A stretch of 63,663 bases of DNA, the filler included, from Deltaproteobacteria bacterium (GTDB lineage Bacteria > JAUYMQ01), in NCBI GenBank assembly GCA_030698575.1. It is 9 parts of 9 records of this genome, joined end to end, with 100 filler letters (N's around TTAATTAATTAA, not from the genome) between each part and the next. Parts side by side here need not be neighbours in the genome. Positions count along the whole stretch, not along the records: positions 33,030 to 39,769 come from JAUYMQ010000196.1; 8 more parts are not named here. One strand, written 5' to 3'. The notes below the pieces were generated by a model that was given only the letters and a program-made list of their open reading frames with translations, searched no databases and was not told the DNA's origin. The translations under genes were made by a program, and so were the position numbers. This document shows, piece by piece, positions 1-63,663 of this stretch (the first letter of the stretch is position 1; every line of letters starts with the position of its first letter).

Positions 1-1
1 G

Positions 2-1222
2 GGCCCCGACGGAATCTGCGAAGCGGCGGCGGGCGCCGACGAGACGCAGGTGATTCCGGTCGGACAGGGAACCCCCGACTCGATTTGCGTGTCGGCCGGC
101 GCCGACGCCACCCTCGACACCGCCGCGCCATCCGGCGACGACGTCGTCGATGTGCCCAACAACCGGATCACCTCCGGCCCCGACGGTGTCTGCGACACCA
201 CGGCGGACATGAACGACGTGCAAAGCCTCCCCGTGGGGCAGGGGACGCCGAACAGCGTCTGCATCACCGCCGACAACCCCCTCGTCCGCAATCGCAACGT
301 GCGGATCCAGAACCTCGGCATCCGCTCTCCATCGGGTTTTGATGGAATCCATGTCGATCGCAGCGATTTCGTCGAGATCAACGCCATCATCATCGACGGA
401 ACGCTCGGGCCGCCGGGCCTGCCGGCCACGGGGCGGCACGGGGTCTTCGTGGATGCGCGATCCGTGAAGCCGGTGGTCAAGGCGTCGACGGCGCGCTTCC
501 TGAGCGGGTCCGGATTCCTGAACCAGGGCCCGGGCGCGGAGGTGAGCACCTCCCTGGCCGAGTTCAACTTCGGCTTCGGCTTCCTGCAGCAGCTCACCTC
601 GGGGGGGGCGGCGAGCAACGCGCTCTACAATGGCAACACCGCTCTGGCGAACACTTCGGGAGGCTTCGGTACCGGGGGGATCACCAACATATTTCAACGC
701 TGCTTGGCGTTCCAGAACACCGGGCCGGGATTCGTGCTGGGAGGTGTTGGGCACATCCTGTTCCAGGTCAATTCGTCGGGAAACTCGATCGGGGTTGAGG
801 GACGAGGCGTGGGGCTCCGGATCCGGAGTAGCCAGATCTCCAGCAATCTGGATGCCGGAATCCTCTTGCTGATGCAGGGGGACGATACCGCCGTGGGGAG
901 CGAGGTGTACGGCAACACTATCTTCGGCAACCGCAACGTCGGCGTCCGGATCAACGTGCCCGGCGTCGTGATGCGACGCAATCAGATCGGTCCGCGCAAG
1001 CTCAGCCTGCCCGTGCCGCAGGACGTGGGCGTCCTCCTCCAGTCGGGGGCCGAGGGCACCCTTCTGGAGCTGAACAAGCTGCAGAACAACTTCGACACCG
1101 ACGGCAACGTCTGCCCGCCCGCGGGTACCGCCTGCGATCTCGTGAATGGGGGCATGAACAACGCGGGAAGGCTGAACACCTTCAATGACGGCTACGTGCC
1201 GCCGCCGGGATTCGTCGACTGA
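2..1222 (+). CDS. Right-handed parallel beta-helix protein with Cys-containing N-terminal repeats (5'-partial)
   Basis: The frame is open from the contig start. Two GPDGxC...PVGQGTPxSxC repeats precede N/G-rich PbH1-like turns (GNTALANTSGGF, GNTIFGNRNVGV). Confidence 0.7.
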   Translation, partial: GPDGICEAAAGADETQVIPVGQGTPDSICVSAGADATLDTAAPSGDDVVDVPNNRITSGPDGVCDTTADMNDVQSLPVGQGTPNSVCITADNPLVRNRNVRIQNLGIRSPSGFDGIHVDRSDFVEINAIIIDGTLGPPGLPATGRHGVFVDARSVKPVVKASTARFLSGSGFLNQGPGAEVSTSLAEFNFGFGFLQQLTSGGAASNALYNGNTALANTSGGFGTGGITNIFQRCLAFQNTGPGFVLGGVGHILFQVNSSGNSIGVEGRGVGLRIRSSQISSNLDAGILLLMQGDDTAVGSEVYGNTIFGNRNVGVRINVPGVVMRRNQIGPRKLSLPVPQDVGVLLQSGAEGTLLELNKLQNNFDTDGNVCPPAGTACDLVNGGMNNAGRLNTFNDGYVPPPGFVD

Positions 1223-1264
1223 GGCCGGTTTAGGGAGGAACGGATGGCGCCGCGCCGCCTTCGC

Positions 1265-2338
1265 TCAATTCCCGAGAGCGGCCGCCATGCGGATGGTCCC
1301 GCACCAGTAGGCGGCCGAGGCGACGATCTCGAGGATCGCCTCATCGCTGAAACCCGCCGCGCGGATCTCGTCGAATTCGGCATCGGTGAGGCGGTAGGAT
1401 GCGCGGGCCACGCTTCGCGCGAGCTTTTCGGCCCGATCCCACGCCGCGCTGTGGCCCGCCGCCCGATCTCTCCCGGTGCTCGCCGCGCCGAAGCCCGGGA
1501 AGCCCTCCTCATCAGCGACCGCCGATTCGATGAGCGGAACCCAGGCGGGCGCCATCGCCCCGGGCCGCGCGATGACGCCGAGCCAGGACGCTTCGGCTTC
1601 GAGAATCTCCGGGCAGGCCTCGAAGCGGCGGAGGAAGGGAGGCAGCGGCGCTCCGAGCGCGTTCCTGTAATCCGCTTCAAGCAGCGCCAGCGTCTCGGCG
1701 GCGGGGCGCGCCACCACAGGCTTGGGCGTGAAGTCGACACGCGCGCGCGTGAGCCGGCTGGCCATCGCCCGGCCAATGCGCTGTCCAAGCTCGAAGCGCA
1801 TGAGCGGTGCGGGGAGGTCGGGAAGGACCCCGAGGGCGTTGACTACGAGGTTCACCCGGGTGAAGTAGCCGGTTATGGCGACCGCTTCGAGAAACTCACA
1901 CTCACCGCCCACCGAACGGGTTGCCGCGGCAACAAGGGGCGGGGCGACCATCTTCGGCCTCTGGACCACTTCCTCGACGAATTGCCAGAGATCACCGAGC
2001 GGGCTCTGCGCCTCGCCGGACAGCTCCTGCCCGAGGGTTTCGATCTGCGCCTCGGACATGCCAATCGCCTTCAGAAACATGGTGTGCGCCCCGACGCAGT
2101 AGGGGCAGGCGTTCGCGCGCGAGGTTTGCACGGCGACCGTCTCCTTCGTCCGCCGTGGCATCTTGCCCGACTGGATGGTGGCCACGTGCCCCTTCCAGAT
2201 GGCGCGGAGCAGCGGCGGGCTAAGACTGAATGCCTGAAAGACGTTCGGAATGAGCGGGAAGGCGGTCAGGATGAGGCGGTAGAGCTCCTGGATCTCGCCC
2301 TTCGCCTCACGCGGGCCGACGGTTTTGATTCTTGCCAT
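1265..2338 (-). CDS. AhpD/carboxymuconolactone-decarboxylase family peroxidase-related protein, two CMD domains
   Basis: N-terminal domain has SRANACPYCVGAH. The C-terminal CMD-like domain (IRAAGFSDEAILEIV) lacks CxxC. Confidence 0.75.
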   Translation of the reverse strand: MARIKTVGPREAKGEIQELYRLILTAFPLIPNVFQAFSLSPPLLRAIWKGHVATIQSGKMPRRTKETVAVQTSRANACPYCVGAHTMFLKAIGMSEAQIETLGQELSGEAQSPLGDLWQFVEEVVQRPKMVAPPLVAAATRSVGGECEFLEAVAITGYFTRVNLVVNALGVLPDLPAPLMRFELGQRIGRAMASRLTRARVDFTPKPVVARPAAETLALLEADYRNALGAPLPPFLRRFEACPEILEAEASWLGVIARPGAMAPAWVPLIESAVADEEGFPGFGAASTGRDRAAGHSAAWDRAEKLARSVARASYRLTDAEFDEIRAAGFSDEAILEIVASAAYWCGTIRMAAALGN

Positions 2339-2350
2339 GGGCAGGTCTCC

Positions 2351-3487
2351 TCAGAAACGATGCGAGAAACCGGGCGGCGGCTTCTCGCCGCTCGCCCCGT
2401 TTCCCGCGACGTCTCGCAGGCGGTCGAGCGCCCAGCGCGCGTGCCGGCTCACCACCGCGTCGGGATCTTCAGCAAGGCGGGCCAGGGCGCGCTCGAAGCG
2501 CCGTTCGCCGGAGTTTCCCATAGCGATCGCGATATTGCGAAGCCAGCCTGCGCGCTCCGCCCGGCGCATGGCGGTTCCCTGTATGAAGCCTTCGTAGTCA
2601 GACTGAATGCGCTCGAGCAGCGCCCCCAGTTCCGGCGCCTCGGCGCCCGGCCGGGGCTCGAAATCCTCGATGCCGCCTGCGGGCGCGTCGCTGTTCCAGG
2701 GGCAGACGTCCTGGCAAATGTCGCAACCGTAGACGTGCGTTCCCATCCCGGCCCGAAGCGCGGGGTCGATTTCGCCGTGATGTTCGATGGTCAGATAGGC
2801 GATGCAACGCCGCGCGTCGAGCTGGTAGGGCGCCACGATGGCACCGGTCGGGCAGGCATCGATGCAGCGCCGGCAGGTCCCGCAGTGATCCGGTTCCCGC
2901 CGATCGGGAACCAGCGGGGCATCGGTGACAATCTCGCCGAGAAAGAGGAAGCTTCCGGCCCTCCGATCGATGACGCAGGTGTTCTTGCCGATCCAGCCGA
3001 CGCCCGCGTGCGCCGCGGCGACGTGCTCCAGCACGGGGCCCGTATCGACCCGCGTGGCGCATAGCGTGCCCGGGCGCAGCCGCTGAAGCGCGCGGGCGAG
3101 CCTCCTGACCCGCTTCTCCATGACGCGGTGGTAGTCGCGTCCCCAGGCGTAGCGCGAAATCCAGCCGCGTGACCGTTCACGCGGCGCGGTCGAAAGAGGG
3201 CGGGCGGTCTGGTAAGACATGGCCACGCAGAGAACGGATCGTGCCCCGGGCAGGAGCCGCCGTACGTCCATCCTTGTCTCCCGGCTGCGGCCCATCCAGT
3301 CCATCGTGCCGGCCTGTCCTCGCGCAAGCCAGTCGAGTAGCGATGCTGACTCGGGCCAGACCTCCGCGCGCGCGATGCCTGCGCGGGTGAAGCCGAGGGC
3401 GCGCGCTTTTTCCTTGATGAGCGCGGTGAGCGCGGCGTCCTCCCGCGCAGACGCCTTGCCGGGGTTCGATGCGTGTGTCGCCTCCAT
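2351..3487 (-). CDS. queG: Epoxyqueuosine reductase
   Basis: Motifs ISRYAWGRDYH, VDTGPVLE, GWIGKN, CGTCRRCIDACPTGA and YGCDICQDVCPWN. Confidence 0.95.
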   Translation of the reverse strand: MEATHASNPGKASAREDAALTALIKEKARALGFTRAGIARAEVWPESASLLDWLARGQAGTMDWMGRSRETRMDVRRLLPGARSVLCVAMSYQTARPLSTAPRERSRGWISRYAWGRDYHRVMEKRVRRLARALQRLRPGTLCATRVDTGPVLEHVAAAHAGVGWIGKNTCVIDRRAGSFLFLGEIVTDAPLVPDRREPDHCGTCRRCIDACPTGAIVAPYQLDARRCIAYLTIEHHGEIDPALRAGMGTHVYGCDICQDVCPWNSDAPAGGIEDFEPRPGAEAPELGALLERIQSDYEGFIQGTAMRRAERAGWLRNIAIAMGNSGERRFERALARLAEDPDAVVSRHARWALDRLRDVAGNGASGEKPPPGFSHRF

Positions 3488-3554
3488 GCCACCACGTTAC
3501 CTCATGGCCAGTCGCGCCCGCCAGGGCGGCCGGGAAAGAAGCGTGCACGCAGGG

Positions 3555-3626
3555 GATTGCTTCGTCGCTGTCGCTCCTCGCAATGACATGCGAGGAGTGG
3601 TGCAATGACATGCGAGGAGTAGTGCA
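3555..3626. repeat. REP-like palindromic element half (GATTGCTTCGTCGCT..CTCCTCGCAATGAC) plus a 22-bp tandem duplication
   Basis: gcaatgacatgcgaggagtRgt occurs at 3580-3601 and 3602-3623. ctcctcgcaatgacatgcgag recurs at 23250-23270. Confidence 0.65.
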
Positions 3627-3632
3627 GCCTAC

Positions 3633-3662
3633 TTGACAGTTTTCACGCGCTTCTCCTAACGT
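3633..3662 (+). promoter_or_regulatory. sigma70-type promoter, probably giving a leaderless mRNA
   Basis: TTGACA-18nt-TAACGT with the ATG (3669) 6 nt downstream and no SD. Confidence 0.5.
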
Positions 3663-3668
3663 GGATTG

Positions 3669-5294
3669 ATGTCCCCGAGCAGCGAGTCCTCCAGCGCCGG
3701 TCCCGCCGGCCTCCTCCCGGAAGCGGCCGACGTGGTCGTCGTCGGGGCCGGTGTCGCCGGGCTCTTCGCGGCCCATTTCCTGGCCCGCGCGGGGCTGCGG
3801 CCGCTCGTTCTCGAGCAGAGCTACCACGCCGGCGGCTGTCTGAACGGCTTCACCCGCAAGGGATTCACATTCGACGCCGGCGACCAGTCTTTCGAGGAAC
3901 TGGGCATCGTCTTCCCCCTGCTCGCCGATCTCGATCTCCTCGACCGCTTCCAGTTTCGCCGATCGAACTACCGACTCGTCGCGCCCGGGATGGACGCGGT
4001 GATCGATTCCATCGACACGCTGGAGCGGGCCTTTCTCGGCGCCTTTCCGCGGGACCCCACGGGCGTCCGGTCGCTCTTCCGGGCGCTCCGTGAGGCCGAA
4101 GCGCTCCTGATCCCGCTTCTTGGCGCGTCCGGGCCGCTCTACCGCAGCGGTGCGAGGCGCGGCGCTGCGCTGGCCCGGGCGGGGCTGCACGTAGCCCGCC
4201 ACGGCGGGCGCCTGCGCGAAATGATGAACACGGGCGCGCGCGAGCTGGCCTCCGCGCACATCGAGGATCGGGAGCTGCGGAGCTTCGTCTCGCGCATCGG
4301 CTACAAGAACATGTCCTGGGCTGTGCTCGCCGGTTTCCTTCATTGCTGGGTGCATGACTACTGGTATCCGCAGGGGGGGCTCCAGGCTTTCTGCGACGGC
4401 CTGGTCGACGCGCTCCGGGAGCGGGGCGGCGAGGTTTGCTTCAAGACGCCGGTTGCTCGCGTCCTCGTCGCCGACGGGCGTGTCGAGGGCGTGGAGACGG
4501 CGCGGGGCGAGCGCATCGCCACGAGGCGGGTTGTCGCCTGCGGCGACATGAAGCGCCTTTACGGTGATCTGCTTCCGCCCGAGGCGCTGCCTGCGGCCGC
4601 GCGGGAGGAGGTCGCCCGGGGGGATCTTTCCGAGGCGCTCACGAGCGTTTACCTGGGCGTCGACGCCTCACCGGAACAGCTCTCCCCCATCCTCAAGACG
4701 CAGCACGTCTTCTACTTTCCGGAGTTGCGCATTCACGACCCAGAGGAGACGGCCGACGCCGGCCTTCACCGGGGCGCGTGGCTCGAAGTGAGCTGCCCGA
4801 CGCTTGCCGATCCATCTCTCGCGCCGCCGGGCAAGAGCGTCATCGTCCTGCAGACCATGGCCCCGGCCGCCTGGCTCGGCCGCTGGGGGCGCGAGGGGCG
4901 GGCCACGAAGGAGGTTTACCGCGCGATGAAGGACCGGGTGGCTGAGGAGATGATCGCCACGGCCGAGGGGCTTGTCCCCGATCTTTCCGGAAAGATTCTT
5001 TTCCGTGACGTGGGCACGCCGCTTTCGGCCGAGCGCTTCACCTTCAACGCCGCCGGCGCCACCGGCGGCTGGACCTTCGACCCCAATCGCAGCCTTCTGC
5101 GCGATCGCTACACACTGATCACCACGCCGATCGAGGGGCTGCAGACCGCCGGCCACTACGCGCTCTGGCCCGGCGGGGTGCCCTCCGCGGCGCTGTCCGC
5201 CCGCATCGCCGCGCTGCTCGCGTCGCGCCCGGCCCTGGCTGCCGTGGCGCGCCTGGCTGAGCGCGGAGCGGCGCGCATCGCGAAGCGGCGATGA
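3669..5294 (+). CDS. Phytoene desaturase-like FAD-dependent oxidoreductase (CrtI/RetSat family)
   Basis: VVVGAGVAGL Rossmann motif, GGCLNGFTRKGFTFDAG, YPQGG, GTPLSAERFT and PGGGVP. Confidence 0.85.
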   Translation: MSPSSESSSAGPAGLLPEAADVVVVGAGVAGLFAAHFLARAGLRPLVLEQSYHAGGCLNGFTRKGFTFDAGDQSFEELGIVFPLLADLDLLDRFQFRRSNYRLVAPGMDAVIDSIDTLERAFLGAFPRDPTGVRSLFRALREAEALLIPLLGASGPLYRSGARRGAALARAGLHVARHGGRLREMMNTGARELASAHIEDRELRSFVSRIGYKNMSWAVLAGFLHCWVHDYWYPQGGLQAFCDGLVDALRERGGEVCFKTPVARVLVADGRVEGVETARGERIATRRVVACGDMKRLYGDLLPPEALPAAAREEVARGDLSEALTSVYLGVDASPEQLSPILKTQHVFYFPELRIHDPEETADAGLHRGAWLEVSCPTLADPSLAPPGKSVIVLQTMAPAAWLGRWGREGRATKEVYRAMKDRVAEEMIATAEGLVPDLSGKILFRDVGTPLSAERFTFNAAGATGGWTFDPNRSLLRDRYTLITTPIEGLQTAGHYALWPGGVPSAALSARIAALLASRPALAAVARLAERGAARIAKRR

Positions 5295-6220
5295 AAACCA
5301 TCGAGAAAACCCTCGACCGGGAAGCGACGCTCCACGCCCGGGCCGTCACGCGATTCCACGGCAAAACCTTCTATTTCGCCTCGCTCTTCCTGCCCGGGGA
5401 GATCCGTCACGCCATCTGGGCGCTCTACGCCTACACCCGGCGCCTCGACGATCTGGTGGATGAGAGCCCCGTGCCCGAGGTTGCAAGCGTTCAGCTCCGG
5501 CGGATCGACCGCTCGCTTTCCGCTCGCCTGGCCCGTCCCGGATCGAACCTTACCTACCTGGCGCTCACGCGCGCTGTCTCGCGCTTCGGCGTGCCTCACT
5601 TCTACTTCCACTCGCTTGCGGCGGGCCTCCGGATGGATCTCGAGCATGCGCCCTACGAGCGGTGGCGGGATCTCTATCGCTACTGCTGGCGCGTGGCGAG
5701 CGTCGTGGGCTTGATGGTCGCGCGAACCTTCGGGCGTTCCGATCCGGCCACCTTCCGGCGCGTAGTGGATTGCGGGATTGCGATGCAGCTCACGAACATC
5801 CTGCGTGACGTGGGCGAGGATCTCGAACGCGGCCGGATCTATCTGCCGAGGGAGGACATGGCGCGTTTCGGCGTCACGCCGGACATGCTCGCGAAACGGG
5901 AAGTGACCGAGCCGGTGAGAAAGCTCCTTGCCTTCGAGATCGCGCGAGCCAGGCGATACTACGAATCGGGGGCAGTGGTGCTCGGGCACGTGCGGGGGCG
6001 GGTGCGCGTGACCGCCACGCTCGCCCTCAGGCTCTACGCCCGGATTCTCGACAAGATCGAGGAGAACGGTTACGATGTTTTCACCCGCCGGGCTAGCGTC
6101 TCTCTTTCGGGAAAGCTGCTCGCCGCGCCACGCGTGCTCCTAGTTGCGTGGCTTCCGGCGGGCGGATCACAACCGGCCGTGCCACCCGTCAACATCGATT
6201 CCGGGCAGACCCATGAGTGA
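5291..6220 (+). CDS. Phytoene/squalene synthase family protein (CrtB/HpnD-like)
   Basis: KTFYFASLFLP, RRLDDLVDE, YCWRVASVVG and QLTNILRDVGEDLERGRIYLP. 4-nt overlap with the upstream gene. Confidence 0.92.
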   Translation: MKTIEKTLDREATLHARAVTRFHGKTFYFASLFLPGEIRHAIWALYAYTRRLDDLVDESPVPEVASVQLRRIDRSLSARLARPGSNLTYLALTRAVSRFGVPHFYFHSLAAGLRMDLEHAPYERWRDLYRYCWRVASVVGLMVARTFGRSDPATFRRVVDCGIAMQLTNILRDVGEDLERGRIYLPREDMARFGVTPDMLAKREVTEPVRKLLAFEIARARRYYESGAVVLGHVRGRVRVTATLALRLYARILDKIEENGYDVFTRRASVSLSGKLLAAPRVLLVAWLPAGGSQPAVPPVNIDSGQTHE

Positions 6221-6875
6221 TCGAGTTCCATCCGTTACGGGTGATCTCCCCAAGTTCGCCCTTCGCATCGTGCCCCGTAGCGAGATCACCCGGGTTCATC
6301 TCGTCAGGCACGGCGTGGTGAGCGACGAGTGGCGCGACCGGGTCTACGGACAACTCGACGCGCCCCTGTCGGAGAAGGGCCTGGCGCAGGCAGAGGCGCT
6401 CTCGGCGCGGATGGCGTCAACGCCCCTAGACTTCATCTACGCGAGCGATCTCTGCCGCGCCCTCGACACGGCGCGCGCGATCGCCCGGCCGCATGCGCTC
6501 GAGGTCAGCGCCGTGCCGGCCTTCCGCGAAGCTTCCTATGGCCACTGGCAGGGGCGGCGCTGGATGGACATTCTTTCCGAGGACGCCGACGAGGTTCGCG
6601 CCATCTATGCCGACTTCGGCGGCGCCAGGATGAAGGATGGCGAAAGCCTTGCGGAACTCGGCCAGCGCGTGATGCCCGCTTTCCGGGAGATCGTGGAACG
6701 ACATCGCGGGGAAAGTGTAGCTATTGCGAGCCATGGCGGGGTCATCCGCGTGATCCTGGCGGATGCGCTCCGGATGGAGCTGGCGGCAACCGCGCGCATC
6801 GAGCAGTTCAACTGCTCTCTGAACGTGCTCGATTACGGGCCCGAGGGTGTGCGCGTCCGGCTGGTGAATGGATAG
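6213..6875 (+). CDS. Histidine phosphatase family protein (PGM/CobC-like)
   Basis: LVRHG, ASDLCRA, GESL and SHGGVIR motifs. Confidence 0.9.
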   Translation: MSDRVPSVTGDLPKFALRIVPRSEITRVHLVRHGVVSDEWRDRVYGQLDAPLSEKGLAQAEALSARMASTPLDFIYASDLCRALDTARAIARPHALEVSAVPAFREASYGHWQGRRWMDILSEDADEVRAIYADFGGARMKDGESLAELGQRVMPAFREIVERHRGESVAIASHGGVIRVILADALRMELAATARIEQFNCSLNVLDYGPEGVRVRLVNG

Positions 6876-6899
6876 GAAAACAACAGCACGGGATGATTA

Positions 6900-7586
6900 T
6901 CAGAGGGGCGATAGAACGGGAGGACCCAGATCGTCGACGCCCAGGGCGGCGCGCATGGCTTGCTCGAGGAGAATGAGCCGGTCATTGCCGAAGTACATGT
7001 CCTCGCCGAGGAAGAACGTGGGCGATCCGAAAACGCCGAGGTCCATCGCCTCCTGCGTGAGGGCGCGAAGCTTCTCCTTGGTCTCGGCGCAGCCGGTCCA
7101 TTCGCTGAAGGCCGCCCCATCGAGCCCCGTCTCTTCGGCGATCCCCCGCAGCACCCCGTCATCGGCGATGTCCCTGTCCTCGGCCCAGTAAGCGCGAAAA
7201 ACGCGGTGCGAGTAAGGCGATACGACTCCCTGATCGATGGCCATGAGCGCTCCTCTCAGCGCCTTCACGGAGTTCACCGGAAAGATCGACGGGAAGCGAA
7301 AAGGCACGCCGTAGTAACGCGCCCAGTCCGTCATGTCCTTTGCCCCGTAGCGGGCCTTGGCCGGCGTGGCCCTTGCCTCGTAGACGCTCTGGTTGATCGC
7401 GTTGAAGATCCCGCCTACGAGGATCGGCTTCCAGAGAATCCCGTAACCGTTCCGCTCGGAGAGGCTCTCGATTCGCGTGGAGGCGAGATAGGTGTAGGGG
7501 CTCGAATAGTCGTAGTACCAGGTGATCCGGTGGGCCTCCCGATCGCTGCCGCGGGCCGGTTTCGGGCGTGCATCTTCAGCGGGCAT
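6900..7586 (-). CDS. 2-hydroxychromene-2-carboxylate isomerase / GST-kappa (DsbA family)
   Basis: YYDYSSPYTYLA and GVFGSPTFFLGEDMYFGNDRL. Confidence 0.88.
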   Translation of the reverse strand: MPAEDARPKPARGSDREAHRITWYYDYSSPYTYLASTRIESLSERNGYGILWKPILVGGIFNAINQSVYEARATPAKARYGAKDMTDWARYYGVPFRFPSIFPVNSVKALRGALMAIDQGVVSPYSHRVFRAYWAEDRDIADDGVLRGIAEETGLDGAAFSEWTGCAETKEKLRALTQEAMDLGVFGSPTFFLGEDMYFGNDRLILLEQAMRAALGVDDLGPPVLSPL

Positions 7587-7688
7587 GGGGCCTCCTCGGG
7601 GGCCGGTTCGGGACGCCGGACGGCTCGCCTGTCCGGCCGCGCCCATCGAGCATAACCGAGGCGGCGGTGCGGCGTCGAGGGGGGTTCC

Positions 7689-7718
7689 TTGACACCTCGA
7701 AAAACGCTCCGATACAGT
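7689..7718 (+). promoter_or_regulatory. sigma70-type promoter, probably giving a leaderless mRNA
   Basis: TTGACA-18nt-TACAGT with the ATG (7726) 7 nt downstream. Confidence 0.5.
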
Positions 7719-7725
7719 CACCCCC

Positions 7726-8385
7726 ATGAAGACGCCGACCGCCAGGCGCAAGCCATCTGCCATGCGCAAGCCATCTGCCATGCGCAAGTCGTTTGCGCAG
7801 CACGAGCCGTATGAAGGAGGCGCGACGCCCCGGGAATCGGGCACGGAAATCCTGTCCGACGGCGTCCTCCTCATTCTCAAGTTCGTTGAGTCCCACCTGA
7901 GCGGGACCGAGCTCGGGCTTCTGAAGGAGCTGAAGCCCGGCGAGTACATTCCGCTCGAGACGCTCCAGCCGTTTTGGGAATTGCTCACAAAAAGGAGTCC
8001 GGACGAGGTGCGGGTGGCGATCAAGGGGATGGTCTATCGCAACAAGCGGATCCTGGCGGAAACAGGCGCAAGATCCCCCGCGGATGCGCTGCGGTTCTCG
8101 AACGTTCTCTACCAGACATTCAATCGCGGTCCCCGCCTCGGCGGCCGGGAAGTCGTGGCCGAGGGGGATAACAAAATCATCGTCGACGATTCGACCTGGC
8201 CCGGGTGCGGCACCTCCGAGTGGTTCATCGAGGCCTATGTCCGCGCCTTCGGGGCCCGGGCGGTCCGGATCGAACATCTCAAGCCCTGCCGGCTCCGGGG
8301 TGAGCGGCAGTGCCGGTACCGGGTCCGCTGGGCAGGCGTCAGGCAGGCCCGGGATCAAGAAGGCCCGGCATCACCCAGACCCTGA
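7726..8385 (+). CDS. Hypothetical V4R/H-NOX-like small-ligand-binding protein
   Basis: C-terminal V4R-like VRIEHLKPCRLRGERQCRYRVRW. Confidence 0.6.
   Translation: MKTPTARRKPSAMRKPSAMRKSFAQHEPYEGGATPRESGTEILSDGVLLILKFVESHLSGTELGLLKELKPGEYIPLETLQPFWELLTKRSPDEVRVAIKGMVYRNKRILAETGARSPADALRFSNVLYQTFNRGPRLGGREVVAEGDNKIIVDDSTWPGCGTSEWFIEAYVRAFGARAVRIEHLKPCRLRGERQCRYRVRWAGVRQARDQEGPASPRP
7746..7788 (+). repeat. 18-bp in-frame tandem repeat (~2.4 copies, RKPSAM)
   Basis: gcgcaagccatctgccat twice, then gcgcaag. Confidence 0.9.
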
Positions 8386-8410
8386 TGAATCGCGACCCCG
8401 TGGAGGACCG

Positions 8411-9169
8411 ATGACGAATTCCCTGCCGCTCGAGGAGAAGGTGGCCCTCATCACCGGTTCATCCCGGGGAATCGGCCGCGCCATGGCCCTCAAGTTCGCA
8501 AGCTGGGGGGCGCACGTGGTGATCAACTATCAGCAGGACGAGCGCTCGGCGCAGGAGGTGGCCGACCAGGTCACGGCGATGGGGCGGAGGGCAATCCTTT
8601 GCAAGGCGAGCGTTCGCGAGGTGAAGGCGCTCGAGCGGCTTTTTGACGAGGTGAAGGCCCAGTTCGGCGCCCTCGACATCTTCGTGTCAAACGCCGCGAC
8701 GGGAGCGCTTCAACCGGCGGTCGAGCTGTCGAAGGAGGCCTGGAAGCTCACGCTCGAGACGAACGCCCGGGCCTTTTTCCTGGGAGCAAAGCTTGCGCAG
8801 CCGCTCATGACGCGCGGTGGCACAATCGTGGCCCTCTCGAGCCTCGGCTCGCACCGATACATCCCGGGCTACACCGTGGTTGGCGCCTCGAAAGCCGCGC
8901 TCGAGAGCCTGGTGCGGAGTTTTGCCGTGGAGTTCGCCCCTTTCGGCATCCGCGTGAACTGCGTTTCGGGCGGGCTTGTGGATACGGACGCATTGAGCCA
9001 CTTCCCCGCAGCCGAGCAGATGATCAAGACGGTCAAGGAGCGCACTCCGCTCGGCAGAATCGGGCATCCCGAGGATCTCGCCGACGTGGTGAGCCTGCTC
9101 TGCACAGACGAGGCGCGCTGGGTGACCGGCCAGGTTCTCATTGCGGATGGAGGCTACTCGCTCCTGTAG
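8411..9169 (+). CDS. fabL: Enoyl-ACP reductase, FabL-type SDR
   Basis: TGSSRGIG, SNAATGALQP, SSLGSHRYIPGYTVVGASKAALE and DTDALSHFP, matching Bacillus FabL as recalled. GGAGG RBS. Confidence 0.8.
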   Translation: MTNSLPLEEKVALITGSSRGIGRAMALKFASWGAHVVINYQQDERSAQEVADQVTAMGRRAILCKASVREVKALERLFDEVKAQFGALDIFVSNAATGALQPAVELSKEAWKLTLETNARAFFLGAKLAQPLMTRGGTIVALSSLGSHRYIPGYTVVGASKAALESLVRSFAVEFAPFGIRVNCVSGGLVDTDALSHFPAAEQMIKTVKERTPLGRIGHPEDLADVVSLLCTDEARWVTGQVLIADGGYSLL

Positions 9170-9222
9170 GCGCGACTGAAATCACCGGGCGGGCGCGGCC
9201 CGCCATTTTGTTTGGGGGAGTC

Positions 9223-10140
9223 ATGCTTCGGACCAATGTCGACAAGCTTGTGATGATGGCAGTCCAGGGGCGGGTCGCCGCATCCATGCGGTTCGAGCCC
9301 TTCGAGGTGGACGCCGAGGGGCGCGGGCACTCGCTTCCCAGCGTTGGCGGCATCACCTACAACGTCAAGGTAGGGGATCCGGCCTTCGGCTGGGCCGGGG
9401 ACCACATCGAGCCGGCGGTCTCCGCCCTGATCGACGAAGAGAAGCGCTCCAGCCGCCTCAATCAGGCGTTCAACTTCCTCGCGTGCGTGGGCAACGAGGC
9501 GCGGGTACTCGGCGGAGACGCCAAGGGCGCGCGAGGAATCGTAACGGGGCACCATGGGGGGGTGGAGCACGTGCTGATTGACTTCGACGATGCCGCGCTC
9601 GAGAAAATGGCTGTCGCCGACAAGATTCTCATCCGCGCCTGGGGGCAGGGCCTGACGCTCACGGACTTCCCCCAGGTGAAAATCTACAATCTCGATCCAG
9701 GCGTTCTGCAGAAGATGGGCATTTCGGTTAAAAAGGGAATTCTCGAGATCCCGGTGGTTGCCAAAGTTCCCGCCGCACTCATGGGATCGGGCATCGGGCA
9801 CCCTGATCCCGGGACCGGTGACTATGACATCACGACCCAGGACCCCGGAATGGTGAAGAAGTACGGCCTCGATAAACTCCGGCTCGGCGATATCGTTGCG
9901 ATCACGGACGCCGACAACACCTACGGCCGCCACTACTTTACCGGTGCGGTCACGATCGCCGCCGTCGTTCACTCCGACTCGCATCTGTCCGGGCACGGGC
10001 CGGGCGTGACGACGCTCATCTCGGCCCGCAAGGGGCTCCGCCCCGTCATCGACCGCAGCGCGAACCTGGCAAACCTGCTCGGGATCGGGCGGCACCGGGC
10101 TCGCGACCGCGGCGCTTCACGCCGGCGGCGCGCCTCCTGA
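9223..10140 (+). CDS. DUF4438 family protein
   Basis: MLRTNVDKLV, GGITYNVKVGDPAFGWAGDHIEP, GHHGGVEH and HSDSHLSGHGPGV. Confidence 0.8.
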   Translation: MLRTNVDKLVMMAVQGRVAASMRFEPFEVDAEGRGHSLPSVGGITYNVKVGDPAFGWAGDHIEPAVSALIDEEKRSSRLNQAFNFLACVGNEARVLGGDAKGARGIVTGHHGGVEHVLIDFDDAALEKMAVADKILIRAWGQGLTLTDFPQVKIYNLDPGVLQKMGISVKKGILEIPVVAKVPAALMGSGIGHPDPGTGDYDITTQDPGMVKKYGLDKLRLGDIVAITDADNTYGRHYFTGAVTIAAVVHSDSHLSGHGPGVTTLISARKGLRPVIDRSANLANLLGIGRHRARDRGASRRRRAS

Positions 10141-10158
10141 CTGGAAGGCGGACCGGCC

Positions 10159-10761
10159 ATGCGAGTAGCCATTTTTGTCTTTCCCGAATTGACCGAGCTG
10201 GATGCGATCGGTGTCTTCGATCCGCTGGCGCGCGTTTCGGCCATGGGGATCGATGGCAACTGCACCGTCAAGCTGGTTGGCACCGAGGAAGTCGTGACGG
10301 GACATTTTGGCGCCTCGCTCCAGGTTGGCGCGGTCTTTCCCCGCCTCGACCGATTCGATCTTCTCGTTATTCCGGGGGGCTTCGGGACACGCGCACTCCA
10401 GAAGGAAATCAAGGTCATCGAGTATCTGCGATCCTGGGGCTCCGTGAAGCCGGTGGCCACCGTTTGCACGGGGGCCCTGCTGGCGGCTGCGGCTGGATTT
10501 CTGCGGGGAAAGCGGGCGACCACTCACCGGGCTGCATTCGAGGAACTGGCGGCCTATGGCGTGGAGGTGGCCGATGAGCGAATTGTGGAGGACGGTCGCG
10601 TGATCTCGGCCGGCGGGGTGACCTCCGCCCTCGACCTGGGCCTGTACCTGGTCGAGAAGCACTGGGGGGCCGACGCGAGGCGTCGCATCGCCGCCCAGAT
10701 GGAATACACGGACAACGGTCCAAGGCCCGCGCCGGCGCCTTCCCAGGATCCGGCGAACTGA
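10159..10761 (+). CDS. DJ-1/PfpI family protein
   Basis: ELDAIG, IPGGFG, VCTGALL, ATTH and AGGVTSALD. Confidence 0.92.
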   Translation: MRVAIFVFPELTELDAIGVFDPLARVSAMGIDGNCTVKLVGTEEVVTGHFGASLQVGAVFPRLDRFDLLVIPGGFGTRALQKEIKVIEYLRSWGSVKPVATVCTGALLAAAAGFLRGKRATTHRAAFEELAAYGVEVADERIVEDGRVISAGGVTSALDLGLYLVEKHWGADARRRIAAQMEYTDNGPRPAPAPSQDPAN

Positions 10762-10824
10762 TCGCGCCCTGCGGCCGACCCGGCAGGGGGCCGGCTGCGG
10801 GGTTCGGGATCAAAGGAGTGAGGC

Positions 10825-11625
10825 ATGAGCGAAGTAGCGAAAACGGCCTTCGAGGACCTCCTCTACGAGAAAAAGGGAGGCGTCGCGCGCATCACGATCA
10901 ACAGGCCGGAGCGGCGCAACGCGTTCCGGGCCAGAACGGTCGACGAGCTGATCGCCGCTTTTCAGAATGCCTGGGACGATCGCACCGTCGGCGTGGTGGT
11001 GCTGACCGGGGCAGGCGACCGGGCTTTCTGCTCGGGAGGTGACCAGAAGGAGCGTGAAGGGTCCGACTACGGGGGAATGCGGGGCGGCGCGGTGGAACTC
11101 CTCCATGCCATGATTCGCAATATCCCGAAGCCCGTGATCGCGGCGGTCAACGGATTCGCAATCGGCGGGGGGCACGTGCTGCAGGTCCTGTGCGATCTGA
11201 CGATCGCGAGCGAGACGGCGGTCCTCGGCCAGGTCGGCCCCCGGGTTGGGAGCGTGGATCCGGGTTATGGAACGGCCTATCTGTCGCGGATCGTGGGGGA
11301 GAAGAAGGCGCGGGAGATCTGGATGCTCTGCCGCCAGTACACGGCCCGGGAGGCTCTGGACATGGGGCTGGTGAACCGCGTCGTACCTCCCGGGGAACTC
11401 GACGCCGAGGTCGACACCTGGTGCCGCGAGCTGCTCGAGAAGAGCCCCACCGCCCTCGCGCTGGTCAAGTCTTCCATGAACGCGGATACCGAAGCCATCG
11501 CGGGCATCGGGAAGCTCGGCTTCCAGGCCCTGCATCTCTTCTACGGCACCGAGGAGGCGGCCGAGGGGAAGAACGCTTTCGTCGAGAAGCGGCCCGTAGA
11601 TTTTTCCAGGTTCCGTGGAAACTGA
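10825..11625 (+). CDS. Crotonase-family ring hydrolase, BadI (2-ketocyclohexanecarboxyl-CoA hydrolase)/MenB-like
   Basis: FCSGGDQK, AIGGGHVL, GQVGPRVGSVDPGYG and GEKKAREIW. Confidence 0.8.
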   Translation: MSEVAKTAFEDLLYEKKGGVARITINRPERRNAFRARTVDELIAAFQNAWDDRTVGVVVLTGAGDRAFCSGGDQKEREGSDYGGMRGGAVELLHAMIRNIPKPVIAAVNGFAIGGGHVLQVLCDLTIASETAVLGQVGPRVGSVDPGYGTAYLSRIVGEKKAREIWMLCRQYTAREALDMGLVNRVVPPGELDAEVDTWCRELLEKSPTALALVKSSMNADTEAIAGIGKLGFQALHLFYGTEEAAEGKNAFVEKRPVDFSRFRGN

Positions 11626-11764
11626 CCTGGCTCGCCGGAAGCGGCCGTGAGATCGGGTTCCGCGTGGGGGGTGAATATGCCAGGACCCGCGCGCGTCGAG
11701 CCCCTGGCTGCGCTCACGGATGGGCGCGAGCTCGCCGAGGCGGCAACAGTTTCCGGCCCCCTTA

Positions 11765-11793
11765 TTGACCGGAATGCCGGGTCAAGGTAAAAA
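11765..11793 (+). promoter_or_regulatory. sigma70 promoter overlapped by an inverted repeat (candidate operator)
   Basis: TTGACC-17nt-TAAAAT. Inverted repeat TTGACC..GGTCAA at 11765-11785. Confidence 0.6.
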
Positions 11794-11872
11794 TAGCAGG
11801 CCCTTAGCGGCCCGGGCGGCGCTCGATCTTCGGCAGACGATGCGGCCGGCTCCGGATAGGAGGATAGAACCG

Positions 11873-12421
11873 GTGAAGAAATCGACTCGGATTCCCATGG
11901 CAATCATCGTTAGCCTCATCCTGGCCGTCTCTGCGGTTGTGGTTGAGCCAGAGACGGCGGTGGCAGGGGACAAAGGGATCATTTTCGGACGGCTCAATGA
12001 CAAGGTGATGGGTGACAGCTGGAACGGCGAAGGCGAGCTCGTTGTCGTCGTGGGCGACGACGAGAAGAACCAGAAGAAGTTCAAGATGTGCAAGGACGGC
12101 TACGTCGCCGCCGAGGTCGATGCCGGCCTTGTCAAGCTGAGCACCATCGATAACAAGAAGGAAAAGGACAAGGAGAAGCGGGAGGCGTTCCTCAACCAGC
12201 CCATACTGAAGGTCGCTTCGGGGCAGGCGGTGTACTGGGGAGACGTTAAAATCGGCTTCGACTATGGTTCGCTCACCTTCCGTTCGGAAGACAAGCTGGA
12301 TGCGGCGAAGGCCGCCGTCGTGGCTTGTCTGACAGAAATGGGGGAGACGGAACTCGCAGGCAAGATGGGGGCCGCTGCGGCAGACAAGCAGTTTGTCTTC
12401 ATCGGGATGGCCGATCGCTGA
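11873..12421 (+). CDS. Hypothetical secreted protein
   Basis: AGGAGG RBS before GTG, then a basic + hydrophobic signal peptide. Has its own promoter and terminator. Confidence 0.7.
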   Translation: MKKSTRIPMAIIVSLILAVSAVVVEPETAVAGDKGIIFGRLNDKVMGDSWNGEGELVVVVGDDEKNQKKFKMCKDGYVAAEVDAGLVKLSTIDNKKEKDKEKREAFLNQPILKVASGQAVYWGDVKIGFDYGSLTFRSEDKLDAAKAAVVACLTEMGETELAGKMGAAAADKQFVFIGMADR

Positions 12422-12473
12422 CAGGACGTCACCGGCGTCGTGCGACGGAAACGAGCAACGGCGTTGAGAAACG

Positions 12474-12505
12474 AGGCCCCCGCCATGCGGCGGGGGCCTT
12501 TTTTT
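12474..12505 (+). terminator. Rho-independent terminator
   Basis: AGGCCCCCGCC-atgc-GGCGGGGGCCT followed by a T-run. Confidence 0.85.
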
Positions 12506-12506
12506 A

Positions 12507-14225
12507 TCAGGCGTCCTGCTGAACCGGGGGCGGCCGGCGCACCCGGAACTGGCGCAGGCGGTTGAGGGCGGCGGCGATGTCGATCGCGCGGGGGAGCGCG
12601 AGATCTCCCACGGGGAAGGGGGTCAGCACGTCGAGCCCCCGACGCTCGATCTCGCCGGCGGTGGCCTCGACGGCCTGCCTGATCGAATCCGAGCTGCGGA
12701 GATGTTTCACCGCCATCAAGTGAATCGCCCAACCAATGGCACGCGTCTGCGGCGCCTCTTCGAGCTGCTCCAGCGCCGACAGATCGACGACTTCCTTCCC
12801 GTACAGGAGCGTGTTCCGCCCACGGACATCGATGCGCACCTCCCGCCGTCCCTTCTCGGGGCGAAGGCTTCCGGGATCGGGGCAGCGGGGCGTGACGCCG
12901 CCGAAGCCCCGGTGGGCCCGCGGCTGGCGCCCGGTGGGGAGGACCCTGGCCACCTCGGCGGCGCGCGCCGTCACATCCTCGGCGCGGAAGCCGTCCATGA
13001 GAATCACGCGGTCGGCCAGATCCAGGTAGTCGCCGGAACCTCCCATCACCAGGATGCTGCTCACGCCCCGTCCCTCGAACAGCGGCCGCACCCTGTCCAC
13101 GAAGGGCGTGATGGGCTCGATCTCATCGGGAACGAGCGCCTGCATGCGCGCGTCACGCACCATGAAATTGGTCGCGCAGGTATCCTCGTCAAGAAGCAGC
13201 AGGCGCGAGCCCATCTCGATCGACTCGAGGATCGATGCCGCCTGGCTGGTCGATCCGCTGGCGTTCTGCGTCGAAAAATCGGCAGTGTCGTCGACGCCGG
13301 GCACCACGCCAAGAAAGGGGGAAAGGTCCACACCCGCGATGCTGCGGTTGCTCTCCGCCCGCACCTTCACGGCGTCGCGGAGCGTGACTACAAGCTCCCG
13401 CCCGTCGCCGGGAATGTGATCGCTCACGCCGCGGGCGATGGCGTTCAGCAGCGTAGTCTTCCCGTGGAACCCGCCTCCGACGATGAGCGTTACCCCGCGG
13501 GAGATCCCCATGCCGCGGACGGATCTCCCGCCCGGAAGCGGGATCTCGACCGCGAGCGAGGCGGGTGACTGAAAAGGGACGGCCCCGGCGACCAGCGGGC
13601 GGTCGTCCACGCCACTGCGGCGGGGGAGAATGGCGTTGTTCGCCACGAATGCGACGAGGCCCCGATCCTCGAGGGCGGCGCGCAGCGCCAGGCGGTCGTC
13701 GGCGGAGCGAATCCACGCCTCGAGTGCCTCGGGGGCGTGGGCCTTCGCCAGAAGAGAGGACTCCAGTGCCTCGGGAAGGCGATCGCAGAGCAGCGCCGTC
13801 GCCTCACGCCCCAGAATACGGCGCCCTTTCGCGGGGAGTCCCAGCGTAAGGCGCGCCTCCAGGGTGTCCTCTTCGAGCATAACGGCCGTGCGGGGGATGA
13901 TGGTCTGCGCTCCGGCGCTCATGGAGAAGGTGCCCCTGGCGCCCTCCTTCCCTCCCTTGCCCACCCCCAGAGCTTCGGCAAGCCGGCGGGCGAGGAGGTC
14001 GGCCAGCGCTACCCGCCGGGCCGGTTTGTCGCGGAGCGCCGCCGGGAAGTCCGCTACCCGCCCCTGGATCTGGACCCGTAGCCTGGTGGGAGGGGCGAAG
14101 GGATCGGGCTGGACGTGCTCGATGAACAGTTTGAAAAACGCCCCGCGGTAGTGGCCCTGGATGTCCTCGTAGGCCTTGTAGCCACGGCCGTCTATCCGCT
14201 TGAGTGTCGCCCGCAGTCGATCCAC
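12507..14225 (-). CDS. Predicted ATPase of the ABC class (ABC_ATPase family)
   Basis: IDGRGYKAY, HVQPDPFAPP, Walker A GGGFHGKT, ASGSTSQA and Walker B LLLDEDTCATNF. Confidence 0.88.
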   Translation of the reverse strand: MDRLRATLKRIDGRGYKAYEDIQGHYRGAFFKLFIEHVQPDPFAPPTRLRVQIQGRVADFPAALRDKPARRVALADLLARRLAEALGVGKGGKEGARGTFSMSAGAQTIIPRTAVMLEEDTLEARLTLGLPAKGRRILGREATALLCDRLPEALESSLLAKAHAPEALEAWIRSADDRLALRAALEDRGLVAFVANNAILPRRSGVDDRPLVAGAVPFQSPASLAVEIPLPGGRSVRGMGISRGVTLIVGGGFHGKTTLLNAIARGVSDHIPGDGRELVVTLRDAVKVRAESNRSIAGVDLSPFLGVVPGVDDTADFSTQNASGSTSQAASILESIEMGSRLLLLDEDTCATNFMVRDARMQALVPDEIEPITPFVDRVRPLFEGRGVSSILVMGGSGDYLDLADRVILMDGFRAEDVTARAAEVARVLPTGRQPRAHRGFGGVTPRCPDPGSLRPEKGRREVRIDVRGRNTLLYGKEVVDLSALEQLEEAPQTRAIGWAIHLMAVKHLRSSDSIRQAVEATAGEIERRGLDVLTPFPVGDLALPRAIDIAAALNRLRQFRVRRPPPVQQDA

Positions 14226-14384
14226 CGGCCATCCCTTTCTTCGCGCGTTCGTTCCAGGGCAGCAGGGGCGTGCCCGGCGCGAAACCTAGCCCTCCCGAGC
14301 CGGGGTGTCAAAGCGCCAGGATCCCCGCCGGAACGGGCCGCGTTGCGTGATTGAAAAGTAAGCCCGCGGGTGGATAATGGGGCC

Positions 14385-15853
14385 ATGGCACGCGCCACCC
14401 GATCCCATCCCCGCCCCCTCCGCCGAGAACGGGACAGCCTTGGCACCGTCATGGTACCCCGCGATGCGTACTATGGCGCGCAAACCGCGCGGGCCGTTTC
14501 GAACTTTCCGATCAGCGGCCTCAGGGCGCACACGGAGCTCATCCGGGCCTACGCCCGTGTGAAGCTGGCTGCTGCGGAGGTCAATCGCCAGCTGGGGCTG
14601 CTACCCGCCGGCATTGCCCGGAAGATCGGGCGCGCCGCCCGCGAAGTGATTGATGGACGGCACGACGATCAGTTCGTCGTCGACGTCTTCCAGGCGGGGG
14701 CGGGGACCTCCTTTCATATGAATGTGAACGAAGTCATCGCGAACCGTGCCGCCGAGTTGCTCAAGCTTCCCAGGGGGGATTACGCGCGAATTCACCCGAA
14801 CGATCACGTTAACCTCGGGCAGTCGACGAACGATACTTTCCCGACCGCCATGCGCATGGCTTCCCGGTCGCTGCTCGAAGCGTTGCTGGGCGAGATCGAC
14901 CTCCTGGCCCTTTCGCTGCGCCGCAAGGGTCGGGAGTTCGATCGCGTGCTCAAGTCCGGCCGTACGCATCTGCAGGATGCGGTGCCCGTGCGGCTCGGCC
15001 AGGAGTTCACCGCCTACGGTGAAGCGGTGGCGCGGGCCGGTCGCATGCTCCGTCGAGCGGCCGGGGAGCTCGAGGAACTGCCCATCGGGGGAACCGCCAC
15101 GGGCACGGGGCTCAACGCCGACCCACGGTACAGGGCACGGGTGGTGGCGGCTCTCTCGGCCCTCACCGGTTTCAGGTTCAGGTCCTGCGCCGATCTCCGG
15201 GAAGGAATGCAGAGCCAGCAGGCGATGGCTCATCTGAGCGGCGCCCTCCGGAATCTGGCGCTCGAGCTTGGGCGCATCGCAAACGATCTCCGCCTTCTTT
15301 CCTCGGGACCCTTTACCGGGCTCTCGGAGATTCGCCTGCCCCCGGTCCAGCCGGGTAGCTCGATCATGCCGGGCAAGGTGAATCCCGTGATGGCCGAGAT
15401 GCTCAACATGGTGTGCTTCCAGGTCATGGGCAACGATCTCACGATGGCGATGGCCGTTCAGGCCGGGCAGCTCGAACTGAACGTGATGATGCCGATCATG
15501 GCGCACAGCGCGCTCCAGTCGATGGAGATCCTCAAGAACGGCTGCCGGGAGTTCCGCCTGCGCTGCGTCGACGGCATCGAGGCGGATGCAGAGACGTGCC
15601 TCGAGTACGCAATGCGCAGCGCCGGGCTCGCCGCGGCGCTGAACCCGGCGATTGGCTATGCTGCGGCCGCGGAGGTGGCCAGGGAGGCAGCCGCAACAGG
15701 TCGCTCTATCGCGGAGGTGGTTCGAGTACGGGGGATCCTGAAAGAAGAAACCCTCTTGCAGGTCCTCGATCCGCTTGGCATGACCGAACCGGGAATCCCC
15801 GGCCGGCGGAAAATGGGAGCGAAGGGCGCCGCGAGAAGAAAGCGAAGGACCTA
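14385..15853 (+). CDS. aspA: Aspartate ammonia-lyase (class II fumarase/aspartase superfamily)
   Basis: YYGAQTARA, QAGAGTSFHMN, QSTNDTFPTA, KSGRTHLQDAVP and GSSIMPGKVNPV. The contig ends at TA of a probable stop codon. Confidence 0.8.
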
Positions 15854-15953
15854 NNNNNNNNNNNNNNNNNNNNNNNNNNNNNNNNNNNNNNNNNNNNTTA
15901 ATTAATTAANNNNNNNNNNNNNNNNNNNNNNNNNNNNNNNNNNNNNNNNNNNN
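15854..15953. other. Artificial contig spacer (N + TTAATTAATTAA)
   Basis: Identical 100-nt spacers also lie at 19204-19303, 23145-23244, 29072-29171, 32930-33029, 39770-39869, 42696-42795 and 57810-57909. Confidence 0.98.
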
Positions 15954-17057
15954 CCGACTCCCTGGTGGGAAGATGCAAGCATCCCGGCGGCTCCCGACCG
16001 AGCGGAGGCGTCTGGGGACATCGAAGCGCCCGGCCCTGTTCCGACCTTCGCTGAGCCGGAAGCAGCTGAGCCGGAAGCAGCCGAGCCGGAAGCAGCCGAG
16101 CCGGACACAGCCGAGCCGGACACAGCCGATTCGATCGTTTATCACGAGGCCGTTCCGGACTCGATACCGCTTCTTGATCTCCCCTCCGATTCCGATTCGC
16201 CGGAGGACGAACTCACTCTCGATCTCGAGCCGGTCGGCCCGGGCGCTTCCGGCCCCGCTGATACTTTTGCCGAGGCGCTCGTGGAGACGGCGCCGAATCT
16301 GACGGAGGCCGACAGTATCTGGGAGGAACAGTCGGGTCCGGAAGTGGATACCGAGCCGCCGGATTTCGGGCCGGCCGAGGTCATGTCAGACAACATGTTA
16401 GACAACATGGAAGCGGACCCTTCCGGGGTCGTATTGCTCGAGGATGAGCTGCCCGAGATCGAGGCGGACGACGAGGTGACCGTCGAGGAGGGCGCTGCGG
16501 GAGAATTTGCGCATGACGCAGTCTGGTCCCTCGACGATGCGGACCTGACGGGAGGCGTCCGCGCCGGGGACGTGGGATTCGAAATGGACCTGGATCATGA
16601 GCCGGCCGATATGGGCCTCGCGGACGCGGCCCTCGGGCCGCTCTCCCAGCTGCTCGACGAGCTCGACATTGCGACGTCCTCGCTGGCGCCCGAGGCGAGG
16701 GAAGCCGTCCCGCTGGAGCCTCACGAACTGGCGCCTGAACCTCCCGAGGTGGCGATAGTCCGGCCGCGGGAACTGCCTGATGAGACCGTCCCCCTTGACG
16801 GGCGGGTGGAGGAACTTGCCGATCAGTACGTCAGTCTGGGCTATCCCGACCGTGCCCGTGCCCTCTTGCGCTCTCTCCTGGAGGGGAATCCGGCGAACCT
16901 CTCCGCAAAGAGAAAACTGCGCGAGATGGGGAGCGCGGGCCGGGACGTCGCGCGCGCTCCGTCGGCGGGCGATCAATCGGTTCGTCGGAAGGTCGAAGAG
17001 AACATCGATGTGCTGAATCGCTGGCTTGCCAACATTCGAAAAGGAGCAGCCCGATGA
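15954..17057 (+). CDS. Acidic low-complexity protein with C-terminal TPR-like helix pair (5'-partial)
   Basis: The frame is open from the contig start. Contains ELADQYVSLGYPDRARALLRSLLEGNPAN and C-terminal LNRWLANIRK. Confidence 0.7.
   Translation, partial: PTPWWEDASIPAAPDRAEASGDIEAPGPVPTFAEPEAAEPEAAEPEAAEPDTAEPDTADSIVYHEAVPDSIPLLDLPSDSDSPEDELTLDLEPVGPGASGPADTFAEALVETAPNLTEADSIWEEQSGPEVDTEPPDFGPAEVMSDNMLDNMEADPSGVVLLEDELPEIEADDEVTVEEGAAGEFAHDAVWSLDDADLTGGVRAGDVGFEMDLDHEPADMGLADAALGPLSQLLDELDIATSSLAPEAREAVPLEPHELAPEPPEVAIVRPRELPDETVPLDGRVEELADQYVSLGYPDRARALLRSLLEGNPANLSAKRKLREMGSAGRDVARAPSAGDQSVRRKVEENIDVLNRWLANIRKGAAR
16050..16129 (+). repeat. 15-bp in-frame tandem repeat (AEPEA/AEPDT x5)
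   Basis: gcYgagccggaagca three times, then gccgagccggacaca twice. Confidence 0.9.
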
Positions 17058-17413
17058 TGTTCCGAGAGATCCTGGAAGAGGTCGTCGAGAACGCGGGCGG
17101 CGGCGTAGCCGCCGTCATCATGGGAATGGACGGAATCGCGATCGACGAGTACATCGCGCGTGAGGTGAAGGTTGACGTTCAGGCAGTGGGCGTCGAATAC
17201 TCGAAAACGCTTCAGGAGATCAGAAAGATCTGCGGTTCTCTTGACGCCGGCAACCTGAACGAGGTTACGATCAGCACCGCCCGCAACGTCATCGTGATAA
17301 AAGTCGTAAACGAGGAGTACTTCGTGGTGCTCGTGCTTGCGGCGGACGGAAACTTCGGAAAGGGCCGTTACCTTCTACGCAAGTGCATCACGCGCCTGAG
17401 GGAGGAACTCTGA
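17054..17413 (+). CDS. mglC: Roadblock/LC7 protein, MglC-like
   Basis: MGMDGIAID...VEY...[21 protein letters not shown]...EL closely matches Myxococcus MglC as recalled. Confidence 0.7.
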
Positions 17414-17414
17414 C

Positions 17415-17885
17415 GTGGCGCGAGTGAAAGCGGCGGCCAAACGGCCCAGGATACTCGTAGTGCACGGACCCAATCTGAATCTCGTCGGCACCCGGGAACC
17501 GGAGATCTACGGCCGCATGACCTTCAGCCAAATCAACCGCCTGCTCCGGGAAGAGGCGAAGAAGCTCGGCTCCGAGCTGACGATCTACCAGTCCAACCAC
17601 GAGGGCGAAATCATCGATCGCCTGCAGGCTGCCGCCGGCAAGGCGGATGGCCTTCTGATCAACCCCGGTGCGCTGACCCACACTAGTCTCGCGCTCCGCG
17701 ACGCAATCGAGGCCCTCAAGCTGCCCGCCGTCGAGGTTCATCTTTCCAACCTGCACAAGCGGGAGCCTTTCCGTCACGTTTCCTACACGGCCTCCGTCTG
17801 CCGGGGCCAGATCACGGGCTTCGGCTACCGGAGCTACCTCCTCGGACTCATCGCGCTCCTCGCTATACTTCGTGACGGTGCCTGA
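17415..17885 (+). CDS. aroQ: Type II 3-dehydroquinate dehydratase
   Basis: [36 protein letters not shown] and [15 protein letters not shown]. Confidence 0.96.
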
Positions 17886-18169
17886 GGATTTCCAGCCGCA
17901 TCGGAACCCTTCTAACCAGCCGTTATTCTTGACGAAATGTCCCCTCCGTAGGGTTTCCACTCTCAAGGCATCGCCCCTGTCGGCCGATAAGCCTGAAACG
18001 GGCGTCCCTGCCGGCTCCGGGCCGTGGGCCGATTGCCCGGACCGCGGCCATGTCCCGCTCCCTGCGGGGCGCAGGGTGATCCTGCATCCGTTGATCTCCG
18101 AGCGGATCTACCGGCGGAGTTTCCACCCGAACCGCACCGTCGCGCGTCACCGTTCCGGAAGGGCCTGAA

Positions 18170-19203
18170 ATGTCGAGCGCCAACAAGAGCAAATTCCTGG
18201 AGTCGGCGCAGAAGCAGATCTCCAAGGGGAATCTCGACAAGGCGCTCAAGGAATATCAGAAAATTCTCAAGTCGGATCCGTCCGACACCAGCGTCCGCCT
18301 CAAGGCCGGTGATCTTTGCGAGCGCATGGGGGACCGGGCGCAGGCTCTCGCGGAATACCGGCGGGTGGCCTCCACGTTCACTTCCCAGGGCTTCTACTCC
18401 AAGGCCGTCGCGGTACTGAAGCGCATCCAGAAAGCCGATCCCGATCAGATCGAAATCCATCTTGAACTTGCTGAACTGAACGAAAAGCTCGGACTGCTTT
18501 CCGAGGTGGTCCACCACTATCAGCTTGCCGCGAATGTCCATGATCGAAAGGGTGAGAAGCGCGCCGCCATAGACATCCTCAAGAAGGTGAGCGAGGTCGG
18601 CCAGTCGAACCTCGAGCGGAAGTTGAAGGTCGCCGAGCTTTATTTCAAGGAAGGATTCCCGGAGGCCGGCTACGAACAGTTTATCCATGCGACGTCTGAA
18701 CTTGATGAGCAGTCGCCGGACCTGGTCGAAATCGCCATCCGGATGTGCAAGGCCAGCCCTGAGGACACCCAGCTCATCCAGCGCCTCGGCGAGATCCACC
18801 TGACGCAGGGAGATCCGAAGCGCGCGATCGAGCTTTTCCAGCAGGCGCGCGAAATCGCGGTCGAACCCCGCACGCTCGAGCTCATGGCGAAGGCGAAGCT
18901 TCAGATCGAACTGCCGGGCGAGGCGAAGACGCTCTTCGAGAAGGCCGCGGCCCTCTACGAGTCGAGCGGAGACAAGCGGTTGGCGCGGGATGCCAGCGCG
19001 CGCGCGACGGAGCTTGCCGAGCAGGCGCTGGACGCACCGGCGCCCTTTGGCGAGAAGAGCGTGGGTCAGGAAGCGCCGGCGGATGAACCAGTGCAGGCTG
19101 GGGAAACAGCCGGGGACGCCATCCCGGAGATCGACGCCGCGCTCGATGAACTGCCTCCGACAGACGAGGAGGGCTCAGTCGGCGCTTCTCAGGAAGAAAG
19201 CGA
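18170..19203 (+). CDS. Multi-TPR protein, SgmX-like (3'-partial)
   Basis: KGNLDKALKEYQKIL..DP.D, GFYSKAVAV and LELAELNEKLGL resemble the N-terminus of Myxococcus SgmX. Lies near mglC. Confidence 0.7.
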
Positions 19204-19304
19204 NNNNNNNNNNNNNNNNNNNNNNNNNNNNNNNNNNNNNNNNNNNNTTAATTAATTAANNNNNNNNNNNNNNNNNNNNNNNNNNNNNNNNNNNNNNNNN
19301 NNNC

Positions 19305-19436
19305 CGCTTCAACCGGCCCGACACGCTGCTCGAGGGATGCATCACGTCGAACCGGAAACTTATCTCCCCGCTGCTCGAGCTGCTTGCGCGCGAGCAGGAA
19401 GCGTGGCGCAGGGAGAAGGAAGCGCAAGGCGACTGA
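19305..19436 (+). CDS. C-terminal fragment of a CDS (possibly CysQ/inositol monophosphatase family)
   Basis: RFNRPDTLLEGCITSN...*. The stop lies 3 nt before the next ATG. Confidence 0.35.
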   Translation, partial: RFNRPDTLLEGCITSNRKLISPLLELLAREQEAWRREKEAQGD

Positions 19437-19439
19437 ACC

Positions 19440-19853
19440 ATGGATGAGCGATACGAGGCCTACCTGAGCCGTTTCCAGCTCGACAACCCCTGGGCCCGCC
19501 ACTTCAACGTCCGCATCGAGAAGATGGAGCCCGGCTTCGCGCGGCTCGTCATGCCCTTCATTCCCGACTTCTGCCACGGCCTCAAGGTCGTCCAGGGCGG
19601 CATCGTGACCTCCATCGCCGACGCCGCCGTGGCCCACGCCATCATGCCGATGCTCGACGCGGGCCAGGCCTGCACGACGGTCGAGCTGAAGATCAATTTC
19701 CTCGCCCCCGTGACCAGTGAAGACATGATCGCCGAGGCGCGCGTCGTGAAAAAGGGGCGTCAGATCGTCCTGGGCGAGGCCGACGTCCGGAGTCCCGAGG
19801 GAAAGCACTTCGCCCGCGTCCTCACCACCTATATGATTATCCCCGGCCTCTGA
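19440..19853 (+). CDS. PaaI family thioesterase
   Basis: VQGGIVTSIADAA and TTVELKINFLAP hot-dog motifs. Confidence 0.9.
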   Translation: MDERYEAYLSRFQLDNPWARHFNVRIEKMEPGFARLVMPFIPDFCHGLKVVQGGIVTSIADAAVAHAIMPMLDAGQACTTVELKINFLAPVTSEDMIAEARVVKKGRQIVLGEADVRSPEGKHFARVLTTYMIIPGL

Positions 19854-19933
19854 CCCCCCCCCTGTCTCCGCGCCGCGACCCGCCCGCGGCCCCGTTTGCG
19901 CACCGACCGGCGCCTTTCCTATAATGAGCGGCT

Positions 19934-20806
19934 ATGCAGATCTACATCGACGGCACCTATTACGAGCGCGATCAGGCGAAGATCTCCGTCTTCGACCATG
20001 GCCTCCTGTACGGCGACGGGGTGTTCGAGGGAATCCGCGTGTACGATGGGTGCGTCTTCCGCCTCCCGCGGCACATCGAGCGCCTGTATGAGTCGGCCAA
20101 GGCCATCGCGCTCGAGATCCCGATCCCGCAGGATCAGATGATCGACGTGGTGGTCGACACCGTCCGACGGAACGCCAGGCCGAGCGTCTACATCCGGCTC
20201 ATCGTGACGCGGGGGGTGGGGGATCTGGGCCTCGACCCGGCCAACTGCAAGCGGGCCTCGATCATCTGCATCGCCGACGATCTGAAGGTTTACCCGGAGG
20301 ATTACTACCGCAAGGGAATCAAGGTCGTCACGGCCTCGACGCGGCAGATCGGCGGGGCGGTCTTCGACGCGCGGATCAAGAGCCTGAACTACCTCAAGAA
20401 CGTTCTCGCCAAAATCGAGGCGCGGCGCGCGGGCACGCTCGAGGCCGTCATGCTGAACGATCAGGGCTTCGTGGCCGAGTGCACCGCCGACAACATCTTC
20501 ATCGCCAGGCGCGGCACGCTCCTAACCCCGCCGCTCTGGGACGGCGCGCTTGACGGGATCACCCGCGACGGGATTCTCGAGATCGCAGGGCGCATCGGCA
20601 TTCCCGCCCGTGAAGAACGGCTCACGCGGTTCGATCTCTTCAACGCCGACGAGTGTTTCCTGACGGGAACCGGCGCCGAGCTGATTCCCGTCGTGGATGT
20701 CGACGACCGGCGCATCGGGAACGGCACGCCCGGCGAGATGTCGCTCCGGATTCTGGAAGCCTTCCGCAAGCTCATCACCGAGGACGGCGTCCACGTCTCC
20801 TTCTGA
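19934..20806 (+). CDS. ilvE: Branched-chain amino acid aminotransferase
   Basis: DHGLLYGDGVFEGIR, IKSLNYL, ECTADNIF and FLTGTGAE. TATAAT lies 8 nt upstream of the ATG. Confidence 0.93.
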   Translation: MQIYIDGTYYERDQAKISVFDHGLLYGDGVFEGIRVYDGCVFRLPRHIERLYESAKAIALEIPIPQDQMIDVVVDTVRRNARPSVYIRLIVTRGVGDLGLDPANCKRASIICIADDLKVYPEDYYRKGIKVVTASTRQIGGAVFDARIKSLNYLKNVLAKIEARRAGTLEAVMLNDQGFVAECTADNIFIARRGTLLTPPLWDGALDGITRDGILEIAGRIGIPAREERLTRFDLFNADECFLTGTGAELIPVVDVDDRRIGNGTPGEMSLRILEAFRKLITEDGVHVSF

Positions 20807-20825
20807 CGGCGCGCCTCGGAGTCCA

Positions 20826-21986
20826 ATGATGGATCTCAGACTTAACGAAGAGCAGCAGATCATCATCGAGACTGTGCGCAAGTTCGTGCAGAAGGAGGTC
20901 ATGCCCGTGGCCTCCCGGCTCGAGCACGCCGACGAGTACCCGCACGCGCTGGTCGAGCGCCTGAAGGAGATGGGGCTCTTCGGCGCGACCATCCCCGAGG
21001 AGTACGGCGGGATGGGGCTGGACATGGTGACCTACTCGCTGGTCGTCGAGGAGATCTGCCGGGGCTGGATGAGCCTCTCCGGTGTGCTGAACACGCACCT
21101 CATCATGGCCTACGTAGTCCGCGCCTACGGCACCGAGGAGCAGAAGCGCCGCTGGCTGCCGAAGATGGCCACGGGCGAGAAGCGCGGCGGCCTTGCGCTC
21201 TCGGAGCCCGACGCCGGAAGCGACGTGCAGGCCATACGCGCGACCGCCGTCCGCGACGGCGAGCGCTACCTCGTGAACGGCGTCAAGATGTGGATCACCA
21301 ACGGGCGCCACGGCAACACCTTCCTCCTGCTCGCCAAGACCGACAGCGGCGCCAAGCCGCGTCACGCGGGAATCTCTGCATTCATCGTCGAGAAGGGGGA
21401 GAAGGGTTTCACCGTAAGCCGGGACATCAAGAAGCTCGGCTACAAGGGCATCGAAACCTGTGAGCTGGTCTTCGAGAACTACCCCATTCCCGCCGGCGGG
21501 CTCGTCGGAGGGAAGGAGGGCCGCGGTTTCGAAATGGTGATGGATGGCCTCGAGACGGGGCGCATCAACGTCGCGGCGCGGGCCGTGGGGGTGCTGCGGG
21601 CGGCTTTCGAGGATTCGATTCGCTACGCCCAGATCCGGCGGACCTTCGGAAAGCCCATCGCCGAGCACCAGCTCATCCAGTCGAAGCTCTCGCTCATGGC
21701 GACCGATCTCGAGGCCTCCCGGCTTCTGGTGCTGAACGCCGCGATGAAGAAGGATCGGGGCGAACGATGCGATCTGGAGGGCGGCATGGCCAAGCTCTTC
21801 GCCACGCAGGCCTGCGCGAAGCACACGCTGGAGGCCATTCATATTCATGGGGGCTACGGCTACACGACCGAGTTCGACGTCGAGCGCTACTTCCGCGACG
21901 CCCCCCTCATGACGGTAGGCGAGGGAACGAACGAGATCCAGCAGCTCGTTATCGCGCGCAACCTTTTGAAGAAATACGCAATCTAG
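20826..21986 (+). CDS. Acyl-CoA dehydrogenase
   Basis: LSEPDAGSD, NGVKMWITNG, IHGGYGY and GEGTNEIQ. Confidence 0.95.
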   Translation: MMDLRLNEEQQIIIETVRKFVQKEVMPVASRLEHADEYPHALVERLKEMGLFGATIPEEYGGMGLDMVTYSLVVEEICRGWMSLSGVLNTHLIMAYVVRAYGTEEQKRRWLPKMATGEKRGGLALSEPDAGSDVQAIRATAVRDGERYLVNGVKMWITNGRHGNTFLLLAKTDSGAKPRHAGISAFIVEKGEKGFTVSRDIKKLGYKGIETCELVFENYPIPAGGLVGGKEGRGFEMVMDGLETGRINVAARAVGVLRAAFEDSIRYAQIRRTFGKPIAEHQLIQSKLSLMATDLEASRLLVLNAAMKKDRGERCDLEGGMAKLFATQACAKHTLEAIHIHGGYGYTTEFDVERYFRDAPLMTVGEGTNEIQQLVIARNLLKKYAI

Positions 21987-22096
21987 CCGGGCGCGAGGGG
22001 GGGCGGCGGCGCGGCGTTCCACTGCCCCCATCGGCTATAATGGCGCAAACACCTTCACGCCGGGGCCCGGGAGGGCTCCGGCCGCGGCCGGAAAAA

Positions 22097-22825
22097 ATGC
22101 ATCGAACGGCGGGAATCGTCATCATCGGCAACGAGATCCTCTCGGGGAAGGTCCAGGACGCGAACTCCCCCTTCCTCTGCACCGAACTACGCGCGCTCGG
22201 CGTGGAAGTGCAGAAGATCTCGGCCATCGCCGACGACCCGGAACTCATCGCCCGTGAAGTCCGGGAGTTTTCCGAGCGCTTCGATCTGGTTTTCACGACG
22301 GGCGGCGTGGGGCCAACGCACGACGACATGACAATCGAGGGGATCGCCCGCGGCTTCGGCACCCGGGTCGTGCGCCATCCGCGCCTGCAGGAGATGATCG
22401 AGGGGTACTACAAGGGCGACGTGAAGGAAGCCCACCTGAAGATGGCCGAGGTGCCGGAGGGGTGCGAGCTGATCGAGGGCGAGCAACTCTGGGTGCCCGT
22501 GATGGTTTACCGGAACGTTTACATCTTCCCTGGGATCCCGGAGATACTCCGGCAGAAGTTCGAGACCATCAAGGAGCGCTTCCGCGAGGCGCCCTTCTTC
22601 CTGAGGAAGGTCTACGTGATGGAGGGCGAGAGCGCCATCGCCGAACTGCTGCACGATCTCCTGAAGAAATTCCCAGAACTGATGCTCGGGAGCTACCCCG
22701 TCATCAACCTTTCCGAATACAAGGTCATGCTCACGCTCGAATCCCGTAACGAGGCCTACCTGGAACAGGCGCTGAAGCGCCTGCTCGAGACGCTCCCCGC
22801 CCGCTCGGTCGTGCGCGTCGACTGA
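22097..22825 (+). CDS. CinA-like molybdopterin-binding domain protein
   Basis: IIGNEILSGKVQDAN, TTGGVGPTHDDMT and FPGIP. Confidence 0.88.
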   Translation: MHRTAGIVIIGNEILSGKVQDANSPFLCTELRALGVEVQKISAIADDPELIAREVREFSERFDLVFTTGGVGPTHDDMTIEGIARGFGTRVVRHPRLQEMIEGYYKGDVKEAHLKMAEVPEGCELIEGEQLWVPVMVYRNVYIFPGIPEILRQKFETIKERFREAPFFLRKVYVMEGESAIAELLHDLLKKFPELMLGSYPVINLSEYKVMLTLESRNEAYLEQALKRLLETLPARSVVRVD

Positions 22826-22853
22826 CCTGACATCGGGTCGCGCCCGCGCGGCC

Positions 22854-23144
22854 TCAGTCGTCTGCCGGCCTCGCCGCGCGCACCCGCTCGAGCACAACCT
22901 CGACGATCTTCGCGTCCACACCGAGCGGTTCCGCAAGGCGCGTGCGCAGGCCCGGATGGCGCGCAGCCGCTTCGGCGACCAGGCGCGGAATGTCGCGGGT
23001 CGTGTGGCGGCCCGGCCCGAGAAAGTAGGGGTGGATCACGATCTCCACCGCGCCCGCCGCCGCGCAGGCCTCGAATGCCCCGGTCAGCGTGGGCTCCGCC
23101 GACTCCATGTGGGCGTGCCGCACGAGATCATCGGGAAGCGCCTC
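22854..23144 (-). CDS. CbiX/SirB chelatase-like protein (5'-partial)
   Basis: AHMESAEPTL, HPYFLGPGRHTTRDIP and EPLG. Confidence 0.85.
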   Translation of the reverse strand, partial: EALPDDLVRHAHMESAEPTLTGAFEACAAAGAVEIVIHPYFLGPGRHTTRDIPRLVAEAAARHPGLRTRLAEPLGVDAKIVEVVLERVRAARPADD

Positions 23145-23336
23145 NNNNNNNNNNNNNNNNNNNNNNNNNNNNNNNNNNNNNNNNNNNNTTAATTAATTAA
23201 NNNNNNNNNNNNNNNNNNNNNNNNNNNNNNNNNNNNNNNNNNNNCGGCCCTCCTCGCAATGACATGCGAGCGCAATTGCATATGGGGACGGGACCCGTCG
23301 AGCACGGGAAGGCCGCGCCCCAACAAGGAGAAGATC

Positions 23337-23903
23337 ATGCGACTGGAACCCATAGAGAAACCGAAGGGACTCATGCTGCGGATTGCCTACTGGGCGTCGA
23401 AGCGGCGACTCGGAAAGGTCATGAGCCCGATGAAGGTCGTCTATGCGCGTATCCCCGGCGTCCTCAAGGTGTCTTACGATCTGGCGACCTTCGAGGAAAA
23501 GGGGATCAAGCTCGATCCCGCGCTAAAGCTCCTGGTCAAGTCCGTTACCGCGCAGATCAACGAGTGCGGCTTCTGCATGGACATCGCCGAGGCGATCGCC
23601 GTCCAGCAGCACATCGGCCTCGAGAAGTTCCACGCGCTCATGGACTACAAGACCGATCCGCGGTTCACGGAGCGCGAGCGGGCCGCCCTGGCCTACGCCG
23701 AAGAGGCCACCCGCAACAAGCGCGTGAGCGACGAGACCTTCGAGACTCTTCGCAAGCACTTCAACGAGCGCGAGATCGTGGAGATCACATGGGTCAATGC
23801 ACTGGAGAACTACTACAACCTGATCAGCATCCCGCTGGGACTCGAGTCCGACGGGCTGTGCGCCATCGCCCAGACCCGCGCGACAGAGCGCGGCGCCGCT
23901 TGA
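23337..23903 (+). CDS. AhpD/CMD family protein
   Basis: QINECGFCMDI, FTERERAALAYAEE and HFNEREIVEIT. AAGGAG RBS. Confidence 0.88.
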   Translation: MRLEPIEKPKGLMLRIAYWASKRRLGKVMSPMKVVYARIPGVLKVSYDLATFEEKGIKLDPALKLLVKSVTAQINECGFCMDIAEAIAVQQHIGLEKFHALMDYKTDPRFTERERAALAYAEEATRNKRVSDETFETLRKHFNEREIVEITWVNALENYYNLISIPLGLESDGLCAIAQTRATERGAA

Positions 23904-23966
23904 TCGAGGCCCCCCAATCGCGCTAGAAACGAGACCCCGCGCCCGCCGGCGCCTCCAGGTCTCGCG

Positions 23967-24953
23967 ATGCACCGTCCGAAAAACAAGGCTGCCGCAGTTC
24001 CCGTCGCCCGTCATCGCGCGGCCTTTCGCATGCTGCTTGCCGGGCCCACCGATTTCGATCGCTGTGTTCACCGCTACAGGGCTTTTGGAACCGACGAGGC
24101 TAACCGGCTGGACGAGGCGGGCGTGCTGCAGTTCGCGCGCGTGTTCCCGGAGGGGCGCTTTCTTGTGCGCGTTGCCGGCACGGGCGGGCTCGCAGCGCCG
24201 GCGGCGCGCGTGACCATCCTCGGCACGAGCGAGCCGGGTCCGGCCATCCGGCGCCGCGTTCGCGACGAGGTTCGCTGGCGGCTAGGCGGCGCCTTCGACC
24301 TCCGGCCCTTCTACCGCCGGGCGCGCCGCGACCCCGTGCTGGCGCAACTGGTCCGGCGGTTCCGGGGGTACCGGCCGCCGCTGGTCACTGACCCCTTCGA
24401 ATCGCTCGTCACGAGCATCTCGGCACAGCAGATCAATCTGGCCTTCGCCGCCACCACGCGCAGCCGCCTCGTGCGCGCCTATGGGCCCGCCGTGCAGACG
24501 CCCCAGGGAGAGCGGTTTCATGCCTTCCCCCGGCCCGAGGATCTGGCGCGAGTGCGCGAACCGCGTCTCCGGGCGATGCAATTCAGTGGCACGAAGACGA
24601 GGGCGATCCTGGGGCTCGCACGGGCGGCCGGGCGGGGCGAGGTGCCACTGGATGATCTTTCGGGGTGGGACGACGCGCGCATCCAGGAGTGTCTCACGGC
24701 GCAGTTCGGCATCGGGCGCTGGACCGTCGACTGGTTCCTCTCGCGCGCGCTCGGGCGGCCGGATGCCTGGCCGGCCGGGGATCTCGGCGTGCGCAAGGCG
24801 GTGTCGTGGTATTACTTCAAGAGGAACGACCAGAGCGAGGACCGGGTGCGCGAGTTTGGTGAGCGCTTCGGCGAGCATCGAAATCTGGCGGCGCACTATC
24901 TTCTGGTGGGCTGGGCCACCGAGCGGCGCGAGGCGCGCGCCGCGATGAAGTGA
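23967..24953 (+). CDS. DNA-3-methyladenine glycosylase II (AlkA family)
   Basis: DPFESLVTSISAQQI, HhH GIGRWT and WPAGDLGVRKA. Confidence 0.88.
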   Translation: MHRPKNKAAAVPVARHRAAFRMLLAGPTDFDRCVHRYRAFGTDEANRLDEAGVLQFARVFPEGRFLVRVAGTGGLAAPAARVTILGTSEPGPAIRRRVRDEVRWRLGGAFDLRPFYRRARRDPVLAQLVRRFRGYRPPLVTDPFESLVTSISAQQINLAFAATTRSRLVRAYGPAVQTPQGERFHAFPRPEDLARVREPRLRAMQFSGTKTRAILGLARAAGRGEVPLDDLSGWDDARIQECLTAQFGIGRWTVDWFLSRALGRPDAWPAGDLGVRKAVSWYYFKRNDQSEDRVREFGERFGEHRNLAAHYLLVGWATERREARAAMK

Positions 24954-24979
24954 GGCAATCTGATGAAGGGTGCAATGCC

Positions 24980-25408
24980 GTGGCGAAGCTGACCGCAGAA
25001 GAGGTGCAGGCGTTTCTGAAGCGGGACTTTCCCCAGACCACTTCCATCGTCGAGAGCATCGGTGACGGGACCGCGACGGTTCGCCAGAAGATCACCGAGG
25101 CCAACCTCCGGCCGGGGAACACCGTGTCGGGGCCGACGCTCATGGCGCTGGCCGACCATGCGACCTACGTCGTTCTGCTTTCGCAAATCGGCATCGTGCC
25201 GCTCGCCGTCACCACCAACCTGAACATCACCTTCATGCGGAAGCTGGCGCCGGGCGCGGATCTCCTGGCGACCGCGAAGCTCCTGAAGCTCGGCGCCCGC
25301 CTGGCGGTCGCCGAAGTGCATCTTCGTTCGGCCGAGTCTCCCGACATCCTCGCGCAAGCCACTGTCACCTACTCGATCCCGCCGGGCGTTCGCCGGGAGC
25401 CGGAATGA
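24980..25408 (+). CDS. PaaI family thioesterase
   Basis: LRPGNTVSGPTLMALAD and AVTTNLNITFMRK. Confidence 0.88.
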   Translation: MAKLTAEEVQAFLKRDFPQTTSIVESIGDGTATVRQKITEANLRPGNTVSGPTLMALADHATYVVLLSQIGIVPLAVTTNLNITFMRKLAPGADLLATAKLLKLGARLAVAEVHLRSAESPDILAQATVTYSIPPGVRREPE

Positions 25409-26445
25409 CCAAGGATCTCCGGGAAAACCGGCGTACGCGCCCGTTCGGGGCGCCGTTCGTCCTCCTGGTCTTGCTCGCCACGCCCACCCCGATGCTCGCT
25501 TGGGGACTCGCGGCGCACACGATGATCACCCGCCAGGCCGTCGAAGCCTGCCCCGAACCGCTGCGCGCCGATCTGCGCGCCCACCGCGAAGAGTTGGTCG
25601 AACGATCGCTCGAGCCCGACACGCGCCTTCGCAAACGAGACGGCCGGCGCGAGAACGTCCGCCACTTCCTGAACCTCGAGATTCTCGACGGCCCGCCCTT
25701 CACGAATATTCCCGCCGATGAGAAAGCGGCGCGCGATCGTTACGGCGCACAGCGCCTGAACCGGGCGGGAAAGCTCCCCTGGAGCGCTGCGCGGGTCTAT
25801 GCCGATCTCGTGGCGGCGCTGCACAAGGGCGAGCGTGAACGCGCGATCATTCTCATGGGCCACCTGGCGCACTACGCTTCCGACGCCCGCTCGCCGCTCC
25901 ATTCGACGACGAACTACGACGGCCGCCGCACGGGGAACGATGGCATCCACCGCCTGTACGAGAGTGCAATGGTGCAGAAGCGGGCCAAGTTCTTTCGGGA
26001 GGAGAAGCGCGCGAGGCAGGTGGCCGAGGCGCGCATCGAGAATGTGGCAGGGCGCATGCTCGAGGTTTTGCGCGAGGGGCACGCGGGGGTCGATGCCATT
26101 CTGGCGGCTGACGATCGGTCGCGCCGGGCAGGCAAGCCCGGAACCGGCGCCTATCTCGACGCGCTCTTCGACGAGGTCGGCGCATCTGCCCGGGATCGGA
26201 TGCGCAAGGCTGCGCGTGATGTGGCGGCGCTGTGGACGAGCGCTTGGCTGGAGGCGGGAAGGGTGCGGCTAGCGGATGGGGGCGACGGGCGCGGGGCGCG
26301 AATTCGCTGGGCTGGCTGCGGCTCGTCCGGCGATCCCGCGGCCGCGGCAGAGACGGCGGAAGGAGCAGGCGAGGCAGCGCTCGAGATCGGCGGTCTTGGG
26401 GAAGTCGTCCTCGCGGGCGACGTTCTGAGCGGAATCGGCCAGTAG
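25405..26445 (+). CDS. Secreted Zn-dependent phospholipase C / S1-P1 nuclease family protein
   Basis: Signal peptide, then WGLAAH, EPD, GHLAHYASD..PLH and GIHRLYE Zn ligands. The last ~58 codons are an antisense overlap. Confidence 0.82.
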   Translation: MTKDLRENRRTRPFGAPFVLLVLLATPTPMLAWGLAAHTMITRQAVEACPEPLRADLRAHREELVERSLEPDTRLRKRDGRRENVRHFLNLEILDGPPFTNIPADEKAARDRYGAQRLNRAGKLPWSAARVYADLVAALHKGERERAIILMGHLAHYASDARSPLHSTTNYDGRRTGNDGIHRLYESAMVQKRAKFFREEKRARQVAEARIENVAGRMLEVLREGHAGVDAILAADDRSRRAGKPGTGAYLDALFDEVGASARDRMRKAARDVAALWTSAWLEAGRVRLADGGDGRGARIRWAGCGSSGDPAAAAETAEGAGEAALEIGGLGEVVLAGDVLSGIGQ

Positions 26446-27369
26446 CGCCTGCATGTCGCGAACGCTTCCCAGGATAGACGCCCGCGCGGCTTCGAGGTCG
26501 GCGCCGCTCACCGCCAGGCGGCGCTCGTCGCCGTCGATGAGCGAGAGATCGATGATGCGCAGCCGGTCGAGCGGAACTTGCCAGGTGGCCATGGCATAGA
26601 GGGCCTGGGTCGCCGTCTGCAGTTGCTCGTCCTTCCGCTCGGCGCCCGCCCGGCCGGTGCGCCAGTTCGCCAGCACTACGCTCCCCTCATCGCCGCGGTA
26701 TGCGGCGTCGATCTGGACCCACGCCCGCACCGTCATATCCCCGAGATCGAGCGGAAATCCACGAGGTTCGCCGGCGTCGAGCCACATGGCCGGAGGCACG
26801 GCGCGCAGGCGCCGGTAGAGCGGCGAGGCGTAAAAGCCCCGCAGGCAGCCATCGACGATCGCCGCCGTGGCGCGCCACTCCGCGGGCGAGACGGGCAGCG
26901 CGAACTCGTGCTCGAAGAGCCCGACGCGCCGCTTGGGATCGGCGCGGTTCTGCCGGCGCTTCGAGGCGATCCAATCGGCGCGCATGCGGGCAAGCGTTAT
27001 CTCGACGACCTCGTCGGGGGGGAGGACGGAACGGCCGTTGCGAAGATGCGCGATGCTGCGGCCGATGGCCTCGTGCACCACTGTGCCGGCCCACATCTGC
27101 CGCGTCTTGAGGTTCTTGAGGACGTACAGCTCGCGCGCGCGGGGCGTAGCGGTGACGCTCCATCCGCCCCACATGCCGTAGTGCGTGTAATAGTATTTGC
27201 GCGCGCACTCGCGCAGCACCCGGTCGCGCGAAAGCGACCAGGAGAACTCGTTCCGAAGGGGGGAAGCGCAGGAGGCCGGCGAACGCCGCGCGGGCCGCGA
27301 TGCCGGGTGTGCCGGCGCCGTGCGAGACGGAGAACGGGCGGGCGCGGTGGCGAGTTCAGAGGACTTCAT
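26269..27369 (-). CDS. PD-(D/E)XK (RecB/Cas4-like) family protein with a degenerate active site
   Basis: FSWSLSR..ECARKYY, GTVVHEAI, IDAAY, NWRTG (instead of DWKTG) and C-terminal CLACSFRRLC. Confidence 0.78.
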   Translation of the reverse strand: MKSSELATAPARSPSRTAPAHPASRPARRSPASCASPLRNEFSWSLSRDRVLRECARKYYYTHYGMWGGWSVTATPRARELYVLKNLKTRQMWAGTVVHEAIGRSIAHLRNGRSVLPPDEVVEITLARMRADWIASKRRQNRADPKRRVGLFEHEFALPVSPAEWRATAAIVDGCLRGFYASPLYRRLRAVPPAMWLDAGEPRGFPLDLGDMTVRAWVQIDAAYRGDEGSVVLANWRTGRAGAERKDEQLQTATQALYAMATWQVPLDRLRIIDLSLIDGDERRLAVSGADLEAARASILGSVRDMQALLADSAQNVAREDDFPKTADLERCLACSFRRLCRGRGIAGRAAASPANSRPAPVAPIR

Positions 27370-27489
27370 GGAAGGGAGAATAGGGGAGGGGTGTGACATG
27401 GGGCAGGCGTGACCTCGGGGGGGAGGGCGTCCGACCAACCCACCGCGCTTGCCCCGCCACGGCGCGCTCGAACCGGTCCGTGATACCAT

Positions 27490-27764
27490 TCGGTATCCAG
27501 GACGACCGGATTTCGATGGATGGCACGATCGAGCGCTGGGCGGCGCGGATAACGGATGCGACGCTCGCGGGCATCCTCGAATACATGAGCATCGTCAATC
27601 CCGCGCCGCGGCGCTACGACTACTGGCTCGCGGTGACGCACTTCTTCAATCACCACACACACCATCGCGGCCAGCTCACAACCTTGCTCTCGCAGTGTGG
27701 CAAAGACTACGGTGTGACCGATCTGATCTCGTTGCCCGGAGTTCAGAACCGGGGTCAGGCGTGA
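27490..27764 (+). pseudogene. DinB family protein, C-terminal half only
   Basis: HFFNHHTHHRGQLTTLLSQ.G.DYGVTDL is present. No room or similarity for the N-terminal half. Confidence 0.65.
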
Positions 27765-27845
27765 CTTTCGTGACTTGTTGGCCTTCGGGGAGCGGGCGTG
27801 GTGGTTAAATAAAATAAGTCAATACGTCACGCCTGACCCCGGTTC
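27746..27845. mobile_element. 100-bp MITE/REPIN-like inverted-repeat element
   Basis: Perfect 20-bp IR GAACCGGGGTCAGGCGTGAC (27746-27765) / GTCACGCCTGACCCCGGTTC (27826-27845), with an inner TGACTT/AAGTCA pair. Confidence 0.7.
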
Positions 27846-27874
27846 GCCCGAAAATTGGCTGCGAGGGATACGCC

Positions 27875-28600
27875 ATGAAACGAACACTGAGAGTCGCCAG
27901 CATCGGCTTCGCAATTCTGCTGCTGGTGGCCGCCGCGGGCGTCTGGCACATGGCCTTCCGCACTCCGCCGGTCGATCTTCTGCCGCTTCCCGAAGATCTC
28001 GTTGCCATCGAGACAGCCCCTGGCCAGCAGCTACTGGCTGAAAGCCGCTTCACCGCTGATCACGCAAGTCTTGCCGGGAGCTTCGTATCGCAATCGCGCC
28101 GCGGTTTCTGCGGCGTTGCCACCTCCGTTGCCGTTCTGAACGCGCTCCGCCGCCCCGAACCGCCAATTACCCAGTCGACCTTCTTCACCGATGCCGCGCG
28201 GGAGGTGCGCGGCCCGCTCCAGGTGAGCCTTGGCGGCATGACCCTGGGCCAGCTCGGCGATCTTCTCCGCGCGCATGGACTGGACGTCACCGTCTACTAC
28301 GCATCGGAGACGGGCATCCTCTCCTTTCGATCCGTCGCGCGAGAGAACCTGACGACCAGCGGAGATTACCTGCTGGTGAACTATCAGCGCGCGGAGCTCG
28401 GGCAAGGCGAGACGGGGCATATCTCGCCCGTCGCGGCTTACCACGCCGCAACCGACCGCTTTCTCATCCTCGATGCCGCCGCCTACAAGTATCCCCCGGT
28501 CTGGGTGGGCGCCGAAGCGCTCTGGCGCGCGATGAACACGATCGACCCCTCGTCCAGTCGAAGCCGCGGATTCGTCGTCGTTCGCGAAGGAATCTCGTGA
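27875..28600 (+). CDS. Phytochelatin synthase family protein with N-terminal signal/anchor
   Basis: Catalytic triad motifs Q..GFCGVATS, GHISPV and LILDAA; also YKYPPVWV. Confidence 0.9.
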   Translation: MKRTLRVASIGFAILLLVAAAGVWHMAFRTPPVDLLPLPEDLVAIETAPGQQLLAESRFTADHASLAGSFVSQSRRGFCGVATSVAVLNALRRPEPPITQSTFFTDAAREVRGPLQVSLGGMTLGQLGDLLRAHGLDVTVYYASETGILSFRSVARENLTTSGDYLLVNYQRAELGQGETGHISPVAAYHAATDRFLILDAAAYKYPPVWVGAEALWRAMNTIDPSSSRSRGFVVVREGIS

Positions 28601-28653
28601 TGCGGCTCCAGCTCGTCCACCCCGCTCGTTGATTGCGCTCAAGGAGGCACGGC

Positions 28654-29046
28654 ATGGCTCATGATCGTCAGAAATCGCTCCGGATTGCGCTGGTCGTCTT
28701 CGGGATTGCCTTCTTGCTGGTCTATCCGCTTATGTTCATCTGGCCCTCCGGCTGGGCGTGGCAGCCCGGCCAGCACGAGTACGAGCAGATGATCGTCGGC
28801 ATCTACGCAACGCTCGGCATCTTCGTCTTGCGGGCATCGCGAAACCCCGAAGCGCATCTGAGCCTCATCTGGTTCACCGTCTGGTCCAGCGTCGTCCACG
28901 GAGGCATCATGGCCGTGCAGGCCAACGTCGATCCGAAGGATCGCGGTCATCTGCCGGGAGACGTGGCGGCGCTTTTCCTCGTCGCGATCGTGCTCGGTGT
29001 TCTCACGCCGCGCGGCGTCGTCTCACGCCCGAGTGGCTCGGCGTGA
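28654..29046 (+). CDS. Small membrane protein (DUF6632-like)
   Basis: WPSGWAW, YATLGIF and SLIWFTVWSSVVHGGIMA. AGGAGG RBS. Confidence 0.7.
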   Translation: MAHDRQKSLRIALVVFGIAFLLVYPLMFIWPSGWAWQPGQHEYEQMIVGIYATLGIFVLRASRNPEAHLSLIWFTVWSSVVHGGIMAVQANVDPKDRGHLPGDVAALFLVAIVLGVLTPRGVVSRPSGSA

Positions 29047-29171
29047 CGGACGTCACGGGCCCGCCTGTTCANNNNNNNNNNNNNNNNNNNNNNNNNNNNN
29101 NNNNNNNNNNNNNNNTTAATTAATTAANNNNNNNNNNNNNNNNNNNNNNNNNNNNNNNNNNNNNNNNNNNN

Positions 29172-29746
29172 GAGGGCTGGGTCACGCGGCTCGCGCCGGT
29201 CGTGCCGAAGTAGAGCGTCATCCCGTCCTTGGTCTCGACCGTCCAGCGGTCGTTCTCCGTTCCAATGTCCCAGCGGCGCACCCGGACGAATGACTCGTTG
29301 AGCGTGCTGTACTCTCGGAACGAAGGGCTCGTGTTCTCCCGGATCTTGATGAGCTTGTCGTCGTTGAAGACGAAGTGATCGGTTTCCGGGCTGTCCACGT
29401 AGGAGGGGGTGCCCTGTCGGGTGTCACGCCTGATGGCCCCGAGATCCAGAGACCATCCGAATCCCACCCAGGAACTCCCCTTGGCGGAGCTATACGTCAG
29501 GCTGAGATTCGGCTGGAGGCCGTGGGTTCCAGGAGGGATCTGGATCGGGTAGCTGAACGATGCGCCCCCCGTGAAGAGGTCGGTCTTGAAGTTCTCAAGC
29601 CCGCCTCCCCCGGGACCGTTCCCGGTGACCGGCCTTCCGGATGTGAGCGGGTCGGTCGACGTGTCAGAATCAACGGCGGCCAGAACGCGGGGTGGAGGCA
29701 GCAGGATGATCAGCGATAGAGCAAGGCACAGGACCCTCTTCCACAT
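29172..29746 (-). CDS. SpvB/TcaC N-terminal domain RHS/Tc-like secreted protein (3'-partial)
   Basis: Signal peptide, then FKTDLFTGGASFSYPIQIPPGTHGLQPNLSLTYSS, WVGFGWSL and WTVETKDG. Confidence 0.85.
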
Positions 29747-29846
29747 GGCACCCTCGAAGGCGAAAGGGCTCCCGCCCGGTCCGGGATGGATCAGGCGGAG
29801 GCCCCACGTGTCAGATCGATACCCTCCCCCCAAGTAGGAATACCGA

Positions 29847-30829
29847 TCAGGCAGGATCGAACTGGTTTACGCGAAGCCGTTGTTGGGGGGACACTCGGCT
29901 TACTTCGTGGCGTTTCGCCGCAGTCGGGCGTTTACGCGAGCACGGCGAGATACATAGGACATAGCGCCGCACGAGTGCGCCACCCACGCGCACCTCCACG
30001 GACTTCAACCGCCGGGACATCGTTGTCATGAAACCGGGACGCGCGTCGGCGATGGGGTCGGGGCGGCCGGCCGGGCCTCCCGGATCGCACGCCGCATCAC
30101 CTTCAAGACAAAAGTCCACCGTCCGTGCGGCACCCACGATCGCGCCCGCGTGCTTCGTGTAGACGATCTGCTTCAGGTGTATGCGACGCCCGGATCTGCG
30201 GTGAGATCGTAGGCGTACTCCACGCTGCTCCCGTGGGTGTCCTCCGTTTTTGCCAGAAGCCAACCAAATCCCTTGCCGTTTGTGGGGTGATCAATGCGGT
30301 GGGCGGCGCCGCCGCCGAATGTCTGCACGACGCCGTGCTTTGTCGTCACTATCCAGCCATCGGAAGCCGTGCCCGCAGCCTGGCGCACGATGCGGAGAAA
30401 GGATTCGTTCTCCGTGTGCAGGTTCTCGTCCACGTCCATGACCAGCGTGCTGTTGCCGAAGTCGAAGCGGTCGTGCATGGGGTCGCTCAGGTTGTCGATG
30501 TAGCGGGGGACGCCCTTCTTGAGGCTTCGATGGATGGCGGGTACCCCGAGTGTCCAGCCGAACCCCACCCAGCCGTTTCCCCCGGCGCTGGAGTAGCCGA
30601 GGGAAAGCGCAGGCTGCATCCCCCCGGTCCCGGGGGGAAGGACAATCGGAATCGTGTAGCTCGCCGTGCCCGTGAACAGATCGGTCTTGAACGCCTCATC
30701 GCCGCCACCCGCGGCCCCGGCCGCCGAGAGCGACCTCCCCGAGTCGAGCGGGTCCTGGATGACGTCGGGCATCCCGCCGGTAGCCCACGCGGGCGAGAAC
30801 ATCATCGCTTGAAGACCAAACAGGAACAT
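29847..30829 (-). pseudogene. Frameshifted and truncated SpvB/TcaC N-terminal paralogue
   Basis: TDLFTGTASYTIPIVLPPGTGGMQPALSLGYSS. An AC duplication near 30177 shifts VAY|LKQIVYT into another frame, and similarity ends after VRRYVL (~29955). Confidence 0.78.
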
Positions 30830-31063
30830 CGCGAGGATTGTGCGGGAGAGAAACGAGAGGTGGGGGCGTCCAAGATAGGGCGGACTGTCCGAAAACGCCG
30901 ACAACCCGACCGTCAGGGGATTCCGACACTCCCGGCCCTGAGCGTAGGTCCCGGACTTACAAGATCCACAGGGAATCGCCCTTATTTGATGGTGTGCAGG
31001 GGTCACGCGGCTTGCTCCTTCGGTGAGTCAGGCGCGGGGCACGCGCCCGACTACATCGATAAG

Positions 31064-31080
31064 AGCAAGCTCTGTGCCAA
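31064..31080 (-). promoter_or_regulatory. sigma54 (-24/-12) promoter
   Basis: The minus strand reads TTGGCACAGAGCTTGCT, i.e. GG-N10-GC consensus, pointing into the SpvB genes. Confidence 0.7.
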
Positions 31081-31194
31081 GTCTCGGGAAGGCAGTGATG
31101 GCGGGGAACACGGGGCGAACCGAGGCCCGAACATGCGAAGCAAATCTTCTCATCATTCACACAGGCCAAATCGAGCTGAGCGGCTCCTTCGATC

Positions 31195-31425
31195 TTACTC
31201 GAGGATCTCGAGCACGGAACGCTTGTGCAACTTCGTGGAAGCCGCGCTAAGGATGGTGCGCATGGCGCGCGCGGTCCTGCCCTGCTTGCCGATCACCTTG
31301 CCGATATCGTCCTGCGCCACCCGGAGCTCGATGACGGACGTCTGCTCGCCCGGGATCTCGGTCACCGCGACCTCATCGGGCTTGTCAACGAGCTGTTTCG
31401 CGATGTACTCGATCAGTTCCTTCAT
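31195..31425 (-). CDS. khpA: KH domain RNA-binding protein
   Basis: [26 protein letters not shown] and VLEILE. Confidence 0.92.
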
Positions 31426-31818
31426 CGGGTGCTCCGCCCTCCCATCAACTGCTCCCGCGCACTCGCGGTAATCTTCGATGGCTCGGCCGACATCGGCTTA
31501 TCTGTAAGCTGGGGTCGGTGGCGTCCTCTCGCTTCGGGCGCGCTTCACGCGCTCAGCACCGGGCGGGCTCAGCGCGTTGCTGCCCCCGCCACTTGGCCCG
31601 CCGATCCAAGGACTCTGGCACTCCGCTGGCCAACTAGTCAAGACCCCTATACCGTAAAGTTAGAGAAAAATTGGAATCAGGGGGCAGTGCTTCCCGGGAG
31701 TTAGTGCCGTAAACTAGCCTACGAAGCGACTGACCGCCCGGACACTTCAGGGTAGGCGGCTCCGCAGCGCATCGACTTCTCTCAGAATGGCTTATCCAAA
31801 AAAACCTGCGCGGGTTTT

Positions 31819-32685
31819 TCATGAAATTGCGATAAGAATCGCCCCGCCTACCATCAGGGCGGCCCCGAAGAACCTATGGCGCAGCCCGCGTTCCTCGAAG
31901 AACACCCGGCCCAGGATGACCGCGAAGAGGATACTCGTTCGCTTCAGGGCAATCATGTAAGCCACTGGCGCCAGGGCGATGGCCTTGAAATGGCAGACTG
32001 CCATCGCCGCGTAGAGCGCGCCTATAACTGCCAGCGGCCCGAGATGGGTCCGCACCGCGCCCCAGATTCCCGGTGAGAATCGGGCGGCGACCGCTCCTAC
32101 CGTCACCAGGAGCAAGGAGGAGTAAGTGGCTCCGAAGAAGACCGGGCTCGAATGCAAAACGGCAATCTTGCCAAGGGTAGAGGTGAACGAGAAAAGGAGC
32201 GCCACACCGATCATCATGCGCGAGCCCGGCTCACGCGCGACGGCGCGGAAGGGGCCGAGCCAGCCCGTCGCGCGCGCCTGGATATTGAGCGCGTATGCGC
32301 CCGCCGTCACGAGGAGGACGCCCATAGCTCCGGCAGCGCCGGGTTTCTCGCCGACCAGAACGTAGCTCACCGGAATGGTGAAGACCGGTGTCAACGCCAG
32401 GAAGGGGATGGTGAGCGCCAGTGGCGAACGGTGGATGGCGTGGATGTAGAGGAAGACCGCCACGATCTCGAGGGGGAGTGCCAGCGCCGTGGCAGCGAAG
32501 TACGGTGCGCCGGGCGTAACGCGGTCGGGCTCGCTGAGCAGGAGAAAGAGGAGGAACGGAGCGCCGAAAAGGTAGGGCGCCCAGGCGACGACCCAGGGGC
32601 TCGCCACACGCACGGTCGCCTTGGCGACAGCGTCCATCGCCGCCGCCAGAATGGCCGCGCCGAGGGCGAGGAGCACCCAGGTCAT
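31819..32685 (-). CDS. EamA/DMT family transporter
   Basis: Ten hydrophobic segments, with SPLALTIPFLALTPVF and VAYMIALKRTSILF. Confidence 0.88.
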   Translation of the reverse strand: MTWVLLALGAAILAAAMDAVAKATVRVASPWVVAWAPYLFGAPFLLFLLLSEPDRVTPGAPYFAATALALPLEIVAVFLYIHAIHRSPLALTIPFLALTPVFTIPVSYVLVGEKPGAAGAMGVLLVTAGAYALNIQARATGWLGPFRAVAREPGSRMMIGVALLFSFTSTLGKIAVLHSSPVFFGATYSSLLLVTVGAVAARFSPGIWGAVRTHLGPLAVIGALYAAMAVCHFKAIALAPVAYMIALKRTSILFAVILGRVFFEERGLRHRFFGAALMVGGAILIAIS

Positions 32686-33029
32686 GAAGCCCTCGCGGAC
32701 GGGAAGGATGTCGCCGTGGGGAGCGCCGGATCGGCAGGCCAGCGCCGGACGCGGCAACGCCCTCCGATGTGAAGACTCACTGCAGCGCGGGCGCCCAGAG
32801 GTATAGGAAGCGCGGGCCGGAGCCGCCGATGAGATCATCTCCTTTAAATGGCCGCGTCAAGCGTGGCCCGAACGCAGTCAAGGGCTCGGATGGAAGGGCG
32901 CTTCGCGGAACGTCTACGAATCCGACCACNNNNNNNNNNNNNNNNNNNNNNNNNNNNNNNNNNNNNNNNNNNNTTAATTAATTAANNNNNNNNNNNNNNN
33001 NNNNNNNNNNNNNNNNNNNNNNNNNNNNN

Positions 33030-33368
33030 GTGCCGGTCCGTGTTTTGCTGACCGAACGGTCATCGCTTTTTCCCGACCTCATGCGCGAGGTACGCGGCTG
33101 GCTCGGCGGGAAGAAGGTTGCCGAGCAACTGGCAACCATCGTCGGCTGCGACGTGCGCTCGGCGGCGCGATACTTGGCGGGCGACCGTATCCCGTCCGGC
33201 GACGTTGTGTTTGCGATGATGCTGGACCCGGTGATCGGGCCGCGCGTCATGGCCTACATTTTTGAACGCGCGAGACGGGAACTTTCCGCGCGCGACTTCG
33301 ACAACTTCAAGAACGAAATGGCGAAGGCGACTTTACGCGCTTTCGTCAGGGACAACAACGATGTTTGA
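33030..33368 (+). CDS. Phage HTH regulatory protein (5'-partial)
   Basis: AEQLATIVGCDVRSAARYLAGDRIPSG helix-turn-helix pattern. Confidence 0.55.
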   Translation: MPVRVLLTERSSLFPDLMREVRGWLGGKKVAEQLATIVGCDVRSAARYLAGDRIPSGDVVFAMMLDPVIGPRVMAYIFERARRELSARDFDNFKNEMAKATLRAFVRDNNDV

Positions 33369-33504
33369 CGATGATCCGATCCCGCGGGTGGTTACGTTTC
33401 TTGGCACTGCGCTTGCCACCGCCGTCATCGCGGCAGTGATCGTCGCGTTGGTTGTCAGCGCTGGCTTTCTCTTCGTCGCGTTCTTGAAAGTGGTTTTGAC
33501 CTAG
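33361..33504 (+). CDS. Small single-TM phage protein
   Basis: The ATG overlaps the previous gene. 47 aa, mostly hydrophobic. Confidence 0.5.
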   Translation: MFDDDPIPRVVTFLGTALATAVIAAVIVALVVSAGFLFVAFLKVVLT

Positions 33505-33549
33505 TACGCGCCGGCCGATCCGCCGGCACACGACAAATGAGGCCACGTC

Positions 33550-33729
33550 GTGCTTTCCAAACTTTCCGTCCGCACATCGGAGCGCGGCCTGCGGCGGCTG
33601 TCGGAATTCCTTCTGGCTCTCGACTGTCTGTTGACCGGGCTTGGCGCGGCCGACCGGCGCTTTCGCCGTGATCGCAAGCGCCGCCAGAACCAGCCCCGCG
33701 CATTCGTCGAAGTCGAGTTTCCGCAATGA
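33550..33729 (+). CDS. Small hypothetical phage protein (59 aa)
   Basis: GAGG RBS, GTG start and an open frame to TGA. Below the ORF-track cutoff. Confidence 0.35.
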   Translation: MLSKLSVRTSERGLRRLSEFLLALDCLLTGLGAADRRFRRDRKRRQNQPRAFVEVEFPQ

Positions 33730-33732
33730 CCA

Positions 33733-33844
33733 TCGCCGCACCCTCCCTCGCGGCGACAACTCCCGGCGGGCAGGCGTATCCCCGCGAGCGTCGGACTAAC
33801 CCCTCGACCTCCAACCATGGGCGTCTGTCTGCCGGGGCTTTTTT
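33733..33844 (+). ncRNA. Candidate small RNA with CU-rich hairpin loops and terminator-like 3' end
   Basis: Hairpin TCGCCGC-ACCCTCCCTC-GCGGCGA, then a 15-bp stem 33762-33776/33822-33836 followed by T6. Confidence 0.45.
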
Positions 33845-33921
33845 GGGGAGGGGGACGTGACGCGCACACACTTGAACGCCATCCATGAACTGCGGCGTCA
33901 ACGGCTGCGGGAGGCGTCGTG

Positions 33922-34440
33922 ATGAGCGGCCCGTGGTCCGAGGATCTGACGGCCGAAGTCGCGCACCTGTGGGCAGACGGACACAGCGCGGGCGAGATCG
34001 AGACCATGCTGCCCGCCGGCCACGGCCGGACACGGAATGCCATCATCGGCAAGATGTCCCGGCTCCAGCGGGCCGGCGGCCATCCCAAGCGGGAACAAGG
34101 ACCGCCGCGCGCGACACGACCGAGGCTCACCAGTGCCGGCCGTAGCGCGGCGAGCCGGGCCGGCAACGGCACGTTCGGCAGGCCGCCGGTACTCAAGGCC
34201 GTTCCCGTGCCGCGTGCCCGCACCGACATTCCCGAACCCGTGTCGCTTGGCCTCACGCTGATGCAGTTGACGAAGTTCACCTGCCATTGGCCGGGCGGCG
34301 GGCCGTCCGAACCGCCGGGCCTGTTCTGCGGCCACGCAACGTTCCGTGGAGGGCCGTACTGCGAAGGGCACACGGCCAGAGCATTTCATCCGCCGAAGCA
34401 ACGTGACCGCGCCGGCTTCTATCAGAGGGCAGGACGGTGA
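33922..34440 (+). CDS. gcrA: GcrA family cell-cycle regulator (phage-encoded)
   Basis: W.E...LWADGHSAGEI...TRNAIIGK and LMQLTKFTCHWP..FCGH..YCEGH. Confidence 0.88.
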   Translation: MSGPWSEDLTAEVAHLWADGHSAGEIETMLPAGHGRTRNAIIGKMSRLQRAGGHPKREQGPPRATRPRLTSAGRSAASRAGNGTFGRPPVLKAVPVPRARTDIPEPVSLGLTLMQLTKFTCHWPGGGPSEPPGLFCGHATFRGGPYCEGHTARAFHPPKQRDRAGFYQRAGR

Positions 34441-34754
34441 GCCGCCTCGACGCCCTCAACGGCCTTGGCCCGCGTTATCCCCACGCACCCGGTCACGTCC
34501 ACGGAAGCCGCACGTCCTACGCCGCAGCTCGCAGCGTCGATCACAGTGTCTCCCGTCTGGAGCAAGTCGTGATCGACATACTCCGGGAGCATGGCCCGCT
34601 CACCGACGAACAGATTCAGGCGAAGCACGACGGCCTCGAAAACCTCCGGCCCCGCCGTATCGGCCTCTGGCACAAGGGGAGGGTGGAGAAAACCGGGGAG
34701 GAACGGCTGACGCAGTTTCGGAGGAAGGCGGATGTATGGAGGCTTGTATCATGA
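34437..34754 (+). CDS. Phage winged-helix-like protein
   Basis: HGPLTDEQI..LRPRR..L..KGRVEKTGEER. 4-nt overlaps on both sides. Confidence 0.65.
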   Translation: MSRLDALNGLGPRYPHAPGHVHGSRTSYAAARSVDHSVSRLEQVVIDILREHGPLTDEQIQAKHDGLENLRPRRIGLWHKGRVEKTGEERLTQFRRKADVWRLVS

Positions 34755-34972
34755 CCCGCCGCCGTCCCGACAACCGCGCCGATGATGCGCTGAACAGCAC
34801 CCGCCTGAGCTGGGCCTGCCTTCGGGAGAAGCACGTTCGCGCTCGTGCCGTTTGGCCCCGCAACGACACTGAGCAACGCTGGGCACGGGAAGGCAGCGTA
34901 CCGGATGGCGAATTGGAGTCGCTGCGCCCCGCCAACGAAAACCACGGGACAGGCGAGGTGCCCTTTGGCTGA
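34751..34972 (+). CDS. Hypothetical phage protein
   Basis: ATGA overlap with the upstream gene; GGAGG RBS. Confidence 0.5.
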   Translation: MTRRRPDNRADDALNSTRLSWACLREKHVRARAVWPRNDTEQRWAREGSVPDGELESLRPANENHGTGEVPFG

Positions 34973-35303
34973 CGTTGTTCGCATGACCCGCGACGCGCCC
35001 GACCAGGATTCGTTCGAGGCGTTCTGGCGCGTCTATCCGCGCAAGGTCGGCAAGCCGCTGGCCCGTGCGAAATGGGACGCGATTACCAACGGCGGGCTGG
35101 CGACGCGCACAATGGACAAGGATTCGGGCACCTACGTTCCGATCACGCTAGTTGCAGAGCCGTCCGAAATTCTGGCCGGTGCCATCCGGTACGAGCAACG
35201 CAACAGGAAAAAGGGCACGGGCGAATTCGGCTACGTCGATGACGGCCGCTATTTACTGCACCCGGCGACGTTTTTGAATCAGGGGCGCTTTTATGACGAG
35301 TAG
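34965..35303 (+). CDS. Phage replication-initiator C-terminal-like domain protein (stand-alone)
   Basis: FEAFWRVYPRKVGK..A.AKW and HPATFLNQGRFYDE. Confidence 0.7.
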   Translation: MADVVRMTRDAPDQDSFEAFWRVYPRKVGKPLARAKWDAITNGGLATRTMDKDSGTYVPITLVAEPSEILAGAIRYEQRNRKKGTGEFGYVDDGRYLLHPATFLNQGRFYDE

Positions 35304-35700
35304 CGCGCCCGCCCTGCGGCCTCCAACGCCCCCGATGGGTACAGAGACGCTGGAAAGAGGAACCCCCGCCAAGCTGGCCGCTGGGCAGGGGTTCGACACT
35401 AGTTCTAGGTGTGGGGCACCCTCGAAGGCCCTAAATCTAGACCAAACGAGTCGTGTATGCAAGCCCGCCGTGGCGAGCGAGAACGCCAGTAAAAATCGCT
35501 CGGGACCGTGGCCCATAGGACGAGCGGCCTGGGTGGGGTCGAAAGGCCCTCACCAAGGATAGGCGGACGGTTCGCCCAACTGACCTTCGGCGACCGGCAG
35601 GAATGAAAGGGACTGAGTACGCGGGCAGGGCGTTCCTGCCTCCCCTTGGTCGGGGGCTGGGGGTTCACCCAGGCGGAAAGGGCGAAGCTATGGGAGAGAG
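35304..35700 (+). ncRNA. Candidate large structured non-coding RNA
   Basis: Many nested stems with GAAA and cUUCGg loops, plus long-range pairs 35512-35518/35688-35694 and 35571-35577/35680-35686. Confidence 0.55.
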
Positions 35701-35703
35701 AGC

Positions 35704-35898
35704 ATGGCAAAGCCGAAAGCAGTGAAACCGAAATTCAGGTACGTTTCGCAAGTCGTCACGGAAACTGCCGAGCCGGTGACGAAGAAAGCCCTGCGGGAAA
35801 CCATCGAAGCGGCGATGATCGGATTTTCGATCCGGTCGCGTGACGACAATCGCTGGGTCGAGCAGAAAACCCGCGTTCGTTCCGTGGACATCGACTGA
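35704..35898 (+). CDS. Hypothetical phage protein
   Basis: GGAG RBS; its stop overlaps the next ATG. Confidence 0.55.
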   Translation: MAKPKAVKPKFRYVSQVVTETAEPVTKKALRETIEAAMIGFSIRSRDDNRWVEQKTRVRSVDID

Positions 35899-36263
35899 TG
35901 GCCGCAGCGATGACAGACCTGACGGAGCGGGTGGAACAGGCGGCCGAAGCCCTACATGCCAGCCGGCAGCAGGCACTTGGGAATAGGGCTGGCGTAGGAA
36001 AATTGAAGGAGTGCTTTCACGCTCTTTCCAAGAGTCAGAAATACCAATGGAGAGTTGCTGCTGAAGCTGCAATCCGCACCGCCTTCCCCGAACTGTTCTC
36101 CGACCCGCCGACGCACGTGCTATGGCCCGTCATGTCGGTAATTACATCTGTCGAGAGTGACCCGAACGATCCAACACAAATCCACATCTTTACCGACTCG
36201 CCCGCCCACCTCTCACAGACGGAGGGGCACCCCGTCCCCGACGAGTCCCATCCCCCTGAATGA
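35898..36263 (+). CDS. Hypothetical phage protein
   Basis: TGATG coupling with the upstream ORF. Confidence 0.5.
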   Translation: MAAAMTDLTERVEQAAEALHASRQQALGNRAGVGKLKECFHALSKSQKYQWRVAAEAAIRTAFPELFSDPPTHVLWPVMSVITSVESDPNDPTQIHIFTDSPAHLSQTEGHPVPDESHPPE

Positions 36264-36276
36264 CCCGGCGCAGGAA

Positions 36277-36486
36277 TTACGGATTAATCGCGATGTGAAA
36301 ATATCTCCGCACGGCAGCGTTGGCGAGCAGGGCCTCGACGAGCACGATGACGGGGCCGGGAATATCCCGGTCGCCAGCCTCCCAGCGCCGGACGGTACGG
36401 CCGTCAGCGACGTTGACGAGGTGGGCGAAGCCGGCGGTGGAGAGGCCCAGACGATGCCGAGCGGCCCTGAGGTCAGTCGGCGTCAT
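36277..36486 (-). CDS. XRE-family HTH protein
   Basis: LRAARHRLGLSTAGFAHLVNVADGRTVRRWEAGDRDIP. Confidence 0.85.
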   Translation of the reverse strand: MTPTDLRAARHRLGLSTAGFAHLVNVADGRTVRRWEAGDRDIPGPVIVLVEALLANAAVRRYFHIAINP

Positions 36487-36679
36487 ACCACCAGCCCATT
36501 CCGAGCTCCTGGGCGATCTCGCGGCCCGGCGCATCGGCGAGGGCGAGATCATGGACGCGGCGCAGTGTGGCCTCATCGGCACCGCGGACGGCGGTGCGGT
36601 AGTCATCCGGGAGGGCGGTGTAGCGGTTGGCCAGCTCGGCGAGGACGGCGGCGGTCAGGGTTGCTGGGTGGTTGGTCAT
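36473..36679 (-). CDS. Small hypothetical protein coupled to the XRE gene
   Basis: GGAG RBS, 68 aa, overlaps the XRE start. Confidence 0.6.
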   Translation of the reverse strand: MTNHPATLTAAVLAELANRYTALPDDYRTAVRGADEATLRRVHDLALADAPGREIAQELGMGWWYDAD

Positions 36680-36725
36680 GTCGGTCTCCATTTCTGGCGG
36701 GCACCATTGCCCTATCGACAATCTC

Positions 36726-36754
36726 AATATAGGGCCAATGGCCCTACAGGTCAA
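36726..36754 (-). promoter_or_regulatory. sigma70 promoter with a perfect palindromic operator in the spacer
   Basis: The minus strand reads TTGACC-17nt-TATATT. Palindrome TAGGGCCA-A-TGGCCCTA at 36730-36746. Confidence 0.75.
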
Positions 36755-36775
36755 ATCACGAAATGTAACGGCTGA

Positions 36776-37345
36776 ATGACCCGAGGCAGGAAGGCCCGCA
36801 AGCCGATGAAGGCAACCGCAAGCATCGAGCACCAGGTGTCCGAGCGGGAGCGCGGTGGACGCGGCACGGCCACTGTGGAGCGCCTCACGCAAGCCGGGGA
36901 GGGCGGGTACGAGGTTGACCCGACAGGCCGCCAGCGCATCGTTGCGGCTCCGCTGGATCGCCTCTGGAAAGTCGGCCACATCACGCAGCGCGAATTCGAC
37001 GCCGGGGACAAGTACCGTGGCCTGCACCACGTCGCTGACCTTGATCCGGCTGCCCCCAGTGTGGACTGGGGCAGGGTCGGCGGCAGCTTTGGCCCGCGTC
37101 CGCCAAGCATGTTCACCGCCCAGCATATTGCAAGTGCCCGTGAACAAGTCCGCTCGATCGACAAGGCCATTCCCGATCGCAGCGTCGTATCGGTTTTGCT
37201 CTATCTCGGCCTCATAAAAGAGCGCGCATTGCATGAAATCGGGGCCAGCATCTTCGGGGCGGACAACGAGCGTGATGCCCGCAATCTCGGCCGCGCTGGG
37301 TTCCGTACGGCATTGGCTTCGCTCGCCGACATCATGAGGGCTTGA
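36776..37345 (+). CDS. Putative late-gene regulator (DUF6456/antiterminator-like)
   Basis: PLDRLWKVGHITQREFDAGDKYR and a C-terminal HTH-like segment. Last gene before the packaging genes. Confidence 0.55.
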   Translation: MTRGRKARKPMKATASIEHQVSERERGGRGTATVERLTQAGEGGYEVDPTGRQRIVAAPLDRLWKVGHITQREFDAGDKYRGLHHVADLDPAAPSVDWGRVGGSFGPRPPSMFTAQHIASAREQVRSIDKAIPDRSVVSVLLYLGLIKERALHEIGASIFGADNERDARNLGRAGFRTALASLADIMRA

Positions 37346-37445
37346 CAATCGGCGCGTCCAAGCCGACATTTCCGCTAGTACGAAGCATCGCGCCCGCCGG
37401 CACCCCCGCGCGGGCGTTTCGATTCCGTAGCTTAGGTCAATTTAA

Positions 37446-37736
37446 ATGGCTGGACGCCCTCCCAAGGAGAAGTCCTTCGCCAATATGCTCAAGATCGCCA
37501 TCAACGAGGCGAACGAGCAAGGCGGGACCAAGCTCCGCGACGTGGCCGACGCGCTGGTGACAAAGGCGCTCACCGGCGATGTGCCGGCCATCAAGGAAGT
37601 TGCCGATCGTCTCGACGGCAAGGTGCCGCAAGGCGTGATCGGTGGCGAGGAAGACGATGCCCCGCTGCGTGTGCAGCTCATAGAACTGGTTGCCGGTGTC
37701 CGCAGTCCAGGTTCACCTCCCGCCGAAACTGGTTGA
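37446..37736 (+). CDS. Terminase small subunit-like protein
   Basis: GRPPK..ALTGDVPAIKEVADRLDGKVPQ. Overlaps TerL. Confidence 0.65.
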   Translation: MAGRPPKEKSFANMLKIAINEANEQGGTKLRDVADALVTKALTGDVPAIKEVADRLDGKVPQGVIGGEEDDAPLRVQLIELVAGVRSPGSPPAETG

Positions 37737-38997
37737 TGTCTTTCTAGGGCCTGCCCTTTACCGGGTGGCCTATGGCGGGCGTGGTTCGGCCAAGACACGC
37801 TCATTTGCAACGATGTCTGCCGTGATGGGCTATCGGCTGTCCCATGCCGGTGAGCGTGGCGTCATCGTATGTGGCCGCGAGTTCATGAACTCGCTGGCGG
37901 ATAGTTCATTTGCCGAAGTCAAACAGGCGATTGAGGACGAACCGTGGCTTGCCGCCGCGTACGATGTTGGCGCGAATTTCATCCGCACCAAGGACGGCCG
38001 CATTGAGTTTGCCTTTGTCGGGCTGCGCCACAACCTCGCTTCGATCAAGTCAAAGGCCAGAATTTGGGTTTTGTGGGTAGACGAAGCTGAGCGGGTGAGC
38101 GCGACGGCGTGGCAGATCGCCGACAACACGGTGCGCGAGGAAGGCGCTGAAACGTGGGCAACATGGAACCCGGAACGCAAGGGTTCGGCCACGGACCTTC
38201 GCTTTCGCCAGAACCCGCCGCCAGAGTCCAAGATCGTCGAGATGAACTGGCGGGACAATCCGTGGTTCCCATCGACGCTTGAAAAGAAGCGTCTAGCTGA
38301 TCTCGAAAAACGTCCCGACCAATATGCCCATATTTGGGAAGGCGATTACGTGACGGTGGTTGAAGGCGCTTACTTCGCCGCCTCGCTGACCGAAGCCAAG
38401 GCCAAGGGCCGGATCGGCAACGTCTCGCCTGATCCTCTGATGACCTATCGCGCGTTCTGGGACATCGGCGGGACCGGGGCCAAGGCGGACGCCTGTGCGA
38501 TCTGGATAGCCCAGTTCATCGGTCGCGAAATCCGGGCGCTGAACTACTACGAGGCGGTCGGCCAGCCGCTCGCCACGCACGTCGCTTGGCTCAGGGACAA
38601 TGGTTACGGCAAGGCGCTGTGTGTCCTGCCGCACGACGGCGAAACCAACGACAAGGTGTTTGACGTTTCCTACGACAGCGCACTGCAATCCGCGCAGTTC
38701 GAAACCGAAATCATTCCCAATCAGGGCAAGGGCGCGGCCAAGATGCGGATTGAAGCTGCCCGCAGACTGTTCCCGTCGATCTGGTTCAACGCCGGCACGA
38801 CGGAAGCCGGACGGGAAGCGTTGGGCTGGTATCACGAGCGCAAAGATGAAGAGCGCGGCGTCGGGCTTGGCCCCGAACACGACTGGTCGAGTCACGGCGC
38901 AGACGCCTTCGGCCTGATGTGTGTTGCCTATGAAGCGCCGCTGGAGCGGAAGAAGACGCAGCCGGTTCGACATGGACCGGGAGCATGGTTGGGCTGA
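37696..38997 (+). CDS. Terminase large subunit, PBSX family
   Basis: Walker A YGGRGSAKT, Walker B WVDEAE, TWNP, WDIG and HDWSSHGADAF. Confidence 0.95.
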   Translation: MSAVQVHLPPKLVDVFLGPALYRVAYGGRGSAKTRSFATMSAVMGYRLSHAGERGVIVCGREFMNSLADSSFAEVKQAIEDEPWLAAAYDVGANFIRTKDGRIEFAFVGLRHNLASIKSKARIWVLWVDEAERVSATAWQIADNTVREEGAETWATWNPERKGSATDLRFRQNPPPESKIVEMNWRDNPWFPSTLEKKRLADLEKRPDQYAHIWEGDYVTVVEGAYFAASLTEAKAKGRIGNVSPDPLMTYRAFWDIGGTGAKADACAIWIAQFIGREIRALNYYEAVGQPLATHVAWLRDNGYGKALCVLPHDGETNDKVFDVSYDSALQSAQFETEIIPNQGKGAAKMRIEAARRLFPSIWFNAGTTEAGREALGWYHERKDEERGVGLGPEHDWSSHGADAFGLMCVAYEAPLERKKTQPVRHGPGAWLG

Positions 38998-39003
38998 TCT
39001 AGC

Positions 39004-39240
39004 CTAGCCTGATGTGAGTTTCGCCAGAGCGCGAAAGTGAATCTGGTGTGCTCGCGCTGGTGACAGGCCGAGTGTGGCAGCGATAGCTTTATAGGTCTGA
39101 GGGCGTCGAGCAGTACGCGCGGTATAGATCAGTCGCTCGCGCTTACTAAGCGCTGCCAATGCTTCTGGTGTTGGTGTTAGTGCCGCCGCCTTTGCTCTCA
39201 CCGACTGGATGTATCGCTCGCGCTCATTCGTGGTGGGCAT
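39004..39240 (-). CDS. Small sigma70-region-4-like HTH protein (moron)
   Basis: LSKRERLIY..QTYKAIAATLGLSPARAHQIHFRALAKL. Has its own promoter, TTGCCA-17-TACTTT (39293-39265). Confidence 0.7.
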   Translation of the reverse strand: MPTTNERERYIQSVRAKAAALTPTPEALAALSKRERLIYTARTARRPQTYKAIAATLGLSPARAHQIHFRALAKLTSG

Positions 39241-39337
39241 CGTGCTATTTCCTTGTCTGCCAACAAAGTAACAGTGACGGACGAAAATGGCAAAGGCCAA
39301 GCCCGTGCATCACGGGCCGGGAGCATGGTTGGGTTAG

Positions 39338-39769
39338 ATGGCAAAGACCGCCGCCAAAAAGAAAACGTCCGACGACGATCTGCTCCACGCCGGCCGTGAG
39401 GCGTTCGAGAAGTGCGTCGATGCCGAGCGCGACAACCGCCGTACTGCACTAGAGGATATCCGCTTCGCCCGTGAGGGCGTGCAGTGGCCCGACAACATCC
39501 GCAAGCAGCGCGAGAAAGAAGGGCGTCCCTGTCTCACCATCAGCAAGCTCCCGGCGTTCATTCGTCAGGTCGTCAACGACGCCCGCCAGAACAAGCCCGG
39601 CATTAAGGTCAGGCCGGTAGACTCCGGAGCCGACATCAAGGTCGCCGACATCATGTCGGGCCTGATCCGCAACATCGAATATTCCTCGAACGCCGACGTG
39701 GCCTACGACACGGCGGTTGAGTGCGCCGTGACCGGCGGCATCGGCTATGTCCGGATCGGCATGGACTAC
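39338..39769 (+). CDS. Portal protein, P22-like (3'-partial)
   Basis: QWP...R...GRPCLTISKL..RQVVNDARQNKP and AV..GIGYVRI. Confidence 0.9.
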
Positions 39770-39869
39770 NNNNNNNNNNNNNNNNNNNNNNNNNNNNNNN
39801 NNNNNNNNNNNNNTTAATTAATTAANNNNNNNNNNNNNNNNNNNNNNNNNNNNNNNNNNNNNNNNNNNN

Positions 39870-40024
39870 TAGGGCACCCCTTCATAGCGGGCCTGGATGT
39901 AAGGGGTCGGCTGGAGCCCGATCGGTGTGGGCCCGAGCGCAACCCGCTCGGCGGGCGCTCCCAGCCAGGTCGCGGCCGTGGGCTCCATCAGATCAGGTGC
40001 GCTGCTCTTCTGCGCCGTCAGCAT
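39870..40024 (-). CDS. Ethylbenzene-dehydrogenase-type gamma (haem b) subunit, N-terminal fragment
   Basis: P.A.TW..AP..RVALGPTPIGLQPTPYI resembles EbdC/S25dC N-termini. GGAGG RBS. Confidence 0.55.
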
Positions 40025-40581
40025 GTTTCACCTCCTGTGGTCTCCCGGGCGAAGGCGGGCGCCTTGCTCTCCCGCGTCCTGGGAAGACCGAATCTGAACG
40101 TCCCCCGCACCTTCGCCCAGAGCAGGCGCCTGATCCAGACGAGGTGCGCGACGAGTATGGCGAGCGCCGTGTAGGTGAGGACCTGGTGCACCCAGAGCGA
40201 GGCATCGACCAGCCTCGGCATCCCGCGCGGGCCCCACCAGAGGACGGCGCCGGTCGCTGTGAAGCCGACGCATCCGACGATCGCCGCCCAGAGGTTCGCC
40301 CGCCGGACGGTGCGGCCGTTGCGCCGCGAGGCGCGCTTCCAGGATTCCCGCCACAGGGTCGACCCGATCCATGCGAGCGCCAGGATGGGCGCGGCGCCGA
40401 AGATCACGCCGCCCCAGCGATGGATATCCTGCAGGAGCATGCCGTAACCCCCGAGGAGCGTCGCGCGCCATTCCGGAAACTGGAACAGCAGGCCGGTCAC
40501 GAGCAGCATCAGGAAGTTGGTCGCGTGCAGGGCGTGTAGCGATTTTCGGGCCGGCCGGGAATGCTTGGCTTGCGATTTCAC
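40018..40581 (-). CDS. Di-haem cytochrome b (FdnI/HyaC-like) membrane protein
   Basis: Four TM segments with His at LHA, IHRWGG, VHQ and AHL. Confidence 0.78.
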   Translation of the reverse strand: MKSQAKHSRPARKSLHALHATNFLMLLVTGLLFQFPEWRATLLGGYGMLLQDIHRWGGVIFGAAPILALAWIGSTLWRESWKRASRRNGRTVRRANLWAAIVGCVGFTATGAVLWWGPRGMPRLVDASLWVHQVLTYTALAILVAHLVWIRRLLWAKVRGTFRFGLPRTRESKAPAFARETTGGETC

Positions 40582-42695
40582 GCCTTCTCCATTTCGACCC
40601 GCGTGGCGCGATCAGCCTGCGTCGGCTGCCAGTTCCAGCGCCAGAAGTTCAGGTGGCCGTAGCCGCCCGCCATGTGCAGGTACTTGATCATGCCGGGTAT
40701 GGCGACGTCGTAGGACTTGCCGCCGGGGAACTGATAGGGCTCGTAGGCGTGGTAAATGATGACCTCTCCGGGCTGGACGGAGGGCCCGACGGCCACGTCC
40801 ACATGGAACTCGGCGTAGTCGTTGAACACCCGGACACGATCGTTGTCCTTGATGCCGCGCTTTCCCGCGTCGCCGGGGTTGATGAAGAGCGTGGGCTTCC
40901 CGCGGTGCGCGCGGAGGATGATGTCGTTAGTGATCCAGATGGAGTGAATGCTCCAGCGCTGGTGGCCGCTGAGCATCGCGAGCGGATAGTTGCCGCCCAT
41001 GGCCGGGTTGTCCTTGTGAACCGGTAGCGCCTCCCCCGCCTCGATGAACCACGGGTGATCGATGAAGAATTGCGCGCGGCGCGAGTAGGTCGGGTAGGGG
41101 ATCTTCTTCTCCGTGTGCCAGGTGAGCGGGTTGAGCGTCTTGTCCGGCTTCACGTCGGCCGAGACGTTCAGGGCCACGGGATCGTACTTCCCGAGTCCGA
41201 CCATCCGGACGATCCCCTTGTCCCGGTAGGTCTGGAGCGTCGTGCCCTTGGGGAAAAATCCCTCGCGCACGGAGTCGGCCACGAACATTTCGAGGACCTT
41301 CTCGTTCTGCTTCTCGGTGATCTGCCCGCCGAAGGTGTACTCCTTGTAGAGATCCGAGTACTTCCCCTTTCGCCTGAGCGAGCGGGAGAGCCCGGGAAGC
41401 GCCAGTTCGACCGCCTGCTGGAAGAGATCATCCCCGAGCAGCTTGTGGGCCTTCTGAAGGGGCGCCGGGAGGAGATCGAGCATGGTCTTGGTGATCTCGC
41501 GCTTTCGCCGGAATTCATCGAGGCCCCGGCGCTTGGCGACTTCGCCGATCTTGCCCGCCAGGAGCCCGAACATCTCCCACTCGGTCTTGGTGTCGCCCAG
41601 CGGCTTGACCGCCTCGTCGGTGAAGGTGTTGAAGGTGACGCTCGGCGTGAAGAAGCGGAAGTCGGCCCGCTCGTAGAACCAGGCGGGCGGGAGGACGATG
41701 TCGGAGTGGCGGCAGGTCTGGCTCATTCGCGGGTCGACCGAAACGATGAGCTTCACCTTCGGCCAGAGCACGCCGAGCAGCTGCTTCTGCCCCCCTCGCG
41801 TGCGGCGGACGGTGCTTCCCGCGACGCCGACGAGCACCTGGGGCACGTGATCGGCCGTCGGCTCCGTGTATCCGGTCCACCACCCCTTCGCGATTGCCTC
41901 ATCCCAGTACTCGGAGAACGGGCGCTTCATGCCGGGCTCGGACCAGGCCTGGTTTTCCCACACCTTGTCGTAGCCGGCGTGCGTGTGCCAGTAGAAGATC
42001 GGCGGTGCGTAGCCGGCAATGGATCCGAGAATGCGCTCGCGCTCGATGGAGACCATCTCCTGCGTGAGAGTCGGGTCCCGCTCGAGGATCCGCTCATTCA
42101 GCTCGTTGATCGTCCCCTCGACGCGCTCCGCGTCATCCTCGGTCGCCTCACGGCGGCCCCAGAAGATATGCTTGGCGTCAGCTGTTTCATTCCAGCCGCG
42201 GGTCCCGGTGCCCTGCTTGCCCCAGTTGCCGGTGAGGGCGAGCAGGAGGCACATCGCGCGCTCCATCAGATCGCCGTGGTAAAACTTCGCGCTGTTCCAG
42301 CCGAGGAGCAGATGGGTTTTCTTCGCGGCCACCTTGCGGCCGAGGCTCCTGATCAGCTCCGGATTGGTTCCGCAGATCGCTGACGCCTTCTCCGGGGTGT
42401 AATCGGAATCGAGCAGCTGGCGGAGGCTGGTCATGACCGGTTCCGCCTCGACGGTTTCTCCGCCGACGAGTGTCGCCGTGGCCGTGCCCGAGAGCGCCGG
42501 AACGACGGCGCCGGCGTCGAGCGTGCCGAGCGGTGCGGGCACCACCTTCCCCGTCTTCTCGTCGAGCCAGTAAAGCTGATCCTCGCGGCCGCCTTCCTTC
42601 AGATCACTCTCGCGCAGGTACTTGCCCGTGTCCTTCCGGACGAGCATGGGAAGATCGGTCTGTTCCCGGACGAAGGCCTTGTCGAGCAGATCCTC
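40578..42695 (-). CDS. Type II DMSO-reductase-family molybdoenzyme alpha subunit, EbdA/S25dA-like (5'-partial)
   Basis: TDLPMLVR, KFYHGDLMERAMCLLLALTGNWGK, RAQFFIDHPWF, SGHQRWSIH and YHAYEPYQF. Confidence 0.88.
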   Translation of the reverse strand, partial: EDLLDKAFVREQTDLPMLVRKDTGKYLRESDLKEGGREDQLYWLDEKTGKVVPAPLGTLDAGAVVPALSGTATATLVGGETVEAEPVMTSLRQLLDSDYTPEKASAICGTNPELIRSLGRKVAAKKTHLLLGWNSAKFYHGDLMERAMCLLLALTGNWGKQGTGTRGWNETADAKHIFWGRREATEDDAERVEGTINELNERILERDPTLTQEMVSIERERILGSIAGYAPPIFYWHTHAGYDKVWENQAWSEPGMKRPFSEYWDEAIAKGWWTGYTEPTADHVPQVLVGVAGSTVRRTRGGQKQLLGVLWPKVKLIVSVDPRMSQTCRHSDIVLPPAWFYERADFRFFTPSVTFNTFTDEAVKPLGDTKTEWEMFGLLAGKIGEVAKRRGLDEFRRKREITKTMLDLLPAPLQKAHKLLGDDLFQQAVELALPGLSRSLRRKGKYSDLYKEYTFGGQITEKQNEKVLEMFVADSVREGFFPKGTTLQTYRDKGIVRMVGLGKYDPVALNVSADVKPDKTLNPLTWHTEKKIPYPTYSRRAQFFIDHPWFIEAGEALPVHKDNPAMGGNYPLAMLSGHQRWSIHSIWITNDIILRAHRGKPTLFINPGDAGKRGIKDNDRVRVFNDYAEFHVDVAVGPSVQPGEVIIYHAYEPYQFPGGKSYDVAIPGMIKYLHMAGGYGHLNFWRWNWQPTQADRATRVEMEKA

Positions 42696-42795
42696 NNNNN
42701 NNNNNNNNNNNNNNNNNNNNNNNNNNNNNNNNNNNNNNNTTAATTAATTAANNNNNNNNNNNNNNNNNNNNNNNNNNNNNNNNNNNNNNNNNNNN

Positions 42796-42927
42796 GCGCT
42801 CTGCCGGGAGGATTGTCAGGGCCTTTGCACCTCCTGCGGCGCCGATCTGAACGTGAACGCCTGCGATTGCGTCCGGCAGGAAGGCTTCTCGAAACTCGGG
42901 AAGCTGCGCGATCTTCGAACGCGATAA
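42796..42927 (+). CDS. YceD/DUF177 protein C-terminus (5'-partial)
   Basis: LCREDCQGLCTSCGADLN..CDC, upstream of rpmF. Confidence 0.85.
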   Translation, partial: ALCREDCQGLCTSCGADLNVNACDCVRQEGFSKLGKLRDLRTR

Positions 42928-42953
42928 CGAACATCACCTCAGGGAGTCGAGCG

Positions 42954-43136
42954 TTGCCCAATCCGACACGAAGGTTTAGCCGATCCAGGCGCGACAAGCG
43001 CCGGACGCATCAAAAGCTTACGGCGCCGAACGTCATCTCTTGCCCACAGTGCACCGAGCCCACGCTCCCGCATCGTGTTTGCCGGCATTGCGGCTACTAC
43101 AAGAGCCGCGAGGTCGTCACGATCGAGGAGAGCTGA
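42954..43136 (+). CDS. rpmF: 50S ribosomal protein L32
   Basis: P.RR.SRSRRDKRRTH..CPQC..PHRVCRHCGYY. Confidence 0.95.
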   Translation: MPNPTRRFSRSRRDKRRTHQKLTAPNVISCPQCTEPTLPHRVCRHCGYYKSREVVTIEES

Positions 43137-43191
43137 CGAACCGGTCGCGGTCCGGCAGGCAGTGTTCCCCGCGGAACAGAGGAGCTTTCCC

Positions 43192-44175
43192 TTGACGAAG
43201 GCTGCGTTCCTCTTTCCGGGACAGGGATCGCAGATCGTCGGCATGGGGGGCGATCTGTGCCAGGCCTTCGAGCCGGCTCGCAGCTACTTCGCGCGCGCGT
43301 CCGAAGTCCTCGGATTCGATCTCTCGCGCCTGTGCTTCGAGGATCCCGGGGAGACCCTTCAGCTCACAGCGAACCTCCAGCCGGCCCTGCTGACCACGAG
43401 CGTGGCGGCCTGGGCGGCGCTCGAACTGCACTCGGGCCTCCGCCCCGCTTTCGTGGCCGGGCACAGCCTGGGAGAGTGGAGCGCGCTGGTCGCCGCGGGT
43501 GCGCTTGCCTTCGAGGACGCGGTGCGCCTGGTTCGCCTGCGCGGGGCCGCCATGCAGGAAGCGGTGCCTCCCGGAAAGGGCGCGATGAGCGCGGTGCTCG
43601 GCCTCAGCGGAGAGATCGTGTCGGCGCTTTGCGCGCGCGTGACGAATGAACTGGGCAGCGACGGCGTGGTTGTGCCCGCGAACTTCAACGGCGCGGGGCA
43701 GGTCGTGATCAGCGGAACCCGGGACGCGGTCGAGCGCGCCTCGGCGGTGCTGAAGGCGAACGGAGCGAAGCGGGTGATGCCGCTTCCGGTGAGTGCGCCC
43801 TTCCATTCACCCCTCATGAAGAGCGCCGCAGGCCGGCTCGAGGCGGCCCTCGACGGCGTGATCATCGCGGCGCCCCGTGTGCCCGTCGTCTGCAATGTTG
43901 ACGGACGCGCCTGCTCGGACCCCGGGGAACTGCGGAGGGCGCTCGTCGATCAGGTGGCCGCCCCCGTCCAGTGGGAAGCCTGTCTGGGCGAGATGGCGGG
44001 CAAGGGCGTGACCCACTTCGTCGAGGTGGGGCCGGGGAAAGTCCTGAGTGGGATCACGAAGCGGGTTGTCCCCGGCGCGCGCACCTCGCTCTCGGGTCGG
44101 GCGGATGACATCCGGGCGCTTGCCGCGGAGTTTCCCCGGGACGGCGAACCGCGCGGCGTGGAGGCCGGAGCGTGA
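43192..44175 (+). CDS. fabD: Malonyl-CoA:ACP transacylase
   Basis: FPGQGSQ, GHSLGE, VSAPFHS and EVGPG. Confidence 0.96.
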   Translation: MTKAAFLFPGQGSQIVGMGGDLCQAFEPARSYFARASEVLGFDLSRLCFEDPGETLQLTANLQPALLTTSVAAWAALELHSGLRPAFVAGHSLGEWSALVAAGALAFEDAVRLVRLRGAAMQEAVPPGKGAMSAVLGLSGEIVSALCARVTNELGSDGVVVPANFNGAGQVVISGTRDAVERASAVLKANGAKRVMPLPVSAPFHSPLMKSAAGRLEAALDGVIIAAPRVPVVCNVDGRACSDPGELRRALVDQVAAPVQWEACLGEMAGKGVTHFVEVGPGKVLSGITKRVVPGARTSLSGRADDIRALAAEFPRDGEPRGVEAGA

Positions 44176-44912
44176 AGCACGCAGGGCGCATCATCGCGCT
44201 CACGGGCGGGTCGCGCGGCATCGGCCGCGCGATCACCGAGAGGCTGGCCGCCGAGGGCGCGCACGTGGTCTTCACTTACGTGAAGGATGCGGCGGCCGCC
44301 CGGAAGACCCTCGACGCCATCAAGGAGGCGGGCGGGAGCGCCGAAGCGGCGCAGCTAGAAGTCAGCGACTTCGAGGCGTCCCAGAGCTTCTTCAAGGATC
44401 TGGTCGGCCGCCACGGGCGTATCGACGGACTGGTGAACAACGCGGGCGTGACGGCGGACAACCTGCTTCTCCGGATGAAAGAGGAGGAGTGGGACCGCGT
44501 GATGAACGTAAACCTGAAGGGCGCCTTCAACTGCGCGCGCGCCGCCGCCCGCTACATGGTGAAGGCCCGGTCCGGGAAAATCGTGAACCTCACCAGCGTG
44601 GTGGCGGTCACCGGCAATCCGGGCCAGTCGAACTACGCTGCGAGCAAGGCCGGGATCATCGGATTCACCCGGGCGCTTTCACACGAGCTTGCAAGCCGGG
44701 CCATCACGGTCAATGCCGTGGCGCCGGGGTTCATCGACACCGACATGACCGCGGGACTGCCCGGGAAGGTGAGGGAGGAGCTACTCTCGCGCATTCCGCT
44801 CGGGCGCCTGGGGACAGTAGGGGAAGTGGCGTCCATTGTGAGCTTTCTGCTCTCGGGGGACGCGGGCTACATAACTGGGCAGGTGATCCACGTGAACGGG
44901 GGAATCTGCTAG
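44172..44912 (+). CDS. fabG: 3-oxoacyl-ACP reductase
   Basis: TGGSRGIG, NNAGVTADNLLLRM, NYAASKAG and PGFIDTDMT. Confidence 0.96.
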   Translation: MKHAGRIIALTGGSRGIGRAITERLAAEGAHVVFTYVKDAAAARKTLDAIKEAGGSAEAAQLEVSDFEASQSFFKDLVGRHGRIDGLVNNAGVTADNLLLRMKEEEWDRVMNVNLKGAFNCARAAARYMVKARSGKIVNLTSVVAVTGNPGQSNYAASKAGIIGFTRALSHELASRAITVNAVAPGFIDTDMTAGLPGKVREELLSRIPLGRLGTVGEVASIVSFLLSGDAGYITGQVIHVNGGIC

Positions 44913-44940
44913 GGCGGCGCGGCTGCCACGCCACGCCCGC

Positions 44941-44990
44941 TCAAGCCTGGCCAAGCCTGGCCAAGCGTGGTCAAGCCTGGCCATGCCTGC
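44941..44990. repeat. 10-bp intergenic tandem repeat (5 copies) upstream of acpP
   Basis: tcaagcctgg ccaagcctgg ccaagcgtgg tcaagcctgg ccatgcctgc. Confidence 0.85.
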
Positions 44991-45031
44991 TGGATTGACG
45001 GCCGGATCACGGCCTACAAGGAGGATGCTGG

Positions 45032-45268
45032 ATGGCAATCGAAGAGCGAGTGAAGGAGATCATCGTCGAGCAGCTCGGGGTGAACGAGGAAGAAGTTATC
45101 CCCGAAGCGTCGTTCATCGATGACCTCGGCGCTGATTCTCTGGATATCGTCGAGCTCGTGATGGCCATGGAAGAAGAGTTCGACATGGAGATTCCCGACG
45201 AGGACGCGGAGAAGATCCAGACGATCCAGGACGCCATCAACTACATCAAGGCCAAGGGGCACGCCTGA
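45032..45268 (+). CDS. acpP: Acyl carrier protein
   Basis: [15 protein letters not shown]. Confidence 0.98.
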
Positions 45269-45281
45269 CGAGGGCACCGTC

Positions 45282-46580
45282 ATGAGGCGCCGCGTGGTGA
45301 TCACGGGCCTGGGGGCCGTCACGCCCCTGGGAACAACCGTTTCCGAGACCTGGGCAGGCATCTGCGCCGGCAAGTCCGGGATTGGGCCCATCACCCGTTT
45401 CCCCGCCGCCGACCTCGGCTATCCCACCCGCATCGCGGGAGAGCTGCGGGGCTTCGATCCGCTCACCTACCTCGACAGGAAGGAAGTCCGGCGCGCGGAT
45501 CGCTTCGTGCAGTACGCCGTGGTCAGCGCCATCATGGCCATGGAGGATGCCGGCCTGAAAGTCACGCCCGAGACCGCCCCGCGCATAGGCACCGTGATCG
45601 GCACCGGCTACGGCGGGCTCGAGACAACCTGGCACGCGGCGCGGACCCTCCTGGGCGCCGGCGCCGACGAGCTGGTGCCTCCCTCCGGGCCGATCAAGGA
45701 CGCCTGGCGGAAGCTTTCCCCCTTCACAGTGCCGATGGGCATCCCGAACATGGCCGCCGGCCAGGCCTCGATCCGGCTCGGTCTCAAGGGTCCCAACGGC
45801 TGCACTGCCACCGCCTGTGCAGCCGGGACGCACGCCATCGGCGACGCATTCAAGCTCATCCAGCGCGGCACTTGCGATGCCGCGGTGGCGGGCGGCGCGG
45901 AGGCCCCGGTGACGGCCCTTTCGATCGGCGCCTTTTGCGCGATGCGGGCGATGAGCACCCGGAACGAGACTCCCGAGTCGGCGAGCCGCCCCTTCGATCG
46001 CACGCGCGACGGATTTGTGATGGGCGAAGGCGCGGGGATCGTCGTCCTCGAGGAACTGACGCAGGCCCTCGATCGCGGCGCCCGGATCTATGCCGAGGTA
46101 ATGGGCTACGGGCTCACCGGCGATGCCTACCACATGACCAGCCCGCCCGAGGACAGCGACGGCACCAAGCGGTGCATGCGGATGGCGCTGGAGGACGCCC
46201 GAATGAGCCCCGACGAGATCGACTACATCAATGCCCACGGCACCGCGACGACCTTCAACGATGTTCTCGAAACGCAGTCGATCAAGGAAGTCTTTGGCGA
46301 TCACGCATACAGCCTCGCGGTGAGCAGCACCAAGTCGATGACCGGCCACCTGCTTGGCGGAGCGGGGGGAATCGAGGCGATCTTCTCGGCCCTGGCCCTC
46401 CATGAAGGAACGCTACCGCCCACCATGAACCTCGACGATCCCGACGACGGCTGCGATCTCGACTACGTTGTCGGCGCCGCGAGGCGGCGCGATCCCGAGG
46501 CGGTGCTCTCGAACTCCTTCGGTTTCGGCGGCACCAACGCCTGCCTGGCGCTTTCGAAATTCCAGGAGCGCGAACGTTGA
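45282..46580 (+). CDS. fabF: Beta-ketoacyl-ACP synthase II
   Basis: [20 protein letters not shown] and [10 protein letters not shown]. Confidence 0.96.
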
Positions 46581-47050
46581 AGCTCGCAATTGCCAGCGAT
46601 CACGCGGGGGTCAACCTCAAGCAGCTTCTGATGGATCACCTGGCGGGGCGCGGCGGGTTCGACGTTCATGACTTCGGGGTCTTCGACGCCTCGCCCTCGG
46701 ACTACCCGGACTACGCACGCAAGGTGGCCGAGAGCCTTCTCTCCGGCGCCTCCGAGCGCGGCATCCTGGTCTGCGGCTCGGGCGTGGGAATGAGCGTGGC
46801 GGCGAACAAGTATCCGGGGATCCGCGCGGCGGTCATCGACGGCGTCGATACGGCCCGCCAGGCGCGGGCGCATGTTGATACGAACGTGGCGGTTTTCGGT
46901 GAGCGGCAGATCACGGCCGACAAGGCGCTGCCGGCCCTCGACGCCTGGCTCGACACCGCCTTCGAGGGAGGGCGTCACAAGCGGCGCGTCGACAAGATCA
47001 GCGAAATCGAACGGGAGGTCCGCGGCCACGACGGCAAGAACAATTCATAG
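46577..47050 (+). CDS. rpiB: Ribose-5-phosphate isomerase B
   Basis: SDHAG, DYPD, CGSGVG and FEGGRH. Confidence 0.93.
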
Positions 47051-47065
47051 TCCTGAGGGGTTCAC

Positions 47066-48319
47066 ATGTCTGTTTTGCGGGAGCAGGATCCGGAAATTGC
47101 GGAAGCGATTTACAAGGAAACGGTGCGCCAGGCAAGCACGCTCGAGTTGATCGCCAGCGAGAACTTCGTGAGCGAGGCCGTCATGGAGGCGATGGGGTCG
47201 CCGCTCACCAACAAGTACGCCGAAGGGCTCCCGGGGCGGCGCTACTACGGCGGTTGCGTCTACGTGGACATCGCCGAGGAGCTGGCCATCCAGCGCGCCA
47301 AGGACATTTTCGGGGCCGAAGCCGCCAACGTGCAGCCCCACTCCGGCGCCCAGGCCAACATGGCCGTCTTCATGGCGACGCTCAAGCCGGGCGACACCTA
47401 TCTCGGCATGAACCTCTCTCACGGCGGCCATCTCACTCACGGGAGCCCCGTCAACTTCTCGGGCAAGCTCTACAAGGTCTTCCCCTACGGGGTGCGCGAG
47501 TCCGATCACCTGATCGACTACGATCAGGTCCGCGCGCTCGCCCTCGAGCACCGGCCGAAGATGATAGTCGTCGGCGCCAGCGCCTACCCGCGCCACATCG
47601 ACTTCGCCCGGTTCCGGGCCATCGCCGACGAGGTAGGCGCCGTCATCATGTCCGACATCGCGCACTACGCCGGCCTGGTGGTGGCTGGGCTCTTCCCCGA
47701 CCCGGTGCCCCACTGCGAGTTCGTCACCTCGACCACCCACAAGACGCTTCGCGGCCCGCGCGGCGGCCTCATTCTCTGCCAGGAAGCCTACGCGAAGGCA
47801 ATCAACTCTTCCGTGTTCCCCGGCATCCAGGGTGGGCCGCTCATGCACGTGATTGCAGCGAAAGCGGTGGCCTTCAAGGAGGCCCAGAGTGACGCCTTCC
47901 GCGACTACCAGAAGCAGATCGTCCTGAATGCGCGCGCGCTCGCGGCAAAGCTCCAGGCGCGCGGCTGGAACCTCGTCTCCGGCGGGACCGACACTCATCT
48001 TCTTCTCGTAAATCTCCTGGGGACCGATCTCACGGGAAAGATCGCCGAGGAGGCGCTCGACCGTGCCGGTATCACCGTCAACAAGAACACGGTTCCCTTC
48101 GAGACCCGTTCACCCTTCGTGACCAGCGGAATCCGGATCGGCACGCCGGCCGTGACCACCCGCGGCATGAAGGAGATCGAGATGGAGACCATGGGCGATC
48201 TGATCGCCGACATCCTCGAGCGGCCGGACGACGACGCCCGCATCGAGAGCGTGCGCAAGAAGGTTCAGGAACTCTGCGCCGCTTTTCCGCTCTACGCCAG
48301 CCGCCTGGCGTCGTACTGA
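47066..48319 (+). CDS. glyA: Serine hydroxymethyltransferase
   Basis: LIASEN, NKYAEG, GGHLTHG and [12 protein letters not shown]. Confidence 0.98.
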
Positions 48320-48388
48320 CTTCCCCTCACCGGCCCGGGCTCCGCGCCCGCGCAGGCAGGGGGCGCCTGGCGGCGAATCGAGGCCCTC

Positions 48389-48871
48389 GTGCGCTGCCCG
48401 TTCTGCTCGAATACCGACAGCAAGGTGATCGATTCGCGGCTCTCGCGGGACGACAACGTCATCCGACGTCGCCGCGAATGCGAGAGTTGCGAGCGGCGAT
48501 TTACCACCTACGAACGCATCGAGGAGATCCTCCCGCTCGTGGTCAAGAAGGACGGCCGCCGGGAGCCCTTCGATCGGATGAAGATTCTGGCGGGCATGCA
48601 GACGGCCTGCGAGAAGCGCCCCGTGAGCGTGGAGACCATCGAAGGGCTCGTGGGGAGGATCGAGAAGGGCATCCAGGAGTCGGGGGACAAGGAAATCCCC
48701 AGCTCGCGTATCGGCGAGGCCATCATGTCCGAACTCCACGATCTCGATCAGGTGGCCTACGTGCGCTTCGCCTCTGTGTACCGATCCTTCAAGGACCTGA
48801 ACGAATTCATGACGGAGCTCAAAGAACTTCTCAATGAGGAAAAAAAGAAGTCGGGCGCCGGAAAGAGCTGA
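48389..48871 (+). CDS. nrdR: Transcriptional repressor NrdR
   Basis: CPFC..VIDSR..RRRREC..C..RFTTYE and YVRFASVY. Confidence 0.97.
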
Positions 48872-49979
48872 GGATCAGGCAAGGCACGAGCGCTTCATGC
48901 GCCGGGCGCTCGCCCTCGCGCGCCGCGGTGAAGGCTGGACGAGCCCGAACCCGATGGTGGGGGCAGTGGTGGCCCGGGGCGACCGTATCGTCGCCGAGGG
49001 CTGGCACAGGCGGCTGGGCGCCGAGCACGCCGAGGCGATGGCGCTCCGCCGGGCAGGACGTCGGGCCCGGGGGGCCACGCTTTACGTCACGCTTGAGCCC
49101 TGCAACCACACTGCGCGAACCCCGCCCTGCACGGACCAGGTGATCACGAGCGGAGTCGCGCGGGTCGTCACCGGCATGCGCGATCCGAACCGGCGGGTCC
49201 GCGGCGGCGGAGACGCAGCGCTCAGGCGCGCGGGCCTCGTGGTCGTCGAAGGCCTGCTCGAGCGAGAGTGCCGCGCTCTCAATGCGGCCTTCGTGAAGCA
49301 GGCCCTGACGGGCCTCCCGTTCGTTACCCTCAAGATGGCAATGAGCCTTGACGGAAAGGTGGCCACCGCGCGCGGACGCCGCACCGCGATCTCGGGGCCC
49401 GAGGGGGCGCGGTTCGTGCACGGCCTCCGGCACGCGTCCGACGCCATCCTCGTGGGCGTTCGCACGGTGCGCGTCGACGATCCGCTCCTCACCACGCGCA
49501 TCCGGGGAGCCGGGGGGCGGGCCCAAGCCGGCAAAGATCCTCTGCGCGTGATCGTCGACAGCCGGCTTCGCATGCCCCCGGGAGCGCGGTTGCTTCACAC
49601 GGGGTCGCCCGCAGGGACCATCATCGCCGCCGCGCGCGGCGCGGCGCGAAGCCGCGAAGCCCGGCTGGCCGCGGAAGGCGCGGCGATCTGGCGGTTGCCG
49701 TCGCGCCAGGGCGGGGTCAGCTTGCGGGCTCTGATGCGGGCGCTCGGCGAGCGGGGTGTCCAGTCGGTTCTCATCGAGGGCGGGCCCGCGGTCGCCGTCT
49801 CGGCTCTTGAAGAGCGGGTGGTCGATCGCCTGCTTCTTCTCATCGCGCCCCGGCTCATGGGCGTCGGCGCTCCCGGCCTGTTCGACCGTGCGCTCCGCCG
49901 GCCGCTCTCCATCAAGCGGCTCTGCACCGGCCGGCTGGGCGGCGACCTTCTGCTGGACGCCGAACTGACCCCGGCCTGA
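48834..49979 (+). CDS. ribD: Riboflavin biosynthesis deaminase/reductase
   Basis: [25 protein letters not shown] and IEGG. Confidence 0.95.
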
Positions 49980-50010
49980 TATCAGGCCCGGCCCGATCGG
50001 GGAGGAACGC

Positions 50011-50661
50011 GTGTTCACCGGCATCGTGGAAACCCTCGGGCGTGTGCGCGGCATCACGCGGGTGAGCGGCGCCAGGCGCCTCACGATCGAGGCGAGGCTT
50101 CCCACGCTTTCCCTCGGCGAAAGTATTGCTGTGAACGGGGTTTGCCTGACGGTCTCGCGCAAGGGGCGCGGGAGTTTCCAGGCGGAAGTTTCGCCCGAGT
50201 CGGTCCGCCGGACGGCGCTCGATGGACTTCGTGTTGGCTCGAAGGTGAATCTCGAGCGCGCGCTGAGGGCCGACGGCCGGCTCGGCGGGCATATCGTACA
50301 GGGGCACGTGGACGGCGTGGGCAAGGTGGTGCGGATCGAGCCCGAGGCGAACGCCTGGATGTACACCTTCGAGGCGCCCGCGGCCGTGGCCCGCTACCTT
50401 GTCGAGAAGGGTTCCGTGGCCGTCGACGGCGTGAGCCTTACGGTAGCCGGCCTTCGCGGGCGGCGCTTCAAGGTTGCGATCATCCCGCACACGGCCTCGA
50501 ACACCACGCTGGGAGATCGTGAGCCCGGCGAGCCCGTGAATCTCGAGGCCGACGTGCTTGCCAAATATGTAGAGAAGCTTGCGGGCGTCGCGGGTCGGGC
50601 CCGCCGCCGGAAGACCAGCCCGTCGCGCGCCAGGCGCGGCCCGGCCGGGAAGAGGCGATAG
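50011..50661 (+). CDS. ribE: Riboflavin synthase
   Basis: MFTGIVE, GVCLTV, GGHIVQGHVD and DGVSLTV. Confidence 0.95.
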   Translation: MFTGIVETLGRVRGITRVSGARRLTIEARLPTLSLGESIAVNGVCLTVSRKGRGSFQAEVSPESVRRTALDGLRVGSKVNLERALRADGRLGGHIVQGHVDGVGKVVRIEPEANAWMYTFEAPAAVARYLVEKGSVAVDGVSLTVAGLRGRRFKVAIIPHTASNTTLGDREPGEPVNLEADVLAKYVEKLAGVAGRARRRKTSPSRARRGPAGKRR

Positions 50662-51138
50662 ATGGTGAAGATTATCGAGGGTTCGACGGACGCGCGCGAA
50701 ATGTCCCTGGCCGTGGTGGTGAGCCGCTTCAACGAGAGCGTCTCGGCGCGCCTCCTCGAGGGCGCCCTCAAGGCCCTGGGCCGGGCCGGCGCGGCGGATG
50801 ATCGGAGCGAGGTCCACTGGGTCCCCGGCGCCTGGGAGCTGCCGCTCGCCGCCCGGCGGCTCGCCGCTTCGGGCCGCTACGATGCGATCATCGCGCTGGG
50901 TTGCGTGGTGCGCGGCGGGACTCCGCACTTCGAGTATGTGTCGGCGGCCGCCGCCGAGGGCCTGGCCCGGGTCATGCTCGATCACGACATTCCGCTGGCC
51001 CTCGGTGTCCTCACCTGCGACACTCTCGAACAGGCGATGGATCGCGCGGGAGGGAAGCTCGGCAACAAGGGAGCGGAAGCCGCGCTGAGCGCGATCGAGA
51101 TCGCGAACCTTCTCAGGACGGCCGGCAAGGCGGATTAG
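50662..51138 (+). CDS. ribH: 6,7-dimethyl-8-ribityllumazine synthase
   Basis: SRFN, VPGAWELP, RGGTPHFEYV and GNKGAEAA. Confidence 0.96.
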   Translation: MVKIIEGSTDAREMSLAVVVSRFNESVSARLLEGALKALGRAGAADDRSEVHWVPGAWELPLAARRLAASGRYDAIIALGCVVRGGTPHFEYVSAAAAEGLARVMLDHDIPLALGVLTCDTLEQAMDRAGGKLGNKGAEAALSAIEIANLLRTAGKAD

Positions 51139-51594
51139 ATGGGAAAGCGCCGCTCGGGGCGGGAGCTTGCCCTGCAGATGCTCTACGGGATCGACGTGTC
51201 CAGCGAGCCGCCCGATGAGGCGCTCGATGAGGCGCTCGATCGGCACGGCCGGAGCTTCAAGGCGCCTCCCGACGTGGCCGGGTTCGCGAGGTCGCTCGTT
51301 GTCGGCGTCACGGAGAACCGCGAGGCGCTCGACGCGGTCATCTCCGAAGCATCGGAACACTGGCGGCTCGATCGCATGTCCCTGGTCGACCGGAACATCC
51401 TGCGGATGGCGATCTTCGAGATGACCCATATGCCGGAGATGTCGCCGTCGATGGCCATGAACGAGGCGATCGAGATCGCAAAGTCCTACGGCACCGAGGC
51501 TTCCCCCGCTTTCATCAACGGAATCCTCGACCGGGCCCAGGCGATCATCGGCGCCCGGCCCGTGAGCCGGCCCGGGAGCAAGGAGAAGTCATGA
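51139..51594 (+). CDS. nusB: Transcription antitermination factor NusB
   Basis: RELALQMLY, DRNILR, NEAIEIAK and FINGILD. Confidence 0.96.
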   Translation: MGKRRSGRELALQMLYGIDVSSEPPDEALDEALDRHGRSFKAPPDVAGFARSLVVGVTENREALDAVISEASEHWRLDRMSLVDRNILRMAIFEMTHMPEMSPSMAMNEAIEIAKSYGTEASPAFINGILDRAQAIIGARPVSRPGSKEKS

Positions 51595-52160
51595 GCCGCT
51601 TTCTCGAGATCAGCCATTCTTCGCGCGGTGCGTGCCGCGTGGGCACCAAGGCGCTCGTGGTCGGCTTCTTCAACGACGATCGCCCGCTGCGCGGGGCGGT
51701 CGGCATGGTGGACTGGCGGCTGAACGGCTACGTTTCGCGGCTGCTCGAAGCGCAGCGCCTGTCGGGAGATTCGACCGAGAGCACGCTGGTGGCCAGCAGC
51801 GGCCGGCTGGGCGCCGACTTCGCCCTTCTCGTGGGTCTCGGTCAACGGGCTCACTACGGCTACGAGCGCATCACCGACATCACCTCCAGCGCCACCATGA
51901 CCCTGCAGAAACTCCACGTGGAAGAGTTCGCGCTCGAAGTGCCGGGAGCCCGCCTCATGGGGCTGGATCCCGCCGAGAGCGTCTACAACGCGGTCAAGGG
52001 GATCGTGAAGATTCTCTCGGCCTCCGCCCCGGAGACGGCGCGCATGCGGGCCGTCTTCCTCGAGCCGGATGACGTCAGCGCCCGTCTGCGGTTCGGCCTC
52101 CGCAAGGCGCAGTCAAACTTCCAGGGACGCGTGCAGATTGCCCTCGCCGGAACCGCCTAA
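51591..52160 (+). CDS. Stand-alone leucyl aminopeptidase (M17) N-terminal domain protein
   Basis: DDRPLRGAVGMVDWRLNG and LLVGLG. No catalytic domain follows. Confidence 0.7.
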   Translation: MSRFLEISHSSRGACRVGTKALVVGFFNDDRPLRGAVGMVDWRLNGYVSRLLEAQRLSGDSTESTLVASSGRLGADFALLVGLGQRAHYGYERITDITSSATMTLQKLHVEEFALEVPGARLMGLDPAESVYNAVKGIVKILSASAPETARMRAVFLEPDDVSARLRFGLRKAQSNFQGRVQIALAGTA

Positions 52161-52344
52161 ACGCGCCGCTTTCCAGCCCTCTGGTCCCGGATCCGGGACA
52201 CCCGCTTTCCCGCTCAGATCCTCAAGTTCCTGCCCTACGGACCGATTACAAGCCTAGGCTAACTGCGTGTCGACCGAGAAGTTTTCCGGCCGGAAGGTCA
52301 GGGTACGCTCGGTCTCGCCCGCTTCAATATGAGTCGAAATCGCC

Positions 52345-54165
52345 ATGAGCCTCGTCGGGAATCTGGAGGATCTTGGATTCGGCGACATCCTCCAGATCAT
52401 AAGCCTGAGCCGCAAGTCGGGCGTCTTCCTGGTCCACGAAGGCGAGCGGAAGGCGAAGATTCTGTTTCGTAGCGGCCAGGTGCTCGCGGCCTTCACCAAC
52501 TTCGAACGGCAGGACCTCTGCGCGCGCCTCCTCGCTTCGGGCGACGCCGACGAGAAGATCGCGTCGACGGCGATCCGCCGTTTCCGCCAGCAAGAAGGAA
52601 AACACGCCATTTCCGACTGTCTCATCGAGGCGGGCGCCCGGCGACAGGTCGTCGAGCGGGAGGTTCGCGCGGAAATCGGGCGCGCGGTTATCGCGATCTT
52701 TGGCTGGCGGGACGGCGAATTCAGTTTCGAACTGAAGGACATCGACGAGGACCTTCACCGTGTGCGCGCCAACCCGTACCGGCTCGTCCTGGAAGACGGG
52801 ATCAACCCGCAGTTCCTCGCCATGGAGGGAACACGCCTGACCGATGAGGCGCGGCGCGATCAAGGCCAGTCCGGGATCCCGGCGGTGATCTCGGCGCCGA
52901 CGGCAGAGAGCGCAGCGGAAGCCGGGCCGGACCAGCCCCCCGTCGGACCGGAGATGGTGGAGGCGGTCGCGCCGGAGAACTCTCCCGGGACAACCCGGGC
53001 GGAATCGCCGGAGGCAGAAAAGATCCCGTTGCAGGACCCTGCCCATCCGCCCGTATTGCTCGTGGATGACGACGTCCGCTTCCTCGAGGTCGTGAAAACC
53101 GCCCTCATCGAGAAGGGCTACCGGGTCGAGTGCTTCGAGGACGGGGGCGCGGCGCACGACTGGCTGGAAGCCGACGGGGCCGGGCGCCTGCCGCTCTGCA
53201 TCGTGAGCGATCTCATCATGCCGCGGGCGGACGGCGAGGGAATTCTCGGGGGGCTCGAGCTGCTCGAGCGCGTACGCGCCCGGCATCGAACGGTCCCCTT
53301 CGTCCTGTTTTCCGATCATCCCCATGACGAAGCTGAGCGGCGGGCGCGGTTGCTCGATGTCGATTTTGTCCTGGCGAAGCCGCGTAGCGGCGAGATCGCC
53401 GGCGGCGAGGGCAGCCGGGGCCTCGACGGCTTCCTCGCTGCGATGGATCCAATCCTCTGCAGCTTCCTGAGGCGGCGTGAGGAGGATGACCGCCCTGCGG
53501 CCCCGAGTCGCGACGGAGGCGGGCCCGCGCCGGAGGACGAGACGATCCTTGATTTGCGGAGAGCGCTGCTGCCGGATCTTCCGGATCTCGATGATACGGG
53601 TGAGTCGCAGTGGAGGGAGGAGGGCCGGCCTGAAGAAGCTGCCCCCGGCCTCTCGATCCTGCGCTCGATGCTCTGCGAGCTGTCGAGCCCCATCGCGGGA
53701 GGGCAGATCTCGCTCCTGATCCTCCGCTTTGCCGCAGAGGTCATGAACCGCGCCGTGATCTTTCTGGCGGGCAAGGACGAGGTAACGGGGCTCGGACAGT
53801 TCGGGATCAGCGCGCAGCCAGGGCTGCCGGACCGCAGCGTGCGATCCATACGCATCCCGCTCGGGGCGCCGTCCGTCTTCCATGACGTCGTCGCGAAACG
53901 ATCGGTCCTGCGGGGACCGCTCGAAGAGAACCTCTGGAATCAGCGGCTTGTCGATCTTCTCGGAGGCGTCAGGCCGTTGGAGGCTTTCGTGGCGCCGGTC
54001 GTGGCGGGGGATGGCGTCGTCGCGGTGCTGTACGGCGACAATCTGCCCGAACAGCGGGCCATCGGGAACACCGAGTCGCTCGAGATCTTCCTCACGCAGG
54101 CGGGCGTCGCCTTCGAGAAGGCGATTCTCGAGAGACGCATTCTCGAATTGAACACCGGGCAGTGA
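52345..54165 (+). CDS. DUF4388(PATAN)-receiver-GAF-like signalling protein
   Basis: MSLVGNLEDLGFGDILQIISLSRKSG, LLVDDD..SDLIMP and LYGDN. Confidence 0.85.
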   Translation: MSLVGNLEDLGFGDILQIISLSRKSGVFLVHEGERKAKILFRSGQVLAAFTNFERQDLCARLLASGDADEKIASTAIRRFRQQEGKHAISDCLIEAGARRQVVEREVRAEIGRAVIAIFGWRDGEFSFELKDIDEDLHRVRANPYRLVLEDGINPQFLAMEGTRLTDEARRDQGQSGIPAVISAPTAESAAEAGPDQPPVGPEMVEAVAPENSPGTTRAESPEAEKIPLQDPAHPPVLLVDDDVRFLEVVKTALIEKGYRVECFEDGGAAHDWLEADGAGRLPLCIVSDLIMPRADGEGILGGLELLERVRARHRTVPFVLFSDHPHDEAERRARLLDVDFVLAKPRSGEIAGGEGSRGLDGFLAAMDPILCSFLRRREEDDRPAAPSRDGGGPAPEDETILDLRRALLPDLPDLDDTGESQWREEGRPEEAAPGLSILRSMLCELSSPIAGGQISLLILRFAAEVMNRAVIFLAGKDEVTGLGQFGISAQPGLPDRSVRSIRIPLGAPSVFHDVVAKRSVLRGPLEENLWNQRLVDLLGGVRPLEAFVAPVVAGDGVVAVLYGDNLPEQRAIGNTESLEIFLTQAGVAFEKAILERRILELNTGQ

Positions 54166-54212
54166 CCCATCCGGGCTCCGGAAAGTCACGCACCAACTGG
54201 ACGAGGTGAAAG

Positions 54213-54611
54213 GTGAGCCAGCAGGTCCTCGTGGTCGAAGACTCGAGCACCACACGCTCCCTCATCGTATCCACGCTCGAGACGATCGACGGAATCGTCG
54301 TCACCGAGAGTGGAAACGGGTTCGAGGCGTTGAAGGTGATACCGCGGGTGAAATTCAACCTGATCATCACCGATATCAACATGCCGGACATCAACGGCCT
54401 CGAGCTGGTGAGCTTTGTGAAGAGGAGTCCCCTCTACAGGCACATACCGTTGATCATCGTGACGACGGAAGGACACGACAGGGACCGTGAGCGGGGAATC
54501 GCGCTGGGCGCCGATGAGTATCTCGTGAAGCCCTTCGATCCCGCAGCGCTCCAGAGCCTCGTCGAGAAGCACCTGAAAGTTCCTGCTTCCGGTGAAGCGG
54601 CCAGGGCCTGA
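54213..54611 (+). CDS. cheY: CheY-like response regulator
   Basis: VVEDS, TDINMPDING, VTTEG and KPF. Confidence 0.88.
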   Translation: MSQQVLVVEDSSTTRSLIVSTLETIDGIVVTESGNGFEALKVIPRVKFNLIITDINMPDINGLELVSFVKRSPLYRHIPLIIVTTEGHDRDRERGIALGADEYLVKPFDPAALQSLVEKHLKVPASGEAARA

Positions 54612-54646
54612 GCCGGATGGCGAAGGGTGTTGGCGCGAGAGAGATC

Positions 54647-56704
54647 ATGAGCGAGCAACCACAAGATATCTCCAAAAAAGCTCTCCAGGAGTTTCTCTCC
54701 GAGGCTGAGGAGATCATCGAGAAGCTCAATCAGGACCTCCTTCTCCTCGAGGAGGCGGCTCCGGGCGGCGCGGTGGATCCTGATCTTCTCAACGAGATTT
54801 TCCGGTCCGCCCACAGCCTGAAGGGCCTCTCGGGCATGTTCGGGTTCTCGAAAGTGATGTCCCTCTCACATAATCTCGAGAACCTTCTGGACAGGCTGCG
54901 GATGGGCAAGGTGAGCCTGACCGCGCCCGTCACCGACGTGCTCCTCTCTACGGTGGAGCTCCTGCGGAAGATCGTGGCGCAGACCTCGGAGGGGGGAGAC
55001 GAGTTCGAGGAAAGGCAGATTGACGGGATAATTGCCCGGCTGGAAAGCGTGCTGAGCGACGATCGCGCCGCCGATGAATCCGGGCCCCTCGACGAACTCG
55101 AGATCGATCCCGAAATGCTCAACGTCCTCACCGAGTACGAGGAGCATCGCCTGATTGAGAACGTTCGGCAGCGCCGGCGGATCTACATGGTTCACGCAAA
55201 TTTCGACCTTCTAACATTCGATCAGGCGCTGGGCGAATTGACCGCCCAGCTGAAGCAGCACGGCGAGGTGATCACGACGCTGCCCGCGGCGAGTCCGAGC
55301 AAGGAAACGGAAATCGAATTCGAGATCATCGTGGGTTCGGACCTCCGCGAGTCGGTGATCCGGGAAGCGCTCCAGCGAAGCGGCGCCAAACTGAAGGAGA
55401 TCGCCTACCGGAATCCACGGAAGCAGGATGACGGGCAACGGTTCGATGACGGGATGCCGTCTTCCACCGGGATGTCGCGTGAAACCTTCGACGAGGGGGT
55501 TTCCAGCCTCAAGTCGGTCAGCGAAACGGTCCGCGTGGACATCCGGAAGCTGGATTTCCTGATGAACTTGGTGGGCGAGCTCGGCCAGGTGAAATCGAAA
55601 ATGCAGCAGCTCACCGAGATCTTCAAGGGAAAGCGCGAACATGAAGGCCCCGCGGACCTGATCCGGAAGATTGCAAAGGATTTCGATCGGAAGCTGGCGG
55701 AGCTCCAGACGGGCGTCATGGACGTTCGGATGGTTCCGCTCAGGCAGGTCTTCGACAAGCTTTCGCGCATCGTGAAGACGACCGCGCGGGATCTCAGGAA
55801 AAACGTCGCTCTCGAGGTGGAGGGCGCCGACACCGAGCTCGACAAGCTGATCGTGGAAGAGCTGGTCGATCCGCTGATGCACATCGTCCGCAACGCAATC
55901 GATCACGGGATCGAGCCCGTTCCCGAGCGCGTGGCCTGCGGGAAGCCCGAGAAGGCCACTCTGTGGATCAGGGCTTCCCAGCGCGGAAACCACGTCGTGA
56001 TCGAGATCGAAGACGACGGCCGTGGAATGCACAGCCGGCGCATCTACGAGGCCGCCGTTGCGAAGGGGCATGTGCAGGAGGGCGCCAAGCTTTCCAGGCG
56101 CGAGATCCTCGACCTCGTTCTCCTGCCGGGTTTCAGCACGAAGAGCGAAGTCAGCGAGACGTCGGGCCGCGGCGTGGGCCTGGATATCGTGAAGGAGAGA
56201 ATCGCGAAGCTGTCGGGGATCATCGAGATCGACAGCGAGGAAGACAAGGGGACGACGCTGTCCATCATGCTGCCGATAACGCTGGCGATCATCCAGGCGC
56301 TGATCGTCGAGGTGCGCGGCCGGATCTACGCCCTTCCGCTGAATTCGGTTCTTGAGTGCCTGACGGTCGATCACAATCAGATCCAGACCATCGAGCGCCG
56401 GGAGGTGCTCCAGTTCAGGGAGGAAATTCTTCCGCTGGCAAGGCTCGCCTCCTTTTTCAAACTGGGAGAGCAGAGCCCGGCCGCCGAGAAGAGCTTTGTC
56501 GTTGTGGTCGGACTTGCCGAGCACCGGCTGGGGATCGTTGTGGACGGGCTTCACGGCCGGCAGGACATCGTCATCAAGTCGCTCGGGAAGCTCCTGCCGG
56601 AGGTCCGTGGAATTTCGGGCGCGACCGAGCTGGGTGACCAGCGGACGGTGCTCGTGATCGACATCGGAGCGCTCATCGAAGAAGCGATCCACAGGAAGGA
56701 CTGA
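54647..56704 (+). CDS. cheA: Chemotaxis histidine kinase
   Basis: Hpt FRSAHSLKG, HIVRNAIDHG, DDGRG, SGRGVGLD and a C-terminal CheW domain. Confidence 0.96.
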   Translation: MSEQPQDISKKALQEFLSEAEEIIEKLNQDLLLLEEAAPGGAVDPDLLNEIFRSAHSLKGLSGMFGFSKVMSLSHNLENLLDRLRMGKVSLTAPVTDVLLSTVELLRKIVAQTSEGGDEFEERQIDGIIARLESVLSDDRAADESGPLDELEIDPEMLNVLTEYEEHRLIENVRQRRRIYMVHANFDLLTFDQALGELTAQLKQHGEVITTLPAASPSKETEIEFEIIVGSDLRESVIREALQRSGAKLKEIAYRNPRKQDDGQRFDDGMPSSTGMSRETFDEGVSSLKSVSETVRVDIRKLDFLMNLVGELGQVKSKMQQLTEIFKGKREHEGPADLIRKIAKDFDRKLAELQTGVMDVRMVPLRQVFDKLSRIVKTTARDLRKNVALEVEGADTELDKLIVEELVDPLMHIVRNAIDHGIEPVPERVACGKPEKATLWIRASQRGNHVVIEIEDDGRGMHSRRIYEAAVAKGHVQEGAKLSRREILDLVLLPGFSTKSEVSETSGRGVGLDIVKERIAKLSGIIEIDSEEDKGTTLSIMLPITLAIIQALIVEVRGRIYALPLNSVLECLTVDHNQIQTIERREVLQFREEILPLARLASFFKLGEQSPAAEKSFVVVVGLAEHRLGIVVDGLHGRQDIVIKSLGKLLPEVRGISGATELGDQRTVLVIDIGALIEEAIHRKD

Positions 56705-56712
56705 GGGACGGA

Positions 56713-57549
56713 ATGGCCGGCCGGAAGATTGAAAAGAAGAAGATCGTGACCTTGCCGCCCGAGGGGGTCGCCAAGGCCGCCGAGCCCGGGGCGCCGGAGC
56801 CGGATGCGCCCCTGCCCGAGATGCCGCCGGACGAGATGCGCAATCAGGAAGCCTCCGCGGCCTGGCTGGCTATTCCCGTGGACGACTCTGCGATTCAGAC
56901 CTACCACGATGCGGGTTTGACCGTTTCGGACCGGGAGGGAGGGGCGGGTGGTCGTCCGACGAACGCCACACCCAGGACGGAGAAGGCAAGCGGGACCGAC
57001 GCCACCCAGTCGTTCTTTCCGCTCGAGGAAACGATCGATTCCTCCGATGCTTCCGGGGGGGGCTACGGCGTTGAGAGCCTGAACCTTCTCTGCATGGCGG
57101 TGGCGTCCGAAACCTTCGGGATAGATATACGGAGGGTGATGGAGATCATCCGGGCAAGGCCTGCCACCGAGCTTCCCGGCGTGTCGGAGTACATCAACGG
57201 GATCATCTCGCTGAGAGGCGCGATCGTTCCCGTGCTGGATCTGCGGCGGCGACTCGGGTTCGAGAGAGACAACGGTACCGGCGCCGACGCCCGGATTGTC
57301 GTCCTGGCGGTTGGGGACAAAGCAGCGGGCATTCTTGTGGACGCCGTTTCGCAGAAGATCCGCTTGCCGCAGGCTTCCATCGTGCCTCCGCCGGCGGCGC
57401 TCGGAAACGGAGAATCGGGGTTCCTGCTGGGCGTCTGCCGTCACCAGGGCCGGCTGATCTCAGTGCTCGACCCCGAGAAGCTGCTGGGGATCGAAACTGC
57501 CCCGGGCCGTGAGGCCAGAAGTGATACGGGCGCGGGAGAGGCGGCATGA
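56713..57549 (+). CDS. cheW: CheW with disordered N-terminal extension
   Basis: GIISLRGAIVPVLDLRRRLG and GILVDAV. Confidence 0.9.
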   Translation: MAGRKIEKKKIVTLPPEGVAKAAEPGAPEPDAPLPEMPPDEMRNQEASAAWLAIPVDDSAIQTYHDAGLTVSDREGGAGGRPTNATPRTEKASGTDATQSFFPLEETIDSSDASGGGYGVESLNLLCMAVASETFGIDIRRVMEIIRARPATELPGVSEYINGIISLRGAIVPVLDLRRRLGFERDNGTGADARIVVLAVGDKAAGILVDAVSQKIRLPQASIVPPPAALGNGESGFLLGVCRHQGRLISVLDPEKLLGIETAPGREARSDTGAGEAA

Positions 57550-57809
57550 AACGGGGGAGCCGACGCCAGCGTCGAGAGATGACCGGGGGAGATCTCGCGC
57601 ACTCGCTGGATGATGACAAATTTCTCGCCTTCCGGGTGGGCGACAAGCGTTACCTCCTCGAGATTCTCCGGGTCAAGGAAGTCGTTCGAATGCAGAAGAT
57701 GACGGCCATGCCCAACTCGCCACCCGCCATTGCGGGCGTAGTCGATCTGCGAGGAGGTTTTATTCCGATTCTTGACATGCGCTGGCACACCGGGATCGCG
57801 CCGGACCAT
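57546..57809 (+). CDS. cheW: Second CheW (3'-partial)
   Basis: FRVG..EILRVKEVV..GVVDLRGGFIPILD. Confidence 0.88.
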
Positions 57810-57909
57810 NNNNNNNNNNNNNNNNNNNNNNNNNNNNNNNNNNNNNNNNNNNNTTAATTAATTAANNNNNNNNNNNNNNNNNNNNNNNNNNNNNNNNNNN
57901 NNNNNNNNN

Positions 57910-58434
57910 GGACTTGTTTTTCTTCTGGGGATGTCGCCGCAGTGCCGACGCACGGCGCCCAAGCCCACGCCGACGGAGCCGTCCGCGGAACCGGAAGACG
58001 CATTGGTTCCCCCCACGATTCGATTCAGCCACAAGCTTCACGCCGAGCAATCAACGTGCCTGGCCTGCCACCTGGACGCGGAAGAGGGGAAATCGGCGGG
58101 CCAGCCGTCTCTGGAAGATTGCACGGACTGCCACGACGGGGTGCAGTCGGAAGCGCCGGAGGATCAGATCGAGGAGGAGAAGCTGGCGTACTTCGTCGAG
58201 CGGGATATGGAGATAGAATGGCCGAGACCGGCATTGCTGCTCTCGGGGATCATATTTTCGCATCAGGTCCACGTGGTCGAAGGGGAACTCGACTGCGGGG
58301 ATTGTCACGAAGACATCGCCGAGACCTCGACGCTTCCCGATCGGACGAACTTCAAATACGATCATGGCGTCTGCGGCGATTGTCACGAGGTGGACGAGAC
58401 GGACGAAGTTTGCCTGCTGTGCCATCCGCGCTAG
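57910..58434 (+). CDS. Pentahaem cytochrome c (5'-partial), QrcA/ActA-like
   Basis: Five CxxCH motifs (CLACH, CTDCH, CGDCH, CGDCH, CLLCH) and FSH motifs. Confidence 0.88.
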   Translation, partial: GLVFLLGMSPQCRRTAPKPTPTEPSAEPEDALVPPTIRFSHKLHAEQSTCLACHLDAEEGKSAGQPSLEDCTDCHDGVQSEAPEDQIEEEKLAYFVERDMEIEWPRPALLLSGIIFSHQVHVVEGELDCGDCHEDIAETSTLPDRTNFKYDHGVCGDCHEVDETDEVCLLCHPR

Positions 58435-58447
58435 TGGGCTTTCTGCC

Positions 58448-59002
58448 ATGAGCCCGCGAAAGTTATCCTCGACTGGTGGAATTTCCCTGGGGGCCATCGC
58501 GCTCTTCGCCGTAGTAACGCTCGGCGCCCTCGTCCTATCCGCCTCTTTCCTCTCGCCGAAATCCGACTCCGTCGCGCAGCCCATGCGCTTCAGCCACAAG
58601 GCGCACTTCGAAGACGCAACCTGCGAGACCTGCCACCTGTACGTGATGGAGCTTGCGAGCGCCGGGACGCCCAGCCTGGAGGACTGTGTGGATTGTCACG
58701 ACAATACACTTTCGGAGAATGCGGAGGATCAACTGGAAGAGAAGAAGCTCGAGAAGTACGCCGAGGAGGACACGGAGATTCCGTGGATCCATCTGCCGCG
58801 TCTCACGGCGGACATCTACTTTTCGCACCGGATGCACGCGGGGCTCGGTGAGAAGCCGCTGGAATGCAAGAACTGCCACGGCGATATCGGGAAGAGCGAG
58901 ACCCTTCCCCAGGAACGCCAAATCGCCTTCACGATGAGCTTCTGCGTGGACTGCCACGAGAAGCGCCAGGCGAGCAACGATTGCTTGATGTGTCACAGGT
59001 AG
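58448..59002 (+). CDS. Membrane-anchored pentahaem cytochrome c, QrcA/ActA-like
   Basis: N-terminal TM, QPMRFSHKAH, five CxxCH motifs and M..CVDCH..SNDCLMCHR. Confidence 0.9.
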   Translation: MSPRKLSSTGGISLGAIALFAVVTLGALVLSASFLSPKSDSVAQPMRFSHKAHFEDATCETCHLYVMELASAGTPSLEDCVDCHDNTLSENAEDQLEEKKLEKYAEEDTEIPWIHLPRLTADIYFSHRMHAGLGEKPLECKNCHGDIGKSETLPQERQIAFTMSFCVDCHEKRQASNDCLMCHR

Positions 59003-59011
59003 GAGACCCCG

Positions 59012-61453
59012 ATGGAAATCACACGACGCCGGTTCCTGGGCCTGACGGGCGCGGCCGCCGGCCTCTCTCTCCTTCCGGCCGAGCTGGCCGAGCTGATCGG
59101 CCTGGCGAGCCACGAGGAGGAACGCTGGCCGGGACCCGGGGTCGAGACGTGGGTGAATACCGTGTGCCAGCTTTGCCCAGGCGGCTGCGGTCTGCGCGTG
59201 CGCCTTCTCGACGGGTGGCCGGTGCGCGTGAAGGGGAATCCCACCCACCCGATCAACCGGGGCGGGCTCTGCCTGAAGGGCGCGGCGTCGCTCCAGTCGC
59301 TCTACGACCCCGATCGCATCCGGCAGCCGCTCAAGCGCGTGGGGGAGCGGGGCGAGGGAAAATGGGAGGAGATCACCTGGGAGCAGGCGCTGGGAGAGAT
59401 AACGCCGGTGCTCAAGCGCCTGCGCGAAGCGGGCCGTCCCGAGAGCCTGGTCGTGATACGCGGGCAGTTCCGCGGGCAGATGGAAGAGATCTGGAAACGA
59501 TTCCTGGCCGCCTACGGCTCGCCCAACTACATCTCGCCCTCCGCCAGCTGCGCGACCTCCGACACGATTCTGTGGCTCACCCAGGGCATGCGGAGCCACA
59601 TCGGCTACGACCTCGAGCACACCAACTACCTGCTCGACTTCGGCGTGGGCCTGCTCGAGGCGAGCTGGTCGCCGGTCTGGCAGATGCGTGCCTTCGCCGA
59701 GCTTCGGCAGGGTCGCCCGGGTCAGCAGGTGAAGATCGTGCACGTGGATCCGAGATTCTCGATCACGGCGGCGAAGGCGGACGAATGGGTTCCCATCCGT
59801 CCCGGAACCGACGGGGCCCTGGCGCTGGGCATCGCGAACGTGCTCGTGCGCGAGGGACTCTGCGACAAGGACTTCCTCGCCGCGCGCACCTTCGGTTTCC
59901 ACGACTGGGTGGACGGGGCGGGAAGGAAGCACGAAGGCTTCAGCACGATGGTGCTACGCGACTACCCGCCTTCCCGGGCGTCGGAGATCACGGGGATCAA
60001 GGAGAAGCGGATCGTGCGGATCGCGCGCGAGTTCGCGAGCCACCGGCCCGCCATCGCGATGGGAGACCGCGGCGTCCTGCGCTACTCCAACGGCTTCTAC
60101 ACCCGCTGGGCCATCCATTGCCTGAACGCGCTGGTCGGAAGCGTGGATATCCCGGGCGGGGTTCTCGTCCCGTCCGAAATCCCGTTCACGCCGCTCCCTC
60201 CGCTTCCGGCGGACCCGGTAGCCGAGGCAGGACGCGGGCGCCAGCGGCTGGACGGCGCGGGCTCGCACGGCGCGCCCCTCGCCTCCAGCGTGATCGATCG
60301 GCTGCCCGAGGCGATCAAGACCGGCGTGCCCTATCCGATCGAGGCGCTCTTCGTCTACTACGCGAACCCCCTCTTCTCGCTGTCCGAATCGCTGGGCATG
60401 CGCGAGGCGCTGGAGCGGGTCCCCTTCATCGTCAACTTCTCGCCCTACATGGACGAGACCGCGCAGATGGCCGACCTCATCCTGCCCGACCACAACTTCC
60501 TCGAACGCTGGCAGGACGATCCGACCCCGCCGAACGTCCCGTTCCCCGTTCTGGGCATCCGGCAGCCCGTCAGGCCGCCGCTCTACGACACCCAGGCGAC
60601 TTCCGACGTGATCTTCCAGCTCGCCAAGTCGCTGGGCGATCCCGTCGCCGCGGCGTTCCCCTGGGAAAGCACGGAGGCCTTCCTGAAGGAACGGGTGCAG
60701 GGCGTGTACGAAGCCGGGCGGGGGAAGATCGGCGCCCCTCCGGAATGGCCGTGGATGCCGCCGGAGGAGGAAGAGGAGACCGTTCCCGAGTCCTACGACG
60801 AGTTCTGGGCGAAGCTGCTTGAGCAGGGGGCCTGGTACGAACCGGAATACCTCTATGGCGATTGGCAGCGTACGCTGCGGACGCTATCGGGGCGTTTCGA
60901 GTTCTACTCACAGAATCTCCGGACGTTGCTGACCACGGCGTCGAAAGAGGGGGGAGCCTCCGAACCCGCATTCGCGACACAGCAACCCCGGGGCGACGGC
61001 GCCTACCTGCCGCGTTTCGAGCCGCCGGAGCCCCTGGGCGACGCGGCGGAATACCCGCTCGTGCTGAACGTCTTCCGGCCGCTCGCGCTGATGGGAGGGC
61101 GCACCGCGAACATGCCCTACCTGCTCGAGCGCGCGGGGCACCGCATGGGGTCCAACTGGGAGACCTGGATCGAGATCCACCCGGACACGGCCCAGCGCTA
61201 CGGAATCACCGACAAGTCGATGGTGTGGGTCGAGTCACCGCTGGGCAAGGTGAAGGCGCGGGCGCGGGCGCGGCTCCAGCCGGGCGCCCTCGAGGGCGTG
61301 GTGAGCATGCCCTTCGGACTGGGGCACAAGGAGGGAGGGCGCTGGGGCAAGGGAATCGGCGCCAATCCAAACCCGATCCTGGGAGCCACCCTGATGACCG
61401 TGACCGGCGAATCGGTTTCCCGCTTGACCCGGGTCCGGATCTCCGCGGCCTGA
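59012..61453 (+). CDS. Tat-exported molybdopterin oxidoreductase-family subunit (QrcB/PsrA-like)
   Basis: TRRRFLG Tat motif, CQLCPGGC..C FS0 ligands, VDPRFS and ADLILPD. Confidence 0.9.
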   Translation: MEITRRRFLGLTGAAAGLSLLPAELAELIGLASHEEERWPGPGVETWVNTVCQLCPGGCGLRVRLLDGWPVRVKGNPTHPINRGGLCLKGAASLQSLYDPDRIRQPLKRVGERGEGKWEEITWEQALGEITPVLKRLREAGRPESLVVIRGQFRGQMEEIWKRFLAAYGSPNYISPSASCATSDTILWLTQGMRSHIGYDLEHTNYLLDFGVGLLEASWSPVWQMRAFAELRQGRPGQQVKIVHVDPRFSITAAKADEWVPIRPGTDGALALGIANVLVREGLCDKDFLAARTFGFHDWVDGAGRKHEGFSTMVLRDYPPSRASEITGIKEKRIVRIAREFASHRPAIAMGDRGVLRYSNGFYTRWAIHCLNALVGSVDIPGGVLVPSEIPFTPLPPLPADPVAEAGRGRQRLDGAGSHGAPLASSVIDRLPEAIKTGVPYPIEALFVYYANPLFSLSESLGMREALERVPFIVNFSPYMDETAQMADLILPDHNFLERWQDDPTPPNVPFPVLGIRQPVRPPLYDTQATSDVIFQLAKSLGDPVAAAFPWESTEAFLKERVQGVYEAGRGKIGAPPEWPWMPPEEEEETVPESYDEFWAKLLEQGAWYEPEYLYGDWQRTLRTLSGRFEFYSQNLRTLLTTASKEGGASEPAFATQQPRGDGAYLPRFEPPEPLGDAAEYPLVLNVFRPLALMGGRTANMPYLLERAGHRMGSNWETWIEIHPDTAQRYGITDKSMVWVESPLGKVKARARARLQPGALEGVVSMPFGLGHKEGGRWGKGIGANPNPILGATLMTVTGESVSRLTRVRISAA

Positions 61454-61463
61454 GGAGGCATGG

Positions 61464-62177
61464 ATGGCGCGATACGGCATGGTGATCGATCTGAACCGCT
61501 GCGTGGGCTGCCAGTCATGCGCGGTCGCCTGCAAGGTGGAGAACAACGTCCGGTTCTCGACACCGGAGGAGGCGAGTCATGGGCGCGAGATCCAGTGGAT
61601 GCAGGTACTACCCGTTGCGGAGGGAGAGTTTCCCAACGTCGTGGAAACGTTCATCCCGGTGCTCTGCAACCATTGTGAGAACCCGAGCTGTGTTCCCGTC
61701 TGCCCGACGGGGGCGACCTACCAGAGCGAGGCAACCGGGATCATCGGGCAGGTCTATACTCGCTGCATCGGCTGCCGGTTCTGCGCCGTGGCGTGTCCCT
61801 ACATGGCCCGATACTTCAACTGGTCCAAGCCCCACTGGCCTGAGGAGATGAAAGCCAGGCTCAACCCCGATGTCTCCACGCGCACGAAGAGCGTCATCGA
61901 GAAATGCACCTTCTGCTCCCATCGGCTGCCGAGGGCGCGTGAGCAGGCCCTCTCTGAGGGGCGCAAGCTGAGGGACGGCGACTATGTGACCGCGTGCATG
62001 GAGGCCTGCCCGACAAGGGCGATCGTTTTCGGCGACCTGGACGACTCGAACAGCCGTGTCGCAGTGCTGTCCCGGGGCCACCGAGCCAAGCGTCTCCGGG
62101 AAGAGCTGGGGAATGAGCCGAAGGTATTCTACCTGGATCAGCAGGGAGGATGGGATGTCGACAACAACGACGGCTGA
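61464..62177 (+). CDS. 4Fe-4S ferredoxin subunit (QrcC/NrfC-like)
   Basis: CVGCQSC, CNHCENPSC, CIGCRFC..CPY and EKCTFC. Confidence 0.93.
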   Translation: MARYGMVIDLNRCVGCQSCAVACKVENNVRFSTPEEASHGREIQWMQVLPVAEGEFPNVVETFIPVLCNHCENPSCVPVCPTGATYQSEATGIIGQVYTRCIGCRFCAVACPYMARYFNWSKPHWPEEMKARLNPDVSTRTKSVIEKCTFCSHRLPRAREQALSEGRKLRDGDYVTACMEACPTRAIVFGDLDDSNSRVAVLSRGHRAKRLREELGNEPKVFYLDQQGGWDVDNNDG

Positions 62178-63663
62178 GATGTCGATCACGACGACGGTCG
62201 AGAGCGAACCGCCCTTCCCGACGGAAGTAGAAGACGTTCCCCGGTTCGATCAGCGGCTGTTACTCGCCGCGATCCCGCTGACCCTGCTCGTGCTGGTCGC
62301 GGCTTACTTCTACTTCGTCCAGATCAGCCGTGGAATCGGCCTGGTCGCGGGGCTGAACCGTCCGGTGTTCTGGGGGCTCTACCTCGTCAATTGCATCTTC
62401 TTCGTCGGGGTGAGCACCGGCGGGGTCGTGATCGCCTCGCTCGTGCACGCCTTCGGGCGCATGGAGTTCAAGCCGATCGCGCGCATCGCCGAGCTTATGG
62501 CGATCAGCGCCACCGTGATGGCCACCGCGTCGCTCTTCGTCAACCTCTGCTGGCCGACGCGCATGTTCTACATCCTGCGCTACCCCCACCCGACCTCGCC
62601 GATCTTCTGGGACATGGTGAACATCACCCTGTACATGTTCATTAGCCTCACTTATGCCTATCTGGGGACGCGCGCGGACCTCGCCCGCGTCATGCACGCG
62701 AAGCCCCAGCACGCGTGGCTGTATCGCCTGCTCACGCTGGGGTACACCGATCTGTCCGTGGAAGCGCGGCGGCGCGATCAGCGGCTTCTGCGCATGCTGG
62801 CCGTGGCGGTTCTTTTCACCGAGGTGGCGGTGCAAACGGTCAGCGCCTGGCTCTTCGGACTCCAGAAGGCGCAGCCCGGCTGGTTCGGGGGGATGATGGC
62901 GCCGCTCTTCATCGTGTTCGCCGTCGTCTCAGGGCTGGCGGTTCTGACGGTTTCCCTGGTCGCGACGAAAAGGATCGTCGGGATAGCCATCGAGCACGAA
63001 CTCGTCCGCAAGCTCGGGAAGATCGTGCTCTTCCTGCTCCCCGTGCTGGGCTACTTCCTTTTCGTGGAGATGGTCACGGTTCTGTACAGTGCGGAGCCCG
63101 CCCGGCTGGATGTCTATCGTGCCATGATGTTCGGCCTCTATGCTCCGGTGTTCTGGGGTCACCTGGTCCTCGGCTTGATCTTCCCGATTCTCCTTCTGAC
63201 GGTGATTCTGTACGGCGTCTCGCAGCGCACGATCTGGCTCACGGGAATTATCTTGCTCCACGTGTTGGTCGGCCTCGCGACGTGGCTCGACTTCCCGATA
63301 CCCTACAAGCCGCTCTGGCCGGGCCTCCAGGTCTGGGCGGTATACACCATCATGGGGCTTACGGGGCTCGGACTTCTTTCATTCTGCGCCCGAGCCAGCG
63401 TCGGTGAAGACGTGCGAATTGGCATTGCAGCGCTTCTCGTGGCCGCGGGGATCCTGGCCGGGCGGTGGAACATCGTCGTGCCCTCTCTCATGGATCACTC
63501 TTACCTTCCCTACCCGCTTACGCAATACATACCCACGCTCAAGGAGTTCGCCGTCTTTCTGGGCATATACGCGCTGGGAGCGCTTATCTACATCGCCTGC
63601 ATCGTCATCTTGCCTCTCCTGGATCGCGAGGAGGCCGAGATAGAAATCGTGAATGAGGAGCGC
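62155..63663 (+). CDS. NrfD/PsrC family membrane subunit (3'-partial; absent from the ORF track)
   Basis: Open frame of 503 codons running to the window end, with VFWGLYLVN..FFVG, ARIAE, SPIFWD, PGWFG and RWNIVVP. Confidence 0.88.
   Translation, partial: MSTTTTAEMSITTTVESEPPFPTEVEDVPRFDQRLLLAAIPLTLLVLVAAYFYFVQISRGIGLVAGLNRPVFWGLYLVNCIFFVGVSTGGVVIASLVHAFGRMEFKPIARIAELMAISATVMATASLFVNLCWPTRMFYILRYPHPTSPIFWDMVNITLYMFISLTYAYLGTRADLARVMHAKPQHAWLYRLLTLGYTDLSVEARRRDQRLLRMLAVAVLFTEVAVQTVSAWLFGLQKAQPGWFGGMMAPLFIVFAVVSGLAVLTVSLVATKRIVGIAIEHELVRKLGKIVLFLLPVLGYFLFVEMVTVLYSAEPARLDVYRAMMFGLYAPVFWGHLVLGLIFPILLLTVILYGVSQRTIWLTGIILLHVLVGLATWLDFPIPYKPLWPGLQVWAVYTIMGLTGLGLLSFCARASVGEDVRIGIAALLVAAGILAGRWNIVVPSLMDHSYLPYPLTQYIPTLKEFAVFLGIYALGALIYIACIVILPLLDREEAEIEIVNEER

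What the first reader, a model, noticed from the sequence alone, without database searches (positions are those of the whole stretch)
35304..35700. Candidate large multi-junction ncRNA in a phage, directly after a lone replication-initiator C-terminal domain gene
Seen: a ~400-nt gap in an otherwise gene-dense, overlapping phage operon, packed with complementary segments. Local stems: GAACCCC/GGGGTTC (35360-66/35388-94); CGAGCGA/TCGCTCG (35474-80/35496-502) with a competing TGGCG/CGCCA; a GAAA-capped hairpin (35528-58); a cUUCGg loop (35585-90); CGACC+GGCAGGAATG/CGTTCCTGCC+GGTCG (35591-605/35631-52); CTGGG/CCCAG. Two perfect nested long-range 7-bp helices, CCCATAG/CTATGGG (35512-18/35688-94) and TTCGCCC/GGGCGAA (35571-77/35680-86), close a multibranch domain. 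G-U pairs and GNRA/UNCG loops favour an RNA on the + strand. Inference: an unannotated large phage RNA (ribozyme, RNP scaffold or replication primer RNA), possibly partnered with the upstream 112-aa YPRK/HPATFLN protein, which lacks the usual origin-binding N-terminal domain.
Basis: partly seen in the sequence, partly recalled or inferred. Interest (0 to 1): 0.8.

Follow-up and report, generated by a model that had tools for sequence, protein, structure and literature searches.

The report
New large structured phage RNA family
The gap holds a real, strongly folded RNA that belongs to a previously uncatalogued family found in dozens of environmental phages, sitting between their replication and DNA-packaging genes; what it does is still unknown.

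Summary
The ~400-nt gap (35304-35703) is non-coding and carries a genuine structured RNA on the + strand. Single-sequence folding energy is not significant (z -0.47). Comparative evidence is strong.

- **Family size:** 34 distinct sequences share the core: the window, 28 new IMG/VR contigs and 5 loci already fetched. A covariance model adds L174 and a Dyadobacter chromosome.
- **Covariation:** the 3' three-way junction is 92.6% paired against 68.6% in shuffles, with 0 of 500 shuffles reaching the observed score. A 68-pair core model that includes a pseudoknot and a kissing loop gives 45 pairs with compensatory changes.
- **Local conservation:** close relatives keep 35353-35706 at about 90% identity while the flanks are unalignable.
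- **Known families:** nothing in Rfam 15 matches.
some hold (GAACCCC/GGGGTTC, TGGCG/CGCCA, CTGGG/CCCAG, CGACC/GGTCG, CCCATAG/CTATGGG). Others do not (GGCAGGAATG/CGTTCCTGCC, CGAGCGA/TCGCTCG, probably TTCGCCC/GGGCGAA).
- **Link to the YPRK gene:** loose, 12 of 34 loci.
- **Position:** always co-oriented with its neighbours and 1.2-4.8 kb upstream of the large terminase where that was checked. It often ends right at the next gene's RBS.

Function is unproven. My best guess is a cis-acting leader or intercistronic regulator.

The parts
34983..35303 (+). Upstream gene: 106-aa stand-alone YPRK/HPATFLNQGR protein. It matches the middle part of phage replication-initiation protein profiles.
   Evidence: PHROG phrog_270 E 4.2e-14, matching profile positions 170-212 of 383. 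No Pfam hit. 34 homologues of 104-138 aa and only one longer form, 316 aa.
35304..35703 (+). Non-coding gap that holds the structured RNA: a subtype-specific 5' domain plus the family core.
   Evidence: Flat G+C by codon phase. nhmmer hits L173 and L179. Relatives keep 35353-35706 at about 90% identity while the flanks are unlike.
35324..35343 (+). 20-nt block CAACGCCCCCGATGGGTACA, identical in L173.
   Evidence: An 18-nt core also occurs in L311, which may be chance.
35360..35394 (+). 5'-domain hairpin GAACCCC...GGGGTTC.
   Evidence: The same hairpin is present in L173 with its inner pairs changed on both sides.
35404..35443 (+). Helix TCTAG/CTAGA enclosing a variable hairpin, plus the conserved CTAAATCTAGACC (35431-43).
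   Evidence: The block is identical in L173. L179 and L024 have a similar AU-rich ...TAGACCAAA element. Fold shown.
35471..35488 (+). Hairpin TGGCG/CGCCA, followed by the A-rich linker GTAAAAA (35489-95).
   Evidence: Relative X3 has 35474 C>G together with 35485 G>C. Other members have the same layout of hairpin plus A-rich linker.
35496..35527 (+). P2 hairpin: TCGCTCG/CGAGCGG with the 10-nt loop GTGGCCCATA (35508-17).
   Evidence: Helix 1: all 9 pairs show changes on both sides across 20 sequences. L288 is nearly identical here.
35511..35514 (+). GCCC in the P2 loop: 5' strand of the pseudoknot with GGGC 35680-83.
   Evidence: The flanking pair covaries: A-U 17, G-C 7, U-A 2, of 32 sequences examined. 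Helix 2.
35532..35554 (+). GAAA-capped hairpin, specific to the window's subtype.
   Evidence: MFE fold. In relatives X4/X5 only the loop changes. Absent from the typical members.
35562..35576 (+). Hairpin GGCGG/TCGCC.
   Evidence: Read from the sequence. It has no comparative support of its own.
35591..35596 (+). CGACCG: partner of the hairpin-B loop (long-range loop contact).
   Evidence: TGGTCG:CGACCG gives 5 Watson-Crick pairs plus 1 G-U. A relative's 35593 A>G keeps a G-U pair. In typical members the partner sits in the P5 loop (helix 7).
35605..35622 (+). Conserved GAAAGGGACTGAGTA plus CGC: 5' side of the purine-rich internal loop and of the junction-closing helix.
   Evidence: The closing pair col 18/120 is U-A in 23 and C-G in 11, with none broken. 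The loop-E/sarcin-ricin resemblance is my recollection and was not tested.
35624..35640 (+). Hairpin A (GGCAGG/CCTGCC).
   Evidence: Helix 3: all 4 pairs change on both sides, 93% paired.
35642..35656 (+). Hairpin B (CCCC/GGGG) with the conserved loop TTGGTCG.
   Evidence: Helix 4. Relatives have 35645 C>T together with 35653 G>A.
35658..35671 (+). Hairpin C (TGGG/CCCA).
   Evidence: Helix 5: all 6 pairs change on both sides.
35673..35683 (+). GCG plus GAAAGGGC: 3' side of the junction and of the pseudoknot.
35688..35694 (+). CTATGGG tail, complementary to CCCATAG 35512-18. It overlaps the purine-rich RBS (35692-702).
   Evidence: Conserved as CUAUGG in most members. Helix 3 is 91.7% paired but almost invariant.
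35704..35898 (+). Downstream 64-aa gene. The block shared with relatives ends at its ATG.
   Evidence: alignment ends at 35706. No Pfam or PHROG hit. The first downstream genes are unrelated across the family.
33919..34440 (+). Context: GcrA-like regulator gene.
   Evidence: Pfam GcrA E 2.1e-23. GcrA/DnaA_C-HTH genes lie near the RNA in 16 of 34 loci, 15 of them upstream.
37690..38997 (+). Context: large terminase subunit, 2.0 kb downstream.
   Evidence: PHROG phrog_3717 E 3.3e-56.

Best explanation
**Shown.** The gap encodes one member of a previously uncatalogued family of large structured RNAs, read from the + strand. The core is about 230 nt in this window and about 310-450 nt in typical members. 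The family is carried by tailed phages from environmental metagenomes.

The conserved core has these elements:
- a hairpin (P2) whose loop forms a pseudoknot with the 3' tail;
- an A-rich linker;
- a purine-rich internal loop (GAAAGG.ACUGAGUA opposite GAAARGG);
- a three-way junction of hairpins A, B and C;
- a loop-loop contact from the hairpin-B loop to an upstream loop.

The window's copy is a trimmed variant with its own 5' domain, which it shares with L173.

**Inferred, and my commitment.** The RNA is transcribed as part of the rightward operon, with no promoter or terminator of its own. It acts in cis as a folded leader or intercistronic element that sets expression of the genes after it. 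The fold brings the 3' tail (CUAUGG), which abuts or overlaps the next gene's RBS or start codon, onto the P2 loop. Formation or opening of that pseudoknot, perhaps on binding of a ligand, protein or RNA polymerase, would gate translation or read-through towards the packaging genes.

That the RNA family is real I put at about 0.95. The confidence figure below is for the cis-regulatory mechanism.
For: **The family is real.**
- nhmmer links the window to L173 (E 2.4e-8) and L179 (E 0.009). L179 links to L024, L176, L177 and L178 (E 1e-18 to 3e-29).
- A two-motif pattern finds 32 IMG/VR stretches, 28 of them new contigs.
- 34 distinct sequences align.
- Covariation is strong, with 0 of 500 shuffles reaching the observed score and slid controls 3-8 times lower.
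- The closing pair is U-A in 23 and C-G in 11 of 34. The search pattern did not force this.
- Model R1 finds two sequences that were not used to build it: L174 (61 bits, with a further compensatory UGC/GCA to CUC/GAG change) and L126 (35 bits).

**Evidence for cis action.**
- All clustered neighbours lie on the RNA's strand: 13 of 13 YPRK genes, 10 of 10 DnaA_C/GcrA genes, and all large terminases found.
- No U-tract terminator follows the 3' end in the 34 aligned tails.
- In the window the RNA fills the space from the stop codon at 35303 to the RBS and ATG at 35704.
- In relatives X4-X6 the shared block ends exactly after that ATG, and a different protein follows.
- By my heuristic ORF picks, the next start codon lies within about 30 nt of the GAAARGG motif in 13 of 31 loci.
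- The large terminase lies 1.2-4.8 kb downstream on the same strand in the window and in 7 of the 10 large ORFs tested.
- For context, a preprint reports a long leader and Q-like antitermination ahead of the capsid genes of an alphaproteobacterial phage-derived element (10.1101/2024.11.20.624540, sections 7 and 10 read).
Against: - No expression data exist, so RNA ends and promoter are unknown.
- The next start codon is 50-109 nt away in 12 of 31 loci, so RBS occlusion cannot be universal.
- The first downstream genes are unrelated: only L292 and L307 match each other. There is therefore no gene-function logic of the riboswitch kind.
- The consensus scan finds no + strand terminator between 35700 and 38000, so there is nothing obvious to antiterminate.
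- In the window a minus-strand HTH gene (36277-36606) and a 170-nt gap separate the RNA's operon from the terminase genes.
- The two candidate tail pairings (GCCC:GGGC and CCCATAG:CTATGGG) share the same C residues. Only the first one covaries.
- The size and tertiary contacts would suit a ribozyme or a trans-acting RNA equally well.
Confidence: 0.38

Rival explanations
1. A trans-acting, self-contained 'ornate' RNA of the GOLLD/ROOL kind. It would be cut out of the operon transcript and would act as an RNA-only or RNA-protein particle during infection. Its position next to an RBS would be mere genome compaction.
For: - It is a compact multi-helix fold with a pseudoknot and a kissing loop.
- It is conserved more strongly than the flanking genes.
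- The neighbours on both sides vary.
- Peripheral helices vary while the core stays fixed: the window lacks P3-P5 of the typical members.
- There is one copy per phage.
Against: - It has no terminator or recognisable promoter of its own.
- The block shared with relatives includes the RBS and ATG of the next gene.
- No Rfam match to GOLLD, ROOL or any other family.
- It is much smaller than those RNAs (sizes recalled, not from a call).
Confidence: 0.27
2. A ribozyme, self-cleaving or otherwise processing, that cuts the polycistronic transcript and defines the 5' end of the downstream message.
For: - Invariant junction nucleotides are held in place by a pseudoknot and a loop-loop contact.
- The 3' end sits immediately before an ORF in many loci.
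- The neighbouring genes are heterogeneous, as is usual for ribozymes (the last point is general knowledge, recalled).
Against: - No match to any ribozyme family in Rfam 15.
- No cleavage site can be inferred.
- Nothing here tests catalysis.
Confidence: 0.13
3. A replication-related element: either an origin or primer RNA of the ColE1 RNA II kind, or a folded single-strand DNA initiation site. It would be used together with the YPRK replication-type protein.
For: - It lies at the end of the replication/recombination module, which holds RusA, methyltransferase, DnaA_C-HTH/GcrA and YPRK genes.
- A YPRK gene is adjacent or near in 12 of 34 loci.
- Eight loci fetched only through YPRK homology also hold the core: L024, L126, L174 and L176-L179 hold it, and L173 holds only the window's 5' domain, not the core.
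- G-T pairs are tolerated in single-stranded DNA.
Against: - 22 of 34 loci have no YPRK gene within about 4 kb.
- L001 has the gene but no element.
- No iterons or direct repeats were noticed in the alignments; the repeat finder was not run.
- GNRA-type loops, an S-turn-like internal loop and a kissing loop point to folded RNA (inference).
- Some phages carry the element right next to the terminase genes.
Confidence: 0.1
4. The region is a small protein gene (ORF 35293-35562, or a minus-strand ORF), or a non-functional spacer whose stems arise by chance in G+C-rich DNA.
For: - 89- to 91-aa ORFs start at the upstream stop codon in the window, L173 and L179.
- The MFE z-score is only -0.47.
Against: - G+C is flat by codon phase.
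- No family hit.
- The window and L173 differ by frame-breaking indels between the two conserved nucleotide blocks.
- Substitutions fall on codon positions 1/2/3 as 4/8/9 (hand count).
- Covariation is massive.
Confidence: 0.02

Closest known systems
GOLLD and ROOL large ornate RNAs of phages and prophages (names and properties recalled; preprint 10.1101/2024.12.08.627333 seen only as a search listing and the start of its abstract)
   Same: Large, multi-helix, phage-borne RNAs with strong covariation, no known protein partner and unknown function.
   Different: No sequence or structure match (Rfam cmscan). This RNA is smaller (about 230-450 nt). It holds a fixed place between the replication/regulatory genes and the packaging genes, is always co-oriented with its neighbours, and often ends at an RBS.
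Translational riboswitches and structured 5' leaders closed by a pseudoknot near the RBS
   Same: A tertiary-folded sensor-like domain whose 3' closing strand lies at or next to the ribosome-binding site. The core is conserved and the peripheral helices vary.
   Different: Downstream genes are unrelated. The distance to the start codon ranges from 7 to 109 nt. No ligand can be suggested. The element sits inside an operon rather than behind a recognisable promoter.
Cis-acting processive antitermination RNAs (HK022 put, EAR; recalled) and long late-gene leaders with Q-like antitermination (BaGTA preprint 10.1101/2024.11.20.624540, sections 7 and 10 read)
   Same: An RNA or leader placed ahead of phage late or packaging genes on the same strand.
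   Different: This RNA is several times larger and far more elaborate. No terminator was predicted downstream in the window. No adjacent promoter or -10-like pause element was established.
ColE1 RNA II-type primer RNAs and single-strand initiation sites (recalled)
   Same: Folded nucleic acid next to replication genes.
   Different: The link to the replication-type gene is only partial (12 of 34 loci). No antisense partner or origin features were seen.
Unnamed candidates in 'Identification of over ten thousand candidate structured RNAs in viruses and phages' (PMC10690425; passages read, supplements closed)
   Same: That study mined the same IMG/VR collection for covarying motifs, including motifs within 25 nt upstream of genes.
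   Different: I could not check whether this family, or a piece of it, is among its 8,495 IMG/VR candidates. The passages I read describe no such RNA.

Membership tests
Any Rfam 15 family (including GOLLD, ROOL, HEARO, group I/II introns, tmRNA, RNase P, known riboswitches and ribozymes) | Covariance-model score at or above the family's gathering threshold. | tested here: not met
   0 matches over the whole window. In 35100-35900 there are only DUF3800-XI at 15.3 bits (gathering 37.8) and M23 at 15.2 bits (gathering 41.2). Across 7 related loci the only hit is a tRNA in L174. L177 3280-3840 gives weak hits far below threshold. ARAGORN finds no tRNA or tmRNA.
The new RNA family defined here (model R1, alignments A4 and A5) | Three-way junction closed by YGC/GCR, with the flanking ACUGAGUA and GAAARGG strands and hairpins A, B and C. 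| tested here: met
   The window has all of these elements at 35603-35685. Its 65.4-bit R1 score is by construction, because it is a training sequence. Independent links: nhmmer E 0.009 and 0.037 to L179, and compensatory changes in close relatives.
The new RNA family defined here | P2 hairpin loop (GUGRCCCAUA) forming a pseudoknot with the 3' tail GGGN. | tested here: met
   Window: GCCC 35511-14 with GGGC 35680-83. Across the family the flanking pair is A-U 17, G-C 7, U-A 2, unpaired 6, of 32.
The new RNA family defined here | Hairpin-B loop pairs with an upstream loop (P5 loop in typical members). | tested here: inconclusive
   In 20 typical members the pair 130/306 is G-C 13 and A-U 7 with none broken. 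The window lacks P4/P5 and offers CGACCG 35591-96 instead, with one supporting A>G change in a relative. I chose the partner as the best match within a zone, so there is a selection bias.
Riboswitch | The same class of gene or pathway lies downstream across members. | tested here: not met
   The first downstream ORFs of 31 loci are unrelated except for one pair, L292 and L307.
Riboswitch | An expression platform (terminator, or RBS-sequestering helix) is coupled to the aptamer. | tested here: inconclusive
   The tail CUAUGG abuts or overlaps the RBS in the window and in about 13 of 31 loci, but is 50-109 nt from the start codon in 12. No terminator follows.
Processive antitermination RNA (put/EAR type) | Lies in the transcribed leader just downstream of a promoter, with terminators downstream that it overrides. 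| tested here: inconclusive
   The consensus scan found no + strand promoter, and only one weak + strand terminator-like site at 35269-87, which lies upstream of the RNA. The scan does not cover alphaproteobacterial promoter types.
Replication origin / primer RNA | Obligate linkage to the initiator gene. | tested here: not met
   A YPRK gene is near in 12 of 34 loci. L001 has the gene without the element.
Phage replication-initiation protein family phrog_270 (upstream gene) | Full-length match to the profile, including the N-terminal part. | tested here: not met
   Only profile positions 170-212 of 383 are matched in the best stretch. The relatives are stand-alone proteins of 104-138 aa, with one 316-aa form.

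The most novel reading that the evidence does not exclude
This is a new class of large phage ribozyme or ligand/RNAP-sensing RNA switch. Its pseudoknot and kissing-loop core times the hand-over from replication to genome packaging, in a phage lineage that otherwise relies on GcrA-type regulators. It would be an RNA-based late-gene checkpoint, spread as a portable 'RNA + RBS + ATG' module.
Probability: 0.2. Interest if true: 0.85.

Novelty: new variant of a known kind. Interest (0 to 1): 0.66.

Why it matters
Large RNAs with intricate, strongly covarying folds are rare. When studied, they have usually turned out to be ribozymes, riboswitches or RNA machines.

This family has at least 36 members in phages from groundwater, soil and other environments. 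It sits at a fixed place between the replication/regulatory genes and the packaging genes. It matches no family in Rfam 15, and blastn found no copy among 50,697 deposited phage records.

If it gates late gene expression or processes the transcript, it would be a new RNA-level control point in the phage life cycle. It would also be a compact, portable regulatory module. If it is a trans-acting particle, it joins GOLLD and ROOL as an orphan RNA that deserves structural work.

Tried and rejected
- **Folding energy of the single sequence:** not significant. It cannot stand as support.
- **Rfam at permissive E-values:** only noise.
- **blastn against the 50,697 phage records:** run with the window gap, a typical full member and its 3' domain. 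There was no real match; one 24-nt hit at E 4.
- **The search for related loci with the 64-aa downstream protein:** nothing.
- **The search for related loci with the GcrA gene:** 9 distant loci, none with the RNA.
- **The search for related loci with P0003:** no close relative.
- **The genome search with R1 on three genomes:** no match even in G001, which holds L126, so that route is uninformative.
- **Pattern scan of 401 genomes of the class of G003:** not found in those searched.
- **Sequencing runs:** no RNA holder is listed, so nothing can be said about expression.
- **Promoter and terminator scan:** nothing usable on the + strand.
- **AT-rich element as a -10 box:** I considered reading CTAAATC / TATA..ACC this way. 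I set it aside because in typical members it forms a hairpin with compensatory and G-U changes (read by eye).
- **Longest complement of the 3' tail:** no consistent partner other than the P2 loop.
- **R1 with filters off on L173, L311 and L312:** no core was found, so L173 shares only the window's 5' domain.
- **L163 (21 bits):** left as doubtful.
- **Group I intron, split gene, retron, guide RNA:** rejected. There is no Rfam hit, the flanking genes are unrelated, and no reverse transcriptase or nuclease gene was noticed among those annotated.
- **Earlier findings of this scan:** nothing relevant.
- **Papers:** five full-text searches and one term look-up in preprint 10.64898/2026.10.21.760802 turned up no description of this RNA.
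Full report
**Setting.** The window (64.6% G+C) is a tailed-phage genome piece.
- It has a GcrA-like gene at 33919-34440 (Pfam E 2.1e-23).
- A small gene at 34983-35303 matches the middle of phage replication-initiation profiles (phrog_270, E 4.2e-14).
- A large terminase lies at 37690-38997.
- Between the stop codon at 35303 and the ATG at 35704 lies a 400-nt stretch. Its G+C is flat over the three codon phases, unlike its neighbours.

**Single-sequence tests.**
- Rfam 15 gives nothing at gathering thresholds over the whole window. At E up to 10 in the region it gives only two sub-threshold hits.
- ARAGORN finds no tRNA or tmRNA.
- The + strand MFE (-174.8 kcal/mol) lies inside the shuffled distribution: mean -172.0, z -0.47, 28 of 100 shuffles as good. 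The - strand gives z -1.76.
In 65% G+C sequence the test has little power, so I turned to relatives.

**Finding relatives.**
- The upstream protein has 34 relatives of similar length (alignment A1). With it I fetched about 250 loci from viral, metagenome and genome collections.
- nhmmer with the 400-nt gap against 251 loci hit two. Both hits lie downstream of the homologous gene: L173 3330-3482 (E 2.4e-8, matching the 5' part) and L179 3713-3809 (E 0.009, matching the 3' part).
- The L179 gap in turn hit L024, L176, L177 and L178 (E 3e-29 to 1e-18) and the window (E 0.037).
- A pattern made of two conserved blocks, CTGAGTAYGCG N45-72 GGCRGAAARGG, found 32 stretches in IMG/VR. Four of them are contigs I already held.
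- The result is 34 distinct sequences including the window.
- The closest YPRK homologue in IMG/VR, L001 (53% identity), has no gap and no similarity.

**Structure and covariation, 3' domain.** The 34 sequences (alignment A4) fold into a three-way junction.
- RNAalifold predicts 19 pairs, 15 with compensatory changes.
- 92.6% of cells are paired against 68.6% in column shuffles.
- The covariation score is 0.597 against 0.188, and 0 of 500 shuffles reach it. Slid controls give 0.04-0.14.
- The junction-closing pair is U-A in 23 and C-G in 11 sequences, with none broken. My pattern allowed any Y/R combination, so this is not an artefact of the search.
- The invariance of the two pattern blocks themselves is by construction.

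**Structure and covariation, full core.** For 20 typical members (alignment A5) RNAalifold gives 44 pairs, 28 compensatory. I then wrote a 68-pair model by hand. It comprises P2, the P3 hairpin, P5, P6, P7, the junction, hairpins A/B/C, a pseudoknot and a kissing loop.
- It is 87.2% paired against 72.9% in shuffles.
- 45 pairs change on both sides.
- The covariation score is 0.385 against 0.146, and 0 of 500 shuffles reach it.
- P7 is poorly aligned (60% paired).
- The shuffle control ignores phylogeny, but the slid controls keep it.

**Strand.** G-U pairs are near-invariant on the + strand: col 12/126 in 34 of 34, and 274/297 in 19 of 20. This fixes the strand.

**Two tertiary pairings.**
1. 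*Pseudoknot.* The base 5' of the CCC run in the P2 loop pairs with the base after the GGG run in the 3' tail. It is A-U in 17, G-C in 7 and U-A in 2 of 32 sequences. The 6 unpaired cases are mostly sequences where I could not place the loop with confidence.
2. *Kissing loop.* The hairpin-B loop (UAGCCA, UGGUCA and variants) pairs with the P5 loop (UGGCUA, UGACCA and variants). Pair 130/306 is G-C in 13 and A-U in 7 of 20, with none broken. In my zone search over 34 sequences the same position is T-A in 14, C-G in 19 and broken in 1. In that search I took the best match in a 19-nt zone. Neighbouring control zones reached a score of 5 or more in 8 and 2 sequences, against 18 in the real zone.

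The CCAUAG/CUAUGG complementarity is conserved but almost invariant. It overlaps the pseudoknot's C residues, so the two may be alternative states. That is inference.

**The window's copy.** It is a trimmed variant. CCCATAG to CTATG spans 176 nt, against about 255-267 nt in the others. It lacks the P3 hairpin, P4/P5 and the P6 loop.

It keeps these elements (coordinates checked):
- P2: 35496-35527
- the pseudoknot: GCCC 35511-14 with GGGC 35680-83
- the purine-rich internal loop
- hairpin A: 35624-40
- hairpin B: 35642-56
- hairpin C: 35658-71
- the CTATGGG tail

Its 5' domain (about 35314-35470) is shared only with L173. Hairpin 35360-94 keeps its shape there with its inner pairs exchanged.

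**Close relatives.** Contigs in four metagenome runs were laid on 35000-36000.
- Three contigs match at 35005-35095 and at 35353-35706, with 37 substitutions and 8 gaps in 354 nt. The 258 nt in between, and everything after 35706, are unlike the window.
- The RNA is therefore better conserved than the genes around it, and the shared block ends right after the next gene's ATG.
- Changes that keep pairs: 35645 C>T with 35653 G>A (hairpin B); 35474 C>G with 35485 G>C (hairpin TGGCG/CGCCA); 35593 A>G (A-U to G-U in the loop contact); 35405 C>T (C-G to U-G).
- Substitutions inside ORF 35293-35562 fall on codon positions 1/2/3 as 4/8/9 by my count, which is not a coding pattern.

**Extent of the family.** Model R1, built from A4, was run over the window and 278 loci that were not in its training set.
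- Among sequences it was not built from, it found L174 (61 bits). There the otherwise invariant UGC/GCA closing helix is CUC/GAG.
- It found L126 (35 bits), which lies in a Dyadobacter chromosome. The family therefore reaches beyond hosts of GcrA-encoding phages.
- L163 (21 bits) is doubtful.
- L173 is not matched even with filters off.
- blastn found no copy in 50,697 deposited phage records.
- None of 401 sampled genomes of one class holds the pattern.

**Context.**
- All clustered neighbours are on the RNA's strand.
- A YPRK-type gene is present in 12 of 34 loci: 10 upstream, of which 5 directly adjacent including the window, and 2 immediately downstream (L298 and L307).
- GcrA-like or DnaA_C-HTH genes lie upstream in 15 of 34 loci and downstream in 1.
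- RusA and DNA methyltransferase genes also recur.
- Of 10 large downstream ORFs tested, 7 are large terminases, at +1.2 to +4.8 kb. The window's is at +2.0 kb.
- The first downstream ORFs are unrelated to one another.
- In the window a minus-strand HTH-like gene (36277-36606) and a 170-nt gap lie between the RNA's operon and the terminase genes. The RNA is therefore not the immediate leader of the terminase operon here.

**What it is and how it may work.**
- *Shown:* a new, strongly structured RNA family on the + strand.
- *Not shown:* expression, RNA ends and function. No RNA run holds the stretch, which says nothing either way.
- I favour a cis-acting leader or intercistronic element (about 0.38). 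It has no terminator or promoter of its own. It fills the space from stop codon to RBS. The module that moves between phages includes the RBS and ATG. The covarying pseudoknot ties the tail next to the RBS into the core.
- Against this: the start codon is 50-109 nt away in 12 of 31 loci, the downstream genes share no function, and no terminator is predicted downstream.
- Rivals are a trans-acting ornate RNA (0.27), a processing ribozyme (0.13), a replication-related RNA or ssDNA element (0.10), and coding or chance (0.02).

**Novelty.**
- Nothing in Rfam 15 matches.
- Five full-text searches found no description of this RNA.
- A 2023 catalogue of 10,006 candidate structured RNAs in viruses, 8,495 of them from IMG/VR (PMC10690425, passages read), may contain it unnamed.
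- The loop-E/S-turn reading of the AGUA/GAA internal loop, and the comparisons with GOLLD, ROOL, put, EAR and ColE1 RNA II, rest on my recollection and not on a call.

Noticed in passing
window 35324-35343; L173 3340-3359; L311 5234-5251: The 20-nt block CAACGCCCCCGATGGGTACA is identical in the window and L173. An 18-nt core recurs in an unrelated gut-phage contig (L311), again just after a stop codon, with no other similarity. That match may be chance: I estimate about 1-2 random 18-mer hits in the collection.
   Followed up: partly
window 36277-36606 (- strand) and 36606-36776: A minus-strand HTH-like gene (strong G+C phase signal) faces a 170-nt gap that holds the only sigma-70-like promoter match in the region (36754-36726, - strand). 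This is probably a divergent regulatory region ahead of the terminase genes.
   Followed up: no
L178 2279-2935 and homologues in 10 loci: Proteins of about 218 aa combine a DnaA C-terminal HTH domain (Pfam Bac_DnaA_C, E 1.5e-12) with a weak GcrA-like segment. They lie about 1.7 kb upstream of the RNA.
   Followed up: partly
L126 4636-4727: A diverged copy of the RNA core (35 bits) lies in a Dyadobacter sp. chromosome, about 1.4 kb downstream of a YPRK homologue. It is presumably in a prophage, but I did not examine the context.
   Followed up: partly
L292 and L307: In these two contigs a YPRK-like gene appears to be the first ORF after the RNA rather than lying before it (heuristic ORF picks; only L307 passed the YPRK profile search).
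   Followed up: no
5' domain of typical members, e.g. L177 about 3435-3448 and L178 about 4428-4440: An AU-rich palindromic hairpin (GGUAAUAUAUUACC, GUAAUACUAUUAC, GUUAUAACGUAAC) is conserved in place, with compensatory and G-U changes. The window's CTAAATCTAGACC seems to be its counterpart.
   Followed up: partly
L299, L300, L305, L308: Four IMG/VR contigs end within or a few hundred nt from the RNA. This may reflect assembly breaks at a highly conserved element, or closeness to genome termini.
   Followed up: no
L174 5633-5705: A tRNA gene (Rfam tRNA, 54 bits) lies about 1 kb downstream of the RNA in L174.
   Followed up: no
window 35293-35562; L173 3273-3542; L179 3285-3560: ORFs of 89, 89 and 91 aa start at the upstream gene's stop codon in three loci. 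They look like by-products of G+C-rich conserved RNA rather than genes.
   Followed up: yes
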